Source: an uncultured delta proteobacterium
GTDB taxonomy: Bacteria; Desulfobacterota; RBG-13-43-22
DNA: 64,000 bases
Direction: 5' to 3'
Assembly: GCA_963711835.1 (NCBI GenBank)
Contig: CAVQFQ010000017.1
Coordinates: forward strand, 1 to 64,000
This document shows, piece by piece, positions 1 to 64,000 of the stretch; positions within the stretch are counted from its first letter, which is position 1; every line of letters starts with the position of its first letter. The position numbers were made by a program, and so were the translations under genes. Below the pieces are notes generated by a model that was not told where the DNA came from, did not search any database, and saw only the letters and a program-made list of their open reading frames with translations.

Positions 1-44
1 GTTAAAGAATATTAGCAGGGCTTCCAAATGCTATGGAGGAAAAC

Positions 45-1406
45 ATGAGCGAAAAAAAATTAAAGGTCGTTCATTATCTGAATCAATTTTTTGGGCAAAT
101 CGGCGGGGAGGATAAAGCCGCTACCGGCTTCCTGGTCAAGGAAGGACCGGTTGGGCCCGGGCTGGCCCTCCAGAAAACCCTGGGGGATCGGGCGGTCATC
201 GCGGCCACCTTGATCTGCGGGGACAACACTTTTGCAAGGGAGCCGGAACGGGCCGGGGAAGAGGGCTTCCAACTCATCGCCTCCTATCAGCCCGACCTGT
301 TATTCGCCGGCCCCGCTTTTGCGGCCGGAAGATACGGCATCGCCTGCGGGGCGATTTGCAAGGTGGTCGGCGAAAAACTCGGGATCCCGGTCATTACCGG
401 GATGTACGAAGAGAATCCCGGGGTGGAGCTGTATCGAAAATATGCTTTTATTTGCCGGACCGGCAACAATGCCCGCGATATGGCGGAGAGCCTGAACCAA
501 ATGACCAGGCTGGCCTTCCGGCTCATCTCCGGAGAAAAGGGGTCTCAGCTGGTCTCTCGCGAAGCCCTGCCGAGACCGGAGGATTTCGGGTATTTCCCGC
601 GCGTTATCCTGAGGAATGAGTACACGGATAAAACCGCCGCCGAAAGAAGCGTGGACAAATTGCTGGCCAAACTGAAGGGGGAACCCTTTGAAAGCGAGGT
701 CATTCTGCCGCAGTTTGAAAAGGTGGAACCGCCGGCCTCGCTCAAGGACTTCAGCAAGGCCGAAATCGCCTTGATCAGCGACGGCGGGATCGTACCCAAG
801 GGAAATCCCGCGGGGTTAAGCGGAAGAGGAAACCTCCGCTGGACGACCAATGAAATCGAAGGTTTTTTCCCGGAGGATTTCAAGTCTTCCGATTATGAGA
901 TCGTTCATACCGGCTATTTCCCGGTGGAGGTGCTGGCAAACCCCAACCGTCTGGTCCCGGTGGATATCATGCGGGAAATGGTCAAGGAGGGCAAGATCGG
1001 CAAACTCCATCCCACCTTCTTCTCCACCTCCGGGAATGCCACGGTTTCCCGGCGGTGCGCCGAAATGGGCAATGAAATGGCCGCCGAACTCAAATCACGG
1101 CGTATTGACGCCGTGATCTTTACCTCCACCTGAGGCTCAAGCACTCGTTGCGGGGCAACGATCGCTTCGGGCATTGAGAAAGTGGGTATTCCGGTGGTTC
1201 AGATCACGGCCGTTCCCAACGTGGCTAAGATGGTCGGGGTCAATCGGATCTTGCGGGGCCAGAGTATTACCTGTGTCGTGGGGAATTCCGTTCTTACTCC
1301 CGTGCAGGAAAAGGCCTTGCGGCGCAAATACGTCCGGCGGGCCCTCGAGATACTTCAAACCGACGTAGACGGCCCGGCCATTTTTACTTTGGACGGGACC
1401 GAGTAG
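45..1406 (+). CDS. grdB: Glycine/betaine/sarcosine reductase complex selenoprotein B (Sec at UGA 1131-1133)
   Basis: N-terminal VVHYLNQFFGQIGGEDKA and GPAFAAGRYG motifs. ORF 33-1133 ends TST-TGA and the same frame continues GSSTRCGAT...GIPVVQITAVP to 1406. GGAGG RBS precedes ATG 45. Confidence 0.92.
1139..1167 (+). promoter_or_regulatory. Bacterial SECIS-like hairpin downstream of the in-frame UGA
   Basis: AAGC-AC-TCGTTGC-GGG-GCAACGA-TC-GCTT stem-loop with a G-rich apical loop, starting a few nt after the UGA. Confidence 0.75.
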
Positions 1407-1434
1407 TTTTCAACACCTTTTTACAAGGAGGATT

Positions 1435-1767
1435 ATGATGGCCATAGACGTAGATAGCGATACGTTTGAACAAGAAGTGCTTCAATCAGAAGTACCGGTA
1501 CTGGTCGATTTTTGGGGGCCCCAATGCGCTCCCTGTCTGGCCTTGATGCCGCAGGTGGAAAAGATGGGGGCCACCTACGGCGGCAAATTAAAAATATCCA
1601 AAATCGACGCCTCCAAGAACAGGAGGCTTTGTTTGAATCTGAAAGTCCTGGGCTTGCCGACCTTTCTTTTCTATAAAAATGGGCAGGAAGTCGATCGGCT
1701 CACCGGACAGGCTTTGCGGTTCGAGGAGATAGAGGCTTCGGCCAAAAAAATCACAGAACAAAATTAA
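1435..1767 (+). CDS. trxA: Thioredoxin (reductase-operon type, WGPQCAPC)
   Basis: VLVDFWGPQCAPC and LGLPTFLFYKNG thioredoxin motifs; AAGGAGG RBS; lies within the grd operon. Confidence 0.9.
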   Translation: MMAIDVDSDTFEQEVLQSEVPVLVDFWGPQCAPCLALMPQVEKMGATYGGKLKISKIDASKNRRLCLNLKVLGLPTFLFYKNGQEVDRLTGQALRFEEIEASAKKITEQN

Positions 1768-1783
1768 AGGAGCGTTTTGCCTT

Positions 1784-3241
1784 ATGTCCGTTGTCATAAA
1801 AGAGGTGGGCTATCTTCTTGCGCATGTGCCTGACTTTGTCCAGTACGGATCGAAGCCCAGTAGAGATATCTCGGATAACCCGGAGGTGTTGAAAGAACTT
1901 TACGGGCATCTCAGAAGTTACCCGGAGGCGGTTAATTATCCTCCCCATCAGGTCTTTATCGGGAACAGGCATCCGGATGATTTAAACACCATTCCCAAGC
2001 CCTGGTACGAGCATCCGATCCGGGAAGGAAAGCGAACCGGGCCGTTCGGGGAAATCATGCCCGAAGAGGAATTTTATGGCTGGATGAAAGCGGCGGATGA
2101 CTTTGACCTGCTTTGGTTGACCCCGGATTTTGTGAGGCGGATCCGGGAACCATTTAGCGCCCATCCCTTTATCGGCGAGGCCCAGGTAAAAAAATTGGGG
2201 GAAGGCAAGCCTCCTGAAAAAATAAAGGAAATTATCGAACAGGGGGCGGCCTTACCCCTTTACTTTCAGGGTGAGTTGATCGGTTCCCTGCGCCGGGATC
2301 ACGACCGGGATGATACCTTGAAACCGGAAGTCCTTATGGAAAACCTGATGGCCAAGGCCTCCGGATCCCTGGCCATGCTCCACCTTTTTAAACGGGCGGG
2401 CCTATCTCCCACGGAAATCGATTTTGTTCTGGACTGCACCGAAACCGCCATCGGGGACCGCTATAACCGGGGGGGCGGCAGTCTGTCCAAGGCCATGGCT
2501 GAGATGAGCGGCTGCCTCAATGCTACCGGCAACGATATCCGGGCCTTCTGTTGCGCCCCGGTCCATGCCCTGATTAATGCCGCCGGGCTGGTCGGTTCGG
2601 GGATCTTTGATAATGTGGTGGTAGCCGGCGGAGGATGCCTGGCCAAGGTGGGTATGAAATTTGCGGCTCATTTAAAACATCAGATGCCTATTCTGGAAGA
2701 CGTCCTGGGGGCCGTTGCCTTCCTGATCACCAAGGATGACGGCCTGAGCCCGATCCTGCGCTTGGATTCGGTGGGCAAACATGATGTGGGTGCGGGCTCG
2801 GCCCAGCAATCCATCATGACCTCCCTTATCCTGAAGCCCCTGAAAAAACTGGGCCTGAAGATGACCGATATTGAAAAGTATGCTACCGAGATGCACAACC
2901 CGGAGATCACCCTGCCGGCCGGAAGCGGCGATACCCCGGCCACCAATTACCGGATCATGGCCTCCCTGGCGGTGCTGAACAAGGAAATTAATAAAACGGA
3001 AATGGATCAATTCGTCAGGGAGCGTGGCATGCCGGGCTTTTCTCCGACCCAGGGTCATGTGCCGGCGGCGGTTCCGTTTTTGGGACATGCCCTTGAGGCC
3101 ATGAAAAAAGGGGACATGAAAAGGGCCATGTTTGTGGCTAAAGGAAGCCTGTTCCTGGGCCGGATGTCGCAATTGTCGGACGGTCTGTCTTTTCTGCTGG
3201 AGGCCAATCCCCGGAATTACTCCGGGAACAGCCAACCCTAA
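1784..3241 (+). CDS. grdC: Glycine/sarcosine/betaine reductase complex component C beta subunit
   Basis: YPPHQVFIGN, GPFGEIMPEEEFYG, GDRYNRGGG, RAFCCAP, EMHNPEIT and GSLFLGRM motifs typical of GrdC. Confidence 0.9.
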   Translation: MSVVIKEVGYLLAHVPDFVQYGSKPSRDISDNPEVLKELYGHLRSYPEAVNYPPHQVFIGNRHPDDLNTIPKPWYEHPIREGKRTGPFGEIMPEEEFYGWMKAADDFDLLWLTPDFVRRIREPFSAHPFIGEAQVKKLGEGKPPEKIKEIIEQGAALPLYFQGELIGSLRRDHDRDDTLKPEVLMENLMAKASGSLAMLHLFKRAGLSPTEIDFVLDCTETAIGDRYNRGGGSLSKAMAEMSGCLNATGNDIRAFCCAPVHALINAAGLVGSGIFDNVVVAGGGCLAKVGMKFAAHLKHQMPILEDVLGAVAFLITKDDGLSPILRLDSVGKHDVGAGSAQQSIMTSLILKPLKKLGLKMTDIEKYATEMHNPEITLPAGSGDTPATNYRIMASLAVLNKEINKTEMDQFVRERGMPGFSPTQGHVPAAVPFLGHALEAMKKGDMKRAMFVAKGSLFLGRMSQLSDGLSFLLEANPRNYSGNSQP

Positions 3242-3248
3242 TTGATAA

Positions 3249-3555
3249 GTATCGTTCAAAGGTTTTGGCATCGGCGCATTATTGCCTAACTGGGGACCGG
3301 GGGTCTTGATTTCAAGGCTTGTCCAAAGGGGGATCCTTCCCTCCAATCCGGCCCAGATTTGTAAAGTTGGTTTAGAGCCGGGCATTCACCCAACCGGACA
3401 AACAGCTTTGGTGAAGGCCTGCTTAAGGTATTATCGTCACCCTCCCAGCCCGGGTTCAAGGTGAGGAGTTTAGGGTGGACAACCTTGAAATCAAGACCCC
3501 CGGTCCCCTTCTATCGTGGTTCAGAAATATAATGCCACAACCTTTGAACGATACC
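3249..3555. mobile_element. MITE-like element (shell type 1) carrying an inner IR-bounded structured module
   Basis: TIRs GTATCGTTCAAAGGTTTTGGCAT (3249-3271) / ATGCCACAACCTTTGAACGATAC (3532-3554). 9-bp direct repeat AATTGATAA on both sides (3240-3248, 3556-3564). Inner IR GGGGACCGGGGGTCTTGATTTCAAGG / CCTTGAAATCAAGACCCCCGGTCCCC. Confidence 0.8.
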
Positions 3556-3562
3556 AATTGAT

Positions 3563-3594
3563 AACCCCGCCTTAGGCGGGATTCAGGGGTTTTT
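3563..3594. terminator. Hairpin between convergent genes
   Basis: CCCGCC-TTA-GGCGGG stem inside AACCCC...GGGGTT, followed by a T-run. Confidence 0.5.
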
Positions 3595-5038
3595 ATACGG
3601 GTAAACCGTTCCTTGGCAGTCGGTTAGCGTATTTGAATAACAGTCCCAGGGCCTTGACACATCGTTCCGGTTCGCCGAAAACCGGGAAGCCGAGTCCCTC
3701 AATACGACTGGTAAGGTCCAGGACCTTGGCCGGATTGGGGCCGTAAATCCAGGTTACAACAGGCTTCCGGGGGGAGCCCTTCAGCTCTTCATAGGTGTCG
3801 AGATAAGCCTTGGTGTTGTTGCCGTAAGCGTCGGCCCAAAGGACGTTAAACAAGGAATCTACGTTTTCGTCCCGCAGAACCGCCTGCAGAATCCCCGAGT
3901 AGACCGTGGAGAAATCCTTCACCGAGGGTATCATGGGGCCGATATCGACCGGCATGCTCCCCAGGCCGGGGAACAGGTCTTCAAACTTTCCGGCTGTTTC
4001 AGAGGCCAGACTCGCCAGGGTCAGACCGTATTTGGCCCCTTCATCGGCGGCCAGCACCCCTATTGCGCCGGTATAGCTGACCAGGCCTAAACGGTTTCCC
4101 TTCGGGAGGGGCTGGGAGGTAAAAACCTTGGGGAGTTCAAAAAGCTCGTTAAATTCATGGAGCCGCAGGATCCCTGACTGACGGCAGGCGGCCTCAAAGA
4201 TTTTATCGTCGATGGCCAAAGACCCGGTGTGGGAAGCCGAGGCCCGGGCTCCTTCCCTGGTGGCCCCTACCTTGAGGACCAGCAGAGGTTTCTTGGCGGC
4301 CACCCGTTCACACACCTCCAGAAACCTCCTCCCATCCCGAATAGTTTCGAGATACATGCTGATGACCTCTGTTGTCGAATCCTCTTCCAGATATTCCAGG
4401 AGGTCGCATTCGTCCAGATCGCACTTGTTTCCGAAATCGCAGAGTTTGCTGATGCCGAATCCGAGATCACGGTAGGGGTAGGCCTGGGGATTGATCATCC
4501 CGGTCTGCGAGCAGATGGTCACCGCCCCCTTTTTGAATTCGTAGTAACCGGCATCGTAGGGGGAGGGATTGAATCCATTCTGGTTGTTTACCAGACCGGC
4601 CGTGTTGGGCCCGATGATCCGCACCCCCCGCTCCCGGGCAATCCCTACCACCTCCTCCTGCAGCCTGGCCCCTTCCCGGTCCCTCTCGGCAAAACCGTCC
4701 GCCACGAGCACTATGGCCCGGATACCGTTTTCGGCACATTCCCGGATGACGCCCGGAACCCGCCGGGCGTTGATCATGATCAGGGCCAGGTCCGCCTTAG
4801 AAGGGAGCTCTCGAACCGAGGGGTAAACCTTTAAACCCAACACTTCTTTATAACCCGGATTCACCGGATGGATCCGGCCGCCGTAGCCGGCCTTCAAAAG
4901 GGATTTGATGGCCACGTATCCGCCGAAGGTCCCTTCCCGGAAAGACCCGATAACCGCCACACTCTTCGGCTCGAAAAAAAGGGAGAAATCACTTGGGGAG
5001 TTCGATCCGCTGGCCGCCATAGAACCGCTTCCTTTCAA
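3593..5038 (-). CDS. Acyl-CoA synthetase (ADP-forming) alpha-type / CoA-binding protein
   Basis: FFEPKSVAVIG, IHPVNP, IIGPNTAG, ASASHTGSLA (phospho-His). Confidence 0.88.
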   Translation of the reverse strand: MKGSGSMAASGSNSPSDFSLFFEPKSVAVIGSFREGTFGGYVAIKSLLKAGYGGRIHPVNPGYKEVLGLKVYPSVRELPSKADLALIMINARRVPGVIRECAENGIRAIVLVADGFAERDREGARLQEEVVGIARERGVRIIGPNTAGLVNNQNGFNPSPYDAGYYEFKKGAVTICSQTGMINPQAYPYRDLGFGISKLCDFGNKCDLDECDLLEYLEEDSTTEVISMYLETIRDGRRFLEVCERVAAKKPLLVLKVGATREGARASASHTGSLAIDDKIFEAACRQSGILRLHEFNELFELPKVFTSQPLPKGNRLGLVSYTGAIGVLAADEGAKYGLTLASLASETAGKFEDLFPGLGSMPVDIGPMIPSVKDFSTVYSGILQAVLRDENVDSLFNVLWADAYGNNTKAYLDTYEELKGSPRKPVVTWIYGPNPAKVLDLTSRIEGLGFPVFGEPERCVKALGLLFKYANRLPRNGLPV

Positions 5039-5274
5039 AATCCGGATTTTTGTTATCAGTCTGAACAGCCAATGGGTCTCCTCTCTGCAGTAAACCTAAC
5101 GGTTGCATAAAAATTGGGCTGAAAACATGTTTAAGCTAATAACCATAGCAGATAACTTTTCTTGCTAAAACCTCTTTTTTTTTATATGGTTAGTCTCCAC
5201 TAGGAAATTGAAGAGTTCCGAATGGAGCATTCAGCCGTCAGCTTTTCCCCCTTTGATTCGTTAGGTGACTTGCG

Positions 5275-6804
5275 ATGATCGCCAAGGTTTACAGCAGCGC
5301 CATCTCCGGGATTGATGCCTATCTGGTTCAAGTGGAGGTCGATATTGCCCGGGGCCTGCCGGCCTTTTCCACCGTGGGACTTCCGGAAGGTGCGGTCCGG
5401 GAAAGCAAAGACCGGGTAAAGTCCGCCATAAAAAATTCAGGATTTGAATTTCCCAGCCACCGGATCACCGTAAACCTGGCCCCGGCCGATATTAAAAAAG
5501 AAGGCTCGGCCTTCGATTTGCCTATGGCTGTCGGCATCCTGGCCGCCACCGAACTGATCTCTCTCGACTTACTTCCTTCGTATCTGCTCCTGGGGGAATT
5601 ATCCTTAAACGGGGAAATCAAACCCATACGGGGAACGCTGCCGACGGCCTTAACCGTCAAGGAAAAAGGCCTGCGGGGTCTGATCGTGCCCGAGGTCAAC
5701 GCCGTGGAGGCCTCCGTAGTGGACGGGATTGAGGTTATCCCTGCCTTAACCCTCGGCCAGGTGGTCGAATTTTTAAACGGCTTTCCCTCCATCCCGGCCT
5801 TTGGTCAAAAAAAGGACCCTTTCTTTCCCGGCCCTCCGGTCTATCCCTTTGACTTCAATGAGGTCAAAGGACAAGAGCATATCAAGCGAGCCTTGGAAAT
5901 TGCCGCTGCCGGAGGACATAACATCCTGATGAGTGGTCCGCCTGGATCGGGAAAAACCATGCTGGCCCAACGACTGCCGTCGATCCTTCCGGATCTGACC
6001 TTTGAAGAGGCCCTGGAAACCTCAAAAATTTACAGCGTCATGGGCTTGATGCCGGCCAACCAGGCCTTGATCAGCACCCGGCCCTTTCGATCCCCTCATC
6101 ATACGGTTTCGGACGCCGGCTTGGTAGGCGGAGGACAAATTCCCCGTCCCGGCGAAGTAAGCCTGTCCCATAACGGGGTCCTCTTCCTGGACGAATTACC
6201 GGAGTTTAAAAAAAATGTCCTGGAAGTCCTGCGCCAACCCCTGGAAGACGGAAAAGTGACCATTTCCAGGGCGGTTACCTCGCTTACCTATCCGGCTCGA
6301 TTTATGCTTGTAGCTGCCATGAATCCCTGTCCCTGTGGTTTCTTTTCAGATCCCCAGAGGGAATGCCAGTGCACCTTTCCCCAGATACAGCGCTACAAAT
6401 CCAAAATATCCGGACCCCTTCTGGATCGGATCGACATCCAGGTGGAAGTCCCTTCGGTTAAGTTCAAGGATTTATCCGGTCAATCGGGGGGGGAACCTTC
6501 TGAGATGATCCGGGAACGGGTCAAAGCAGCCCGCCGGCGGCAAAAGGAACGGTTTCAAAGCAGAACTGTTTTTTGCAATGCCCAGATGGGTCCCCGGCAG
6601 ATAAAAAAATTTTGTACCCTGGATCAGGATTCCCAGCATCTTCTTGAAACCGCCATGGATTATCTGGGCTTGAGTGCCCGGGCCTACCACCGCATATTAA
6701 AAATTTCCCGAACCATAGCGGATTTGGAATCCGAGGCCGCCATTACTTCCCGCCATGTCTCCGAAGCCATTCAATACCGCAACCTCGACCGCCGTTTAAT
6801 TTAG
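5275..6804 (+). CDS. comM: YifB/ComM Mg-chelatase-like AAA+ ATPase
   Basis: [45 protein letters not shown]. Confidence 0.93.
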
Positions 6805-6904
6805 GTAATTAAATCCTTTTAATCTCGCTTATTCGTCCCTTTCCATTAATAACAAATTAATATTATTACAAAAAATTTAAAAAAATACTTTCTTAATTTT
6901 TTTC

Positions 6905-6954
6905 TTGACTTGAGTCAAATAATATTTTATTTAAAAACTGACTGAGCGCTCAGT
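6905..6954 (+). promoter_or_regulatory. Promoter with palindromic operators (probable TetR sites)
   Basis: TTGACT-TG-AGTCAA palindrome over a -35-like box and perfect 14-bp palindrome ACTGAGCGCTCAGT (6941-6954), just upstream of tetR. Confidence 0.6.
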
Positions 6955-6976
6955 TTGTTTTATTCATGAGAATCAT

Positions 6977-7555
6977 ATGACTCGGAAAAATGCCATTATT
7001 CAAGTTGCTGCCCGGCTATTTTCGGAAAAGGGGTTTAAGGAAACCTCGATCTCCGAATTATCGCAACTTACCGGGGTAGCTGAAGGCACTATTTTTTATC
7101 ACTTTAAAAGCAAGGAAGGGCTTTTTCTATCCATCCTGGAAGAAGTCAAGGAAGACCTCATCAAAAGCTTTGGGCACCACTTTCAGGAGACCGCCTTTGC
7201 AAACGGGCTGGATATGATTGAGGGGGGTATTTCGTATTATCTGTATCTGGTGGGGATGAAGGAAGATCGATTTCATCTGCTCCATCACCGCTACCCCTAT
7301 GAACTCGCCGAAGTCAACCCGACCTGCAGGGGCCACCTTGAGGAAATTTTCAACTGCCTGGTGGATATTTTTGAACGCGCCATCCTAAGAGGACAGCAGG
7401 ATGGGTCTATCGGTGATATGTCGGCCCGCAAAATGGCCATGATCCTGTTTTCCTTAGTCGACGGCTTGGTCCGTTTTAAAACCTACAACCTCTATGACGC
7501 CGGGGCCCTTTATAACGAGATGATAGAGGCCTGCCGCCGGATGTTAAAAAAATAG
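6977..7555 (+). CDS. TetR/AcrR family regulator
   Basis: AARLFSEKGFKETSISEL...GVAEGTIFYHFKSKE HTH. Confidence 0.92.
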   Translation: MTRKNAIIQVAARLFSEKGFKETSISELSQLTGVAEGTIFYHFKSKEGLFLSILEEVKEDLIKSFGHHFQETAFANGLDMIEGGISYYLYLVGMKEDRFHLLHHRYPYELAEVNPTCRGHLEEIFNCLVDIFERAILRGQQDGSIGDMSARKMAMILFSLVDGLVRFKTYNLYDAGALYNEMIEACRRMLKK

Positions 7556-7603
7556 CCCAGCCTTCTTAAGGCGGAATAGAAGGGTTAAGAGAGGTCCCTT
7601 CCC

Positions 7604-9730
7604 ATGCTGAAAAAAATTTTTCCTTTTCTAAGTTGGTTTAAAAATTACAGCTTGGAAAGCCTGAGGATAGATGCCGTCTCCGGATTGACCGTTGCCCTGG
7701 TGCTCATCCCTCAGTCCATGGCCTACGCCCAACTGGCCGGCCTACCCGCCTATTACGGACTCTATGCCGCCTTTCTGCCACCCATGTTAGCCGCCCTGTT
7801 CGGATCGAGCCGCCAGTTGGCGACCGGGCCGGTGGCCGTGGTCTCCCTGATGACCTCGGCCTCCCTCGAACCGTTGGCCGCTTCCGGAAGTCAAGGCTAT
7901 ATTGCCTATGCCATCCTGCTGGCCCTGATGGTCGGCTTCTTCCAGCTTTCTCTGGGGTTGCTTCGACTCGGGCTGGTGGTCAATTTCCTTTCCCATCCGG
8001 TCGTCAACGGCTTTACCAACGCCGCGGCTCTGATTATTGCCTCTTCCCAGTTAAACAAATTATTTGGGGTCAGGGTCGACAGCGCCGCCCACCATTATGA
8101 AACCGTTACCCGGATGGTTCAGGAAGCCCTACACTATACGCACTGGCCTACTTTTCTAATGGGGGCACTGGCCTTCGCCATCATGGTCGGGCTAAAAAAA
8201 ATGGCTCCAAAAATCCCCAATGTGTTGGTGGCCGTGGTTTTCACCTCCCTTTTATCCTGGGGCTTCAATTTCGAATATAATACCACGGTTGATATGACGG
8301 CCCTTGAATCTCAGAGGGCCAAAGAATTGATCCGGGATTACAATAAGGCCCTGAATACCCTGCCGGCTCTGGCCGGGGAGCGGATAGAGGTCAGTCGGGC
8401 CCTGGACCTGGCCGCTAAAAACAAGGATATCCTGAGCCTCCTGAATGCCGAACATGCCCTAAGCGTTTTGACCCACACGACCGAGCGGGTTAAACACGAA
8501 GCGGGAGTCTGTCGCCGGGAACTTAGGCGTTTTCTCTTCGAAGGAGTCAGGCAATCGGACGGAACACTTGCCTTTTACCCCAAGGGTTCTCTGCCATCCC
8601 CGGAAAAAGGGGATCAGCAAACCTGGCGTATCCGGATCGGGAACAATCCCCTTAAAGAGGACAAGCTTCTTCTTATGAGCCGGGGCGAAGTGGTCGGGGT
8701 GGTTCCCCAGGGCCTGCCCTCCTTCACCGTTCCGGAACTTGACTTCAAGGTTATGAGCCGTCTCTTTCCCTTTGCCGCCATCATTTCCCTGCTTGGTTTC
8801 ATGGAGGCCATTTCCATCGCCAAGGCCATGGCCGGGAAAACCGGTCAACGGCTGGATCCCAACCAGGAGCTGATCGGGCAGGGATTAGCCAATATCCTGG
8901 GGGCTGTCGGCAAAAGCTACCCGACCTCCGGTTCTTTTTCCAGATCGGCCGTCAATCTGCAGGCCGGAGCGGTTTCAGGCTTCTCCAGTGTCTTCACCAG
9001 TCTGACGGTAGTGGTGGTACTCTTTTTCTTTACACCGCTGCTTTATCACCTGCCCCAGTCCGTCCTGGCGGCCGTCATCATGATGGCGGTTATCGGCCTA
9101 ATCAATATTTCAGGATTTATTCATGCCTGGCGGGCTCAATGGTATGACGGGCTGATCTCGATCATCTCTTTTATGGCCACCCTCGCTTTCGCCCCGCATC
9201 TGGACAAAGGCATTATGATCGGAGTGATTCTTTCCCTGCTGGTTTTTCTTTATAAGAGCATGCGTCCTAAAATCGCTTCTCTTTCCCGGCATGAGGACCA
9301 ATCCCTTCGCTGCGTCACCACCCACGGTCTTGAGGAGTGCGAATATGTCGCCATGGTTCGTTTTGAAGGACCTCTCTTTTTTGCCAATGCCAGCTACCTG
9401 GAAGACAAAATCATGGAGATTATGCAGGCCAAAAAAAAGCTTAAACATATTATCATCGTTTCCAACGGCATAAATGATATTGACGCCTCCGGCGAAGAAA
9501 CTTTATCATTGCTGGTGGACCGGATCCGGAGCGCCGGTTTGGGCATCTCCTTGAGCGGCATCAATGAGTCCGTCCTGCGGGTGCTCAATCGAACCCATTT
9601 CCTGGAAAAAATAGGGGAAGACCACCTTTTCCCGACCATGGAAAAAGCCATCCGCGCGGTTCACCCCATTACTCATAAAGGGGCAACGGAGAAAAACTGT
9701 CCTTTATTGACGGTTTGCCGGATCACCTAA
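7604..9730 (+). CDS. sulP: SulP family anion (sulfate) permease with STAS domain
   Basis: LIPQSMAYAQLAG, FGSSRQLATGP, NQELIGQG, GSFSRSAVN and STAS motif FEGPLFFANA. Confidence 0.93.
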   Translation: MLKKIFPFLSWFKNYSLESLRIDAVSGLTVALVLIPQSMAYAQLAGLPAYYGLYAAFLPPMLAALFGSSRQLATGPVAVVSLMTSASLEPLAASGSQGYIAYAILLALMVGFFQLSLGLLRLGLVVNFLSHPVVNGFTNAAALIIASSQLNKLFGVRVDSAAHHYETVTRMVQEALHYTHWPTFLMGALAFAIMVGLKKMAPKIPNVLVAVVFTSLLSWGFNFEYNTTVDMTALESQRAKELIRDYNKALNTLPALAGERIEVSRALDLAAKNKDILSLLNAEHALSVLTHTTERVKHEAGVCRRELRRFLFEGVRQSDGTLAFYPKGSLPSPEKGDQQTWRIRIGNNPLKEDKLLLMSRGEVVGVVPQGLPSFTVPELDFKVMSRLFPFAAIISLLGFMEAISIAKAMAGKTGQRLDPNQELIGQGLANILGAVGKSYPTSGSFSRSAVNLQAGAVSGFSSVFTSLTVVVVLFFFTPLLYHLPQSVLAAVIMMAVIGLINISGFIHAWRAQWYDGLISIISFMATLAFAPHLDKGIMIGVILSLLVFLYKSMRPKIASLSRHEDQSLRCVTTHGLEECEYVAMVRFEGPLFFANASYLEDKIMEIMQAKKKLKHIIIVSNGINDIDASGEETLSLLVDRIRSAGLGISLSGINESVLRVLNRTHFLEKIGEDHLFPTMEKAIRAVHPITHKGATEKNCPLLTVCRIT

Positions 9731-9755
9731 TTCGTAATACCAAGGGGGACTTGTC

Positions 9756-10982
9756 ATGTCTGTCATTACCTTAATCAGCGGAATTTTCTGTAAGGAGGAA
9801 CCGGTCATCCGGGAGATTCAAACCAAAACCGGTTACCTGCTGGTCGGTGATACCGGCCTGATGGCCAAGGCCGGCCGCTTTTCCGGTCTGGCCGAAACCA
9901 AGATCAGCCGCGCCTTTTCGGCCAAGACCTCGGTTTTCAACCAGTTCACCCATGAACGCGAACGTTCCATCGCCTATTTGAAATTGGCCCTGGCCGAGAT
10001 GCTCACCCAGGACAACCTGTTCATTCACGGTTATACCGGCCAATTGATTCCCAGGGAAATCAGCCATGTCCTTCGGGTCTGCTTGATCGCCGATATGAAA
10101 TTCAGGGTTTCTCGGGCCTTTAAAGAGCAAAATCTGCCTGAGGCCGAAGCCGTCAAACTGATTCGTAAAGAGGATGAAGACTACCGGGCCTGGGTCGGCC
10201 AGGTTACCCCGACCAAAGACCCCTGGGATCCTTCTCTATACGACATCCTGATCCCCATGGATAAAAAGAGTCCGGAAGAGGCCTCCGGCCTGATTGAAAA
10301 ATACCTCTCCCGGGATGTGGTCAAACCCACGCCCCATTCCCGGCAGGCGGTCCAGGATTTCCTCCTGGCCGCCAAAGTCGGGGTAGCCCTGGCTCAGGAA
10401 GGACACAATGTGGAAACCGCGGCGGCCGCCGGGGTCGTTACCTTGACCATCAACAAGCATGTCCTGTTGCTGGGCCGTTTGGAGGAGGAATTGAAAGCCA
10501 GCGCCGTAAAGGTCGCCGGGGTTCAATCGGTGCTGACCAAAGTGGGCCGGGATTTTCATCAAACCGACATCTATCGCAAGGTCGATTTTGAAGTGCCTTC
10601 CAAGGTCCTTCTGGTGGACGACGAGCGGGAATTTGTCCAAACCCTGTCCGAGCGGTTGATCTTAAGAGACATGGGTTCGGCCGTGGCCTATGATGGGGAA
10701 TCGGCCCTCACCCTCGTTAAGGAGGACGAACCCGAAGTCATGATTTTGGATTTAAAGATGCCCGGCATTGACGGGATCGAGGTCTTACGGAGGGTTAAAG
10801 AGACCCGTCCGGAAATCGAGGTCATTATACTGACCGGCCATGGATCAGAGGCCGATCGGGAAACCTGCCTGAGGCTGGGGGCCTTTGCCTATCTCCAGAA
10901 GCCGGTGGACATTGAGGTGCTGAGCCAGACCCTGAAAAAGGCCAATGAGAAAATTCAACAAAACAGGAAGGCTGCCCTTTAA
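9756..10982 (+). CDS. Cytidylate-kinase-like domain fused to a C-terminal receiver domain
   Basis: N-terminal CMK-like fold (RVCLIAD, DPSLYD); C-terminal VLLVDDE, ILDLKMPGIDG, LTGHG, KP. Confidence 0.8.
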   Translation: MSVITLISGIFCKEEPVIREIQTKTGYLLVGDTGLMAKAGRFSGLAETKISRAFSAKTSVFNQFTHERERSIAYLKLALAEMLTQDNLFIHGYTGQLIPREISHVLRVCLIADMKFRVSRAFKEQNLPEAEAVKLIRKEDEDYRAWVGQVTPTKDPWDPSLYDILIPMDKKSPEEASGLIEKYLSRDVVKPTPHSRQAVQDFLLAAKVGVALAQEGHNVETAAAAGVVTLTINKHVLLLGRLEEELKASAVKVAGVQSVLTKVGRDFHQTDIYRKVDFEVPSKVLLVDDEREFVQTLSERLILRDMGSAVAYDGESALTLVKEDEPEVMILDLKMPGIDGIEVLRRVKETRPEIEVIILTGHGSEADRETCLRLGAFAYLQKPVDIEVLSQTLKKANEKIQQNRKAAL

Positions 10983-11027
10983 TATGTCCTTTCGAAATCC
11001 CGACCGGTGCCGGGAGCAGGTACCCTA

Positions 11028-12758
11028 ATGGCCCTGACAGAAAAAATCAAACCGAAATTCTGGGATCACCAGGACGTTTCGGCCGGACTCTACAAACCGC
11101 TCTTTAATTTCAGAAGAATATGGCGGCTGGCGGTCCTGTTGACTGCCGGCGTCACCCTGGTACCCCTTATTTTCATGGCCCTTATAGACTACCGGGTAAC
11201 CCAGCAGGCTATCGAGTCGGAGATACTCCTGCGTACCGCCCGTCTCGTTTCCAATACCAGACGTTCCATCGCCTTTTTTCTGGGAGAACGCAAGTCGGCC
11301 CTCGATTTCATTAATAAAGATAATCCGATCGCCGCCTTAAATGATCCGAAACGATTAATGGTCCTTCTAAAAAACTTAAAAGAAGGCTTCGGCGGTTTTG
11401 TCGATCTGGGGGTGATTGATTCTACTGGGGTTCAAAGGACCTACGTCGGGCCTTACCATCTGGAAGGGATCAACTACAGCAACCAGGAATGGTTTCGGCA
11501 GGTGGTCCAAAAGGGCCTTTATATCAGCGATGTCTTTGAGGGATTCCGGCAGGTCCCCCACCTGGTGATCGCCGCCAAACACGATTTGCCGGAGGGCTCT
11601 TTCTCTGTGCTTCGGGCCACGCTTGAAACGGAACGATTTAACGACTTGCTTTCCGGATTGGAGATGAGCGGCCTGGGCGACGCTTTCATCATCAACCGCC
11701 AGGGCAACCTTCAAACTCCCTCCCATTCTCATGGCAAGGTTCTCGACCGGGTCAGCTTCCCCATCCCCCAATACGCTCCCAAGACCCAGGTGTTTGAAGG
11801 GAAAAACGCCGAGGGAGCACCCCTGGTTATCGGCTATGCCTATATTTCCGAGACGCCCTTTATCCTGATGATTGTCAAACAAAAAAGCGAGCTGATGAAT
11901 CCCTGGTATCGGACCCGAATGCAACTCATCGGCTTTTTGGCCTTCAGTGTGACCGTCATCCTTTTGGTGATTTTAGGGGTGGCCACTTATCTGGTGAACA
12001 GGATTTTCATGGCCGACCAGAGGCGGGTCATGACCCTCCATCAGGTGGAGTATTCCAACAAGATGGCCTCGTTGGGCCGGTTGGCCTCCGGGGTGGCCCA
12101 TGAAATCAACAATCCTCTGGCCATCATCAACGAAAAAGCCGGGCTGATTAAGGACCTTTTTACCTTTAAAGCGCATTATGACCAAGACCCGAAGCTTGTG
12201 GGCCTGGTGGATTCCATCCTTCTTTCGGTCCAGCGCTGTGCCGCGATCACCAAACGTCTCTTAGGTTTCGCCCGTCACATGGAAGTGACTATTCAACCGA
12301 TCAATCTGGAAGAAGGGATCCGCGAAATCTTGAGTTTCCTGGAAAAAGAAGCCGAATATCGCAGCATTGTCGTTTCCGTGGCCGTCCTCGATGAAATCCC
12401 CACCTTCGAAAGCGACCGGGGGAAGTTACAGCAAATTTTTCTTAATGTGGTCAACAATGCCTTTGCCGCCCTGGCAGACGGAGGGCGGCTGGATATTACC
12501 CTTAAACGGATTGAACCCCATCGTGTTTCCATTGCCTTTGCCGACAACGGCTGCGGCATTCCCGAAACCGATCTTAAAAGGGTCTTTGAGCCCTTCTTCA
12601 CCACCAAGGCCGAAAAGGGGGGAACCGGTTTGGGCCTCTCCATCACCTATGGATTGGTTCAAGAATTGGGGGGAGAAATAACCGTCCAGAGCGAAATCGG
12701 GAAAGGAACGACCTTTACGATCATGCTGCCTCTCGATAAGCGCGAAAAGGAGAATTAA
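11028..12758 (+). CDS. Membrane sensor histidine kinase (Cache-type sensor)
   Basis: Two TM segments; H-box GVAHEINNPL; N box, DNGCGI, FEPFFTTK and GTGLGL boxes. Confidence 0.92.
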   Translation: MALTEKIKPKFWDHQDVSAGLYKPLFNFRRIWRLAVLLTAGVTLVPLIFMALIDYRVTQQAIESEILLRTARLVSNTRRSIAFFLGERKSALDFINKDNPIAALNDPKRLMVLLKNLKEGFGGFVDLGVIDSTGVQRTYVGPYHLEGINYSNQEWFRQVVQKGLYISDVFEGFRQVPHLVIAAKHDLPEGSFSVLRATLETERFNDLLSGLEMSGLGDAFIINRQGNLQTPSHSHGKVLDRVSFPIPQYAPKTQVFEGKNAEGAPLVIGYAYISETPFILMIVKQKSELMNPWYRTRMQLIGFLAFSVTVILLVILGVATYLVNRIFMADQRRVMTLHQVEYSNKMASLGRLASGVAHEINNPLAIINEKAGLIKDLFTFKAHYDQDPKLVGLVDSILLSVQRCAAITKRLLGFARHMEVTIQPINLEEGIREILSFLEKEAEYRSIVVSVAVLDEIPTFESDRGKLQQIFLNVVNNAFAALADGGRLDITLKRIEPHRVSIAFADNGCGIPETDLKRVFEPFFTTKAEKGGTGLGLSITYGLVQELGGEITVQSEIGKGTTFTIMLPLDKREKEN

Positions 12759-12759
12759 C

Positions 12760-13119
12760 ATGCAGGTTTTGCTGGTTGATGACGAGCAGGAGTTGGTGTC
12801 GACACTGGCGGAGCGCCTGGAGATGAGAGGTATTGAGGCCGACTGGGTTACTACAGCCGAGGAAGCCTTAAACCAGGTGGACCAGCGGCCTTATGATCTG
12901 GCGGTTCTGGACATTAAGATGCCCAAATTGAGCGGGATTGCCCTCAAGAAAAAACTCCAGGAAAAACGTCCCGACCTGAAATTTATTTTCCTCACCGGCC
13001 ATGGTTCGGAAGATGATTTTATAGCCGGATCAGCCGAGGCCGGCTCTGATTATTATCTCGTAAAACCCCTGGACATTGAGATCCTAATCGCTAAAATGAA
13101 TAAAATTCTCGAGACCTGA
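12760..13119 (+). CDS. Single-domain response regulator
   Basis: VLLVDDE, VLDIKMP, LTGHG, KP. Confidence 0.9.
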   Translation: MQVLLVDDEQELVSTLAERLEMRGIEADWVTTAEEALNQVDQRPYDLAVLDIKMPKLSGIALKKKLQEKRPDLKFIFLTGHGSEDDFIAGSAEAGSDYYLVKPLDIEILIAKMNKILET

Positions 13120-13129
13120 AGGAGGGGCT

Positions 13130-13819
13130 ATGAAGGTCGAATGGGAAATCCTGGGACAGGAAGGATTTCAGTTCTTTGGGAAGATGTCCGCCTCCATCTC
13201 CCACGAAATTAAAAATACCCTGGCCATTATTAATGAAAATGCCGGGCTGTTGGAAGATTTTACGATCATGGCCGAAAAAGGCCTGCCCCTTAATCCCGAA
13301 AGGCTCAAGGGCCTGGCCGGAAAGATATTCGTTCAAATCCGGAGGGCCGATGGGATCATCAAGAACCTGAATCGTTTTGCCCATAGTGCGGATGAATGGG
13401 TCAAAGCGGTTGATCTCTTCGAAACCCTGGAACTGGTGACCGCCCTTTCCGAACGCTTCGCTGCCCGCCGAAGTCTAACCCTGTCCCTTGCTCCTTTTCC
13501 GGAACCCCTATCGCTCACCACCTATCCCTTTTTTCTCGAAAACCTGCTCTGGCTTTGCCTGGATTTTGTCATGGCCCAGGCCCAAGCCGGCAAGACTATT
13601 TTTTTGACCGGCGAGAAAAGACCGGGGGGCCTCCAAATACGGTTTGGGGGAATCGAAAACGGCAATGAAAACCGGCCATCCGATTTTCCCTCCCCCAGGG
13701 AAAAAGCCCTGCTGAGCGTCCTCGGGGGAGACCTTCATTTTGATGTCTTTAAACGGGAGGTTAGTCCTGACGTTGCCCCAGGACCTCAGGAGTTGACCCC
13801 CCTTTTTATGGCTTTATAA
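13130..13819 (+). CDS. HisKA-containing protein with degenerate ATPase domain
   Basis: H-box SISHEIKNTLA is present; no recognisable G1/F/G2 boxes. Confidence 0.7.
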   Translation: MKVEWEILGQEGFQFFGKMSASISHEIKNTLAIINENAGLLEDFTIMAEKGLPLNPERLKGLAGKIFVQIRRADGIIKNLNRFAHSADEWVKAVDLFETLELVTALSERFAARRSLTLSLAPFPEPLSLTTYPFFLENLLWLCLDFVMAQAQAGKTIFLTGEKRPGGLQIRFGGIENGNENRPSDFPSPREKALLSVLGGDLHFDVFKREVSPDVAPGPQELTPLFMAL

Positions 13820-13843
13820 AACATTTTTGAAAGGAGTCCGATC

Positions 13844-14272
13844 ATGTCTGAAAAAGTTCTATTAGTCGACGATGAAGGTGATTTTTTGGAAGCCCTATCC
13901 CAACGAATGACCTCCAGGGGAATGGAGGTAACCACGACCACTTCGGCCCGGGAGGCCATTAAGAAGGTCGAGGAAGGATCCTTCGATGCCGTCATCCTGG
14001 ACCTCATGATGCCTGAGATGGACGGCCTTGAGGTGCTGCAAACCCTCAAACAGAAAAAACCTGAGATCCAGGTCATCTTACTTACCGGTCATGCCAGCGT
14101 AGCCAAAGGCATCGAAGCCATGAAGCTGGGGGCCATGGATTTCCTTGAAAAGCCGGCCGAGATTAAAGAATTGACCGAAAAAATAAAAAAGGCCCAGGCC
14201 AAGAAGATGATCCTGGTCGAAAAACGCAATGAGGAAAAGATCCAAAAGATACTCGTCGATCGCGGCTGGTAA
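13844..14272 (+). CDS. Response regulator (receiver)
   Basis: VLLVDDE, ILDLMMPEMDG, LTGHA, FLEKP. Confidence 0.9.
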   Translation: MSEKVLLVDDEGDFLEALSQRMTSRGMEVTTTTSAREAIKKVEEGSFDAVILDLMMPEMDGLEVLQTLKQKKPEIQVILLTGHASVAKGIEAMKLGAMDFLEKPAEIKELTEKIKKAQAKKMILVEKRNEEKIQKILVDRGW

Positions 14273-14357
14273 CAGGAGGGGTCCGAAAGACTAAGCAAAG
14301 CCATTTGAACTTTTTTCTAACGTCCTGAAGAAATGGTGCAGGGAGGTCTTATTTTTT

Positions 14358-14742
14358 GGGAGTGTCCCAAAGTTACGTGATTCTCAAACCGAAGGGGTAG
14401 CCTCTTAAAATATTAAATCACCCCAAAGGGCTTCAGGGGTCTTGATTTCAAGGTTGTCCGAAAGGGTATCCGTAGCCCCAAACTGGGATCCACTCCGCAG
14501 GAGTGGGACTGAGCATTGTTTTGGATGCGAAGAACCCGGCCCGAATTTCTAAGTTGGTTGGGAGCCGGGCATTCACCCAAAACGATAAATAGCTTTGGTG
14601 GTGGCCTGTTTCTTAACCCACCCATAAACTTCCTGCCCGGGTTCAGGCTGCCGGTGTTTTGGCGGACAATCCTTGAAATCAAGACCCCTGAAGCCCTCTA
14701 TGAATGGAGTGCTTAAAAATCACCTAACGTTGGGACAAACTC
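14358..14742. mobile_element. MITE-like element (shell type 2) with inner IR-bounded structured module
   Basis: Ends GGGAGTGTCCCAAAGTTACGTGATT / AATCACCTAACGTTGGGACAAACTC. Flanks TATTTTTT / TATTTTTA (7 of 8 match). Perfect 27-bp inner IR at 14427-14453 / 14671-14697. Confidence 0.8.
14454..14669 (+). ncRNA. Putative 6S-RNA-like structured RNA (copy 2)
   Basis: By-eye fold is a long rod with a central bubble and many G-U pairs on the + strand. Contains CCGAA...TTGGGAGCC and CCCACC...CGGGTTCA motifs. Not verified by a covariance model. Confidence 0.45.
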
Positions 14743-14809
14743 TATTTTTATGGTATAGTGGTCCTGATCTGAATTCGTTAACCCGACGGCCGGGTCACCC
14801 CCTAAAAAA

Positions 14810-16813
14810 ATGGCCTCCCCTTCTTCCTCAAAACGTTCCCGGCGCCCGGCTAAGAAACGCCCTTTCTGGATCTCTCGGATCCTTCTCCTGATTATCCTGT
14901 TGGTGATTCTGGTAGGAACACCGCTGGTCCTTTATTACGGCATCCTCCTTTACCAGATCCCGGACATCACCTCTTTGAAGGACTACCAGCCGGCCCTGGC
15001 AACCCGCATCCTGGCCGAGGAGGGAACACTGATCGGGCTCTTGTTTCAGGAAAAAAGGATCCTGGTCCCCTTATCGGACCTGCCTCCCCTGCTCATCCAG
15101 GCCTTTATCGCTTCCGAGGACTCCCGCTTTTTTAAACACCGGGGTCTTGATTTTTTAAGTATCCTGCGGGCCGTTTTGAAAAATATCTGGGCCGGGGAAA
15201 TCGTCCAGGGGGGAAGTACCATAACCCAGCAGGTTACCAAGTCCCTTTTGCTGACCCCGGAAAAAAGTTATTCCCGAAAAATCAAAGAAGCCCTCCTGGC
15301 TTACCGTCTGGATCAAAATCTTTCCAAGGAAGAAATCCTTTTCATCTACCTGAATCAGATCTACCTGGGCCACGGGGCCTACGGGATCGAAGCCGCGGCC
15401 CAGACCTATTTCGGGAAAAAGGCCCGCAATCTCAGCCTGTCTGAAAGCGCCCTCTTGGCCGGACTTCCCCAGGCCCCGAGCAGGTATTCACCTCTCCTCC
15501 ATCCGAAAAAGGCCAAAGAACGACAAGGCTATGTCTTGACTCGAATGGCCGAAGAAGGTTTTATTTCCGAAACGGAGGCCCTTCAGGCAGCCGGAAGCCC
15601 TCTGGCTTTTGCCAAGAATACGAACCTTAACCAGCTCATGGCCCCTCATCTGATCGATATGGTCAGGAAATTTCTCTTTCAGGCCTGGGGTTCGGACCGG
15701 GTCCTCAAGGCCGGGCTGGTGGTCCAGACCACTTTGGATCCTCTCTTCCAGGAAGCGGCCTTGGCGGCCGTAAAAAATGGGACGGCTCAAATCCAAAAAC
15801 GCCGCCACAACACCAGCCCCGGCCAAAATCCGGTGGAAGGGGCCCTGCTTTGCATCGAAGGGGCCTCCGGGGCGGTCAAGGCCCTGGTGGGGGGGAAGGA
15901 TCATTCCCTGACCGAGTTCAATCGGGTGGTCCAGTCCAGAAGGCAGCCCGGCTCGGCTTTTAAACCCATTATCTATTCGGCGGCTATTGATAAAGGTTTT
16001 ACTCCGGCGACGGAGCTGAACGACGCCCCTCTTTCCTTTGGAGGACCGGTGCCTTGGCATCCCCAGAATTTTGACCTCCAGTTTCTTGGACCGACGACTT
16101 TAAGGACCGCCTTGATTCAATCCCGGAATATTGTCTCCATCAAGATCCTTCAACGGATCGGCGTTAACTATGCCGTTGATTACGCAAAGCGCCTGGGTAT
16201 CACGTCCGCCCTTTATCCCAATCTTTCCCTGGCCCTGGGGGCTTCGGGAATTTCTCTTTGGGAAATGGTAACGGCCTACAATTGCTTTCCTAACGGAGGC
16301 CGGCGGGTGTCCCCTTATTATATCAAACGGATTACCGATCGAACCGGCCGGGTTCTTTATGAACACCAGCCGAAGATCGAACCGGTTCTCGATCCCGATT
16401 CCGCCTATATCATGACCCACCTTCTGGAAGGCGTAGTTAAAGAAGGGACCGGCTGGCGGCTTAAGGCCCTGGGAAGACCCGTAGCCGGGAAAACCGGAAC
16501 CACCAATGAATTCAGGGATGCCTGGTTTATCGGCTTTACGCCTCAGGTTACCGCCGGCGTCTGGGTGGGCATTGATGATTTAACCCCCCTGGGCCAGGGA
16601 GAAACCGGGGCCCAAGCCGCCGCTCCTATTTTTCTGGAGTTTTTTCAAAAGGCCCTGACCGCGGTCCCGGCCCTGGATTTTCCCGTTCCTCCGGGTATCG
16701 TTTTTCAGCCCATGAAAGGGGCCGGGAAAGATCCCCGGAACCGCGGTTTGGTCATGGAGGCCTTTAAGGGAGCGCCGGAAAAACCGGCCGGTGAAATCGA
16801 CGGGGAGCGCTAA
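14810..16813 (+). CDS. mrcA: Penicillin-binding protein 1A (transglycosylase/transpeptidase)
   Basis: EDSRFFKH, GGSTITQQ, RKIKE; SxxK (SAFK), SRN and KTGT motifs. Confidence 0.92.
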   Translation: MASPSSSKRSRRPAKKRPFWISRILLLIILLVILVGTPLVLYYGILLYQIPDITSLKDYQPALATRILAEEGTLIGLLFQEKRILVPLSDLPPLLIQAFIASEDSRFFKHRGLDFLSILRAVLKNIWAGEIVQGGSTITQQVTKSLLLTPEKSYSRKIKEALLAYRLDQNLSKEEILFIYLNQIYLGHGAYGIEAAAQTYFGKKARNLSLSESALLAGLPQAPSRYSPLLHPKKAKERQGYVLTRMAEEGFISETEALQAAGSPLAFAKNTNLNQLMAPHLIDMVRKFLFQAWGSDRVLKAGLVVQTTLDPLFQEAALAAVKNGTAQIQKRRHNTSPGQNPVEGALLCIEGASGAVKALVGGKDHSLTEFNRVVQSRRQPGSAFKPIIYSAAIDKGFTPATELNDAPLSFGGPVPWHPQNFDLQFLGPTTLRTALIQSRNIVSIKILQRIGVNYAVDYAKRLGITSALYPNLSLALGASGISLWEMVTAYNCFPNGGRRVSPYYIKRITDRTGRVLYEHQPKIEPVLDPDSAYIMTHLLEGVVKEGTGWRLKALGRPVAGKTGTTNEFRDAWFIGFTPQVTAGVWVGIDDLTPLGQGETGAQAAAPIFLEFFQKALTAVPALDFPVPPGIVFQPMKGAGKDPRNRGLVMEAFKGAPEKPAGEIDGER

Positions 16814-16819
16814 ATAAAA

Positions 16820-16855
16820 ACCCCCTGCTCTTTCCTTCAACCGAGAGCAGGGGGC
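16820..16855. terminator. Intrinsic terminator between convergent genes
   Basis: CCCCCTGCTCT...AGAGCAGGGGG stem with an A-run on its left. Confidence 0.7.
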
Positions 16856-16886
16856 CATTAGGGGAAGATCATCAAAAAAATCGGGC

Positions 16887-17555
16887 TTAAATATCCTTCA
16901 GGTTGTCCTTCACCGAGTAAAGGAGAATAAAGTTTTTATCCAGGTCGTCGGTCAGGGTCTTTAACTTGTCTTCGGGCAGGTCCTTGATCCGGATATAGAC
17001 ATGGCGGCAGTTCTCATCGCACATATCATAGGAGCTCAAGATACTGACCATCCGCCCCCCGTGCTTACGGATCGTATCGGCCACCTCCTTGATGGAGCCG
17101 GGACGATCTTCCAGGTTGAAGGCAAACTGGATACTCCCTCGATAGACCCCGGTCAGGGAAACCAGGACCTTAAAGATATCGCCCTGGGTGATGATCCCGA
17201 CCATTTTTCCTTTATCATTAACCACCGGCAGACCGGAGATGCGATGCTCCAGCATCTTTACGGCGGCTTTTTCAACCGTTTCTTCGGGCCCGATCGTCAC
17301 CAGCCCTTTGCTCATGATGTCTTTTAGTTTGAGTTCGGAAAGCAGATAGTAAAGCTCATGGACGTCCAAGGTAGTGGCCTTGGAGGGGGAGGCTTCTTTA
17401 ATGTCCCGATCCGTAACCACTCCCACCAGTTTGCCTTTTCGCATAACCGGCAACCGGCGGACGTTATTCTCCTTCATTATTTGAGAGGCCTTCATCATCG
17501 AGGTGTCTTCATCAGCGGTTAAGACGTCACTGGTCATCCATCCTTTAACCAACAT
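16887..17555 (-). CDS. CBS-pair + ACT domain protein (AcuB-like)
   Basis: Two CBS repeats (RRLPV, ISGLPVV) and ACT motif EDRPGSI. Confidence 0.88.
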   Translation of the reverse strand: MLVKGWMTSDVLTADEDTSMMKASQIMKENNVRRLPVMRKGKLVGVVTDRDIKEASPSKATTLDVHELYYLLSELKLKDIMSKGLVTIGPEETVEKAAVKMLEHRISGLPVVNDKGKMVGIITQGDIFKVLVSLTGVYRGSIQFAFNLEDRPGSIKEVADTIRKHGGRMVSILSSYDMCDENCRHVYIRIKDLPEDKLKTLTDDLDKNFILLYSVKDNLKDI

Positions 17556-17728
17556 AGGCGTTCCTCCAGATTTTAGAAATATAAACCTCGGCTTCCATTT
17601 CTTAAAAAACCGGTCTACGGAGGCCTTTCTTTTGGCTATCTTATTATAATGGCAAGGATTGTCAAGTTTTTTTTAGATCCGGGCCTCTTGACGGACGAAC
17701 CATCCGGGGTCTGGCGGCAGACGCCTCC

Positions 17729-18334
17729 CTACCCTTCTCCAGAAAAGAATGAGAAGACCCCCATAAAAAGGATCAGCACCATCAGGATTGAGAAAAGAAG
17801 GGCCGCCAAGACCCTTCCCATAGACATCCGGTGGATGGTTTTAAGCCCCACAAGCTGGGTCAGGACGACCCAGACCGCCCCGATGATTCCACCGGCCCAG
17901 GGCAGGATACTCCAGATCATTCCGGCCTGGGAATAGGACAGGCATTTAAAAGTCTGTGAGAAAGACCTGGGACCGGCTCCAAAAATCCTCAGAAAGGGAT
18001 AAAAAAGGATAGTCAATAAGGCCTGCTGCACCATAATGAGCATCGGGATTAAGCCTATTCCTGAAAGCATGAATAGAATCCTGATTTCTACAGCCGGTGG
18101 CTCCAGCTCCTCGACCGAGGAAAAAAGAAGGCCGAACACACCTTGCCAGAAAACCAGGGCCGACATCCCGATCGATCCGGAAATGATCGCCACGGAAAGA
18201 GACGGGCCTATTTTTTCCTCCTGGGGCAGGGTACTGAAAAAAGGGCCGGGATGGAACAGGATGGCCGTTATTTTCCCGAACAGAGAAACCGTTCTTTCGG
18301 CTGTCGGCCGGGTCTGGATTTCGGGTTGTTCCAT
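17729..18334 (-). CDS. YIP1 family membrane protein
   Basis: ILFHPGPFF start, about 5 hydrophobic helices, YSQ motif. Confidence 0.7.
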   Translation of the reverse strand: MEQPEIQTRPTAERTVSLFGKITAILFHPGPFFSTLPQEEKIGPSLSVAIISGSIGMSALVFWQGVFGLLFSSVEELEPPAVEIRILFMLSGIGLIPMLIMVQQALLTILFYPFLRIFGAGPRSFSQTFKCLSYSQAGMIWSILPWAGGIIGAVWVVLTQLVGLKTIHRMSMGRVLAALLFSILMVLILFMGVFSFFSGEG

Positions 18335-18358
18335 AAAATTTCTTCCTTTAAAAGAAGC

Positions 18359-18690
18359 CAGTTTGTCCCAACGTTACGTGATTTTTAAGCACTCCATTCA
18401 TAGAGGACTTCAGGGGTCTTGATTTCAAGGTTGTCCGAAAGGGTATCCGTAGCCCCAATCCGGCCCGAATTCCTAAGTGGGTTGGGAGCCGGGCATTCAC
18501 CTAAGACGATAAATCGCCTTGGTGTTGGCCTGTTTCTAAATCCACCTATAAACTTCCTGCCCGGGTTCATGCTGCCGGCGTTTTGGCGGACAATCCTTGA
18601 AATCAAGACCCCTGAAGCCCTTTGGAGTGATTTAATATTTTAAGAGACACCCCCTTCGGTTTGAGAATCACGTAACTTTGGGACTATCCC
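18359..18690. mobile_element. MITE-like element (shell type 2, opposite shell orientation) with the same inner module
   Basis: Perfect 8-bp TSD AAAGAAGC (18351-18358, 18691-18698). Shell is the reverse complement of the 14358-14742 shell. Inner IR at 18404-18430 / 18595-18621. Confidence 0.85.
18431..18593 (+). ncRNA. Putative 6S-RNA-like structured RNA (copy 3)
   Basis: Homologous to 14454-14669 and 3319-3482, with pairing-preserving substitutions. Confidence 0.45.
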
Positions 18691-18696
18691 AAAGAA

Positions 18697-18785
18697 GCAG
18701 TCGGCGATCAGATAGCAGCCCTCAGCCAATTAATTGTCTTTAAAAGGGTTTCCCTGAAAGCTGATTGCTGACCGCTGAAGGCTGT
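18697..18785. repeat. Short-period TCAGC / GCTGA inverted repeat
   Basis: GTCGGCGATCAG..AGCAGCCCTCAGC vs GCTGATTGCTGACCGCTGAAGGCTG; a related piece lies near 5230. Confidence 0.55.
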
Positions 18786-18787
18786 TT

Positions 18788-19933
18788 TTAAATTTTCGGC
18801 GCGAATCGCCTGTCGTAACCGGTCATTTCCACATAGCCCTGGCCCCGGATCGGTCGCCCTCGAAATTGTCCCTGAACGCTTACCGCCCCTTCCCAGTAGG
18901 TAACCCGGGTGCTTTTCAAGGTCATCAACTCCTGGTCGGACACCAAGGGCGTTAATCGGACTCTAAGCTGATGGCCGGGCACCTCAATCTCCCAGGAAGC
19001 CGGATACACAGCCCCGCTCCGGGTGCTTTTCCAATAATCCAGGACCCGCAGCTGAAAATCAGTCCGGGTCAGGTGTTGGGTTGCAGCATCAGGAAGGATC
19101 AGGCTGCCGCTGGAATAAGGATCCAGGCCGCCGTCACGGTTGCGGATTTGATAGATCATCAGGTCCAGGTTATTGTCTAATTGCATGGAAAACCAGTCCC
19201 AGCCGATTTGATGGTCCTTAAGTTGATCGCTCCCGAACTCATGATCCATCCAACTGCTGCCGGTTACCGGTACCTCCTTTCCCTTAAGGAATAAGACCCC
19301 TTCGGTTTGCAGGCGGGTCAGGGAATAATAATGAGAGGCCCGGCCCGCTCCTTCTCCCTTCCGGCTGACGCCGCCGCGGCCATGGATGGCCGGCGCCTTT
19401 ACCGGGAGAACCCGCAGCCGAAGTCCGAAATCCCGGTCTCCCGCCAGGAGAACATGTCCGGCCCCTTCTTCTTCCACGCTCCAGTTTTCCACCCAGACCC
19501 GATAACGGTTTTCTTCTGCTCCTGCCAATCCCAAATTCCCCCGGCCGGCTTTTTCAAGAAATCGAAAGGTCCCGGCCCGGATATCGGTCAGGGCCAGATG
19601 GGCCATAATCATTTCTTTTATCCGCCAGCGGGATCCCGGCAAGGGAAGGGTCCCCGGCACCAATCCGACCCGGAAAAAGGTCAACTGGTAGCCATATTTT
19701 TCGCCCTGGCCATCCTGCAGGTGACCGTTATAGTACCACCACTCGGTTTTGAAATCCCGGTGAACCCGATGGTCCCGGGGAAATTGGAAGTTCCAGCCGG
19801 GCAGGGCGGGCCTGAACGCCGCCTTTTTCTCAGACCCGGCCCAAAGGCCCGCCTCCCGGATGAACGGAACAAGAAAGAAACATCCCAGCAGAAAGAGGAC
19901 CTTCCAGAGAGCGCTTTTTTCTTTTTTTTTCAT
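18788..19933 (-). CDS. AttH-like lipocalin / CrtC-fold secreted protein
   Basis: FPRDH, TEWWYYNG, YQLTFFR, WMDHEFGS, GWDWFS, YWEG, GYVEMTGY. Confidence 0.88.
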   Translation of the reverse strand: MKKKEKSALWKVLFLLGCFFLVPFIREAGLWAGSEKKAAFRPALPGWNFQFPRDHRVHRDFKTEWWYYNGHLQDGQGEKYGYQLTFFRVGLVPGTLPLPGSRWRIKEMIMAHLALTDIRAGTFRFLEKAGRGNLGLAGAEENRYRVWVENWSVEEEGAGHVLLAGDRDFGLRLRVLPVKAPAIHGRGGVSRKGEGAGRASHYYSLTRLQTEGVLFLKGKEVPVTGSSWMDHEFGSDQLKDHQIGWDWFSMQLDNNLDLMIYQIRNRDGGLDPYSSGSLILPDAATQHLTRTDFQLRVLDYWKSTRSGAVYPASWEIEVPGHQLRVRLTPLVSDQELMTLKSTRVTYWEGAVSVQGQFRGRPIRGQGYVEMTGYDRRFAPKI

Positions 19934-19952
19934 GCCACCGGCCCTAATCCGC

Positions 19953-22529
19953 TCATTCTTCCCGGATCATTTGTTGTGTTTTCCCTTTTATGGCCAAAGA
20001 GGCCGGAATCCAACCGGCCAGGATGGAACCTAACAGGATAAGTCCCAGGGTCTGGAGGTAGATGGCCCAGGACCAGTAAAATGGAATCGTCCAGCCAAAG
20101 GACTGTTTATTAATAACAAAAATTAAAATCAGGGACAATACGGTTCCGGCCAGGCCTCCTCCCAAGAAACTGAAGCCGCCCATCAGGAGCGTTTCGATCA
20201 GGATCATCTTCCTGATCTGGATCGGCAAGGCCCCCAAGGCCCGGAGGATACCCAGCTCCTTTTCTCGAAACAAAATGGAAATGGCACTGGTATGGAGAAT
20301 GCCCAAAAAGGCCACCAGGATGGCAATGGCCTCCAGGACGTAGGTGACTTGAAAAGTCTGGTCGAAGATCCGTAAGATCTCGTCCCGCAGCTCGCGGTGG
20401 GAAACGACGACCAAAGAAACCTGACCGGAAAATCTTTTTTGGATCGCCTTCCGCATCTCGGAAGTTCCGCCGGGACCCTTGAGATAAAGGCGCAGGCCGT
20501 TAACCCGGTCGTCCTTCCAGTATTTTAAGAAAAGACGGCGGTCCATCCAAACCGCTCCACCCTCGGTCCTATAGTCATAAAAAACACCGGCCACTGTAAA
20601 ACGACGCGGACCCTCGGCTGTGATAAGAGATAGGGAGGAGCCGGGCTTCAGGGATAACTGGTTGGCCAAAACCTCGGAGATTAAGATTTCCTCCCCAAAG
20701 AGAACCTTGGTGAAGATGCCTTCCGGATGGCCTTCCCTGAAAGCCAACCCCCCGTGACGTTGGATAACCGCCAGATCCCCCGACCAGAGACGAAGCGGTT
20801 CGCCCCTGATCTCGGTAATCAGACCCCGATAATGATAGACATCCGAAAGCCCTTCCATGGCCTCGATGGAGCGAAGGACCCAGGGTTCTAAGAACTGGGA
20901 AAAGCCCTGATTGGAAGGGAAGACCGGGCTTACAAACAGATCGCCGCTGATCGATTGTTGGATCCAGGTATCAACGGCCTGGCGGAAACTTCGAATCATA
21001 ACGGTCACGCTGATCAGCATGGCGATGGCCGTCATCAGGGCAGCCATGGCTATGGCCATCCGGTTCAAATAGCGATTCACATAATATAACCCCAAACGGG
21101 TTGAAACAGTCCCCCTCCTCCAACGAGCCATCAGGGAAAGGACTCCCTGGATAACGACCCGGGTAAAGGGAGGAAGCAAAAAAGAAAACCCCAGGGTCAA
21201 GGCCAGGGTCGAGGCCAGACCCCCCACCGGCCACTCCCGGTAATTGGGGACAAAGATCAGCATGCCGGCCGCTATCAGAAGCCCGAACCCGGCCAGGAGA
21301 AAAAGCCTGGTCCGGTCCAACCGGAAGGAGGTAAGACCGGGGTTTTGATAAATGACCTCTTTCGGTTGAATCCGGGAGGCCTGACGAGCCGGGAGAAAGG
21401 CGGAGGCCAGGGAAAGGATAACCGATAAGAAGGCGATTGACGCCGCCTCCCATAAAGGAAAAGAAAGGCGGGTAATCCCCACCAGGACATAGAGATTGGT
21501 AATGGTCCGGGAAACCGTGTCCAGAAGGAGACGGGCCAGGAAATAACCGCCTCCAATTCCCATCAAACCACCGATCAGCCCATATCCGGCCGACTCCAGG
21601 AGGATTAACCAAAGGACCTGTCCGGGCAGCATTCCCAGCGCCCTCAGGACCCCTAATTCCTTCCGGCGCCGGGCCACCGCAAGGGAGGTGGTGTTATAGA
21701 TAAGATACATGCTTACCAGCAGGGCAATGAAACTTAAAGCCGTCAGGTTCAACTGATAGGAACGGATCATCTTTTCGGTTCCTCTTTCCCGGTCTCCGGG
21801 TTGGACGATCCGGACCCCTTCAGGAAGGACCTTTTTCAAATCCTGCAACTGGGTCTTTTCCGAGCCCTTCTTAAAAACGAGATCAATCCGGTCCAGACGG
21901 CCGATCTTTCCGAAAACCTCCTGGGCCTGGGCGATATCCATCACTCCAAAATTGCCTTCCAAGGCCTGGGCCGGCCCTTTGGGGTCTATCAGGGCCGCAA
22001 TCGTCAGGGTTTCCGGGCGACCATGGACCAGGATGGTCAGGGAGTCTCCTTTTTTCAGTCCCTGGCCTCGGGCAAAATCGCGGCTCAGGCCCACGGTTTT
22101 AGGCGTCAGCAGCAGGGAAAAAAATTCTTCACTCCGGATGGAGGAAATCGCCTCGGAATGAGAACGAATTCCGGCCTCGCTGAAAAAATCCAGGCCCATG
22201 ATCCAAAGCACTTCCCCCGGCCGCCGGTCCAGGGAAACCTGAAATTCTACGACCGGAGCCGCGGCTTCGACCACGGGATGCAGTTTAACGGCCGGAAAAA
22301 GGCCTTCATCAAGCTCCCGGCCGTCCTGCAAAATTTGCCACTGGGTCTGGCCGGAGATGGAACGAACCGTGCTTTTAAAGGAACGGAGGGACGCCCCGAC
22401 CGAAAGATGGATGCTGACGAAGACCGCAACTCCCAGGGCCAGTCCCAGAATGGTTAAGAGGGATTGCCGCCAGGACTGGAGGTAATGACGAAGAAGAAGG
22501 AGAAGATAGAATTTGAGAAGCGCCATCAA
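19953..22529 (-). CDS. ABC transporter permease, duplicated MacB/FtsX type (AttF/G-like)
   Basis: Two FtsX-like halves (RRKELGVLRALG, REKELGILRALG). Confidence 0.88.
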   Translation of the reverse strand: MMALLKFYLLLLLRHYLQSWRQSLLTILGLALGVAVFVSIHLSVGASLRSFKSTVRSISGQTQWQILQDGRELDEGLFPAVKLHPVVEAAAPVVEFQVSLDRRPGEVLWIMGLDFFSEAGIRSHSEAISSIRSEEFFSLLLTPKTVGLSRDFARGQGLKKGDSLTILVHGRPETLTIAALIDPKGPAQALEGNFGVMDIAQAQEVFGKIGRLDRIDLVFKKGSEKTQLQDLKKVLPEGVRIVQPGDRERGTEKMIRSYQLNLTALSFIALLVSMYLIYNTTSLAVARRRKELGVLRALGMLPGQVLWLILLESAGYGLIGGLMGIGGGYFLARLLLDTVSRTITNLYVLVGITRLSFPLWEAASIAFLSVILSLASAFLPARQASRIQPKEVIYQNPGLTSFRLDRTRLFLLAGFGLLIAAGMLIFVPNYREWPVGGLASTLALTLGFSFLLPPFTRVVIQGVLSLMARWRRGTVSTRLGLYYVNRYLNRMAIAMAALMTAIAMLISVTVMIRSFRQAVDTWIQQSISGDLFVSPVFPSNQGFSQFLEPWVLRSIEAMEGLSDVYHYRGLITEIRGEPLRLWSGDLAVIQRHGGLAFREGHPEGIFTKVLFGEEILISEVLANQLSLKPGSSLSLITAEGPRRFTVAGVFYDYRTEGGAVWMDRRLFLKYWKDDRVNGLRLYLKGPGGTSEMRKAIQKRFSGQVSLVVVSHRELRDEILRIFDQTFQVTYVLEAIAILVAFLGILHTSAISILFREKELGILRALGALPIQIRKMILIETLLMGGFSFLGGGLAGTVLSLILIFVINKQSFGWTIPFYWSWAIYLQTLGLILLGSILAGWIPASLAIKGKTQQMIREE

Positions 22530-22613
22530 TAAACCCGATCTATGCCATCCGTAACACGTCAGCCCTTTTCAGAAAACCTTGGAGACCGCTTGAGCCGGGA
22601 ATGATGAATAAGG

Positions 22614-23285
22614 TTAGCTTAGGACGTGACCGTCTTTGAGCTTGACGATGCGGTTGGCCAGAGAGTCGGCCTCCCGCGAATGGGTGGCCAGGATGACGGT
22701 CTGCCCCTGCTCTTGATTCAGGTCGGCCAGCAGGGAAAGGACCTGCTGCCCATTTTGGGAATCTAGATTGCCGGTCGGTTCATCCGCCAGGATCACCCGG
22801 GGAGAATTGATTAAGGCCCGGGCAATGGCCACGCGCTGCTGTTCGCCGCCGGACAAGGCCTGGGGCAGGTGCTGTCTCCGGTGGAGTAACCCCACCCGGG
22901 CTAACAGGTGCTCAACCCGGTCCCGGGTATCTCCCCCGCCCTTCCCCTCCAGCCAGCGGGGCAGGGCGATATTCTCTTCCACCGTCAGCATGGGGATGAG
23001 ATTGAAGGACTGGAAAATCGTACCCACTTCCCGGCGTCGGAAGAGGGTCCGTTCTTTTTCGGATAGGGTTCCGATATTTCTGCCTCCCACCCAGACCTCT
23101 CCGCCGGACGGCTCATCCAGGCCGCCGATCATATTCAGAAGCGTGGTCTTGCCGCAGCCGCTTTTCCCCGAAAGGATAACCAGCTCCCCGGCCGCCAGGC
23201 TCAGGGTGATCCCCTTCAAGGCCCAGACCTCGGCCGCAGCGGTCCGGTAGCATCTGGAAACGTCTTTCAGTTCAATCAGGACCAT
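22614..23285 (-). CDS. ABC transporter ATP-binding protein (LolD/MacB-like)
   Basis: [28 protein letters not shown]. Confidence 0.93.
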
Positions 23286-23292
23286 GATGTCC

Positions 23293-24279
23293 TTAAATCA
23301 TCCACTCGCGAAAAAACTCCTTAGATAGCTTGGTAATCTTGATCACCCAACGGTTTTCAGCGCAACCCAATTGCACCGGGATCGTTTGTCCTTCCAGAGC
23401 GTCACTGTAGGACAGGACCAGCCCGGCCATTCGCGTCCGATCTTCCTCATCGCCGGACCAGCCCGGCATGATCACCAGGGGTCCGGGAACATGCAGCACC
23501 CGAGCCCAGCCATCTTTCGGAAGAAGCCTTTCTTCAATGAAATCATTTTCCTTCTTGTTCCGGCCGATAATGGTCTTGGCCTCCGGTCGCCAGCGAAAAT
23601 GGCGGCCCACTTTTAAGAACTCGATTTCCCTGCGGAGCGGGTCCGGAGCATGTTGGAGGAGCTCCTTCAAACGACGGGAAAAAACAGGATCGGTCAGAAG
23701 GCAGCCCCCGGCCGGTGTCGGATAGTCCTTTATTCCGTAGCCTTCGGCCAGGGTCATTTGACGTTTTCGGGAACGGCCCTGGATATCCAATAAACGGGAA
23801 CGATCCACTAGCCCCTGCCGTTCCGGAACGGTTTCCGCAAGAAGACGGGCACTTAAGGGCCGCAGAATGCGATCAGCGAACCCGGATCCTTTTTCCACGG
23901 CCCGCAACGAGTTTTTGGTCTGGGAGAAAGGCCGCTGGCCCAAGACTTCTCCGGTAAAAAGAAAGTCGGCCTGAATGGCTTCCATCTCTTCTCCGGCCTT
24001 CCGGAGCATCAGGGCATGGCAATCAATGCAGGGGTTCATTCTTTTTCCATACCCATACCGGGGATTTTTGAGCATGACCCAATGCGGATCGGTAATGTCT
24101 TGTATCGTTAAGGGGACCTGCAGCTGCCGGGCAGCCCGCTCGGCCTTCTCCGCGCCGAAGAAGGGGGTGGTAAAAGCCAGACCCAGGACCTCAATCCCCT
24201 GGTCTAAAATAATTCGGGTGGCCAGCATACTGTCCAGGCCACCCGAAAGCAGTCCAATGGCTTTTGGTTTATGTTTCAT
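23293..24279 (-). CDS. ThiI/MnmA-like tRNA thiouridylase-family PP-loop protein
   Basis: LSGGLDS PP-loop, NPCIDC, GEVLGQRPFSQ, PAGGCLLT. Confidence 0.8.
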   Translation of the reverse strand: MKHKPKAIGLLSGGLDSMLATRIILDQGIEVLGLAFTTPFFGAEKAERAARQLQVPLTIQDITDPHWVMLKNPRYGYGKRMNPCIDCHALMLRKAGEEMEAIQADFLFTGEVLGQRPFSQTKNSLRAVEKGSGFADRILRPLSARLLAETVPERQGLVDRSRLLDIQGRSRKRQMTLAEGYGIKDYPTPAGGCLLTDPVFSRRLKELLQHAPDPLRREIEFLKVGRHFRWRPEAKTIIGRNKKENDFIEERLLPKDGWARVLHVPGPLVIMPGWSGDEEDRTRMAGLVLSYSDALEGQTIPVQLGCAENRWVIKITKLSKEFFREWMI

Positions 24280-24384
24280 AGCCAACCGGGCATCCCGATT
24301 TCTCGATCGTTGCCCTGCCTTTATCGAACTATCTCTGGCGACAGAGAAAAATTTTCTACGTCCTACGAACTCAGGACTCCTGAC

Positions 24385-24783
24385 TCATTCACGTACCGAA
24401 ACCAGATTACAGCGGCAACCGATGTGCATGACCCGCTGATTTAACCCGTCGTATTCCTCCAGGGAAAAGATGCGCTCTTCCATCTTCTGGCACTCCGGGC
24501 AGACCAGGCTGTCTCCCCGGGTCTCCCAGCGCAGCCCGGGCAGGCGGGTCCTCTTGGCATCGTAGATAACCCTTCGCCAAATAGCCCTTTTTTCAATCTC
24601 CAGATTTCCGGCCTCTTCTAATGACATGGCCCCCTGGTATGGCAGGTTGCGGAACCAGTCCGGCTCCCGGGCCATCAATCCTTCCAGTTCCCATCGCGCG
24701 GCTTTTAGAAAATCCTGAAAGCTTTTATTCGCTTCGGAAGGTCTGCCCTCTTTATCAACTTTTTTTTTCTTCCAAAATCGCAT
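24385..24783 (-). CDS. Hypothetical protein with MuF-like C-terminal CxxC...HxxCRC motif
   Basis: WETRGDSLVCPEC ... MHIGCRC; GGAGG RBS before ATG 24783. Confidence 0.6.
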   Translation of the reverse strand: MRFWKKKKVDKEGRPSEANKSFQDFLKAARWELEGLMAREPDWFRNLPYQGAMSLEEAGNLEIEKRAIWRRVIYDAKRTRLPGLRWETRGDSLVCPECQKMEERIFSLEEYDGLNQRVMHIGCRCNLVSVRE

Positions 24784-25330
24784 GGTCCTCCCTGGCTTTA
24801 TGAACAGCCTCGAGATCGCATCTGGGTTATCCGGGCAAATGGGGCTGTTTTTCCGGAGTCCTATCGGGAAAGGGCTGAAGCAATCCGATGCCTTATGGAT
24901 GCCGAACGCCGACATTATTATTAATAATCTCATAAATCCAACTCCTTTTCAAATTAATTTATTGCCTAAGTCCTCCGCTTCCTGATTCGTTTTTCAAATT
25001 CTACAGCCCAGAAAACTCAGGTCGACAAGACCAGAGTAATCGCCAGTTCAAAAAGGATTAACGGTGCCGTTTTGAAAATTGGATTCAGAAAGGGCAGATA
25101 GATAGCGGCCATTTGTTTGAGGGCCGCCAAGGCCGTTTCGGCCCGTTATTCCTGGACGAAGCCAATCGGGCGGACTCGGCCATTCGGGCTCTGATTAGCT
25201 CTTATCCTTCGTTGACAAGGGGCCGATAATTATGCTATTCCATTAGCCATCTTGTTAATTTTTCTTTTCCTAATTGACATCCCGGATATGTATATTATAA
25301 TGATCATTAAAAATCCCAAAGGAGAAAGTT

Positions 25331-25600
25331 ATGCAGGATTTTCAAAAGATACTGCCTGTTACGAAGGTCAAAAGGAATCTTCTTGATCTCCTCAAACAAA
25401 TGGAACAGGAGGATGAGACCATTGCTCTCACCAAAAACGGTGAGGCGGTAGGGGTTATGATGACGATTTCCCGGTACGAGGCCCTGCAGGAAACCATTGA
25501 GATACTGGGAGACAAGAAAATCCTGACTGCTCTTAAACGCTCCCAAAAGGATTTTTTGACCGGCAAGGTCTTGAATCACGAAGAGGTCTGGAAGGACTAA
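25331..25600 (+). CDS. Phd/YefM antitoxin
   Basis: IALTKNGEAVGVMM...YEALQETIEIL; overlaps the toxin start. Confidence 0.88.
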   Translation: MQDFQKILPVTKVKRNLLDLLKQMEQEDETIALTKNGEAVGVMMTISRYEALQETIEILGDKKILTALKRSQKDFLTGKVLNHEEVWKD

Positions 25601-25884
25601 TGTCTTATCGTCTCATTTATTCCAATACTTCCGGAAAACAGATCAGGTCTCTCCACCCCTGGATAAAACCAACTATCAAAAAGCACATCGAGGACCTTAA
25701 GGAAAATCCCTTTTCAGGGAAGGCCTTGGAAAGAGAGCTTTCCGGCTACTATTCTCTCAGGGCAAAGCGGTTTAGAGTAATTTATGAAATAAAGGAACAG
25801 GAAAAAATCATACAAATCCATTATGTGAGTTATCGAAAAGATATTTATCAGCTCTTTAGGGAACTTTTAGAGGACAAACAATAA
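25600..25884 (+). CDS. RelE/ParE family toxin
   Basis: NPFSGKALERELSGYYSLR..RFRVIYEI...RKDIY. Confidence 0.88.
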   Translation: MSYRLIYSNTSGKQIRSLHPWIKPTIKKHIEDLKENPFSGKALERELSGYYSLRAKRFRVIYEIKEQEKIIQIHYVSYRKDIYQLFRELLEDKQ

Positions 25885-26090
25885 CCATCCCTGCCCATTG
25901 GAGATATCAATAGGACCTGGAAACAAAAAAAGCAGTCCATCATTTTTCTTTTCCCCTTTTATGCAACTTCGAGGTTTACAGAAGCTGGGCTTCCGAGTGG
26001 CCGCCTTGTCCGGTATCCAGCGCCGTTTGGTGATCCTTGGACGACCTCAAGGCTAAAGATGCCGGATAGGAGGTTGCGGGGGGGAAATGG

Positions 26091-26375
26091 GTGTTGGCTG
26101 ACCACAAGTCAACGAATTCATCAACGGCCCACCAAAAAGAGCAGGCTGGTTCTCCGGAAAGTTCACCAAAAAGTTCGGGGAAAACGCCGGTGGAAATCCT
26201 CTTGCTGTTAAAAGATAACCCGGCCTTATCCATTCCGGAACTTGCAGAAAAATTAGGGAAGTCGGAAAACGCAATAGAACGAGCTATCCGAAAACTTCGC
26301 CAAGCTGATCTATTGAAACGCATCAGTCCGGCCAAGGGCGGGTATTGGGAAGTGGTGGGGATGGGGAAAGGGTGA
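26091..26375 (+). pseudogene. C-terminal winged-HTH remnant of a Fic/RecG-C-type protein
   Basis: NPALSIPELAEKLG...LKRISPAKGGYWEV tail without an upstream domain. Confidence 0.55.
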
Positions 26376-26479
26376 TAGTGGGAAGATTCAGCTCTATTGG
26401 AAAACATATCCATTCTTTATTGACAGACAGCCTTTGGCTATGTAATATTTTTACTCGTTAATAATCTAACGGATTATCT

Positions 26480-27286
26480 ATGGATAACAAAATTACATTC
26501 AAAGGGTTAGGGCCTAAAGAGGCGGAACTGGTTGCCCGGTTGGCCTATGAAAAGAAGAACATCGTTTCCACCCAGGATATCGCCGGCTTTCTACCCTCTG
26601 ATTTTAAATATCGCAGCCAATTCATTTTTAACTTAAAACAAAAAAGTATCCTTACCCCGATTAAACGCGGGGTTTACGTCTTTACCCCCCTGGAGATGGT
26701 TCCCTCCGGTCCGCGGATTAACGAGTTGCTGATCCCTCCTGTGTTTTTTCCCCGAAAGGATTATTACATCGGATATTCCACGATGTTCAATTATTACGGA
26801 TTCACCGATCAACTTTTTCAGACCGTTTATGTTCTCAACACGTCTGTATTCCAGGAGCGGATTGTTTTAGGTATCTCCTACAAGTTTTTGAAGGTTTCCC
26901 TAGACAGGATGTACGGAATTGAGACCATTAGGGTGGATGATACGGAGGTAAAAATCAGTTCCAAAGAAAGAACACTGGTCGATCTTGTCTATTTCAACAA
27001 ACCGGTCGGTGGTAAGGCCAAGGCAGTTGATATCTTTGTCAGGATGGTCGGGGAAAAAAATTGTGATTTGAGTAAACTGGTCGAATACGCCTCTCGTTTC
27101 CCCATTGCTGCGGTGCGAAAACAGATCGGGGTGGTTTTGGAGGGCCTTGGCCTGAAAAAATCTGTCTTGCGCCCTTTGATTACCAGCGTTGAAAAAACAG
27201 CCATCACTTCGTTGACCGGCACCCGGAAAGGCACCCTGAACAAAACGTGGAAAGTCATTGTCGATGCTTCACAAGAAAAAAGATGA
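26480..27286 (+). CDS. Type IV TA antitoxin, AbiEi family
   Basis: IKRGVY, YYIGYSTMFNYYG, SKERTLVD; paired with the downstream nucleotidyltransferase. Confidence 0.82.
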   Translation: MDNKITFKGLGPKEAELVARLAYEKKNIVSTQDIAGFLPSDFKYRSQFIFNLKQKSILTPIKRGVYVFTPLEMVPSGPRINELLIPPVFFPRKDYYIGYSTMFNYYGFTDQLFQTVYVLNTSVFQERIVLGISYKFLKVSLDRMYGIETIRVDDTEVKISSKERTLVDLVYFNKPVGGKAKAVDIFVRMVGEKNCDLSKLVEYASRFPIAAVRKQIGVVLEGLGLKKSVLRPLITSVEKTAITSLTGTRKGTLNKTWKVIVDASQEKR

Positions 27287-28142
27287 TTTCCTCAGAACAC
27301 TTAATCAGGTAGCCAGACAGACGGGTTTCCTCCTGCCTCTTGTTGAAAAAGACTACTACCTGACCCTCATCCTTTCACGCCTCCGAGACCTGAGCCCGGA
27401 TCTTATTTTCAAGGGCGGGACCTGTCTGAATAAAATCTATTTCTCCTACTACCGGTTGAGTGAGGATCTGGATTTCACGATGCGTCTGCCGAAATACACT
27501 GCCACAAGGGGAATACGTAGAAAAAAAATTCAGACGGTTAAGGACAACATTGAAGCATTTGCTCTGCAGTTCGATTTGGGGATAGATGACCTGGAAAAAG
27601 CCGGACGGAATGAATCGAGACAGTACGTCTACTATTTTTATTATCAATCCGTGGTCCTGCCCGTAGAATCAAAGATCAAGTTTGAGATCGGACTACGGTT
27701 CAGTCCAATCTGTGAGCCGGAGAAGAAAAGGGTCCGCCATGAATTCGTACATCCCTTTACAGGGGAGCCTTTATTTGACGGCGGAGAGGTTAATTGCCTG
27801 AGGCTTAAAGAGCTCATTGCTGAAAAGTTGCGGGCAGCCGCTACCAGGGTGAGTATTACCCCCCGCGATTTTTATGATATTGATTTTATACTTAGAAACT
27901 CCTTCGACCTTACGGAACCGGAGGTTTTGAAGTTGTTTCAGAAAAAGCTTGAAGAAGATGGCGCAGATACCGACCTTACCAGGTATCGTGTCAATCTGGG
28001 GAGAAGCGATATCGAGATTAAAGACATGAGGCATCGAATAAAAGAGGAGCTTCTGGAAGTGTTGACCCCCGGCGAACGCAAGAATTTCGATCTTGATTCC
28101 GCGTTGCGAAGAATAAATGATGCTTTTAAAAGATTGCCTTGA
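27258..28142 (+). CDS. Type IV TA toxin, AbiEii nucleotidyltransferase
   Basis: EKDY, FKGGTCL, RLSEDLDF, EKLRA, RDFYD. Confidence 0.88.
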   Translation: MSMLHKKKDDFLRTLNQVARQTGFLLPLVEKDYYLTLILSRLRDLSPDLIFKGGTCLNKIYFSYYRLSEDLDFTMRLPKYTATRGIRRKKIQTVKDNIEAFALQFDLGIDDLEKAGRNESRQYVYYFYYQSVVLPVESKIKFEIGLRFSPICEPEKKRVRHEFVHPFTGEPLFDGGEVNCLRLKELIAEKLRAAATRVSITPRDFYDIDFILRNSFDLTEPEVLKLFQKKLEEDGADTDLTRYRVNLGRSDIEIKDMRHRIKEELLEVLTPGERKNFDLDSALRRINDAFKRLP

Positions 28143-28666
28143 TGGAATTCGGCCTCGGCCTGACTTGGCGTGGCAGAGCCCAGGAGCGGACTCAATTACC
28201 CAACCGGAAAGCCTGGACGCATCGGTCCGGCCAAGGAGGGATATTGGGAGGTTGTGGAGAGAAGATAGAGTTTGCGGAGAAACTGGGATTAATAAAATCC
28301 GGGGGGGCATCGGAAGGAAGTCATAAGGGGGGCAATGGGTAGTTGAGGACGCCGATATTGGGTTAGCAAATAGATGCATCGGAATGCCTAAATCCAGGGC
28401 CTGAATCGGCCTGGAGGAAAGGCTGGTACAGGAAGCAGGCCGGCAAGGTCCCGTTTAAAAATATTAGGAGGGATGGGGAGTTTTTGTTTTGGGGCGGATG
28501 ACAGGGCTCGACAGCGTCCGAGGGAACAAGTAGTGTGGAATCTTGTAAATTTTTAAGATTCGACCTCATACGAAAGGAACAAGAGAAAGACTCCTTGAGT
28601 AAAATTTTAGGCATTTTCATTGAAAAGTTATGCCCTGACAAATCTACTTACCAGCCTGGAGGAACC

Positions 28667-28995
28667 GATGAAATGCACGACGATGAGCATTGGAGAGCTA
28701 AGAGATAAATACAGAATCCACCAGATAAACCTAAACCCCCCTTATCAACGTAAGCCAGTCTGGAAAACCAAAGACAGACTCCTGCTATTATCTTCTCTAT
28801 TTAATGGTATTCCTATCCCAGCAGTTATTTTCCACAAATATTTTAATTCGAAGAGGAAAAGAGAGATCTATGATGTTCTAGACGGAAAGCAACGCATCGA
28901 GACAATCCTGCACTTTATAAAATTAAGAACGCTAAAAGGCGAAAAGGAACTATCTGTTCAATACAAAAACCCTCAAACCAACAAGAACGATTCAC
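28667..28995 (+). pseudogene. DUF262 (GmrS-like) N-terminal fragment
   Basis: PPYQRKPVW, NGIPIP, VLDGKQR; ends abruptly, fused to unrelated sequence. Confidence 0.7.
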
Positions 28996-29122
28996 TAATT
29001 CCAAACGCAGTCTTGAAACGCTGCGAATGGGGCCATGACGATTACAGCCTGCGGGTGGAAAACCTGCCCAAGGCCCCACCCAAGCCGGGGCAGTTACCCC
29101 TTTTTGGTGAGGAGATGGAGCC

Positions 29123-29845
29123 ATGAAAGGGAAGTTGACCGATAGCCACGAGGGACAGAACATGGGAATAAACAAACCAGGTAAATCTGAGTTGATCCTC
29201 TACCAGACAGAGGATGGAATGAGCCACCTTGAAGTTCGTTTTGAGGGGGACACGGTCTGGCTGTCTCAGAAACAATTGGCCGACTTGTTTCAGAAAGACG
29301 TTCGGACGATCAGTGAGCACCTGCGAAATGTTTTCCACGAAGGGGAACTGCAGGAAGATTCAGTTATCCGGAAATTCCGGATAACTGCCGCTGACGGGAA
29401 AAGCTACGAGACGTTACATTATAACCTCGATGTTATCATATCCGTGGGCTATCGCGTAAAATCCTTTCGGGGTACACAATTCCGTATATGGGCTACTCAA
29501 AGGTTGCGAGAGTTCATCATCAAGGGTTTTACTTTGGACGATGAACGATTAAAACAGGCGGGAGGCGGAATCTACTTTGAAGAATTGCTCGAACGTATCC
29601 GCGATATACGTTCCTCTGAGAAGGTGTTCTGGCGGAAGGTGCTTGACATTTATGCCACCAGCATTGATTACGATCCCAGCGCGGAGATGGCCCAACAATT
29701 TTTTACTACCGTACAAAATAAAATGCATTGGGCTGCCCATGGCCTGAACAATTTCTTCGTTTTGGCGCCGAACTTGACCATATACAACAAGCTCATCACC
29801 GATTTTACCCCAAACACCCCTATGATGCCGTTTCGGAGAATATGA
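29123..29845 (+). pseudogene. RhuM family protein, C-terminally truncated and fused to a foreign fragment
   Basis: VWLSQKQLADLF, YNLDVIISVGYRVKS, QFRIWAT, QNKMHWAAHG, then a switch to FFVLAPNLTIYNKL. Confidence 0.75.
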
Positions 29846-30045
29846 CTTTGACTTGACTTGCAGGCCAGTTTGCGGTGTCGGGAAGGACTAATTCATTTGA
29901 TTAGTTCCCAAGGAAAAAATATTTTCTTGACAATCAATTACTAAAGTAAGTATGTATTACATAATAACTGTTTCATCCAGCCTTATATCAATAATAACTG
30001 CCTGATTTCCATCAAATAAGGGGCAAAAGCACTGGAGTTTAGGCC

Positions 30046-30672
30046 GTGCCGAAAACGCTCCCCGACAAGATCACCCAGCGGAAACCTGACCGTTCCTCTC
30101 CTCCCGGCCGGGTGAAGATCATGAAGGCCCTGAGGGACCTTTTAGGGGAGAAAGAATTCAGCGCCATCACCTGGGCTGATATTGCCGGAACCGCCGGTGT
30201 CAATGAAGGACTTATTTATAAGTATTTCAAGGATAGCAGAAATCTGCTCCATGAGGTCCTCAAGGAGTTCCTCAAACCCTACGTCGACCGTATGGAGCTG
30301 GAAATAACAGGTCTTGAAGGGGCCTTCAATAAGCTCCGAAAACTCATCTGGATTCATTTCGATATCTACAATTCCGATCGCATCTTCGCAAAAATTCTGC
30401 TGTTGGAGGTTCGCAACTATCCGGGATACTTCCAAAGTGAGACCTACAAACTGATCCAGCACTATGCCAACATCATTCTCGACACCATCAAGGAAGGCAT
30501 GAGAAAGGGAGAAATCCGGGACGACGTTTCAGCGCGCAATCTCAGGCAGATCATTATAGGAGGCATTGAGCATTGCTGTCTGCCGGGCGTCATTTTTGAA
30601 AAAAAATGGTCTCCCGATGCCTTGACCGAGGATCTCTGCACCATTCTCTTTAACGATTTGCGGAAAAACTAG
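30046..30672 (+). CDS. TetR/AcrR family regulator
   Basis: ITWADIAGTAGVNEGLIYKYF HTH; TTGACA promoter near 29927. Confidence 0.88.
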   Translation: MPKTLPDKITQRKPDRSSPPGRVKIMKALRDLLGEKEFSAITWADIAGTAGVNEGLIYKYFKDSRNLLHEVLKEFLKPYVDRMELEITGLEGAFNKLRKLIWIHFDIYNSDRIFAKILLLEVRNYPGYFQSETYKLIQHYANIILDTIKEGMRKGEIRDDVSARNLRQIIIGGIEHCCLPGVIFEKKWSPDALTEDLCTILFNDLRKN

Positions 30673-30812
30673 ACCGAGAGCGGGTTCATTGGAATGGACG
30701 AACCGAAATACTTTGGCGTTCGAATAATTGAATAGTTGGACACCTTCACCAGGGCGAAAGGCCCTGCTGCCTGAAAGACCCGGGAACCCAAAAAGATGAT
30801 CACTCCGTCTCA

Positions 30813-31628
30813 ATGCCCAAGGCCATGGTAGGTTCCACACCTTACAACGCCCCCCCCCTGGGCCACGAAGCCTTGCTCAAGGCCGAAGACCTTCATCTGG
30901 CCTTTGGTAAGGTCCAGGCCTTAAACGGCGTGAACCTCGAGGTGCGGCCGGATGAGATCCTGGCCTTGATCGGGCCGAACGGGGCCGGTAAAACCTCCTT
31001 TCTCAACAGTCTCAACGGATTCTACCGTCCGCAACAAGGAAGCATCGTTTTCAACGGGCAGGACATCACCCGGATGTCTCCCCATCACCGCGTGATGACC
31101 GGGATAGGCCGGACCTTCCAGGGTATTCAACTTTTTTTGGGCATGACCGTCCTGGACAACATCCTGACCGGCCGCCATATCCACATGCGCTCCAATGTCA
31201 TCACCGGCGCCCTGCGCTGGCCTTGGGTTATCCGGGAGGAAATCGAGCACCGGGCCGTGGCCGAAGAGATCATTGACTTTCTGGAGATGGAGGCTATCCG
31301 TGAATCGGTGGTGGGCTCATTGGGTTACGGACTCCGCAAACGGGTGGACCTGGGGCGAGCCCTGGCCATGGATCCCAAAATGCTGATCATGGACGAGCCC
31401 ATGGCCGGCATGAACGTCGAGGAGAAGGAGGATATGGCCCGTTTTATCCTTGATATTCAGGAATACCGAAAAATCCCCATCATCCTGGTCGAACACGACA
31501 TGGAAGTGGTCATGGATATTTCCAGTCGGGTGGCCGTTCTGGAGTGGGGGCGCATTATTGCCGAGGGGACACCGTCCGAGATACGCACCGACCCCAGGGT
31601 CATTAAGGCCTATTTGGGCGAGGAGTAA
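30813..31628 (+). CDS. Branched-chain-type ABC ATPase (LivG-like)
   Basis: GPNGAGKT, DEPMAG, LVEHDM, AYLG. Confidence 0.9.
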   Translation: MPKAMVGSTPYNAPPLGHEALLKAEDLHLAFGKVQALNGVNLEVRPDEILALIGPNGAGKTSFLNSLNGFYRPQQGSIVFNGQDITRMSPHHRVMTGIGRTFQGIQLFLGMTVLDNILTGRHIHMRSNVITGALRWPWVIREEIEHRAVAEEIIDFLEMEAIRESVVGSLGYGLRKRVDLGRALAMDPKMLIMDEPMAGMNVEEKEDMARFILDIQEYRKIPIILVEHDMEVVMDISSRVAVLEWGRIIAEGTPSEIRTDPRVIKAYLGEE

Positions 31629-31641
31629 GGAGGTGCCCAAG

Positions 31642-33582
31642 ATGGACAACAGGGAAAAAGAACTGCCCCGGGTCGAAGCCGATACCTTGCCCAAATACTT
31701 GCGGATTAACACCGCTGCTTACGGCGAACGAACCTACATGCGGCGTAAAAATAGGGGCGTCTGGCAGGGCACCAGTTGGAACCGTGTTTACGAAGCCGTG
31801 CGGGCCTTTTCCTTGGGGCTGATGGAGCTGGGACTGGCCCGGGGAGAAACGGTAGCCATCGCCGGTGAAAATGAGCCCGAACTGTTCTGGGCCGACTTCG
31901 CCGTCTTGAGCGCCGGGGGCAAGGTGGTCTGCCTTTATCCGGACATGACCCCGCCGGAAATGGAATATATCCTGGATCATTCCGAAGCCACCTTTCTGGT
32001 GGCCGAGGACCAGGAACAGATCGATAAGTTCCTGGAGATTCAAGCGCGATTGCCCCGAATCCGGAAGGCCGTCTACTGGGACCGGCGCGGGATGTGGCAG
32101 TACCAAAACCCTATCCTGATGGAGTTTGGCCAGGTGCAGGAACTGGGGAGAAGGGCCCACCAGTCCCACCCCCAACGGTTCGATCGGTCCATCGACCAGG
32201 GAAAGGGCGAAGATATCGCCCTGCTCAGTTACACCTCGGGCACCACCGGCCTGCCCAAGGGGGTCATCATCTCACAAAGCTACCTGCTGGATAATGCCTT
32301 TCGCATCATCATGGCCAACGCCTTTAAACCCTTCAGCCAATACCTGTCCTACCTGTCGCCCGCCTGGGTGACCGAACACTTCTTTGCCGCCATCGGGGTC
32401 ATCCTCCCCCTGACCTACAACTTTCCCGAGGAGCCGGAGACGATCCTGGCCAACATCCGAGAACTGGGGGCTGAAATCCTGGTTTTCGGGCCCCGGCAGT
32501 GGGAGAGCCTGGCCTCGACCGTCCAGGCGGCCATGCTCGATGCCGGGCCTGTCCGCCGGGCCTTTTATCAGACCGGCATGAAGATCGGCTTAAAGCGGGC
32601 CGATGAGCAGACCGAAGGCCTTAAGTCCGCATGGTTCTGGCGCCTGCTTCACCCGCTGGCCGAACAACTGGTCCTGGGACCGCTTCGGGACAACCTGGGG
32701 CTCAAAAAGACCTATTATGCCCTGACCGGGGGTGCGCCCTGCGCACCCGATGTCTTCCGCTTCTACCATGCCATGGGGGTGCGCCTGCGCAACGCTTACG
32801 GCAACTCGGAGTTAGGCATGTTTACCCAGCACCGGGGCGACCTGTTCGACCCGGAAACCCTGGGGCAATGGTACACCTCCCATCCTGATTTCGGCCCGCC
32901 GCTGGAACACCGGCTGGATGAAAACGGCGGACTGCAGGTGCGCGGCGCCTCGGGTTTCTCGGGGTACTATAAAAACGAGGCGGGCACGCAGGAGGCGGTT
33001 AGGGACGGTTGGTATATAACCGGCGACGCCGCCCGGATGAAGGAGAACGGCGATCTGATCTTCCTCGACCGGGTCAAGGACCTTAAACAGCTTTCCAGCG
33101 GGCACCACTTTCCCCCCCAGTTCATCGAGACCCGATTCCGGTTCAGCCCCTTCATTAAAGACGGTATGGTCCTGGGGGATGAGCAGAAGCCCTTCGTGGC
33201 GGCCCTGATCAACATCGATTCCGAGACCGTAGGCCGTTGGGCCGAACGGCAGGGCATCCCTTACACCACCTTCCCGGACCTGTCGCAGAAACCGGAAGTC
33301 TGTGACCTCATCCGCGGCGAGCTGGAACGGGTCAACCGCAATCTGGACGGGCCTTCCCGGGTCAAACGCTTTGTCAATTTGCCCAAGGAATTCGACCCGG
33401 ACGAGGCCGAGCTGACCCGGACGCGCAAACTCCGGCGGGGATTCCTCGAAGAGCGCTACAGCGGGCTGATCGAGGCGATCTACGGCGGCCAGCAGGTTTA
33501 CGAGGCTGAGGTGCCGGTCAAATACCGGGACGGACGGACCGGCCTGGTCAAGACCAATATCCGCATCAACCCTATCACCTAA
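31642..33582 (+). CDS. Long-chain acyl-CoA synthetase (AMP-binding)
   Basis: YTSGTTGLPKG, YGNSE, GWYITGD, ELTRTRKLRR. Confidence 0.9.
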   Translation: MDNREKELPRVEADTLPKYLRINTAAYGERTYMRRKNRGVWQGTSWNRVYEAVRAFSLGLMELGLARGETVAIAGENEPELFWADFAVLSAGGKVVCLYPDMTPPEMEYILDHSEATFLVAEDQEQIDKFLEIQARLPRIRKAVYWDRRGMWQYQNPILMEFGQVQELGRRAHQSHPQRFDRSIDQGKGEDIALLSYTSGTTGLPKGVIISQSYLLDNAFRIIMANAFKPFSQYLSYLSPAWVTEHFFAAIGVILPLTYNFPEEPETILANIRELGAEILVFGPRQWESLASTVQAAMLDAGPVRRAFYQTGMKIGLKRADEQTEGLKSAWFWRLLHPLAEQLVLGPLRDNLGLKKTYYALTGGAPCAPDVFRFYHAMGVRLRNAYGNSELGMFTQHRGDLFDPETLGQWYTSHPDFGPPLEHRLDENGGLQVRGASGFSGYYKNEAGTQEAVRDGWYITGDAARMKENGDLIFLDRVKDLKQLSSGHHFPPQFIETRFRFSPFIKDGMVLGDEQKPFVAALINIDSETVGRWAERQGIPYTTFPDLSQKPEVCDLIRGELERVNRNLDGPSRVKRFVNLPKEFDPDEAELTRTRKLRRGFLEERYSGLIEAIYGGQQVYEAEVPVKYRDGRTGLVKTNIRINPIT

Positions 33583-33601
33583 GGAGGGCCCGGAGTCGTC
33601 T

Positions 33602-34501
33602 ATGAAACCATTGTTTTATATTGACCTGCTCCAGTACACGCTGGACGGAACGTTTACGGGCGTGCTCTACGCCGTCATCGCCATCGCCTTTATCGTGGTC
33701 TACCGGGCCGGCCGTATTCTGAATTTCGCTCAGGGAGAGGTGATCATCTTCATGGCCTACATCATCTGGACCCTGATCGCGCTGGCCCGACTGCCGGTCT
33801 GGGTGGTGATCCCTTTATCGCTGGCGGTGGCCATGATCCTGGGACTGGTCATCGAGCGGGGCATCTTCCGGCCCCTGATCGGGCAGCCTATCTGGGCCAT
33901 GGTCATGGTCACCATCGGCCTGATGATCCTGATCCAGGGCATCACCCAGGTTATTTGGGGCGGCGGAGAGCGGCCCTTTCCCCTCCTCTTCCCCCGGGCG
34001 CCGGTGAAAATAGGGCCGCTCCTCTTTACCAGTTCCATATTCTGGGGCGGCCTGATTTCCCTGTTCATTGTGCTGGGTCTGGCCCTGGTCTTTGAAAAGA
34101 CCCGTTGGGGTCTCAGGCTCACCGCCGTGGCCGAAAACCACCAGGTAGCCCAGGCCATGGGCATCTCGGTCAAGAGCTCCATTGCCATCGCCTGGATGAT
34201 CGGCTGGGCCTTGTCCAGCTTTGCGGCCGTGGTCTTCCTTAATGGAAAAGTCCTGACCTTCGCCGCTGCCGCTATCGGCCTGCATGCCCTGCCGGTGGTG
34301 CTCCTGGCCGGGCTGGAATCCATCGGCGGCGCCCTGCTGGCCGGGATTATTATGGGGATAGGCGAGTCCTGGGCTTCCGCCTTTCTTGACCCCTATACGG
34401 CCGGAGCCAGCTCCCAGGCCTTTCCCTATGTCCTGATGCTGATCGTGCTCCTGGTTCGGCCCCAAGGCCTGTTCGGCTGGAAGATCATCGAAAGGGTGTA
34501 A
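33602..34501 (+). CDS. ABC permease (LivH-like)
   Basis: LNFAQGE, RPQGLFG. Confidence 0.9.
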   Translation: MKPLFYIDLLQYTLDGTFTGVLYAVIAIAFIVVYRAGRILNFAQGEVIIFMAYIIWTLIALARLPVWVVIPLSLAVAMILGLVIERGIFRPLIGQPIWAMVMVTIGLMILIQGITQVIWGGGERPFPLLFPRAPVKIGPLLFTSSIFWGGLISLFIVLGLALVFEKTRWGLRLTAVAENHQVAQAMGISVKSSIAIAWMIGWALSSFAAVVFLNGKVLTFAAAAIGLHALPVVLLAGLESIGGALLAGIIMGIGESWASAFLDPYTAGASSQAFPYVLMLIVLLVRPQGLFGWKIIERV

Positions 34502-34504
34502 CCC

Positions 34505-35569
34505 ATGGCCATTTTACCCTGCGGCGTTCATTTCGAAACCTATCGGCAGCACCTGGCTTATTTGAGAACCCGACCCCAATGGACGGTCTTTATCCTTTTA
34601 ATGTTGCTGCTGGCCGGGCTTCCGCAAATCCTCAGCGTCCGCTTCATCGCCATGATCAGCATGGCCACCATGATCAGCATCGCCGTGGTCGGGCTGCAGA
34701 TCACCACCGGCTATGCCGGACTGCTTAACCTGGGCCAGTCGGCCTTCATGGGCATGGGGGCTTTCGTCTGCGGTTCCTTGGCCGTCAATTTCAACCTGCC
34801 CTTCTGGATTACCATCCCCGCCGGCGGGTTGGGCGGGGCGATGCTGGGGGCCGTCTTCGGCATCCCGGCCCTGCGGATCAAGGGCTTTTACCTGGCCATC
34901 ACCACTATTGCCGCCCAGGTTATCTTCCCCTTGATCATCATGCACATGCCCAACCGCTGGTTTGGGGGGGCCATCGGGTTGAATCTGGAACCGGCCCGCC
35001 TGGGCTCCATCACTTTCAACAGCGACATTTCCCTTTATTACTTCATCATCGGCGCCGCGGTAATCATGCTTTTCCTGGCCTTTAACCTGGTGCGCTCCCG
35101 AGTGGGACGGGCCCTGATCGCCGTCCGGGACAACGACATCGCCGCCGAGATGACCGGCATCAATCTCTTCTATTACAAGACCCTGGCCTTTGCCATCGGG
35201 GCGGGTTATGCGGGCGTGGCCGGAGGGCTTTGGTCCTATTACCTGCGCTATGTAGGGGCGGACCAGTTCACCCTGTATTTTTCCGTCTGGTACATGGGCA
35301 TGCTCATCGTGGGAGGCCTGGGAAGCATCCTGGGGGCAATCTTAGGCACCTTCTTTATTAGGGCCTTACAGGAGTTCATCACCGCCCTGGCGCCCTTCCT
35401 GGTCCAATACCTGCCGCAAACAGGCAGTGCGGCCATCTGGTTCGCGGGCATGAACATCCTCTTGGGCGGTATCATCATTCTTTTTCTTATATACGAGCCC
35501 AGGGGGCTGGTCCACCGCTGGAATATTCTTAAGACCTCCTATCGCATTTGGCCCTTCCCTTACCTCTAA
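34505..35569 (+). CDS. ABC permease (LivM-like)
   Basis: GYAGLLNLGQ, GRALIAVRDND, EPRGL. Confidence 0.9.
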   Translation: MAILPCGVHFETYRQHLAYLRTRPQWTVFILLMLLLAGLPQILSVRFIAMISMATMISIAVVGLQITTGYAGLLNLGQSAFMGMGAFVCGSLAVNFNLPFWITIPAGGLGGAMLGAVFGIPALRIKGFYLAITTIAAQVIFPLIIMHMPNRWFGGAIGLNLEPARLGSITFNSDISLYYFIIGAAVIMLFLAFNLVRSRVGRALIAVRDNDIAAEMTGINLFYYKTLAFAIGAGYAGVAGGLWSYYLRYVGADQFTLYFSVWYMGMLIVGGLGSILGAILGTFFIRALQEFITALAPFLVQYLPQTGSAAIWFAGMNILLGGIIILFLIYEPRGLVHRWNILKTSYRIWPFPYL

Positions 35570-35642
35570 GGCAGAGATGCGAAGAAGGAACCATTTTTTG
35601 AAGCGCGTTGATAAGAATCTAATGCAAGAAAGGAGAAACAGT

Positions 35643-36869
35643 ATGAGCAAGAAATGGATTTATTGGTTGGGAGCGCCTTTGGTCCTGGTCCTGATGACCA
35701 CAGCGGTCTGGTCGGCCGGGTACAACATCTCGGTCTCGCTGGACTACACCGGACCCTATGCCGTAATCATGCCACCCTTTGAATCAACCCGCAAGGCCTT
35801 GACGGCCTGGTGGAATGAGACCAAGGGCAAGAAGTTGGGGATCGAACTCAAAGACGTCGGTTATGACATGCGCTACGACCCCAGTGTGGTGGCCAGTACC
35901 TGGCCGGGCATCCTGTCCAAGGACAAGCCCATCGCCCATATGGGATTGGGCGGTCCGGACGTGGCCGCCCTGATGAAGCGCCTGCCCAACGACAAGGTGC
36001 CCATGTTTATGTCCACGGCCACCTACGGATTCGCCTGGCTGCCGGACACCTGGGTCTTCCAGCCGCGGCCCCCTTATGCCCATGAGGCCGCCGGGTTCTT
36101 CAACTGGATCCACAAGAATGTGATCAAGGACCGTAAAATCCGGATCGCCGCCATCAATTCCAAGGTCTCCCCGGCCTATGTGGACATGATCAACGGGATT
36201 GAGGCCTTCTGCAAGGCCACCCCCTGGACCGAATGGGTGGGCGTGGAATGGATCGCCATGAAGCCGGTCTCCCTCCTTCCTGAAGTCCGGCGCCTGTCCC
36301 GGTTGAACCCGGACTTTATCTGGATCGCCACCAACACGGCCCATGTCATCTCAACCATCCAGGCCCAGAAGGAGCTGGGTATCCACATCCCTATCCTGAT
36401 GGCCTCCCATAATGGCATCGACATGTCCACCGTGGCCTCCAAGGACATCAAGCTGCTCGAAGGCCATTACGACTCCTATGCCATGGATCCGGGCATGGAC
36501 CCCGACGTTCCCGGAGCCAAGATCGTCATCGAGTATTGTAAAAAGCTGGGCATCAAGGACCACTGGAGCAATCTCAGCGTCCAGGCCGCCTTGATGCAGT
36601 TGATGGTCCTCAAGGGGGTCGAAAGGGCCGCGGCCAAGGTCGGCCCGGATAAAATCACCGGGCAGACTGTTTACGAGGCCATGTTTCAGGGACCGCTGAC
36701 CGAAGAAGACCTTCTTGGGCTGGCCCCGGCCATGACCTTCACCAAAGACGCCCCTTTTTCAACCAAAAACCTGAGGGTAAAGATCACCACCGTCAAGGAC
36801 GGCAAGCAGGTGCAGTTAACTAAGGACTGGGTGCCCATTCCGGATTTTCCCAAGTGGGTTGCCCAATAG
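35643..36869 (+). CDS. ABC substrate-binding protein (LivK-like)
   Basis: Signal peptide, DYTGPYA, DMRYDP; operon context. Confidence 0.8.
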   Translation: MSKKWIYWLGAPLVLVLMTTAVWSAGYNISVSLDYTGPYAVIMPPFESTRKALTAWWNETKGKKLGIELKDVGYDMRYDPSVVASTWPGILSKDKPIAHMGLGGPDVAALMKRLPNDKVPMFMSTATYGFAWLPDTWVFQPRPPYAHEAAGFFNWIHKNVIKDRKIRIAAINSKVSPAYVDMINGIEAFCKATPWTEWVGVEWIAMKPVSLLPEVRRLSRLNPDFIWIATNTAHVISTIQAQKELGIHIPILMASHNGIDMSTVASKDIKLLEGHYDSYAMDPGMDPDVPGAKIVIEYCKKLGIKDHWSNLSVQAALMQLMVLKGVERAAAKVGPDKITGQTVYEAMFQGPLTEEDLLGLAPAMTFTKDAPFSTKNLRVKITTVKDGKQVQLTKDWVPIPDFPKWVAQ

Positions 36870-36899
36870 TTTAATCCGATCCGGAACGGGAGGACTCCC

Positions 36900-37694
36900 A
36901 TGCTGGAACTGACCAATGTTGAAATGATCTATAACAAGGTCATCATGGTCCTCAAGGGGGTCTCCCTGTCCGTTCCCCAGGGAGGCATCGTGGCCCTTCT
37001 CGGGGCCAACGGGGCGGGCAAGACCTCAACCTTGAAAAGCATCTCCGGCCTGGAGCACACCGAAGAAGGCGAGGTCACCCGGGGGCATATCCATTTTGAA
37101 GGCCGGCGCATCGAGCACATGGACCCGACCCAGATCGTTCGTCTGGGGATCATTCAGGTCATGGAAGGACGGAAGGTCCTCGAACACCTGACCGTCGAAC
37201 AGAACCTGTTGGTTGGGTCCCACCTCCGCCCCGGGATGCGGGAGGTCCGTCAGGACATGGACCTGGTCTTCGATTATTTCCCGGCCCTCAAGGCCCTCCG
37301 ACATCATACCTCCGGCTATCTATCCGGTGGTGAACAACAGATGCTGGTGGTGGGTCGGGCCTTGATCGCCCGACCCAAGCTGGTCCTGCTTGATGAACCG
37401 TCTCTGGGACTGGCCCCCCTGCTGGTTCAGGAAATCTTCCGGGTTTTGAAGGAGGTCAACCAGCGGGAAAAGATCACTATGCTCTTGGTCGAGCAGAATG
37501 TGCGCGTTGCCCTGGAAATCGCCCAGCACGGCTACATCATGGAAAACGGCCGGATCGTGCTCGACGGGTCCTCGAATGCCCTCCTGGAAAACGAGGACAT
37601 CAAGGAATTCTACCTGGGGTTGAGCCTGAAGGGAAAACGGAAGAGCTACCGCGAGGCCAAGCATTACAAACGCCGGAAGCGCTGGCTGGGGTGA
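36900..37694 (+). CDS. ABC ATPase (LivF-like)
   Basis: GANGAGKT, LSGGEQQM, LDEPSLGLAP, EFYLG. Confidence 0.9.
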   Translation: MLELTNVEMIYNKVIMVLKGVSLSVPQGGIVALLGANGAGKTSTLKSISGLEHTEEGEVTRGHIHFEGRRIEHMDPTQIVRLGIIQVMEGRKVLEHLTVEQNLLVGSHLRPGMREVRQDMDLVFDYFPALKALRHHTSGYLSGGEQQMLVVGRALIARPKLVLLDEPSLGLAPLLVQEIFRVLKEVNQREKITMLLVEQNVRVALEIAQHGYIMENGRIVLDGSSNALLENEDIKEFYLGLSLKGKRKSYREAKHYKRRKRWLG

Positions 37695-37697
37695 TGT

Positions 37698-37860
37698 AAT
37701 ACGAAAATACGAAATTCGAAACAATCTCGAACGTCCAAAATTCAAATGAACAAAACATCACCCCCTCTCTTGACGGGAGTGGGTAGGCTTGTATTCGTCC
37801 TTCCTAATTCCCCCATTCCAGAGAAGCAAAGGTTTCGAATTTCGGGTTTCGAGTTTCGGT
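37698..37860. repeat. Heptamer-periodic CGAAATT / TTTCGAA inverted repeat element
   Basis: AATACGAAAATACGAAATTCGAAAC ... GTTTCGAATTTCGGGTTTCGAGTTTCG; a related copy lies at 41826-41952. Confidence 0.65.
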
Positions 37861-37900
37861 CTAATGTTTCCTGAACCGATCGGCAAAGAGAGGTATATGT

Positions 37901-38684
37901 ATGGATTATGAAACCCTTCAGTTCCAAGTCGAGGATCGGGTGGCGATCGTTGCCTTGAACCGTCCCAGGAGTCTCAACGCCCTCAATAGAAAACTGATCG
38001 AGGAACTGGACCAGGCCCTGAGCGTCATAGAAGGGGATGCGGAAGTGGGCGTGGTCATCATCACCGGCCAGGAGAAATTTTTCGCCGTCGGCGCCGACAT
38101 TCCGGAAATCAGCGGCCTTGATACCCCGCTGGCGGCCCAGGCTTTCGTCACCCGAGTCAACCAGGTTCTCAATCGCCTGGAGGCCCTGCCCAAACCGGTC
38201 ATTGCCGCGGTTTCAGGTCTGGCCCTGGGCGGCGGCTGCGAACTGGCCCTGTGCTGCGACCTCCGGATCGCGGCTGAAGGGGCGCGGTTCGGACAACCCG
38301 AAATCAAGATCGGCGTCATACCCGGAGGCGGGCGGGACGCAGCGTTTACCGCGGCTGGTGGGACTGGGCCGGGCCAAGGAAATGCTTTTCCTCGGCAACC
38401 CTATCGATGCCGACGAGGCCTTCCGAATCGGACTGGTCAATCGGGTGGTACCTGTCGGTTCACTCTTAGACGAAGCCAAGAAGATAGCCCAAGAGCTGCT
38501 GAAGCTGCCTCCCCTGGCCCTGCGAATGACCAAGTGGGTGGTGAACGAAGGAATCAACACCGACCTCCGGACCGGCCTGGGGCTGGAGGCCCGCTGCTTT
38601 GAATTCCTGTTTTCAACTGCCGACCAGAAGGAAGGTATGAAGGCCTTTTTGGAGAAACGAAGGCCCAATTTTCAGGGAAGATAA
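37901..38684 (+). CDS. Enoyl-CoA hydratase/crotonase (frameshift near 38330)
   Basis: LNRPRSLNAL, GADI, GLALGGGCEL, GQPE, then GGTQRLPRLVG in the other frame. Confidence 0.85.
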
Positions 38685-38741
38685 GATCAAAGAGGCTGGC
38701 TGGGGACTTATTGGATTGTATTAAAAATAGTTAGAAAAAGG

Positions 38742-38983
38742 TTTTCTCTCGCCCGCTCATCACGCCTTTGGCGTGATTCGCTCGAGTTCACAGAGTTCTC
38801 AGAGAAAGGCTGATTGTTTTTTAAGAAAAATCGTTGAGAAGCCGATTTTTCATAAACTTCCAGCGCCTTCGGCGCATTAAACCAGTTTCTCCGCGAAGCG
38901 GCAGAATTCTTTTTGATTGCCGTCCTCTCAACGGCAATCAAAAATATATTTTTCTCGGCGATCTCTGCGTGCTCTGTGAGAGA
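38742..38983. repeat. Multi-hairpin intergenic repeat element
   Basis: ATCACGCC/GGCGTGAT and TTTTGATTGCCGT/ACGGCAATCAAAA hairpins inside CACAGAG..CAGAG / CTCTGCG..CTCTGTG arms. Confidence 0.55.
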
Positions 38984-39056
38984 TCGTCTTTTGTCTTTGG
39001 TTGTAGCTTTGCCGCGCTTCGTCTTTGCTTGGTGAAATAAATATAAGGAGGATTCA

Positions 39057-40226
39057 ATGAGAGAAGTAGTCATACTGGGCGTGGGCATGACCAAATTCGG
39101 CATCTCCGAGTTGACCCAGAAGGAAATGTTTGTTCAGGCGGCCCTGGAGGCCTTAGACGAGTCGGGTTTGGAAGGCCGGGACCTGGAAGGGCTCTTCATC
39201 GGCAATGTCCTGGGCGACTACGAAGAAGGCCAGTTAAATATCGCCCCTTTTCTGGGTCATGAAATCGGTCTGCCGACATCAGCCCCGTCCACCCGCTTCG
39301 AAGGCGCCTGCGCCTCGGCCACGGTGGCCGTGCGCAACGCCGCTTTGATGGTCGCCGGCGGCGTGCACGACCTGGTCATTGCCGGCGGCACCGAGCGTAC
39401 AGCCATCATGGGTACGCCGCTGGCCACCAAAACCTTTGCCATGGGCAGCCACGCTGAATACGAGAGCTGGGCCGGGATCACTTTCCCCGGCGTCTTCGCC
39501 ATGGTGGCCCACCTTTATGCCGTCAAGTACGGCCTGGCGCTGAAAGAACTTAAGGAATGCATGGCCCAGGTCTCGGTAAAAAACCACTATAACGGGGCGC
39601 GCAACCCCTTGGCCCACTTCCAGAAAGAGATCACCGTGGAAAAGGTTCTAAGCGGACCAATGATCGCCGATCCGCTTCAGCTTTTGGACTGCTGCCCCTT
39701 TTCCGATGGGGCGGCAGCCGTGGTCCTGGCGGCAGCGGACAAGTTCAGGGGCCAGGTGAAAAAACCGATCCATGTGGCCGGGACCGGCCAGGGGTCGGCC
39801 GGGGCCCTCATCCATCAGAAGGACATCACCCGCATCAAGGCCCGTGAAGCTTCCATCGCCACGGCCTACCGGCAAGCCGGCATTGGACCGGCCGAGGTGG
39901 ACGTCTGCGAACTCCATGACTGCTTCACCATCGCCGAGATCATTGCCAGCGAGGCCCTGGGCTTTTTCGAATTCGGCCAGGGGGCCGAGGCGGCCCGCCG
40001 CGGTGACACCGCGCTGACCGGTAAGATCCCCATCAACCCCTCAGGGGGTCTCAAGGCCAAGGGACATCCCATCGGGGCCACCGGGGCGGCCCAGGTCTAT
40101 GAGATCGTCAAGCAGTTGCGGGGCGAAGCCGGAGCCCGGCAGGTCGAGGGGGCAAAGATCGGCGTGGTTGACACCCTGGGCGGCGATTTCAGCACCGTCT
40201 GCAACCTGGTTTTAAGGAGGAAGTAA
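39057..40226 (+). CDS. Thiolase (SCP2/archaeal-like type)
   Basis: EGACASA, CCPFSDGAAA, ELHDCF, GHPIGATG. Confidence 0.9.
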   Translation: MREVVILGVGMTKFGISELTQKEMFVQAALEALDESGLEGRDLEGLFIGNVLGDYEEGQLNIAPFLGHEIGLPTSAPSTRFEGACASATVAVRNAALMVAGGVHDLVIAGGTERTAIMGTPLATKTFAMGSHAEYESWAGITFPGVFAMVAHLYAVKYGLALKELKECMAQVSVKNHYNGARNPLAHFQKEITVEKVLSGPMIADPLQLLDCCPFSDGAAAVVLAAADKFRGQVKKPIHVAGTGQGSAGALIHQKDITRIKAREASIATAYRQAGIGPAEVDVCELHDCFTIAEIIASEALGFFEFGQGAEAARRGDTALTGKIPINPSGGLKAKGHPIGATGAAQVYEIVKQLRGEAGARQVEGAKIGVVDTLGGDFSTVCNLVLRRK

Positions 40227-40637
40227 ATGCAGCCCTATCCCTTGAATTACCATCAATTTGTGGAAGGCCTCAAGGCCGGCCGGTTGCCGGGCCTCAAATG
40301 CCAGGACTGCGGGACCGTCTTCACCCCGCCCAATGGGGTCTGTGTGAACTGCAGCGGCCGGAGCTTTGTCTCAGCCGACCTGATTCCCAGGGGCACGATT
40401 CGGACCTTTACCGTCATCCGCGTCAGCCCTGAAGGTTTTACCCCCCCCTATATTGTGGCTATGGTCGAACTGGAAGACGGCCCTTTCGTGCTGGGCAATC
40501 TGGAGGGCCTCAATCCCGATTTGGCCGGCCTGGACCTCATCGGCCGCCCGGTTACGGTGGGGCAGCGGATCTTTCCCAAGCCGGAAGACCAGTCAGGGGC
40601 GGACGGTGCCGCCTTAACCTTCTCTTTGTCCGATTAG
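40227..40637 (+). CDS. DUF35 Zn-ribbon/OB-fold thiolase partner
   Basis: CQDC...[16 protein letters not shown]. Confidence 0.85.
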
Positions 40638-40656
40638 ACCTCAAGAAAGGGGTACG

Positions 40657-41811
40657 ATGAACTTTGACCTGACCGATGAACAGACCATGATCCGGGATAT
40701 GGCCCGGGATTTTGCCAATGAAGTCATCCGGCCCCGGGCCGAAGAGATGGACGAGACGGGCGAGTATCCCTACGACATCCTCCAAAAGATGGCCGAGTTG
40801 GGTATGATGGGCATCCCTTTCCCGGAGGTCTACGGCGGATCGGGCGGTGATTGGCTAGGCTACCATCTCTGCCTCGAGGAAATTTCCCGGGGCGATGCTA
40901 CGGTGGGGGCTTGTCTCGAGGTGACTACGGCTGTGGTGGGCGAGGAGCTCTTTCGATTCGGCACCGAGGAGCAGAAGCGGCAATGGTTGATCCCGGTCGC
41001 CCAGGGCCGGATCATCGGGGCCTTCGCCTTGACCGAGCCGGACTCCGGTTCGGATGCCGGGGCCCTGCGCACCTCGGCCGTCAAGGACGGCAACGACTGG
41101 GTCCTCAATGGCAGAAAACAGTTCATCACCAACATCGGCTTGGAGAACTCGACCTTCGCCCTGGTGGCCGCCCAAAGCGGCAAGAGCGGGGGCGGCCGGA
41201 ATGTGATTTCCACTTTTATTGTCCCCAAGGACCAGACCGGGTTTAACCTGGGCAAGCGGTATAAGAAAATGGGCTGGCAGGCCTCGGCCACTCACGAGAT
41301 CATCTTTGAGGACTGCCGCATACCGGCCGACAGTCTGCTGGGTGATCCCAACAAAGGCTTTGCCCAGCACCTGGCGGCATTGCAGACCGGCCGTATCGCC
41401 ATCGCTGCCGTGGCTGTAGGCCTGGCCCAGGCCTGTCTGGACGAGGCCCTGGCCTATGCCAAGGAGCGTCAACAGTTCGGCCGGCCCATCTTCGAGTTCC
41501 AGGCCATCCAGCATAAGCTGGCCGACATGGCCGTAGCCATCGAATTGGGCCGCAACCAGTACCTGAAAGCCGCCTGGCTCAAGGACAACGACCGGCCGCA
41601 CACCTTTGAGGCTACGGCAGCCAAGCTCTTCGCCTCGGAAATGGCTGAAAAAGTGGCCAGCGACGCCCTGCAGATCCATGGCGGGTACGGCTACATGCGG
41701 GAATATCCGGTTTCCCGCTACTACCAGGGCGCCAAGCTGCTCCAGATCGTCGAGGGCACCTCGGAGGTCCAGCGGATGATCCTGGGGCGTCTGCTGGCGG
41801 CCAAACCTTGA
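40657..41811 (+). CDS. Acyl-CoA dehydrogenase
   Basis: [41 protein letters not shown]. Confidence 0.93.
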
Positions 41812-41825
41812 CAGGGATGATCCTT

Positions 41826-41952
41826 TAAATTCGAAGCAGGGAATTCGAAATTCGAAACAAGTCTCAATAACCAAAATCTAAATGATTTAAACCTTTAATT
41901 TTTTAGACATTGAGACAATTGAGTTTTGAATTTGTTTCGGATTTCGAATTTT
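41826..41952. repeat. Heptamer-periodic inverted repeat element (second copy), between convergent genes
   Basis: AAATTCGAA..AATTCGAAATTCGAAACAA ... TTGTTTCGGATTTCGAATTT. Confidence 0.65.
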
Positions 41953-41991
41953 ATAAATCTATCCCTTAAAATAAATCAGCTTCATATGCTT

Positions 41992-43257
41992 TTAGATCAC
42001 ACCCTCCCGGCGCAGGGCCTCAATCTCATCGCTGTTAAGACCGCAGAGGGCCTTAAGGATTTCCTCGGTGTGCTCTCCTAAGTCCGGGGCGGCCGACCGG
42101 GTTCCGGCAGTGGCCTGACTGAAATGAACGGGGTAACCGGGAATCATTTTTTTCCCCAAGGTGGGGTGGATAAATTCCACCAGGTAGCCGTTTTCGAGGA
42201 CTTGGGGATCGCAGCCCAGGTCTTCCATGGTGTTGACGGCACAGCAAAAAAAATCGTATTCGGCAAAGACCTTCAGCCATTCTTCCCTGGCCCGGGTGGC
42301 GAAGATCCGGTCAAAGAGGTCCACCAGTGTTTCGGCATGGGCCAGCCGGTCTTCGTCGCTTTGAAATCGCGGATCCTGTTCCAGATCCGGATGGCCCAAA
42401 GCCCGGCATAACGGGGCCCAAAAGCGGTCCGTTGGAGTAAGGGTCATCATGAGCCAGCGGCCATCCCGGCACTGGTAGTAGTTCCTCAGCGGATGTTCCC
42501 GCCGGCGATCATGGCGGGGGACAGCCACCCCCCCCAGGTGAGTGATGAGGGCATTGAAGTAATTCAGGAAGATGGCCGAACCAAGAATAGAGACCTCCAC
42601 TTCCTGCCCGACACCGGTCCTCTCTTTCATCACCAGGGCGGTCAGGATCTGGTGACTGACCATGATGGCGGTCACCTGGTCGACCAGCCCGAACTGGGAT
42701 ACCACCGGAGGCATCCAGGGCTCTCCCATAGCGTACATCAATCCGGACCTGGCCTGGCCCTGGTAGTCAAAGCCTCCTCGATCCTTATCGGGACCCTGCG
42801 GCCCATAGGCCGAAACCGAGGCATAAATTAATCGGGGATTAAAGGGAACCAAGTCCGGGTAGGTGATCTTCAGGGCTTCGACGGCCAGGGGCCGCATGTT
42901 GGTCAGAAATACATCCGACTGTCCAACCAGTTGAAAGAGGATTTCACGGCCTCTTTCCGTCTTAAGATCAAGGGTAATACTCTTTTTATTCCGGTTGGCC
43001 CCTTCACAGAAAAGGTTTCGGTTCCCGGGGATTTCAAAGGGAATACTGCCGATCCGGGTCAACTGCCTGACCGGATCTCCAAGCCCCGGTTGTTCGACCT
43101 TGATGATCTCGGCCCCCAGATCGCCCAGAATAGCCGACCCCCCCGGTCCGGCATGATACAGGGCGCATTCCAAAATCCGGATCCCTTCTAATGGCCTGCT
43201 AACCGTTTTCCCCTCATCTCCTTCAGACGAGGGGGAAAGAGGTTCTTCGCTTTTCAT
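41992..43257 (-). CDS. CoA-transferase family III (CaiB/BaiF)
   Basis: LGDLGAEIIKVE, NRNKKSITLDLK, GFDYQGQA, APDLGEHT. Confidence 0.92.
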   Translation of the reverse strand: MKSEEPLSPSSEGDEGKTVSRPLEGIRILECALYHAGPGGSAILGDLGAEIIKVEQPGLGDPVRQLTRIGSIPFEIPGNRNLFCEGANRNKKSITLDLKTERGREILFQLVGQSDVFLTNMRPLAVEALKITYPDLVPFNPRLIYASVSAYGPQGPDKDRGGFDYQGQARSGLMYAMGEPWMPPVVSQFGLVDQVTAIMVSHQILTALVMKERTGVGQEVEVSILGSAIFLNYFNALITHLGGVAVPRHDRRREHPLRNYYQCRDGRWLMMTLTPTDRFWAPLCRALGHPDLEQDPRFQSDEDRLAHAETLVDLFDRIFATRAREEWLKVFAEYDFFCCAVNTMEDLGCDPQVLENGYLVEFIHPTLGKKMIPGYPVHFSQATAGTRSAAPDLGEHTEEILKALCGLNSDEIEALRREGVI

Positions 43258-43353
43258 GTTCTGAACCCTTTCTTATCTATTGACACTGACGGTTCTTTTA
43301 ACATACCCTCTTTTCAAAGAAAATGTTTATCCTCTTTTAAAATAAAATCCGTT

Positions 43354-43683
43354 ATGCCCATTTACGAATACCAGGCCCTGAAGGCAACCGCTTCCTGCCC
43401 TAAATGCGCTGATCGTTTTGAATGGATTCAAGGAATTCACGACCAGCCCTTGCGGCTATGTCCGGATTGCGGCGCACAGGTCGGAAAAATAATCTCTGCC
43501 TGCCATGCCGCCGTGGCGGAATCGTCCCCGGAGCAGAATTTGGCGGAAAAAAAGATCAAAGAATATGAACAGTCCGGGCGGTGGAGCCACGCCGCCGAGT
43601 TGGCCGACAAACAGGCTGAAAAGACTAAAGACCCATCCCTCAGGAACCGGGCCCTCGAAAATTATAAAAAAGCCGGTTATTAG
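43354..43683 (+). CDS. FmdB-family zinc-ribbon protein
   Basis: MPIYEY...CPKC...CPDCG. Confidence 0.8.
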   Translation: MPIYEYQALKATASCPKCADRFEWIQGIHDQPLRLCPDCGAQVGKIISACHAAVAESSPEQNLAEKKIKEYEQSGRWSHAAELADKQAEKTKDPSLRNRALENYKKAGY

Positions 43684-43787
43684 TCAGCTAACCACCGGCT
43701 CATCCGCTGATTTGACGGGGGGGCCGGGAGTAAAAAGGAACTTATTCGTTTTTGGTGTTGAAGGAGTTTTTCCCTTTAAGTCGGACC

Positions 43788-44049
43788 TTATTAACCGTCT
43801 CATTGTAGTATTGACTCGGTGAGGCTACATTTTCTTCCGTCTGAGGCTTTCGGGCTGGTCTTTTCTTCGGACTTATCCACGGGGGATGCTTTTCCCCCTC
43901 CGCATTCTCGCCCGCTAAAAATCAGCGGACGAGCTGCGGCTTCCCCCGTTCATAAGTCCGGAAAAGACAGCGCCCTTTCGCCAATGACTCCAGAAAAAGC
44001 AGCCTCACCTGCCTGGGTCAAGGAATTACTATTATGAGACGGTTAATAA
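43788..44049. mobile_element. Fold-back MITE-like element
   Basis: TIRs TTATTAACCGTCTCATTGTAGTA / TACTATTATGAGACGGTTAATAA. Interior is a long imperfect hairpin. A partial second copy starts at 47765. Confidence 0.7.
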
Positions 44050-44112
44050 TTGCAGTATGGTTATTCGGTTTTTTTAATTTTCCGCTGGTTCCCTACCCAG
44101 GAGAAAACAACC

Positions 44113-45220
44113 ATGAATGAAGGCCAAAAAGGACTGGAACAGAAGGTCCTGTCCACCGGTTTGTGCGCGGCCTGCGGGGCTTGTTTGGCCTTGTGTCCTT
44201 ATCTTCGAACCCGGCAGGGCCGGGTCGTTAAACTGGATGATTGTGATTTAACCTCCGGCCGGTGCTATGCCTATTGCCCGCGGAGCCGTGTGGATTGGGA
44301 AGAGCTCCAAACACGGATCTTTGGAAAGGACTACCGGGAAATAGAAATAGGGACGAACCGTCAGGTCCTGATGGCCAAGGCTACGGACCCGGTCTGGAAG
44401 GAAAAGGTCCAGAACGGCGGTGTGATCTCGGCCCTGATCGATTTCGCCATCCGGGAAGGGATCATTCAATCGGCTGTACTGACTCAGACGGGATGCCGAC
44501 CTCCTGCCCCAAGGGCAGATCGTTTCCAAAAGGAGTCAGATCCTTTCCTGTTCCGGCTCAAGCTACGTTTCCGGCCCAACGCTCGAGGCCTTGAATCAAG
44601 GACCCTGGGAAGGGGAGGAACGGATCGGGGTGGTCGGCCTTCCCTGCCAAGTCCTGGCCCTGGCCAAAATGAAGCTTTCCACCCTGGAAACCAAAACCCC
44701 TATTGAACGGCTGGATCTGGTCATCGGGCTCTTCTGCACCTGGGCCTTGGATTTTAAGCCTTTGAAACAGTTCCTGGCCGGTCGGTTCGGGAAAAATCCG
44801 ATTCAGAAGCTGGACATCACCCCTCCCCCTGAGAGGCTCTTAAAGGTCTGGGTTGGGGGCAGCGTTGAGGCAATTTCCCTGGATGAGATCAGGGCCTTTA
44901 TCCGCCCGGCCTGCCTGGTCTGTCCGGATATGACTTCGGAGTTTGCCGACCTTTCCGTGGGGACGGTGGAGGGAAGGGCCGATTGGAACACGCTGATTAT
45001 CCGGACCGAGCGGGGAGAAGAACTGATTAAAAAAGCCGGGAAAGCGGGAATTATCGAGAGCCAACCCCTTCCCGCTGGCCACCTCGAACATCTCAAGGAG
45101 GCCTCCCTACTTAAAAAACAGCGGGCCCTGACGGCCCTTAAAGCCAAAGAGGGCCAGGTTGAAAATTATTTAATCCTGCCCGACGGGTTGAGCGAAAAGA
45201 TATTGGAGGGCAAAGGATGA
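44113..45220 (+). CDS. FrhB/FdhB-family Fe-S flavoprotein (frameshift near 44490)
   Basis: CAACGACLALCP, QNGGVISAL, VGLPCQ, IGLFC, CLVCPD..SEFADLSVG. Confidence 0.85.
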
Positions 45221-47126
45221 ACCCCCTTCTCAATCAAAAGGGAAAATGCGAGCTTCTTATGGGGAACGAGGCCATAGCCCGGGGGGCCCTGGAAGCCGGG
45301 GTTCAGGTCTGTGCCGCCTATCCGGGGAATCCCTCTTCTGAAATCATCGGGACCTTGGCCAATGTGGCCGTCGAAATGGGGATCCATGTCGAATGGTCGG
45401 TGAATGAAAAGGTGGCCTTGGAAGTGGCCGCCGCCGCCTCTTTCGCGGGGTTAAGGGGCCTGAGCGCCATGAAGCAGAACGGGATCAATGTGGCCTGCGA
45501 TTTTTTACTGAACCTGAATTTGACCGGCTGCGGCGGGGGGCTGGTGGTGGTGGTAGCCGATGACCCCGGGGCCTTGTCTTCCACCAACGAAGAGGATTCC
45601 CGGCTTTTTGCCAAACTGGCCGGCCTGCCCCTCCTGGAGCCGGCTACCTTTCAAGAGGCCAAGGACATGACCTGCTTCGCCTTTGATTTGTCGGAAGAGC
45701 TGGGGCTGCCGGTCCTGATCCGCACTGTGACCCGCATCTCCCATGCCCGAGGCAATGTCCTGTTGGGCGACTTCCATCAAAGAAAAACGAAAACCCTATT
45801 TTGATACCCAGGCCCCCCGAATCACCTTTCCGGTGGTCGATAACCACAAGAGGATCTATGAAAAATTGGGCCGGGCGGCCGGCCGGTTTGAGACCTCTCC
45901 TTTTAACCATTACCGGGGCCCGGAAAAACCGGAACTCCTGATCATCGCCAGCGGCAGCGGCTGGCTCTATTCCCTGGAAGCCGTGGTCAATTTAGGGCAG
46001 GAAAATCGGGTGGGGCTGCTAAAACTGGCTACCACCTGGCCGCTACCGGCCGACTGGGTCCTTCAGCACCTGCAAAAGGCCGAGGACATCCTTTTTGTGG
46101 AAGAAGTGGACCCTTTTCTGGAAAATAACATCAAGGAATTATTTGCCCAGCATTGTCATAGCCTGGGGTTAAAGCGCTTCCTGGGCAAGGCCGACCAGAC
46201 CCTGCCGGAAACCGGGGAACTGAACCCGGATATTGTGACCAAAACGATTCAAGCCCTGCTTCATGTTTCTTATGAGCCCCGGCCGCCGGCCTATGCCGAC
46301 CGGGCTAAAGAGGCCGTCGAAGAGCTGGTTCCCGGAAGGGACCTGGGCTTCTGTGCCGGTTGTCCCCACCGGGCCACCTACTGGGCCGTAAAAAATGCCC
46401 TGGCCCTGGACGGCCGGAACGGCATCCTCCTGGGGGACATCGGTTGTTATTCTTTGGGGATGAGCGCTACGGGTTTTCATCAGATGAAGACCCTCCATGC
46501 CATGGGTTCGGGAACCGGACTGGCCTGCGGGATGGGCCAGCTCGGGCGATTCGGCCTGGACCAGCCGGTGCTGACGGTTTGCGGGGATTCCACTTTTTAT
46601 CATGCCGTCATGCCGGCCCTGGCCAATGCCCGCTACAATGGTGCGAACTTCATCCTTCTCCTGTTGGACAACAGCGGTACGGCCATGACCGGTTTTCAAC
46701 CCCATCCCGGTACCGGCAAAAGGGCCACAGGCCAGGAAGCCCCTATCCTGGATCTGAAGACTATCTGTGAGGCCCTCGGTGCCCGGGTGGAGGAGGCCGA
46801 TCCCTTTCAACTGCACGAAACCACCGAAGACCCTTTTGAGACTCCTTGAAGAAGACAGCGGGCCAAGGGTATTGATCCTTAAGCGGGAATGCGCCTTGAT
46901 TCGGGGTAAGCGGCAAAAGAAGCTCTTCCAGATGAAGGTGGACCAGACGCGTTGCCTTGGGGACCGCTGCGGCTGCAACCGGTTATGCACTCGAGTCTAT
47001 CAGTGCCCGGGATTGGTCTGGGAACCTTCCTCCGGAAAGGCCCAGATCGACGAGGCCATCTGCACCGGCTGCGGGGTCTGTGCCGAAATCTGTCCGGCCT
47101 CGGCCATTGAAAAGGAGGCGGTCTAA
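45217..47126 (+). CDS. iorA: Indolepyruvate:ferredoxin oxidoreductase alpha (two frameshifts)
   Basis: LMGNEAIARGA, NEKVALE, FCAGCPHR, GDIGCY, GDSTFYH, C-terminal CTGCGVC. Confidence 0.88.
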
Positions 47127-47744
47127 ATGATTCTCCCGGTCGATCCCTTCAATATCATTATCGGCGGGGTAGGGGGCCAGGGTAATGTCCTGGCCTCCAT
47201 GATCCTGGGACGGATGCTGGTCTCCCAGGGAGGAATTGTTACCATTGGAGAAACCTACGGGGCTTCTCAACGGGGCGGCTCGGTGATGAGCCACCTGCGG
47301 GTCTCGACCAAGGACCAGTTCTCGCCCATCATCCCGGAGGGGAAATGCCACCTCTTGGTGGCCTTGGAACCGATTGAAGGTCTCAGGATGCTGGCCCCCT
47401 ATGGGAATCCCGGGGTGATGACCGTAGTCAATACCCGTCCTATCCAGCCGCTGTCTGTTCTTTCCGGGAATGCCGTCTATCCGGACCTTTCCATAATCCT
47501 GGCCAAGATAGGCGAGCTGAGCCAGCGGGTCTGGACCCTTAACGCTACCGAGATAGCCCTTAGGATGGGGGATCCCATATTCGCCAACATGATCATGCTG
47601 GGGGCCTTGTCGGCCCTTGAGGTCCTGCCCCTGGACCGGCTTATTTTTGAAAAGACCATTGCCGACCTCTTCCCCGCCGAACGGTTGCCCGTCAATATGG
47701 AAGCCTTTGACCAGGGCAAGGAAGCGGTCCGGGAGATGGTTTGA
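47127..47744 (+). CDS. iorB: Indolepyruvate:ferredoxin oxidoreductase beta
   Basis: GVGGQG, ETYGASQRGGSV, NMIMLGA. Confidence 0.9.
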   Translation: MILPVDPFNIIIGGVGGQGNVLASMILGRMLVSQGGIVTIGETYGASQRGGSVMSHLRVSTKDQFSPIIPEGKCHLLVALEPIEGLRMLAPYGNPGVMTVVNTRPIQPLSVLSGNAVYPDLSIILAKIGELSQRVWTLNATEIALRMGDPIFANMIMLGALSALEVLPLDRLIFEKTIADLFPAERLPVNMEAFDQGKEAVREMV

Positions 47745-47764
47745 TCAGATAAGGATGTGGGCAC

Positions 47765-47857
47765 TTATTAACCGTCTCAAAATAATGATGACATTACCCA
47801 GGCAGGTGGGGCTGATTTTTCTGGTGATACGGCATTGGGTCCGACCCAATGCCGTAT
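47765..47857. mobile_element. Partial inverted copy of the 43788-44049 element plus a perfect 14-bp hairpin
   Basis: TTATTAACCGTCTCA...ACCCAGGCAGGTGGGGCTG..TTTTCTGG matches the reverse complement of 43990-44049; ATACGGCATTGGGT-CCG-ACCCAATGCCGTAT follows. Confidence 0.65.
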
Positions 47858-48048
47858 AGCTAAGGAACGAGAGGAGCTCTTTGCCGTTATAACGTCCCGT
47901 CCGCCTACAAAGGCCCTTTTCAGAAAATCTCAAGAAATTCAATCGTTGTTTGGCTCTACCCTATTCTGGCAGTATTCCGGTACCTTTCTTATGTGTGAAA
48001 ATCCTTAGACACACAATATTTTATATAATTTTCAACGACATGCCTTCC

Positions 48049-48081
48049 TGAATTGTGTTTGAATTGTGTTTGAATTGTGTT
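48049..48081. repeat. Tandem repeat 3 x TGAATTGTGTT
   Basis: Read directly from the sequence. Confidence 0.85.
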
Positions 48082-48122
48082 AAATTCCAATTAAACCCAA
48101 TCAGTTCACTACGGCATGCCAC

Positions 48123-49724
48123 CTAAATCGCAAACCATCTGCCAGCCCTGGTTCGACCTTCCACTTTTATCTTCTCCTCTGCCTTTAATTCCTTTAATAG
48201 ACTATGAATCTGGTACCGGGAAAGAGATGGCAACACCTGGCTTAGTTCCTCGAATTTGCATCCCCCCAATCCGCACTCCTGAAGGTGCTTATGGAGAAGG
48301 GCCTTATTGGTCTCTTTGTCCAATCCCCTTTTGCGCGTATACGTTCCTCTCTTTCCTAAAAAAATGTGAAATTGTCTGGATAACACATACTTACCTCGAG
48401 CCGACCGTTCCAGGATCCCATTTTCCAAAAGAATTGGAATCCTGGACTTGTAATAATCAGGCAAAGGATATCCCCAGAACACATGATTTAAAATTATAAA
48501 ATCATGTGTTGTAAAAGAGGTGAGGCGTTGTTGGCCAATTTTTTCTAGAAATCGTAAAAAGCGGGGATCCTGAACTTGACCGTGAAGCGTCAAAGAAACC
48601 TGATATTCATCGGTGCCCTGGAAATCTGGAAGCGGCTTCCCCTCCCGAATGCAAGCCTCAAAAATTCGGTTTACCCCTTGTCCGGCACGCTCAACCAATC
48701 CGCATTTGGAAAAGGCGTCAGCTAAACGACGGTTTCGTGGAAACTGCCGATCAAGTATATTTTCAGGAGTAATCCCCGGTGGGAAACCGCCAGGACTGAT
48801 AATTTCTATACGCCGGGGGAACTGTCGAACAGTGACTGATCCCGCATGGCGATAGTCCCGATGGCTGACAGCGTTCAGGATGGCTTCACGAATGGCACCC
48901 TCATTAAATGTGAATATATCGAGCATAAACAATCCGTCCTGGAAATGCTGCTTTTCATTCCTTACACCAATATTTCCCCAAAGTGCATCATAGTAGGAAA
49001 AGAAGCCCTGGCGATATTCCTCCCGCTGCTGAGCCGGACCGGAAGCCTCGGTGGAACGGTATTCAAAAATGACCTCGGCCTGAGCCAAATATTTCCCCAA
49101 AGACTTCCGGATCCCGAAAAGGATCAGGGCGGCATAGGTCACTTGACCATCAATTGTGAGTTCTGCATCTTCAAGCAGCTTTTCAGTGGAAAGTCTTTCA
49201 AGGGCCTGATTGCCTGACCTTTTTATCCATCTCCTTCGACATTCTTCAACTGCTGTGGATTGAGATCATTTATTGCAGCTTTGTGCATCCTCCGAGAGCA
49301 ACGGCGCCTCATCAAAAATAGGTTTCAGCGTATCCGGCGTCATAGGGGCAAGATCTTCACCGCTTCGCATCCAGTAGGCACCTTCAATTTGAATAGGCAT
49401 ACCGATTGGGCGGGATGGAACATGGAAAACAACAACCCGGCCGTCCGGGTGATTGATTTCTTCTCCTTCAATCCGCAACCTCAACCTTTCAATTAATCCG
49501 GCTTTTGTCCTTTCCAAGGGTTTGAATGTTTGGCAACCGACAATCTGCCGAGGTATCTTATCAGTTACTCCAAGGACCATTCTTCCTCCACCTTCGTTGG
49601 CAAGGGCCGCACAATACTTTACTAATCTATCAAAGTGGAAGTTTTGCTTTGCCTCTTTGAACTCAAGGTGTTCATCCTCTTTAGAAGCCATCCACTTCTG
49701 TAACTGACTGAGAGAATTGTCCAT
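48123..49724 (-). CDS. AlbA_2 (Schlafen-like) + HATPase_c_4 + wHTH protein (frameshifted)
   Basis: EDEHLEFKEA, AALANEGGG; REAILNAVSHRDY, SPGGFP, RNRRLAD, ERAGQG. Confidence 0.82.
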
Positions 49725-49781
49725 TAAGACGCCTCGATATGGAAATTAATCAATTATTTTATAATGTTTTTCTTCTATATT

Positions 49782-50249
49782 TCAATCAGTTTGGTGCTCG
49801 CCAAAGGATATCTCACCTTCTTGGGCTTCGACCGGTTCCCCGGCCAGGCTGTCCAGCCATTTTACCCCCTCGTAAAATACTTCATCATAACGGGGTGGTC
49901 TGGAGGATATGGTTTGCTCCTTTTTTAATTTCTTTTCCACAAGCTTAGCCTGTATTCGATCTTTAAGGGCTTTCATGTCAGCCTTCCTTTTTTTCTGCGA
50001 TGAGGCTTGATAGAGTTCTACAATATCAGAGACTTTGCTTGAAGGAACTTCCTCGGCCTCTTCCTCTACGATTTCTGTTTTGAAAGACAGGGTTTCACCT
50101 GGCGCTGCTTCCAACATTGGCCGGGTCTGATTGTCATGGTGAAGCAGGCTGGTGGTATCATCTCCAAATTCATGAACCAACTTTTTAGGGTGATGATCAT
50201 AATTAAATACCTTAATTTCTCCGGATGATTTGGTTGCTGGTTCCATTTC
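49782..50249 (-). CDS. Hypothetical protein
   Basis: Open frame directly downstream of the MNT gene; no recognised motif. Confidence 0.45.
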   Translation of the reverse strand, partial: EMEPATKSSGEIKVFNYDHHPKKLVHEFGDDTTSLLHHDNQTRPMLEAAPGETLSFKTEIVEEEAEEVPSSKVSDIVELYQASSQKKRKADMKALKDRIQAKLVEKKLKKEQTISSRPPRYDEVFYEGVKWLDSLAGEPVEAQEGEISFGEHQTD

Positions 50250-50253
50250 GAAT

Positions 50254-50589
50254 TCAGGGCTCCGGGAAAAAATCAACCCGCTTCCCTTGCCGGCGGGCTA
50301 TTTCCACGATAGCGCTGGAATCATCCTCTTCCCACTGCTTTTCCCCACAGGGTATAGGTTCAATCCTGCTGTCTATTCTGGCCGCCAGACGCCAAAGCAG
50401 ATCCACATCCCGGCGATTTCTTGGGCCGTCAAATCGGGGGGAAATGACCATAAGGTCAATATCGCTCCACTTATCTGGGTTTCCTTTTACCCAGGAGCCG
50501 AAAATCACCCCGAACCGGATAGCCAACCCCTGTTCGTTCAGCTTTTTAAGATAATCGCCGACCGCATCTAAATACGATTTTTCAGCCAT
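50254..50589 (-). CDS. Minimal nucleotidyltransferase (MNT antitoxin)
   Basis: IFGSWVKG...SDIDL motif. Confidence 0.88.
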   Translation of the reverse strand: MAEKSYLDAVGDYLKKLNEQGLAIRFGVIFGSWVKGNPDKWSDIDLMVISPRFDGPRNRRDVDLLWRLAARIDSRIEPIPCGEKQWEEDDSSAIVEIARRQGKRVDFFPEP

Positions 50590-50949
50590 TCAAAAACCTC
50601 CTTGGCCCGGACCAGATATTGTTCCCCTTCTGAGGCGCTTGGAGGGGCTTGGAGCGTTTCCGGATAACGCCCCTCTACGTTGAAGGCATTCAATTCCGCC
50701 AAAATATCCATACTGATCTGAGGAAAGATTAAATCCTGCCAGTTCGGCTATCCGGATCAGATTGTGGATTCGGGGAGCCAAATCTTGGGTGGTCCGGCAA
50801 ACATGGGCTTTGAGTATTTTCTCAAGGGCCAAATGCCCCAAAAAGAGACCATGCCTCACCCGACCCTTTGAAAGCAGTTCTTGGGCAACCTCCCAATCTT
50901 CTTTGGCTCCTTCAACCCAATAGTGTATCTGCTTTCCTATATCTACCAT
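50590..50949 (-). CDS. HEPN domain protein (frameshift near 3' end)
   Basis: AKEDWEVA, HLALEKILKA, PRIHNL. Confidence 0.82.
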   Translation of the reverse strand: MVDIGKQIHYWVEGAKEDWEVAQELLSKGRVRHGLFLGHLALEKILKAHVCRTTQDLAPRIHNLIRIAELAGFNLSSDQYGYFGGIECLQRRGALSGNAPSPSKRLRRGTISGPGQGGF

Positions 50950-51052
50950 TTTTGACCCCCTTTTCTGCCTCGGCTATTACCCAGCTATCCATTTTGAATG
51001 GTGTACATAGAGGTGCCAATCTAATATGCGTTCCCAACACCTTGAGTCCTCC

Positions 51053-51219
51053 GATAGGCTTTGTTGGCCTGGGCCGCCCACGATCCATTCCGCCCTGGAC
51101 TTCCCCAAACACCGCCTTTTCCCCCCCTAAAAAACGCGATATAGGCCCCAACCAGAACCCCTTTTCAGACAATCTTAAAGGAATCCAATCAATTGGCCTG
51201 GCCCGATCCCAATTAACTA
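51053..51219. repeat. ~165-bp dispersed direct repeat, copy A
   Basis: Highly similar to 52200-52364 (GATAGGCTTTGTTGG...CCCAATTAACTA). Confidence 0.85.
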
Positions 51220-51270
51220 ATTCCCAAAAAAATGCTTGACAATCGCACACAAAAATATAAACTTCTGATT

Positions 51271-51366
51271 AAGACGGGTAAATCCTGGTGTGTGCTCGGG
51301 GTGCTTCCTTCCATCGGTTGGAAAAGAGCCCCGGGATAAGAGACATATCAGGGGCCGTCTTTTTTA
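51271..51366 (+). ncRNA. Structured small RNA convergent on the DUF3800 gene
   Basis: TTGACA(51236)-16 bp-TAAACT promoter. Nested stems AAGACGG/CCGTCTT, CCTGGTGTGT/ACATATCAGG (G-U pairs on +) and TTCCA/TGGAA. Terminal T-run. Confidence 0.65.
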
Positions 51367-51371
51367 TTGCT

Positions 51372-51605
51372 TTATTTTAGGTATTCGTCTTCAAATGCGA
51401 CCGCCTTTTTAAAAACATTATACCATTCCAGATTGTTCCGCTCATATTTCCGATAAAGCCCCCAGCAAAAAAGATCAACGGCCTGCAACCCCGGGTTGTC
51501 GTGGGACCGTTCATGGGTAATATACAAGGGGATATTTAAAGGCAGGAGCCCTTCAAGGTGGTTAGCGACATACCGATTAAAGTCCTGTATCTCTTTTCCC
51601 CTCAA
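51372..51605 (-). pseudogene. DUF3800 family C-terminal remnant
   Basis: SHDNPGLQAVDLFCWG (QxxD) motif; 5' part missing. Confidence 0.65.
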
Positions 51606-51687
51606 GACTATTTATTTGGAAATAAGTAAGGTGTCCCCATAATTACGTTTATCAGTCCCCGCCCCTAATTCTTTGCATTAGAAGAGG

Positions 51688-51888
51688 CTATTTGCTGCTT
51701 TCGATTAACTGGATATCTCTTTTAAGCCAATCATTGACTATAGTTTCTACATTCCTTTTTTTCTTTTTGGCCACTTTATTAATAAATGCTGCCACAGCAG
51801 GATCCAGATAAACCGGGATGTTTAACTCAGTCGATGGATGATAAAACTTACCTCGTTCCCCTTTTGAAAAGTCGTATTCTTTTTTCAT
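51688..51888 (-). CDS. BrnA/CopG-like antitoxin
   Basis: MKKEYDFSKGERGKFY...IPVYLD. Confidence 0.8.
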   Translation of the reverse strand: MKKEYDFSKGERGKFYHPSTELNIPVYLDPAVAAFINKVAKKKKRNVETIVNDWLKRDIQLIESSK

Positions 51889-51891
51889 TTT

Positions 51892-52185
51892 TTATAACTC
51901 CCTGTATTGTATAGATTCAGGCCTGGTTGCTTTCCTTGAGGAGATGATCCTGATGGAACACGAGGATCATCTAATTTTGGAAAGGTGTAGGACTACAACC
52001 AGCAAAATGCCGCCCCCGTTTTTCCCTATGGTAATCCATCGATCCTCTTCCAGGCTGTGATCATCATCATAAATAGAAATCGCATGGGGATCTTTAAAAA
52101 CGTAAGCGGAACGTTCAAAAGATATACCGTGTTTCCGAAGATTCTAATCCGCCTTTTTAGGATCCCACTCAAAATTATAGCGCAT
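51892..52185 (-). pseudogene. brnT: BrnT toxin, disrupted (in-frame TAG at codon 14 plus frameshift)
   Basis: MRYNFEWDPKKAD*NLRKHGISF...DHSLEEDRWITIG...IISSRKAT. Confidence 0.8.
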
Positions 52186-52199
52186 TTATCCTCCTCAAT

Positions 52200-52364
52200 G
52201 ATAGGCTTTGTTGGTCTGGGCCGACCCAGATCCATTCCACCCTGGACTTCCCCAAACACCGCCTTTTCCCCCTCTAAAAACCGATATAGGCCCCAACCAA
52301 AGCCCCCTTTTCAGATAATCTAAATAGAATTCAATCAATTGGCGTGTCCCGACCCAATTAACTA
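52200..52364. repeat. ~165-bp dispersed direct repeat, copy B
   Basis: Matches 51053-51219; its end supplies the TAG stop of the upstream gene. Confidence 0.85.
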
Positions 52365-53369
52365 CATGTAAAGATATGCTCGTAAAAGCTCATTTGAATT
52401 TCTATTTTCAATACGAGGCTTAATCATTGCATACGCCTTATTCATAAAAAACTGATTAAAAAGAGACTTCACATTATTAATTTCTTTTTCGGTCATTCCT
52501 TTTGCTGTACCATATATGTCCCATTCTTCATTAATACCTTCAGGAAGACCAATTGCCTCTAAATTATCGATAGCGTACCCGAATCCTAAAAAAAATATTC
52601 TTTTGTAATTTGCGATTAAATCTTTTACCTGCTCTTTCATGCCTTGTGATCTTTCGCCGATTACTCGAATTCCTCCTGATAAGTTCTGAATTTTTTCAAA
52701 ATCAACTTCCGAACCGTATTTTGATCCACCATTAATAACATGATTATCAACCTGTCCATAAACATGAATAATTGGAAACGGCAGATATTTCTTTTGCCAA
52801 TTTAATCCGATTTTTATCAGGTCACTATTTTGGGAAAAAGCATTAAAAAAGCTTTCATATAGAAAATGTTCTAATGATCTGTCATAGTTGAAAGTGATAA
52901 AAGCGATTTTATTTTCACGAAATTTATCAATATCGTTAGGTGTATTAAAGGTCGATATCATCCTGTTGAACAATAGGTTATACCAGTCTTCATTGGAATC
53001 ATTCAGATTTTCCCTAAATTTACTTGTTTTTTCTTTGGTTAGGATAATTTGTGTAATCGCCATTTTTCCAAAGTTAGAAAATATTGGGTTCAAAGCCAAA
53101 AATTTATCAATAGATTCTATGCTGGATTTTTTAAAGGTATTTATAAATTCTGGAATCTTTTTCAAAAGTTTAACTTTTTCTTCGGCATTTATTAAAGAAT
53201 CCTGTTTTAGTAATAATTGGAAAGCCGTGAAAAAGTGTCGGACGATTTCAGACCTTAATTCTGGTCCTGTTGGGTATCCATAAGGTTTGCTGGCACCGGC
53301 TCCGAGAACAAACAAAGTTGGGGTTTCAATCATTAACTTATCCAATAAAATTTTTCGGGTTAAGCTCAC
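52362..53369 (-). CDS. SIR2-like domain protein (putative defence NADase)
   Basis: FVLGAGAS, ITFNYD, IHVYG and FLGFGY motifs; markedly AT-rich. Confidence 0.72.
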   Translation of the reverse strand: MSLTRKILLDKLMIETPTLFVLGAGASKPYGYPTGPELRSEIVRHFFTAFQLLLKQDSLINAEEKVKLLKKIPEFINTFKKSSIESIDKFLALNPIFSNFGKMAITQIILTKEKTSKFRENLNDSNEDWYNLLFNRMISTFNTPNDIDKFRENKIAFITFNYDRSLEHFLYESFFNAFSQNSDLIKIGLNWQKKYLPFPIIHVYGQVDNHVINGGSKYGSEVDFEKIQNLSGGIRVIGERSQGMKEQVKDLIANYKRIFFLGFGYAIDNLEAIGLPEGINEEWDIYGTAKGMTEKEINNVKSLFNQFFMNKAYAMIKPRIENRNSNELLRAYLYM

Positions 53370-53379
53370 CTTTTACCAT

Positions 53380-55141
53380 TTATTCTCTTTTATAAATCAT
53401 GGCTGATTTCGGAAACCCGATGGCTTCTTGCAGGGTGGCTTCGAGGAGTTGGCGGCGGGTAGTGGCGGTGGTGTTGAGCCGGGCTTCCAGTTCGTCGCAT
53501 AGGATCATCAGTTCGTCCGCCTTCGCAACGATCCGGTGTTGTTCGGCGAGGGGGGGGAGGGGAGTAATTTGATTATTCGCCATTGATGCGGTTAGTTCAA
53601 CTTGTTTGGTAGCCCCTGATGCTCTACCTTCTATCGTTCCGTATACATAATCGGAGCGAAGCCAAATGAGAACAAAACGCTCATAAACGAGAAAACAACG
53701 TATGACAGTCACATGACTATCGCAAACTAGCGGCTCAGGTGGATGATCAACACGAATCACACGACCAATGGTCCCGGTTCCAGTAGAGTTCCAAAGAAGG
53801 TCGCCGCCTTGTAGAAACCGAACTGGTTCATAGTTTTCTAAGGACTCCGACACCAAAGATTTCGCCCACTCCATGTGAAGGCCATCCCATTGAACGCATT
53901 TCTGTGAAATAACTGGACGGCCATATCCGGCTGCATATTTGGGTGATTTTCCACGTTGAATGTAAGTTGTGATATCACATAGCTTAGCCCAGTTCCAGCT
54001 TGGCGGAACAGAAAATGGGATTTCATCTTCCTTAATAGGTCTAAAATATTGCTCTTTCCTAATTTGGCCCGCTTTTGCTAAACGTCGTTTCTCCAGCTCA
54101 ATCCGCTTCAGCAACTCTGCCGCCGGCTCATCATTCGGGTCCTGCGGGACGAGTTTGCCGCGGACGGCGAGGTTGAGGATGGTCTGGCGGAGTTGGTGGA
54201 TGTGTTCGGGGCGGGTGGTGAGGCGCGGGAGGTGGTTGAAGTAGAAGCGGGCGCTCTCGTCGAAAGTGGGATGGCACCCGAGTTCCGAGTTCGTCATCGC
54301 CATTGTTCAGTCCGTGCAGGGTCGCCGCCACCAGCCGGTCGCGCCGCCTTTCGCGCTTGGCCTGCGCCGCCTCCAGTTCGTCGCACAGCGCCATCAGTTC
54401 GTCCACCTTCGCCACGATCCGGTGTTGTTCGGCGAGGGGTGGGAGGGGGAATTGATTATTCGCCATTGATGCGGTTAGTTCAACTTGTTTGGTAGCCCCT
54501 GATGCTCTACCTTCTATCGTTCCGTCATACATAATCGGAGCGAAGCCAAATGAGAACAAAACGCTCATAAACGAGAAAACAACGTATGACAGTCACATGA
54601 CTATCGCAAACTAGCGGCTCAGGTGGATGATCAACACGAATCACACGACCAATGGTCCCGGTTCCAGTAGAGTTCCAAAGAAGGTCGCCGCCTTGTAGAA
54701 ACCGAACTGGTTCATAGTTTTCTAAGGACTCCGACACCAAAGATTTCGCCCACTCCATGTGAAGGCCATCCCATTGAACGCATTTCTGTGAAATAACTGG
54801 ACGGCCATATCCGGCTGCAATTTGGGTGATTTTCCACGTTGAATGTAAGTTGTGATATCACATAGCTTAGCCCAGTTCCAGCTTGGCGGAACAGAAAATG
54901 GGATTTCATCTTCCTTCAATAGGTCTAAAATATTGCTCTTTCCTAATTTGGCCCGCTCTTTGTAAACGTCGTTTCTCCAGCTCAATCCGCTTCAGCAACT
55001 CCCCCGCCGGCTCATCTTCGGGTCCTGCTCCACCAGCTTCCCTCGCACGGCCAGATCCAGAATGAACCGCCGCAGGCGCGGCACGGCGTCGGGTGCTTCG
55101 CTGATCTGGTCAAAGTGCTTGAGGAGCCAATCAGGGTTCAT
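53380..55141 (-). CDS. hsdS: Type I RM specificity subunit (frameshifted; two near-identical TRDs)
   Basis: ILDLAVRGKL...QDP, EIPFSVP.SW and PLPPLAEQHRIVAK conserved regions, each repeated twice. Confidence 0.88.
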
Positions 55142-56055
55142 GGGGCGATTCTCTTGCTCAGGATTTCCTGCCAGATGGGGCGTGACTGCCAGTCGGTCCG
55201 GGAAGCCCATGTTGGGGATAAGTTTTGGATCAAGACGCCCTATATGATCCATCAATCTTAGCGGCCAGCGACTATCCGGCTCAATGATCCGAAGCATGTG
55301 GATAAGCAGGACCAGCGAGTTATAGAGACGTCGGTCCTGTTCCGGATGAAAGTTCGGGATCAGCACGGCCGGCCTTGATGTGGGCAATGCCACGGTTACA
55401 GTAAAGCGGCGGTTCCACAGTCGTGAATGGTGGGCGCAGAGGTTGCGCAGATACACGCTGTGTTCCAGCAGAGACTTCAGGACATCGATGGATAGCTGGT
55501 AAGTCTGGGCGATGCGTTTTTTATCTCTATCATGCCGTATGTTCGTATAGAAGCGACTCAAGAGCCCAAAGGACATAACCTCACAGACCGCCCAGATGGG
55601 CGGACGGTTCATCCCGTATTTGTTCCGGTAACGGGTAACGAAAACCTCGTCGCTGCGACTCAGTTCCTCATCAAGGATGGAAAGCTGTTTGGCATGTGGC
55701 GGATAGTTCCGGAAATTGGACGGGTCTTCATAGGCCTGGGGGCCGTAGGCATGACCGAGCACATAGGTCCAGCGCGCTCGGACTGAGATTTCGACGCGTT
55801 TACAGGCTTCATTAACCAGTTGGCGAAGCCCGCGATCAAAACAGTAAAGGGTCCAAAGGGAGTCAAAGGTAGTACCGGGGAGATATCTATCGGGATTGGT
55901 CTTTTCTACGAAGGGAAAGCGGTAAGCCGACAGGCGATAATAGTTGTGGTGTTCAAGGATATGGAGGGCCTTGCCTTCGTCCTAACGCCCATACCCCGTT
56001 TCTTAAGGATCTCAAGCTGTTCGGCGTATGTTTTGGGGGGTTTATCAGCGTTCAT
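55138..56055 (-). CDS. Abi_2 / AbiD-AbiF family HEPN protein (frameshifted)
   Basis: KPPKTYAEQLEILKKRGM, NYYRLSAY, PPIWAVCEVMSFG, RNLCAHHSRLWNR; ATGA overlap with hsdS. Confidence 0.82.
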
Positions 56056-56065
56056 TCCCCCTCCA

Positions 56066-56125
56066 GAAAAAAGTAACCCGCCAATTTGAGCATCGTTGAG
56101 AGGCTTGGCGGGTATTGTTGACTCA
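56066..56125 (-). ncRNA. abiF-like RNA hairpin upstream of the Abi gene
   Basis: ACCCGCCAA-20 nt loop-TTGGCGGGT then a U-run; TTGACA at 56156-56151 upstream. Confidence 0.55.
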
Positions 56126-56191
56126 TATTTTGCCATTACCATCCCGGAAATGTCAAGAAAATATTTTGTTAGTGACAAAGGGTCGGTCCCA

Positions 56192-57634
56192 TTATCGCAG
56201 CAGCGCCTCCTCCAGAATGGCCTTCAGCTGGTCCCGGAGTTTGGCCGTCTCCCTCTCGCTTTCCTCCAGCTTGGCCAGCAGTTCGGCGGGATCGCCGTGG
56301 TCTTCCTCGACGGTATGGGGGTTCTTGAAATCGAGGTTGTAGTTGCGGGCCTTGATCTCGATCGATGATCGACCTTCCAGGCGACTTCATTTTCTTCTCG
56401 CTTCTCCCACCAGTCGATGCAGGGCTTCAGGTGCTCGAAGCGGATCGGCCTGGTCATCGAATAGGCCTTTTGGCCCTCGGGGACGCGGTGCTCGTAGTAC
56501 CAGACTTCCTTGGTCTGCGTGCCCTTCTCGAAGAAAAGCAGATTGGTGCCGATGGAGGCGTAGGGTTTGAAGACGCTGTTGGGCAGGCGAACGATGGTGT
56601 GGAGGTTGCACTCCTCCAGCAGGTGCTCCTTCAGCCGGGTCTTGACCCCTTCGCCAAACAGGGTGCCGTCGGGCAGGACCACGGCGGCGCGGCCGGCGGG
56701 TTTGAGCAGGCGCACGATGAGGGCCAGAAAGAGGTCGGCGGTCTCCCGGGTCTGGAAGTGCTTCGGAAAGTTGGTCTCGATGCCGTCTTCCTCGCGGCCG
56801 CCGAAGGGCGGATTGGTGAGGACGATGTCCACCCGGTCGGACTGGCCGTAGCTGATGTAGGGCCGGGCCAGGGTGTTGTCGTGGCGGACGAAGGAGGGGT
56901 CGTCGATGCCGTGGAGCAGCATATTGGTGACGCAGAGCATGTGCGGGAGCTGCTTCTTCTCGGTGGCCCGCAGGCCCTTCTGCATCTTCTGTTCGTCAGC
57001 CGGGGTCTTCACGTAGCGCTCGCGCATGTGGCGGATGGCGCAGGTGAGGAAGCCGCCGGTGCCGCAGGCCGGGTCGAAGAGGATCTCGCCGGGCTTGGGA
57101 TCGATGCGGTCGGCCATGAAGGCGGTGACGGCGCGGGGGGTGTAGTACTCACCGGCGTTGCCGGCGCTCTGGAGGTCGTTCAGGATCTGCTCGTAGATGT
57201 CGCCGAAGTGCTGGCGTTCGGCAAGGTTGTTGAAGTCGATGGCGTTGATCTTATTGATCACCTGGCGCATGAGCTGGCCGGACTTCATGTAGTTGTAGGC
57301 GTCCTCGAAGACATCGCGCACCACGCGGCGCCGGCCGTCTCTGACCGGCGCCGGGCAGTTCTTTGAGCGTGGGGAAAAGCTCGTCGTTGATGAAGGCCAT
57401 CAGCGCGTCGCCGGTCAGGCCTTCAGGATTGGCGGCCCAGGCGCGCCACTGGAGCTTCTCCGGGATGGGCGAGCGGTAGCCCTTCTGCATCAGTTCCAAT
57501 TCCTGGTCCTGGTCGTCGATGATCTTGAGGAAAAACATCCAGCAGAGCTGGGAGATGCGCTGGGCGTCGCCATCGACGCCGACATCCTGGCGCATGATGT
57601 CCTGAATGGATTTGACGGTGGTTCGTACATTCAT
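56192..57634 (-). CDS. hsdM: Type I RM methyltransferase (frameshifted)
   Basis: GEYYTPR, DPACGTGGFL, TNPPFGG. Confidence 0.92.
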
Positions 57635-57641
57635 AGTGGTA

Positions 57642-60104
57642 TCAGGCTGCCTTTTCGTATAGAGCGGACTGGAGTTCGTGGACGGCTTGCTCAAAGCCTC
57701 GCGTCCGCCGAAGGTCTTGAGAAGTTCAATCGGAGTACCCATGGTGTCAAAGGGGGCGATCTTCAGGATACGCGGATCGTCGAGGTCGGTGACGCCTTCG
57801 TCCTGGTATTTCTGGAGCAGGGCTTCGAGCACGGCCCGGGCCTGCTCGCCGTACTTGGTGAAGACATCGCGCTTGCGGACATTCTCCGCCCGCTCGCGCC
57901 GGGTGAGCGGCGGCTGGTCGAAGGCCACGTGGCAGATCAGGTCGAAGGGGTCGAGGTCCTTACCCACTTCCTCGGCCAGCGGATCGAGCAGCAGGCCTTC
58001 GTTCTCCAGTTCTTCGATGATGGCCTGCTTGCGCTCGGCTCCGTTCCAGCGTTTGAGGAACTCGTCGAGGCTGGCGAAGCATTTGCGGAGCGTCTTCTTC
58101 GAGTAGTCGCGCAGGCTTTCGGTGACCAGTTTTCCGTTTTCGTCGAGGTATTCGATACGCTCGGCCAGGATGCTGACCGGTTTGCCGCGAATGTAGTATT
58201 TCGCGAGGCGGCTCCTTGGCCGTCGTGGATGTTGATATCGGGCGGCTCGGGATCGACGATCACCTCTTCATCTTCGCCGGGTTTCGGCGGAATGGGCTCT
58301 TCCCGGTCGTCCGTCGGCGGCACATCGTCCGGGGGCGTAACCGGATCGTCCTCTCCCGGTTCGTAGATCTGCACCGGCTCGCCGTCGAAATCGGGGTCAG
58401 CGAAGTGGTTGGTGGCCTTACGGAAGTCGATCAGGGTGAAGTAGTACTTCTTGGTGTCCTCGTGGACGCGTGTGCCACGGCCCATGATCTGCTTGAACTC
58501 GGTCATCGATCCCACTTCGCGGTCGAGGACGATGAGGCGGCAGGTCTGGGCGTCGACACCCGTGGAGAGCAGGCGCGAGGTGGTGACGATGACCGGATAC
58601 TTCGCTTCCGGGTCGATGAAGTTACCGATCTGGGCGCAGCCTTCGGCGTCATCGCCGGTGATACGCATGACGTAGCGGTCGTTCTGCTGCACCAGGTCCG
58701 GGTTTTCGTTGATGATGGCCTGCCGCATCCGCGCGGCGTGTTCGGTATCCACACAGAAGACGATGGTTTTCTGGAAGCGGTCGCCGCTTTCTTTGAGGAA
58801 TTCGGTCACCTTCCGGGCGACACGCTTGGTGCGCTCGTCGATGACCAGATTACGGTCGAAGTCTTTCTGGTTGTAGATGCGGTCCTCGATCTCGTAGCCG
58901 TACTTGTCGGTTTCGCCCTGCTCGGGGCGGTAGCCCTCCACATCGACGTCGAGATGGACCTTGACCACCTTGTAGGGCGCGAGGAAGCCGTCGCGGATGC
59001 CTTCCTTCAGCGAGTAGCTGTACACGGGTTTGCCGAAGTAGTGGATATTGGAGACGTATTCCGTCTCCTTCGGCGTGGCGGTGAGGCCGATCTGGGTGGC
59101 GGCGGAGAAGTAGTCCAGGATCTCCCGCCAGACGGAATCCTCTGCCGCGCTGCCCCGGTGACATTCATCGATGACGATGAGGTCGAAAAAGTCGCGGCGA
59201 GAGCTCCCGGTAGAGCTTCTGGCGTTCCTCGGGGCCGGTGATGGCCTGGTAGAGTGCAAGGTAGATCTCATAGGAGGTGTCGATGCGCCGATGCTTCTTG
59301 TCTATCGCTGTCGGCAGTTGCACTTCGGCGCCATCGTCGCGCTCGATGGTCTTCGAGGAGGTAGAGAGCTTCGCCATGGCGGCGCCGAAGGGGCGGAAGT
59401 CGTTCACCATCGTCTGGTCGACGAGGACATTCCGGTCGGCAAGGAAGAGGATGCGTTTCTTGCGACCTGCCTTCCACAGGCGCCAGATGATCTGGAAAGC
59501 GGTGTAGGTCTTGCCGGTGCCGGTGGCCATAACGAGGAGGATCCGGTCCTGCCCCTTGGCAATGGCTTCGATGGCCTTGTTGATGGCGATGCGCTGATAG
59601 TAACGCGGCTCCTTGCCACTGCTGTCCTCGAAGTAGTTCTGGAGGAAGACTTCCTCTTGCTCCGGGGCCAGGCCTTTCCAGCCACGGTATTTCGACCAAA
59701 GGTCTTCGGGTGTCGGGAAGGCGTCGAGGGACAGCTCGGTTTCGGTCTGACCGCTCTGGCCGGTGCGGTCGTGAAAAAGGAACGCGTCACCGTTTGATGA
59801 GAAGACGAAGGGAATGTCGAGGGTCGCGGCATACTCCGAGAGCCTGCTGCATGCCGTCGCCGACGGCGTAGTTGTTGTCTTTGGCCTCGATGAGGGCGAT
59901 GGGGATGTTCGGCTTGTAGTAGAGAATGTAGTCGGCGCGCTTGGCCTTGCCGCGGGTGACCAGCCGGCCGCGGACGATGATCCGGCCTTTGGTGAACGAG
60001 ACCTCCTCGCGAATTTGCGACAGGACATCCCAGCCCGCCTGCTTGACAGCGGGCGTGATGAACTTGGTGCAGATGTCGCGTTCGCTGAGGTCTTTCTTGT
60101 TCAT
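57642..60104 (-). CDS. hsdR: Type I RM restriction subunit, EcoEI/EcoAI-like (several frameshifts)
   Basis: [45 protein letters not shown]. Confidence 0.92.
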
Positions 60105-60276
60105 GGTTTTAGGGATTAAAAAGAAAAAAGCCTTGTATGAGCTTTCCCATACGAACGTTATTGTCGACGATGAACAATTCACTGCCGGTCAGGCTGGTGC
60201 GTTTGGGCATAGGCGGTCCTTAATTATCTAAAAATCTTCAAACTTTCACTTGCCTTCGGGTTAACAATTTATCCTT

Positions 60277-60894
60277 TTATCGCGATTCCCTTGCCTGCAA
60301 TCGGTTCAAGAGGCTAACTATTTCCCGGTAGCATTTATCAAATGACCGGGCTCGACGTGCCGCCTGAAGGTCAAACACCTTAGTGAGAGCGGGCTGATCC
60401 AAGGTTTCCGTATAGGGTCGGTTTCGAGGCATCCGCGCACTTAGCCACTCCTTGGCCCCACGGATTCCCTCCGGATTGCTCTCAGTCATCAGGTCCGGGG
60501 ACAACCCCCGGGCACCCTTAAGCGAATCGGCAGCAGCGATAAACCAGGCTTCATACTCCTGGTTGGCCAGCACAACTGAAACGGGGTAATCCGGCCGGGC
60601 TTTGAGTACCCGTCGGTATAAGGCCGGGCCGTCAAACTTGGGACAACACCCTTCCCAATCGCAATCCAGCAAAACAAAAATCCCGCCTTTCCCTTCCAAT
60701 TTCCGGCTAGCCAGATCCACTGTCCGTTCCAATTCACCCTGTTTTATTAAACGATTTGCAGGAACCCGCAGTATGGGGTCTATTTTAACAATTGCCTGTG
60801 GGGCAACCTCTGCGGTGACCCGTTGGATAAGCACCGGTAGGGCCTCAACCTCTCCGTGGCCTTCCACTATGGCCGCAATCCGGATGAGGCTCAT
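60277..60894 (-). CDS. DUF4276 family (TOPRIM-like) protein
   Basis: IVEGHGE, LLDCD, EYEAWF, RSFDK; overlaps the ATPase stop. Confidence 0.78.
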   Translation of the reverse strand: MSLIRIAAIVEGHGEVEALPVLIQRVTAEVAPQAIVKIDPILRVPANRLIKQGELERTVDLASRKLEGKGGIFVLLDCDWEGCCPKFDGPALYRRVLKARPDYPVSVVLANQEYEAWFIAAADSLKGARGLSPDLMTESNPEGIRGAKEWLSARMPRNRPYTETLDQPALTKVFDLQAARRARSFDKCYREIVSLLNRLQARESR

Positions 60895-62108
60895 TTTGGA
60901 AATTCCCCAAACAATTCCATTTGAGAGGCTGGGATTCCTTCCACTTTTTTAGTGTCCGGTATCAATTGGTTGAGGCGTAAAAGCTCTCCTGCCGTATAAA
61001 GCCTATCACGGATGGCGCTTCGTCCAGCTTCTTCCAATGGACCGATTTTGGTTTCCCCATTTTCGCTGATGACGGCCAGAATCCAATCATCGCGGACGGA
61101 TTTATCATCCAGAAGGTCGGGACTGTGGCTGGTAACTGCAACTTGAACCATTTTGGACGCAGCCTGAAGGGCATCGCGGAGAATTCCCGCAGCTCCGGGA
61201 TGGACCGCAACTTCGGGTTCTTCGATCCCCACAAAGGGCACACGGCGCCCCCCCCCATTAACGGCCTGGTACACCGCAGTTAGAACACCCAGGGCACGAA
61301 GGGTCCCATCGGACATGTTTTCTGCTGGAAAACGCCAAGGAGCTTTGTTTTTACCCACCACCTGACGAAACTCCAACGTTTCTTTCTTCGCCACATGCTT
61401 GACCTCTACTTTTTGAACCCCTGGAACCACTCTGGAAAGAAAATCCATGATTTGTTGATAGGTTTTTGGGCGTTCCTTGGCCATAATGTTTAGGACGCTG
61501 GCCAGGTTTCCACCGTCGCGACGCAGTAGTTCTCCCGGGTCTGGGGGCTGCAATTCTCTGATTTCATCAGGATTTAAATTATAAAAACCCATTCTGGAGA
61601 GACGATCATACAGAAGTCGGAAGGGAGGTAATCCGGCCGCAACCACTAAATACAACCGGTCGGTCTCCGCCGGCGGCATCACCTTCTCACTTGAGTCCAT
61701 TAGTTTACCACCTTCAATTTTATAAAAACTTTGCTCTCCCACTCCAACTCCATATATATGACACTCTTCCTCCTGGACTTCAAAGCCCCCCTTTGGCAGG
61801 GCGCCCACCCTAAAAGCGAAATAGCCCTCATTCTCTCCCGGAAGATTGAAATCCAAGCGAATTCCAAAGTGCGTTGGATGCCCGGAAGACCGACGACGAA
61901 CTTCTCCAATCCCACCCCGTTCTCGTAGTGCGTGCTCCAAACTGGTGTTGAGTGACTCAGCCAGAAGTCGCAAGGCATCCAGAAAATTGCTTTTCCCTGC
62001 CCCATTGGGCCCCACGAGGAAATTAAGCGTTCCGAGATCCACGGAACAGGCAGCAATGCTTTTATAGTTTCTCAAAACAACACGCCGCAAGAAAACTGAA
62101 TTATTCAT
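60891..62108 (-). CDS. AAA_21 / ABC-type ATPase
   Basis: NYKSI, GPNGAGKSN, MSDGTLR, IEEPE, TSHSP. Confidence 0.88.
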   Translation of the reverse strand: MNNSVFLRRVVLRNYKSIAACSVDLGTLNFLVGPNGAGKSNFLDALRLLAESLNTSLEHALRERGGIGEVRRRSSGHPTHFGIRLDFNLPGENEGYFAFRVGALPKGGFEVQEEECHIYGVGVGEQSFYKIEGGKLMDSSEKVMPPAETDRLYLVVAAGLPPFRLLYDRLSRMGFYNLNPDEIRELQPPDPGELLRRDGGNLASVLNIMAKERPKTYQQIMDFLSRVVPGVQKVEVKHVAKKETLEFRQVVGKNKAPWRFPAENMSDGTLRALGVLTAVYQAVNGGGRRVPFVGIEEPEVAVHPGAAGILRDALQAASKMVQVAVTSHSPDLLDDKSVRDDWILAVISENGETKIGPLEEAGRSAIRDRLYTAGELLRLNQLIPDTKKVEGIPASQMELFGEFPK

Positions 62109-62129
62109 AAGAGCCTCCCGGGTCTAGAT

Positions 62130-62352
62130 TCCCCGATTTTAGAACTTTAAAAAGATATTCGAAAATTCTGCTCAAACTTCTTCATCCATCCTTAAAAGCC
62201 AGGAGAGAACCGATCTTAGAGAAGCCTCTGAAGATGCCCATAGATTTTGAGATCTGGCACCAGTCATGGAGGTATTTGAGGACCTTCCAATCGGTGTCGC
62301 TGTTATCAACGATGAACAGCTCACTGCCGGTCAGGCTGGTGCGTTTGGGCAT
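62130..62352 (-). pseudogene. Decayed 5' remnant of a probable PLD/SNF2 helicase-type gene
   Basis: [36 protein letters not shown]...IGSLLA, then stop codons. Family assignment is from memory. Confidence 0.5.
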
Positions 62353-62728
62353 GGGGTTTGTCTCCGGTTCCGTGGGTTATCTTTTCGAAAATCTATCCCG
62401 ACTTATTCCCCTCATTCTGCCCCCCTCTCAGGGGTATTGCCTTTTTTCTGCCAAACAAGATCTTAGGTGCCTGGTCTTGACATTTGAGATAAGGCCTGTC
62501 TCTTACCACCTGTTCTTATCTTAAACTAAGTAGGCCATCCTTTTTATGGTACACCTTAAAATAAGAAAACCCCACTTCCTTTTACAAAAAATGGGGTCTT
62601 GTCGGACTGCTTCATGGACCGGCCTTTCGGTTATAACTTATATTCACCGCAGAAGTCTAAGAGAACGCAGAGACTTTATCTTCCTAAAAGAACTCCATGA
62701 CCTAAAGAAATTGAATCTGGGCTTAGTG

Positions 62729-63007
62729 TTATCCCTTTATCAGGTCGTAATCATATATTTCCTTGTGATGGCCTATATAAAGAAAAACGACTTTATCCTT
62801 TTTAAGGAATCGAAAGATTATCCTATGTTGGAGGTCTACTCGAAATGACCAGACATTGAAATGCTTAGGGTGAAGCTTCTCAACTCGGAGGGATGGATGA
62901 AAGGGATTCTCTCTAAAGAGATCTGATTTCTTAACGGCTTTATGCTGAAGGGTTCTGTTTAATTTCTCGAATAAAGAGTCAAAAGTCTCGGTGGTTATGA
63001 TTTCCAT
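62729..63007 (-). CDS. RelE-superfamily toxin
   Basis: NPFHPSLRVEKL...WSFRVD..HRIIF...IGHH. Confidence 0.82.
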   Translation of the reverse strand: MEIITTETFDSLFEKLNRTLQHKAVKKSDLFRENPFHPSLRVEKLHPKHFNVWSFRVDLQHRIIFRFLKKDKVVFLYIGHHKEIYDYDLIKG

Positions 63008-63229
63008 TTAACCGGAAACGAGTTCGGCCAGGGATGGACGTTTTTTGAATCTGCCGTTTTTTAAATCTCTCTCCGATTTGGCCAAGGTTTGAATGAACTC
63101 AGATTTAAACAGACCGGATGCGGAACAGAAAGCCTCCAGATCATCTTTCCTGACGCTTAGATGGATATACTCGCGGTCTTCTCCGGCAATTTTGGCCCTG
63201 ATTCCACTCATAGATATCTCCTCGTTCAT
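63008..63229 (-). CDS. Probable antitoxin
   Basis: Small ORF abutting the toxin; SERDLKNGR tail typical of RelE partners. Confidence 0.65.
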   Translation of the reverse strand: MNEEISMSGIRAKIAGEDREYIHLSVRKDDLEAFCSASGLFKSEFIQTLAKSERDLKNGRFKKRPSLAELVSG

Positions 63230-63381
63230 TTGGATACCATTTTACCAGTAGAAAGATTATTTTTCAACATTCTTATGCCAGACCATCAAGAAGACCCGGA
63301 CGGGACCCGGAACGTTTGTCCAAGAGTTGCTTCTTTTCCGGCCTCAACACAAAAAGCTAATCAAATTATGACGTTCTCCAA

Positions 63382-63816
63382 CTAAAAAGTTCCCAATTGG
63401 CAGGAAGAGATTTTAATTTTCAAGGCCTCACAGGCTGAAGAGATTTCCCTTTTAGCTATTTTGAATTTCATCGCTATCTCCCAAGCTGAGGCACAGGGAA
63501 GTTTCTCCTTAAGCAGGGATTCCCGTATGGCCGCCTCCATGGCCGGGGATACGATTTCTGCTGCTTTAACCCCTTTATCAGGGGGGCCATATCCAAAAAG
63601 CCCGAGCTGGCATTTAATGACGGGTATTTCTAGTAAATCTATAGTAATACCCACTTCATCCGGTGCTACTTTTAATTTACTGGCGACTTTAAAGGCAGCG
63701 GTGCAGGTTATTTTTCCATCAGAGGCCCCTTGTTTCACAGCCTCGGCGATTGCCGGATTCAACTTAAGTTCCGGCGCGTGTTTTTTTCCATAACCACCTT
63801 TGTCTTTGTGTGTCAT
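63382..63816 (-). CDS. Hypothetical protein with duplicated C..A / CQLG.F module
   Basis: Two repeats: ITCTAAF...CQLGLF and LPCASAW...CQLGTF. Confidence 0.7.
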   Translation of the reverse strand: MTHKDKGGYGKKHAPELKLNPAIAEAVKQGASDGKITCTAAFKVASKLKVAPDEVGITIDLLEIPVIKCQLGLFGYGPPDKGVKAAEIVSPAMEAAIRESLLKEKLPCASAWEIAMKFKIAKREISSACEALKIKISSCQLGTF

Positions 63817-64000
63817 GAATTCCCTCCCCGATAGTCCTTTATCCAACTTCGAATTCTAAATCTTTTTTTTAGATTATCCTTTTTCTGTCCAAAACGGCAG
63901 TATTAATTAGAAACCAAACGTTGTTTTTTATTTTTAAGCATTAAATCCTTTTTCCGCAAGAATTTTAATTCTTTCGTTTTTTAATTACCGGTGAAAAAGG

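Follow-up and report, generated by a model that had tools for sequence, protein, structure and literature searches.

A gene-less MITE family in an uncultured deltaproteobacterium whose repeat-bounded core is probably inverted rarely and passively

In this study, we analysed a 64,000-nucleotide stretch of DNA (the window) and the genome containing it, and found a family of gene-less MITEs of ~330 bp whose ~164-bp core occurs in both orientations relative to the surrounding shell. Flipping of the core is probably a rare, passive event, caused by a homology-driven slip between the inner inverted repeats (IRs) of 26–30 bp, with no dedicated invertase taking part. Homology-driven inversion is favoured because flips occur in all shell families and an in-place flip was seen at one locus. 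Core inversion in this family is thus probably an ordinary mutation rather than an on/off switch.

Copies 2 and 3 of the window (14358–14742 and 18359–18690) belong to a common MITE family and have the core reversed between 27-bp inner IRs. The features of these copies and of a third element, copy 1, are listed below.

3248–3555, plus strand: copy 1, a homologous type Y core in an S2 shell, with a perfect 8-bp target site duplication (TSD)
3292–3317 and 3483–3508: inner IR of copy 1
14291–14356, plus strand: remnant of an S3 shell (left arm and inner IR), the site into which copy 2 inserted
14350–14357 and 14743–14750: TSD of copy 2, 7/8 match
14358–14742, plus strand: copy 2, whole element, S1 shell with the minority (flipped) core orientation
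14358–14426: armA of copy 2
14427–14453, plus strand: inner IR of copy 2, left arm, pairing with 14671–14697 at 27/27 positions
14454–14670, plus strand: core of copy 2, 217 bp, bearing a 53-bp insertion near 14480–14534
14671–14697: inner IR of copy 2, right arm
14698–14742: armB of copy 2
18351–18358, no strand: left TSD of copy 3, 8 bp, same letters as 18691–18698
18359–18403, minus strand: armB of copy 3 (reverse complement), including the outer terminal IR, 43/45 against armB of copy 2
18404–18430, plus strand: inner IR of copy 3, left arm, 27 bp, 26/27 complementary to 18595–18621
18431–18594, plus strand: core of copy 3, 164 bp, an imperfect hairpin in the majority orientation with respect to the shell
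18595–18621, minus strand: inner IR of copy 3, right arm
18622–18690, minus strand: armA of copy 3 (reverse complement), including the outer terminal IR, 63/69 against armA of copy 2
18691–18698, no strand: right TSD of copy 3, 8 bp

The preliminary description had read copy 2 as armA-IR-core(+)-IR-armB and copy 3 as rc(armB)-IR-core(+)-IR-rc(armA), and the alignments agree, with the arms matching in inverted sense (63/69 and 43/45) and the cores in direct sense. When the 53-bp insertion of copy 2 was set aside, the cores were identical at 151/164 positions in direct and at 47/164 in inverted alignment. This insertion was found in family copies of either orientation. The element of copy 3 is bounded on both sides by the 8-bp TSD AAAGAAGC, and its outer IR (18365–18388/18661–18684) spans 24 nt at 88% identity. 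As had been described, no TSD flanks the inner IR: no direct repeat lies there, and the 8-bp TSD belongs to the whole element. The folding of copy 3 gave z = −11. No ORF of at least 100 aa lies within copy 2 or copy 3, and one 128-aa antisense ORF merely enters arm B. Copy 2 lies beside a response regulator gene and a penicillin-binding protein gene, and copy 3 beside a lipocalin-like/CrtC gene and a Yip1-domain gene. As an Rfam search of copies 2 and 3 matched no family, their identity with a known RNA was rejected.

The genome containing the window (G000) is a binned assembly of 3.9 Mb and 89% completeness. It holds 106 filled elements with a homologous core in four unrelated shells (S1–S4), together with 24 coreless shells with both arms, and both counts include a few copies on duplicated contigs. 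Contigs C27, C1 and C24 duplicate parts of C17, C21 and C5, respectively, at 89–99% identity, a strain-like redundancy. The elements measure ~300–395 bp (49 S1 copies have both arms), and in all four shells the ~164-bp core lies within an inner repeat of 26–30 bp. Shell S1, that of copies 2 and 3, makes an 8-bp TSD and has element ends that are conserved among copies; shell S2, that of copy 1, also makes an 8-bp TSD and has ISH6-like ends. Shell S3 is without a terminal repeat, with CTA duplicated at one empty site, and shell S4 is flanked by TA, presumably following the IS630-type target rule. A TSD matching at 7/8 positions or better was found in 29 of 47 S1 copies, compared with 1.7 in shuffles (maximum 8), and in 23 of 32 S2 copies, compared with 1.5 (maximum 6).

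Mobility of the elements was seen as presence or absence between populations. The loci L064 and L048 are filled in related populations and empty with a single target copy in G000, and one contig of run X1 omits exactly 393 bp at copy 2, that is, the element and one TSD. Copies 2 and 3 are therefore MITEs, as judged from the terminal IRs, the TSD, the short non-coding multicopy nature and the exact presence/absence polymorphism. The S1–S4 elements constitute a new MITE family, while MITEs themselves and the inversion mechanism are already known. At locus L057, the S3 element corresponding to G000 C15:41637–41947, which is without a terminal repeat, is missing in a related population, and CTA is apparently duplicated or shared there.

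The parent transposase was searched for in several ways. Profile searches of G000 with PF00872, PF12762 and PF01610 gave no match, and no S1–S4 ends were present in the inspected flanks of two IS110 copies and a DUF772 gene. As judged by eye from ORF starts, no pair of S1–S4 ends in G000 encloses a transposase-like gene. No autonomous partner with S1–S4 ends was found in viral contigs or in plasmids, nor among the matches listed for 401 genomes of the phylum. Two single end-like matches in other genomes were not IS ends on inspection. The core was present in 6 of 20 other genomes of the same bacterial family and in 0 of 20 other members of the phylum. Altogether it was found in at least six shell types, among at least 60 loci (two of those 60 being chance matches), and the core-bearing loci outside G000 come from uncultured deltaproteobacteria/Thermodesulfobacteriota. 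Literature searches, whose coverage of subscription papers was poor, returned nothing relevant on the S1–S4 family or on a shared MITE passenger.

The orientation of the core was tabulated for the genomic copies, as the preliminary description had proposed, and both forms occurred in each of the four shells. The ratios of minority to majority orientation were 10:35 in S1 (p 0.0002), 3:24 in S2 (p 0.00005), 8:11 in S3 and 2:13 in S4 (p 0.007). Copy 3 has the majority form, as do 35 of 45 S1 copies, and copy 2 has the flipped minority form; the opposite core orientations described for one shell thus extend across the genome. Flips were not confined to any structural subtype, whether defined by the 53-bp insertion or by a long or short arm A. 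Both orientations were also seen in other genomes, and among independent metagenome contigs, read by eye, 8 of 23 readable S1 copies had the minority form.

Of the 106 filled copies, 15 failed the splitting step and were dropped, and the S1 trees omit three more rows (two duplicates and one truncated copy). In a tree built from 36 S1 copies after all cores had been turned to one direction, the nine flipped copies corresponded to nine changes (shuffled mean 8.1), on a weak topology in which 21 of 33 inner branches are open and the starred branches are compatible with one origin. The sister of copy 3 on this tree, C13:49049, is oppositely oriented. The shell-only S1 tree required seven changes and the core-only tree six.

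We consider it extremely unlikely that the minority orientation is a chimeric product of assembly between near-identical repeat copies. Such an artefact would be favoured by the large number of hairpin-like repeats and by the duplicated, strain-like contigs of the binned G000 assembly. However, the copies differ from one another by ~11%, the TSDs still match across flipped copies, and the same flip was assembled independently, and for these reasons misassembly is improbable: the element at C16:1589 shows the same minority orientation and the same inner switch point in an independent assembly (L037). The share of minority S1 copies in the independent metagenome contigs and the presence of both orientations in other genomes also argue against it.

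One locus was found flipped in place. L058 and L066 share their flanks (93.7% identity over 1.9 kb) and an identically truncated arm B and carry opposite cores; the comparison is of two short-read contigs, one of which stops within the core. The remnant of G000 at this site (C15:35703) reads as L058. In contigs of relatives, no opposite-strand joint was found at copy 3; at copy 2 there was one (run X4, one contig), for which assignment to this locus is impossible. A 449-bp skip over copy 3 in run X7 was left out, as just 21 letters lie on its short side. Run X7 is an RNA run, and its contigs gave no demonstration of transcription.

The switch point had been placed within the 27-bp IR, since the single-base asymmetry just inside the IR stays with the core. 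This holds for copies 2 and 3, in which the extra base moves with the core, and does not hold throughout the family, where 3 of 13 switches lie further in. Among the 13 minority copies of S1 and S2, the switch was located in the IR in eight and within the terminal homology of the core in three, while two were unreadable. Accordingly, the extra base inside the repeat went with the core in eight copies and with the shell in three (C16:1589, C25:34039 and C17:650508). In the three informative flipped copies, an A/G marker in the repeat (ninth base) stayed with the shell, and in none was it reversed. The inner repeat sequence differs among the four shell families, all of which flip, and S1 and S2 have the inner 18 bp of the repeat in common.

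These data bear on the idea of a trans-acting site-specific invertase that flips the core fast and reversibly and thereby toggles transcription; we regard this idea as very improbable. The anatomy is indeed inverton-like, with IRs of 26–30 bp around a segment of ~164 bp and both orientations seen, and the available text of PMC11892184 gives invertons IRs of 10–40 nt. Moreover, 8 of 11 readable switches lie inside the repeat, inward of its ninth base, and elsewhere in G000, which is 89% complete, there are seven tyrosine-recombinase matches (PF00589) and two IS110 transposases (PF02371). Against these points, three switches lie outside the repeat, so that the crossover site is not fixed, and four distinct repeat sequences all flip. 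The orientation bias in S1, S2 and S4 is strong, and the orientation was constant at all seven loci shared with ~95% identical relatives and at all three loci on duplicated contigs. Serine invertase profiles (PF00239 and PF07508) had no match in the G000 assembly at its 89% completeness. The statement that the window encodes no invertase was borne out, as PF00589, PF00239, PF07508 and PF02371 had no match there. The preliminary description had left open a site-specific or a homologous inversion between the inner repeats. The homologous branch is sustained by the flips in all shells and the one in-place flip, while the varying switch point, the differing IR sequences, the seven of seven fixed loci and a flipped share that tracks age speak against the site-specific branch.

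The proposed toggling of sense and antisense transcription from armA found no support. A search for promoters of the sigma-70 type over copy 3 gave 0 sites compared with 0.6 expected, and the core direction was unrelated to the flanking genes (26 same and 25 opposite, from the 51 of 103 copies with co-directional neighbours and with crude ORF calls). A programmed phase-variable switch is unlikely. The core flip would be a slow mutational by-product and hence without importance as a switch, and inverton calls made from sequence only will flag MITEs with flipped cores such as these.

The two arms of the inner repeat were compared within copies by counting identical changes on both arms, with 2000 shuffles and restricted to rows whose register agreed with that of the majority repeat. 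Such changes numbered 13 in S1 (36 rows), compared with 3.1 in shuffles (maximum 9), 17 in S2 (24 rows), compared with 4.3 (maximum 11), and 8 in S3 (8 rows), compared with 2.1 (maximum 7). S4 showed no real arm co-mutation (1 vs 0.1 shuffled, maximum 1). Wobble pairs in the IR did not clearly favour one strand in S1 (17 vs 11), and in S2 the counts were 11 vs 4. The outer tips were swapped or symmetrised in some copies (e.g., C26:21377, C4:55735 and C13:26947), and the repeat was extended into the core in several. The junctions of the 24 coreless shells lie at microhomologies inside the repeats and vary; two of these shells are filled in relatives. Coreless shells were rejected as pre-insertion targets because of this variation and because parts of the repeat are lost at the junctions. 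In many S1 and S3 copies, short GC-rich palindromes repeatedly substitute parts of the core (e.g., C4:278668 and C4:371121).

Deletion of hairpins by slippage is a known process. The available text of PMC8604942 and PMC5941160 describes the signature of template switching as homogenised arms together with an inverted spacer. In the present family, the arms are homogenised in S1–S3 beyond all shuffles, and in-place inversion is recurrent (L058/L066 and the four shells). We therefore propose the following course for the homology-driven inversion. A transposase acting in trans would copy the whole element, with the core in whatever orientation it has. After insertion, pairing of the repeats could allow template switching by the replicating strand across the fork, or the repeats could recombine over the short homology. 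Either event would even out the arms, sometimes invert the spacer and sometimes delete it, and each core flip would be inherited thereafter. Template switching and short-repeat recombination leave similar traces and are indistinguishable from these data.

The rate of inversion was approached through comparisons of different age. Seven of 34 metagenome loci have a filled G000 orthologue, and the orientation was the same in all seven (relatives of ~95% identity); one of them, C16:1589, is the flipped copy with the unusual inner switch point. Elements on the duplicated strain-like contigs agreed in 3 of 3 cases. Among families of increasing pairwise divergence, with duplicates removed and six copies skipped, the flipped share was 0/8 at 0.029, 2/15 at 0.070, 2/18 at 0.097, 1/8 at 0.104, 10/39 at 0.122 and 8/17 at 0.192 (Spearman 0.83, p 0.04, six points). 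The youngest of these is an S1-like family in another genome (G015), whose partial copies likewise keep one orientation. A two-state clock fit gave 4.4 flips per element per substitution per site (95% range 2.6–7.1), a rough value from six families, one of them from another genome, under the assumption of star-like bursts. In log-likelihood, the clock model exceeded a constant share by 4.1 units and a 50:50 share by 21.7. Counter to the clock, the flipped S1 copies were not more diverged than the others (0.070 vs 0.077). In an S2-like family of another genome, 3 of 7 copies were flipped at 0.11 divergence and these three were mutually close, so flips may be inherited during copying and the three possibly stem from one event. 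Core inversion is thus likely to be rare and slow, on the scale of mutation. According to the available text of PMC11892184, flipping by invertases outpaces nucleotide change. The roughly 100 copies in age-graded families offer a natural read-out of the inversion rate for a spacer of 160–226 bp between repeats of 26–30 bp.

The occurrence of one core in many shells raises another explanation, in which the IR-bounded core is a mobile passenger, or is swapped by gene conversion via the shared repeat, and its orientation reflects the polarity of insertion rather than in-place inversion. We hold this to be unlikely. It would fit the occurrence of the same core in different genera and in six or more unrelated shells, and of an S1-type core in 9 of 27 S2 shells, the S1 and S2 repeats being alike in their inner 18 bp. 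It would also fit the 12 Y1/HUH transposase matches in G000, several of which have terminal repeats starting GGGG[AT]C, as does the inner repeat. However, the coreless shells showed varied deletion-type junctions and none was a clean pre-insertion hairpin, and there is no duplication around the core. The young family has one orientation in all eight complete copies and also in the partial copies inspected, and L058 and L066 carry opposite cores at one shared locus. Furthermore, of the 8 positions of the TIRtron motif GGGGWSAS, as given in the available part of PMC3733652, the inner repeat fits only 6, and the 12 Y1/DUF772 genes examined all lie outside the catalogued elements.

A stronger form of this idea would make the repeat-bounded core of ~215 bp a hitch-hiker that has colonised at least six MITE shells, themselves descended from unrelated insertion-sequence families, and is nicked at its repeats by a host HUH (TIRYT-like) transposase, causing both transfer and flips; this, too, seems unlikely. 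If true, the core would be a parasite of MITEs. A core that is mobile by itself, or that aids the transposition of any shell, would add a new tier of parasitism to those seen in mobile elements. The homology-driven slip that we prefer does not account for the presence of one core in at least six unrelated shells, whose ends and target rules differ. Nesting, deletion and conversion could together provide a passive route for the core between shells. Shared insertion sites and the nesting of S1 in S3 suggest that insertion hot spots are shared and that shells could be exchanged by this route. S1 elements were observed inserted into S3 elements, including copy 2 in the S3 remnant at 14291–14356, and different shell families occupy the same sites in related populations (G000 C22:75415 vs L043/L061 and C17:445139 vs L054; also C16:105746).

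The core itself is conserved, with a mean column identity of 76% among 19 cores from different shells and genomes. In these 19 cores, invariant GC-rich motifs ~30 bp apart pair without covariation, and the covariation lies mostly in the IR. When the 19 cores were folded singly as RNA, the plus strand was more stable in 15, while the minus strand was better in the consensus fold. Most of the Y1/HUH genes of G000 (~290–335 aa) have short GGGG[AT]C terminal IRs and are TIRtron-like; they include C12:141175, C17:498282, C17:165459 and C8:125123, with C5:297795, C10:57870, C17:331826 and others in the same set. At G000 C10:53686–55873, a small palindrome within the core of an S2 element holds a 2.2-kb insertion sequence with two ORFs (190 and 415 aa), terminal repeats and an apparent 9-bp duplication.

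Several known systems resemble the present family in part. Among bacterial MITEs, the Correia repeat enclosed elements (CREE) of Neisseria are the closest by description: they are short, non-coding, multicopy and hairpin-forming, with terminal repeats, a TSD and a conserved core. Inversion of CREE has reportedly been described by Elbeyioglu et al. The present elements differ in that a second, internal repeat pair bounds the flipping part and in that one core is common to shells with different target rules (8-bp, TA and CTA). Inversion by template switching, as far as the available text of PMC8604942 and PMC5941160 describes it, is alike in the arms being identical within a copy, the inverted spacer, the recurrent independent flips and the lack of a dedicated enzyme. 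The yeast cases there have spacers of 2–5 bp, whereas the present spacers are 160–226 bp with arms of 26–30 bp, and here the inversions are spread over ~100 MITE copies, which permits the rough rate estimate. Invertons, as presented in the available text of PMC11892184, share the segment between short inverted repeats and the two orientations; in contrast, the present elements have no linked invertase, a variable switch point, no promoter found and an orientation that is stable between related populations.

The ends of S2 (copy 1) start GGTA-CGT like ISDesp5 of the ISH6 family (p-MULT 2), and the 8-bp AT-rich TSD of S2 resembles AANATNTT, both as given in the available part of PMC3942029. No ISH6 transposase was located. 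S1 (copies 2 and 3) was rejected as an ISH6 derivative, since its ends are unlike ISDesp5 and six S1-like end motifs were unmatched in the available part of table S1 of PMC3942029. TIRtrons, the TIR dimers of TIRYT HUH transposases in the available part of PMC3733652, are alike in that the inner repeat starts GGGG[AT]C and in that TIRYT-like genes with such repeats are present in G000, but no TIRYT gene lies between the inner repeats.

Other features of the window were recorded. On the minus strand, 52362–62108 is a Type I restriction-modification region with an N6 methylase, ResIII pieces and an AAA_21/DUF4276 pair, in which hsdS and hsdR are apparently split over several ORFs. The hsdS-like ORFs contain a near-identical direct repeat (53483–55016) spaced by ~884 bp, and the region also holds an Abi_2 gene and an abiF RNA match (56076–56112). 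A stretch of ~150 bp is duplicated at 51053–51364 and 52200–52355 (spacing ~1146), and a DUF3800-V RNA match in this area is barely over its gathering score. Finally, a 64-bp inverted repeat (43990–44053/47761–47824, 84%) encloses 3.7 kb of genes, including a TPP-enzyme ORF, and a repeat near it, at 43780 and 47757, resembles an S4 end.
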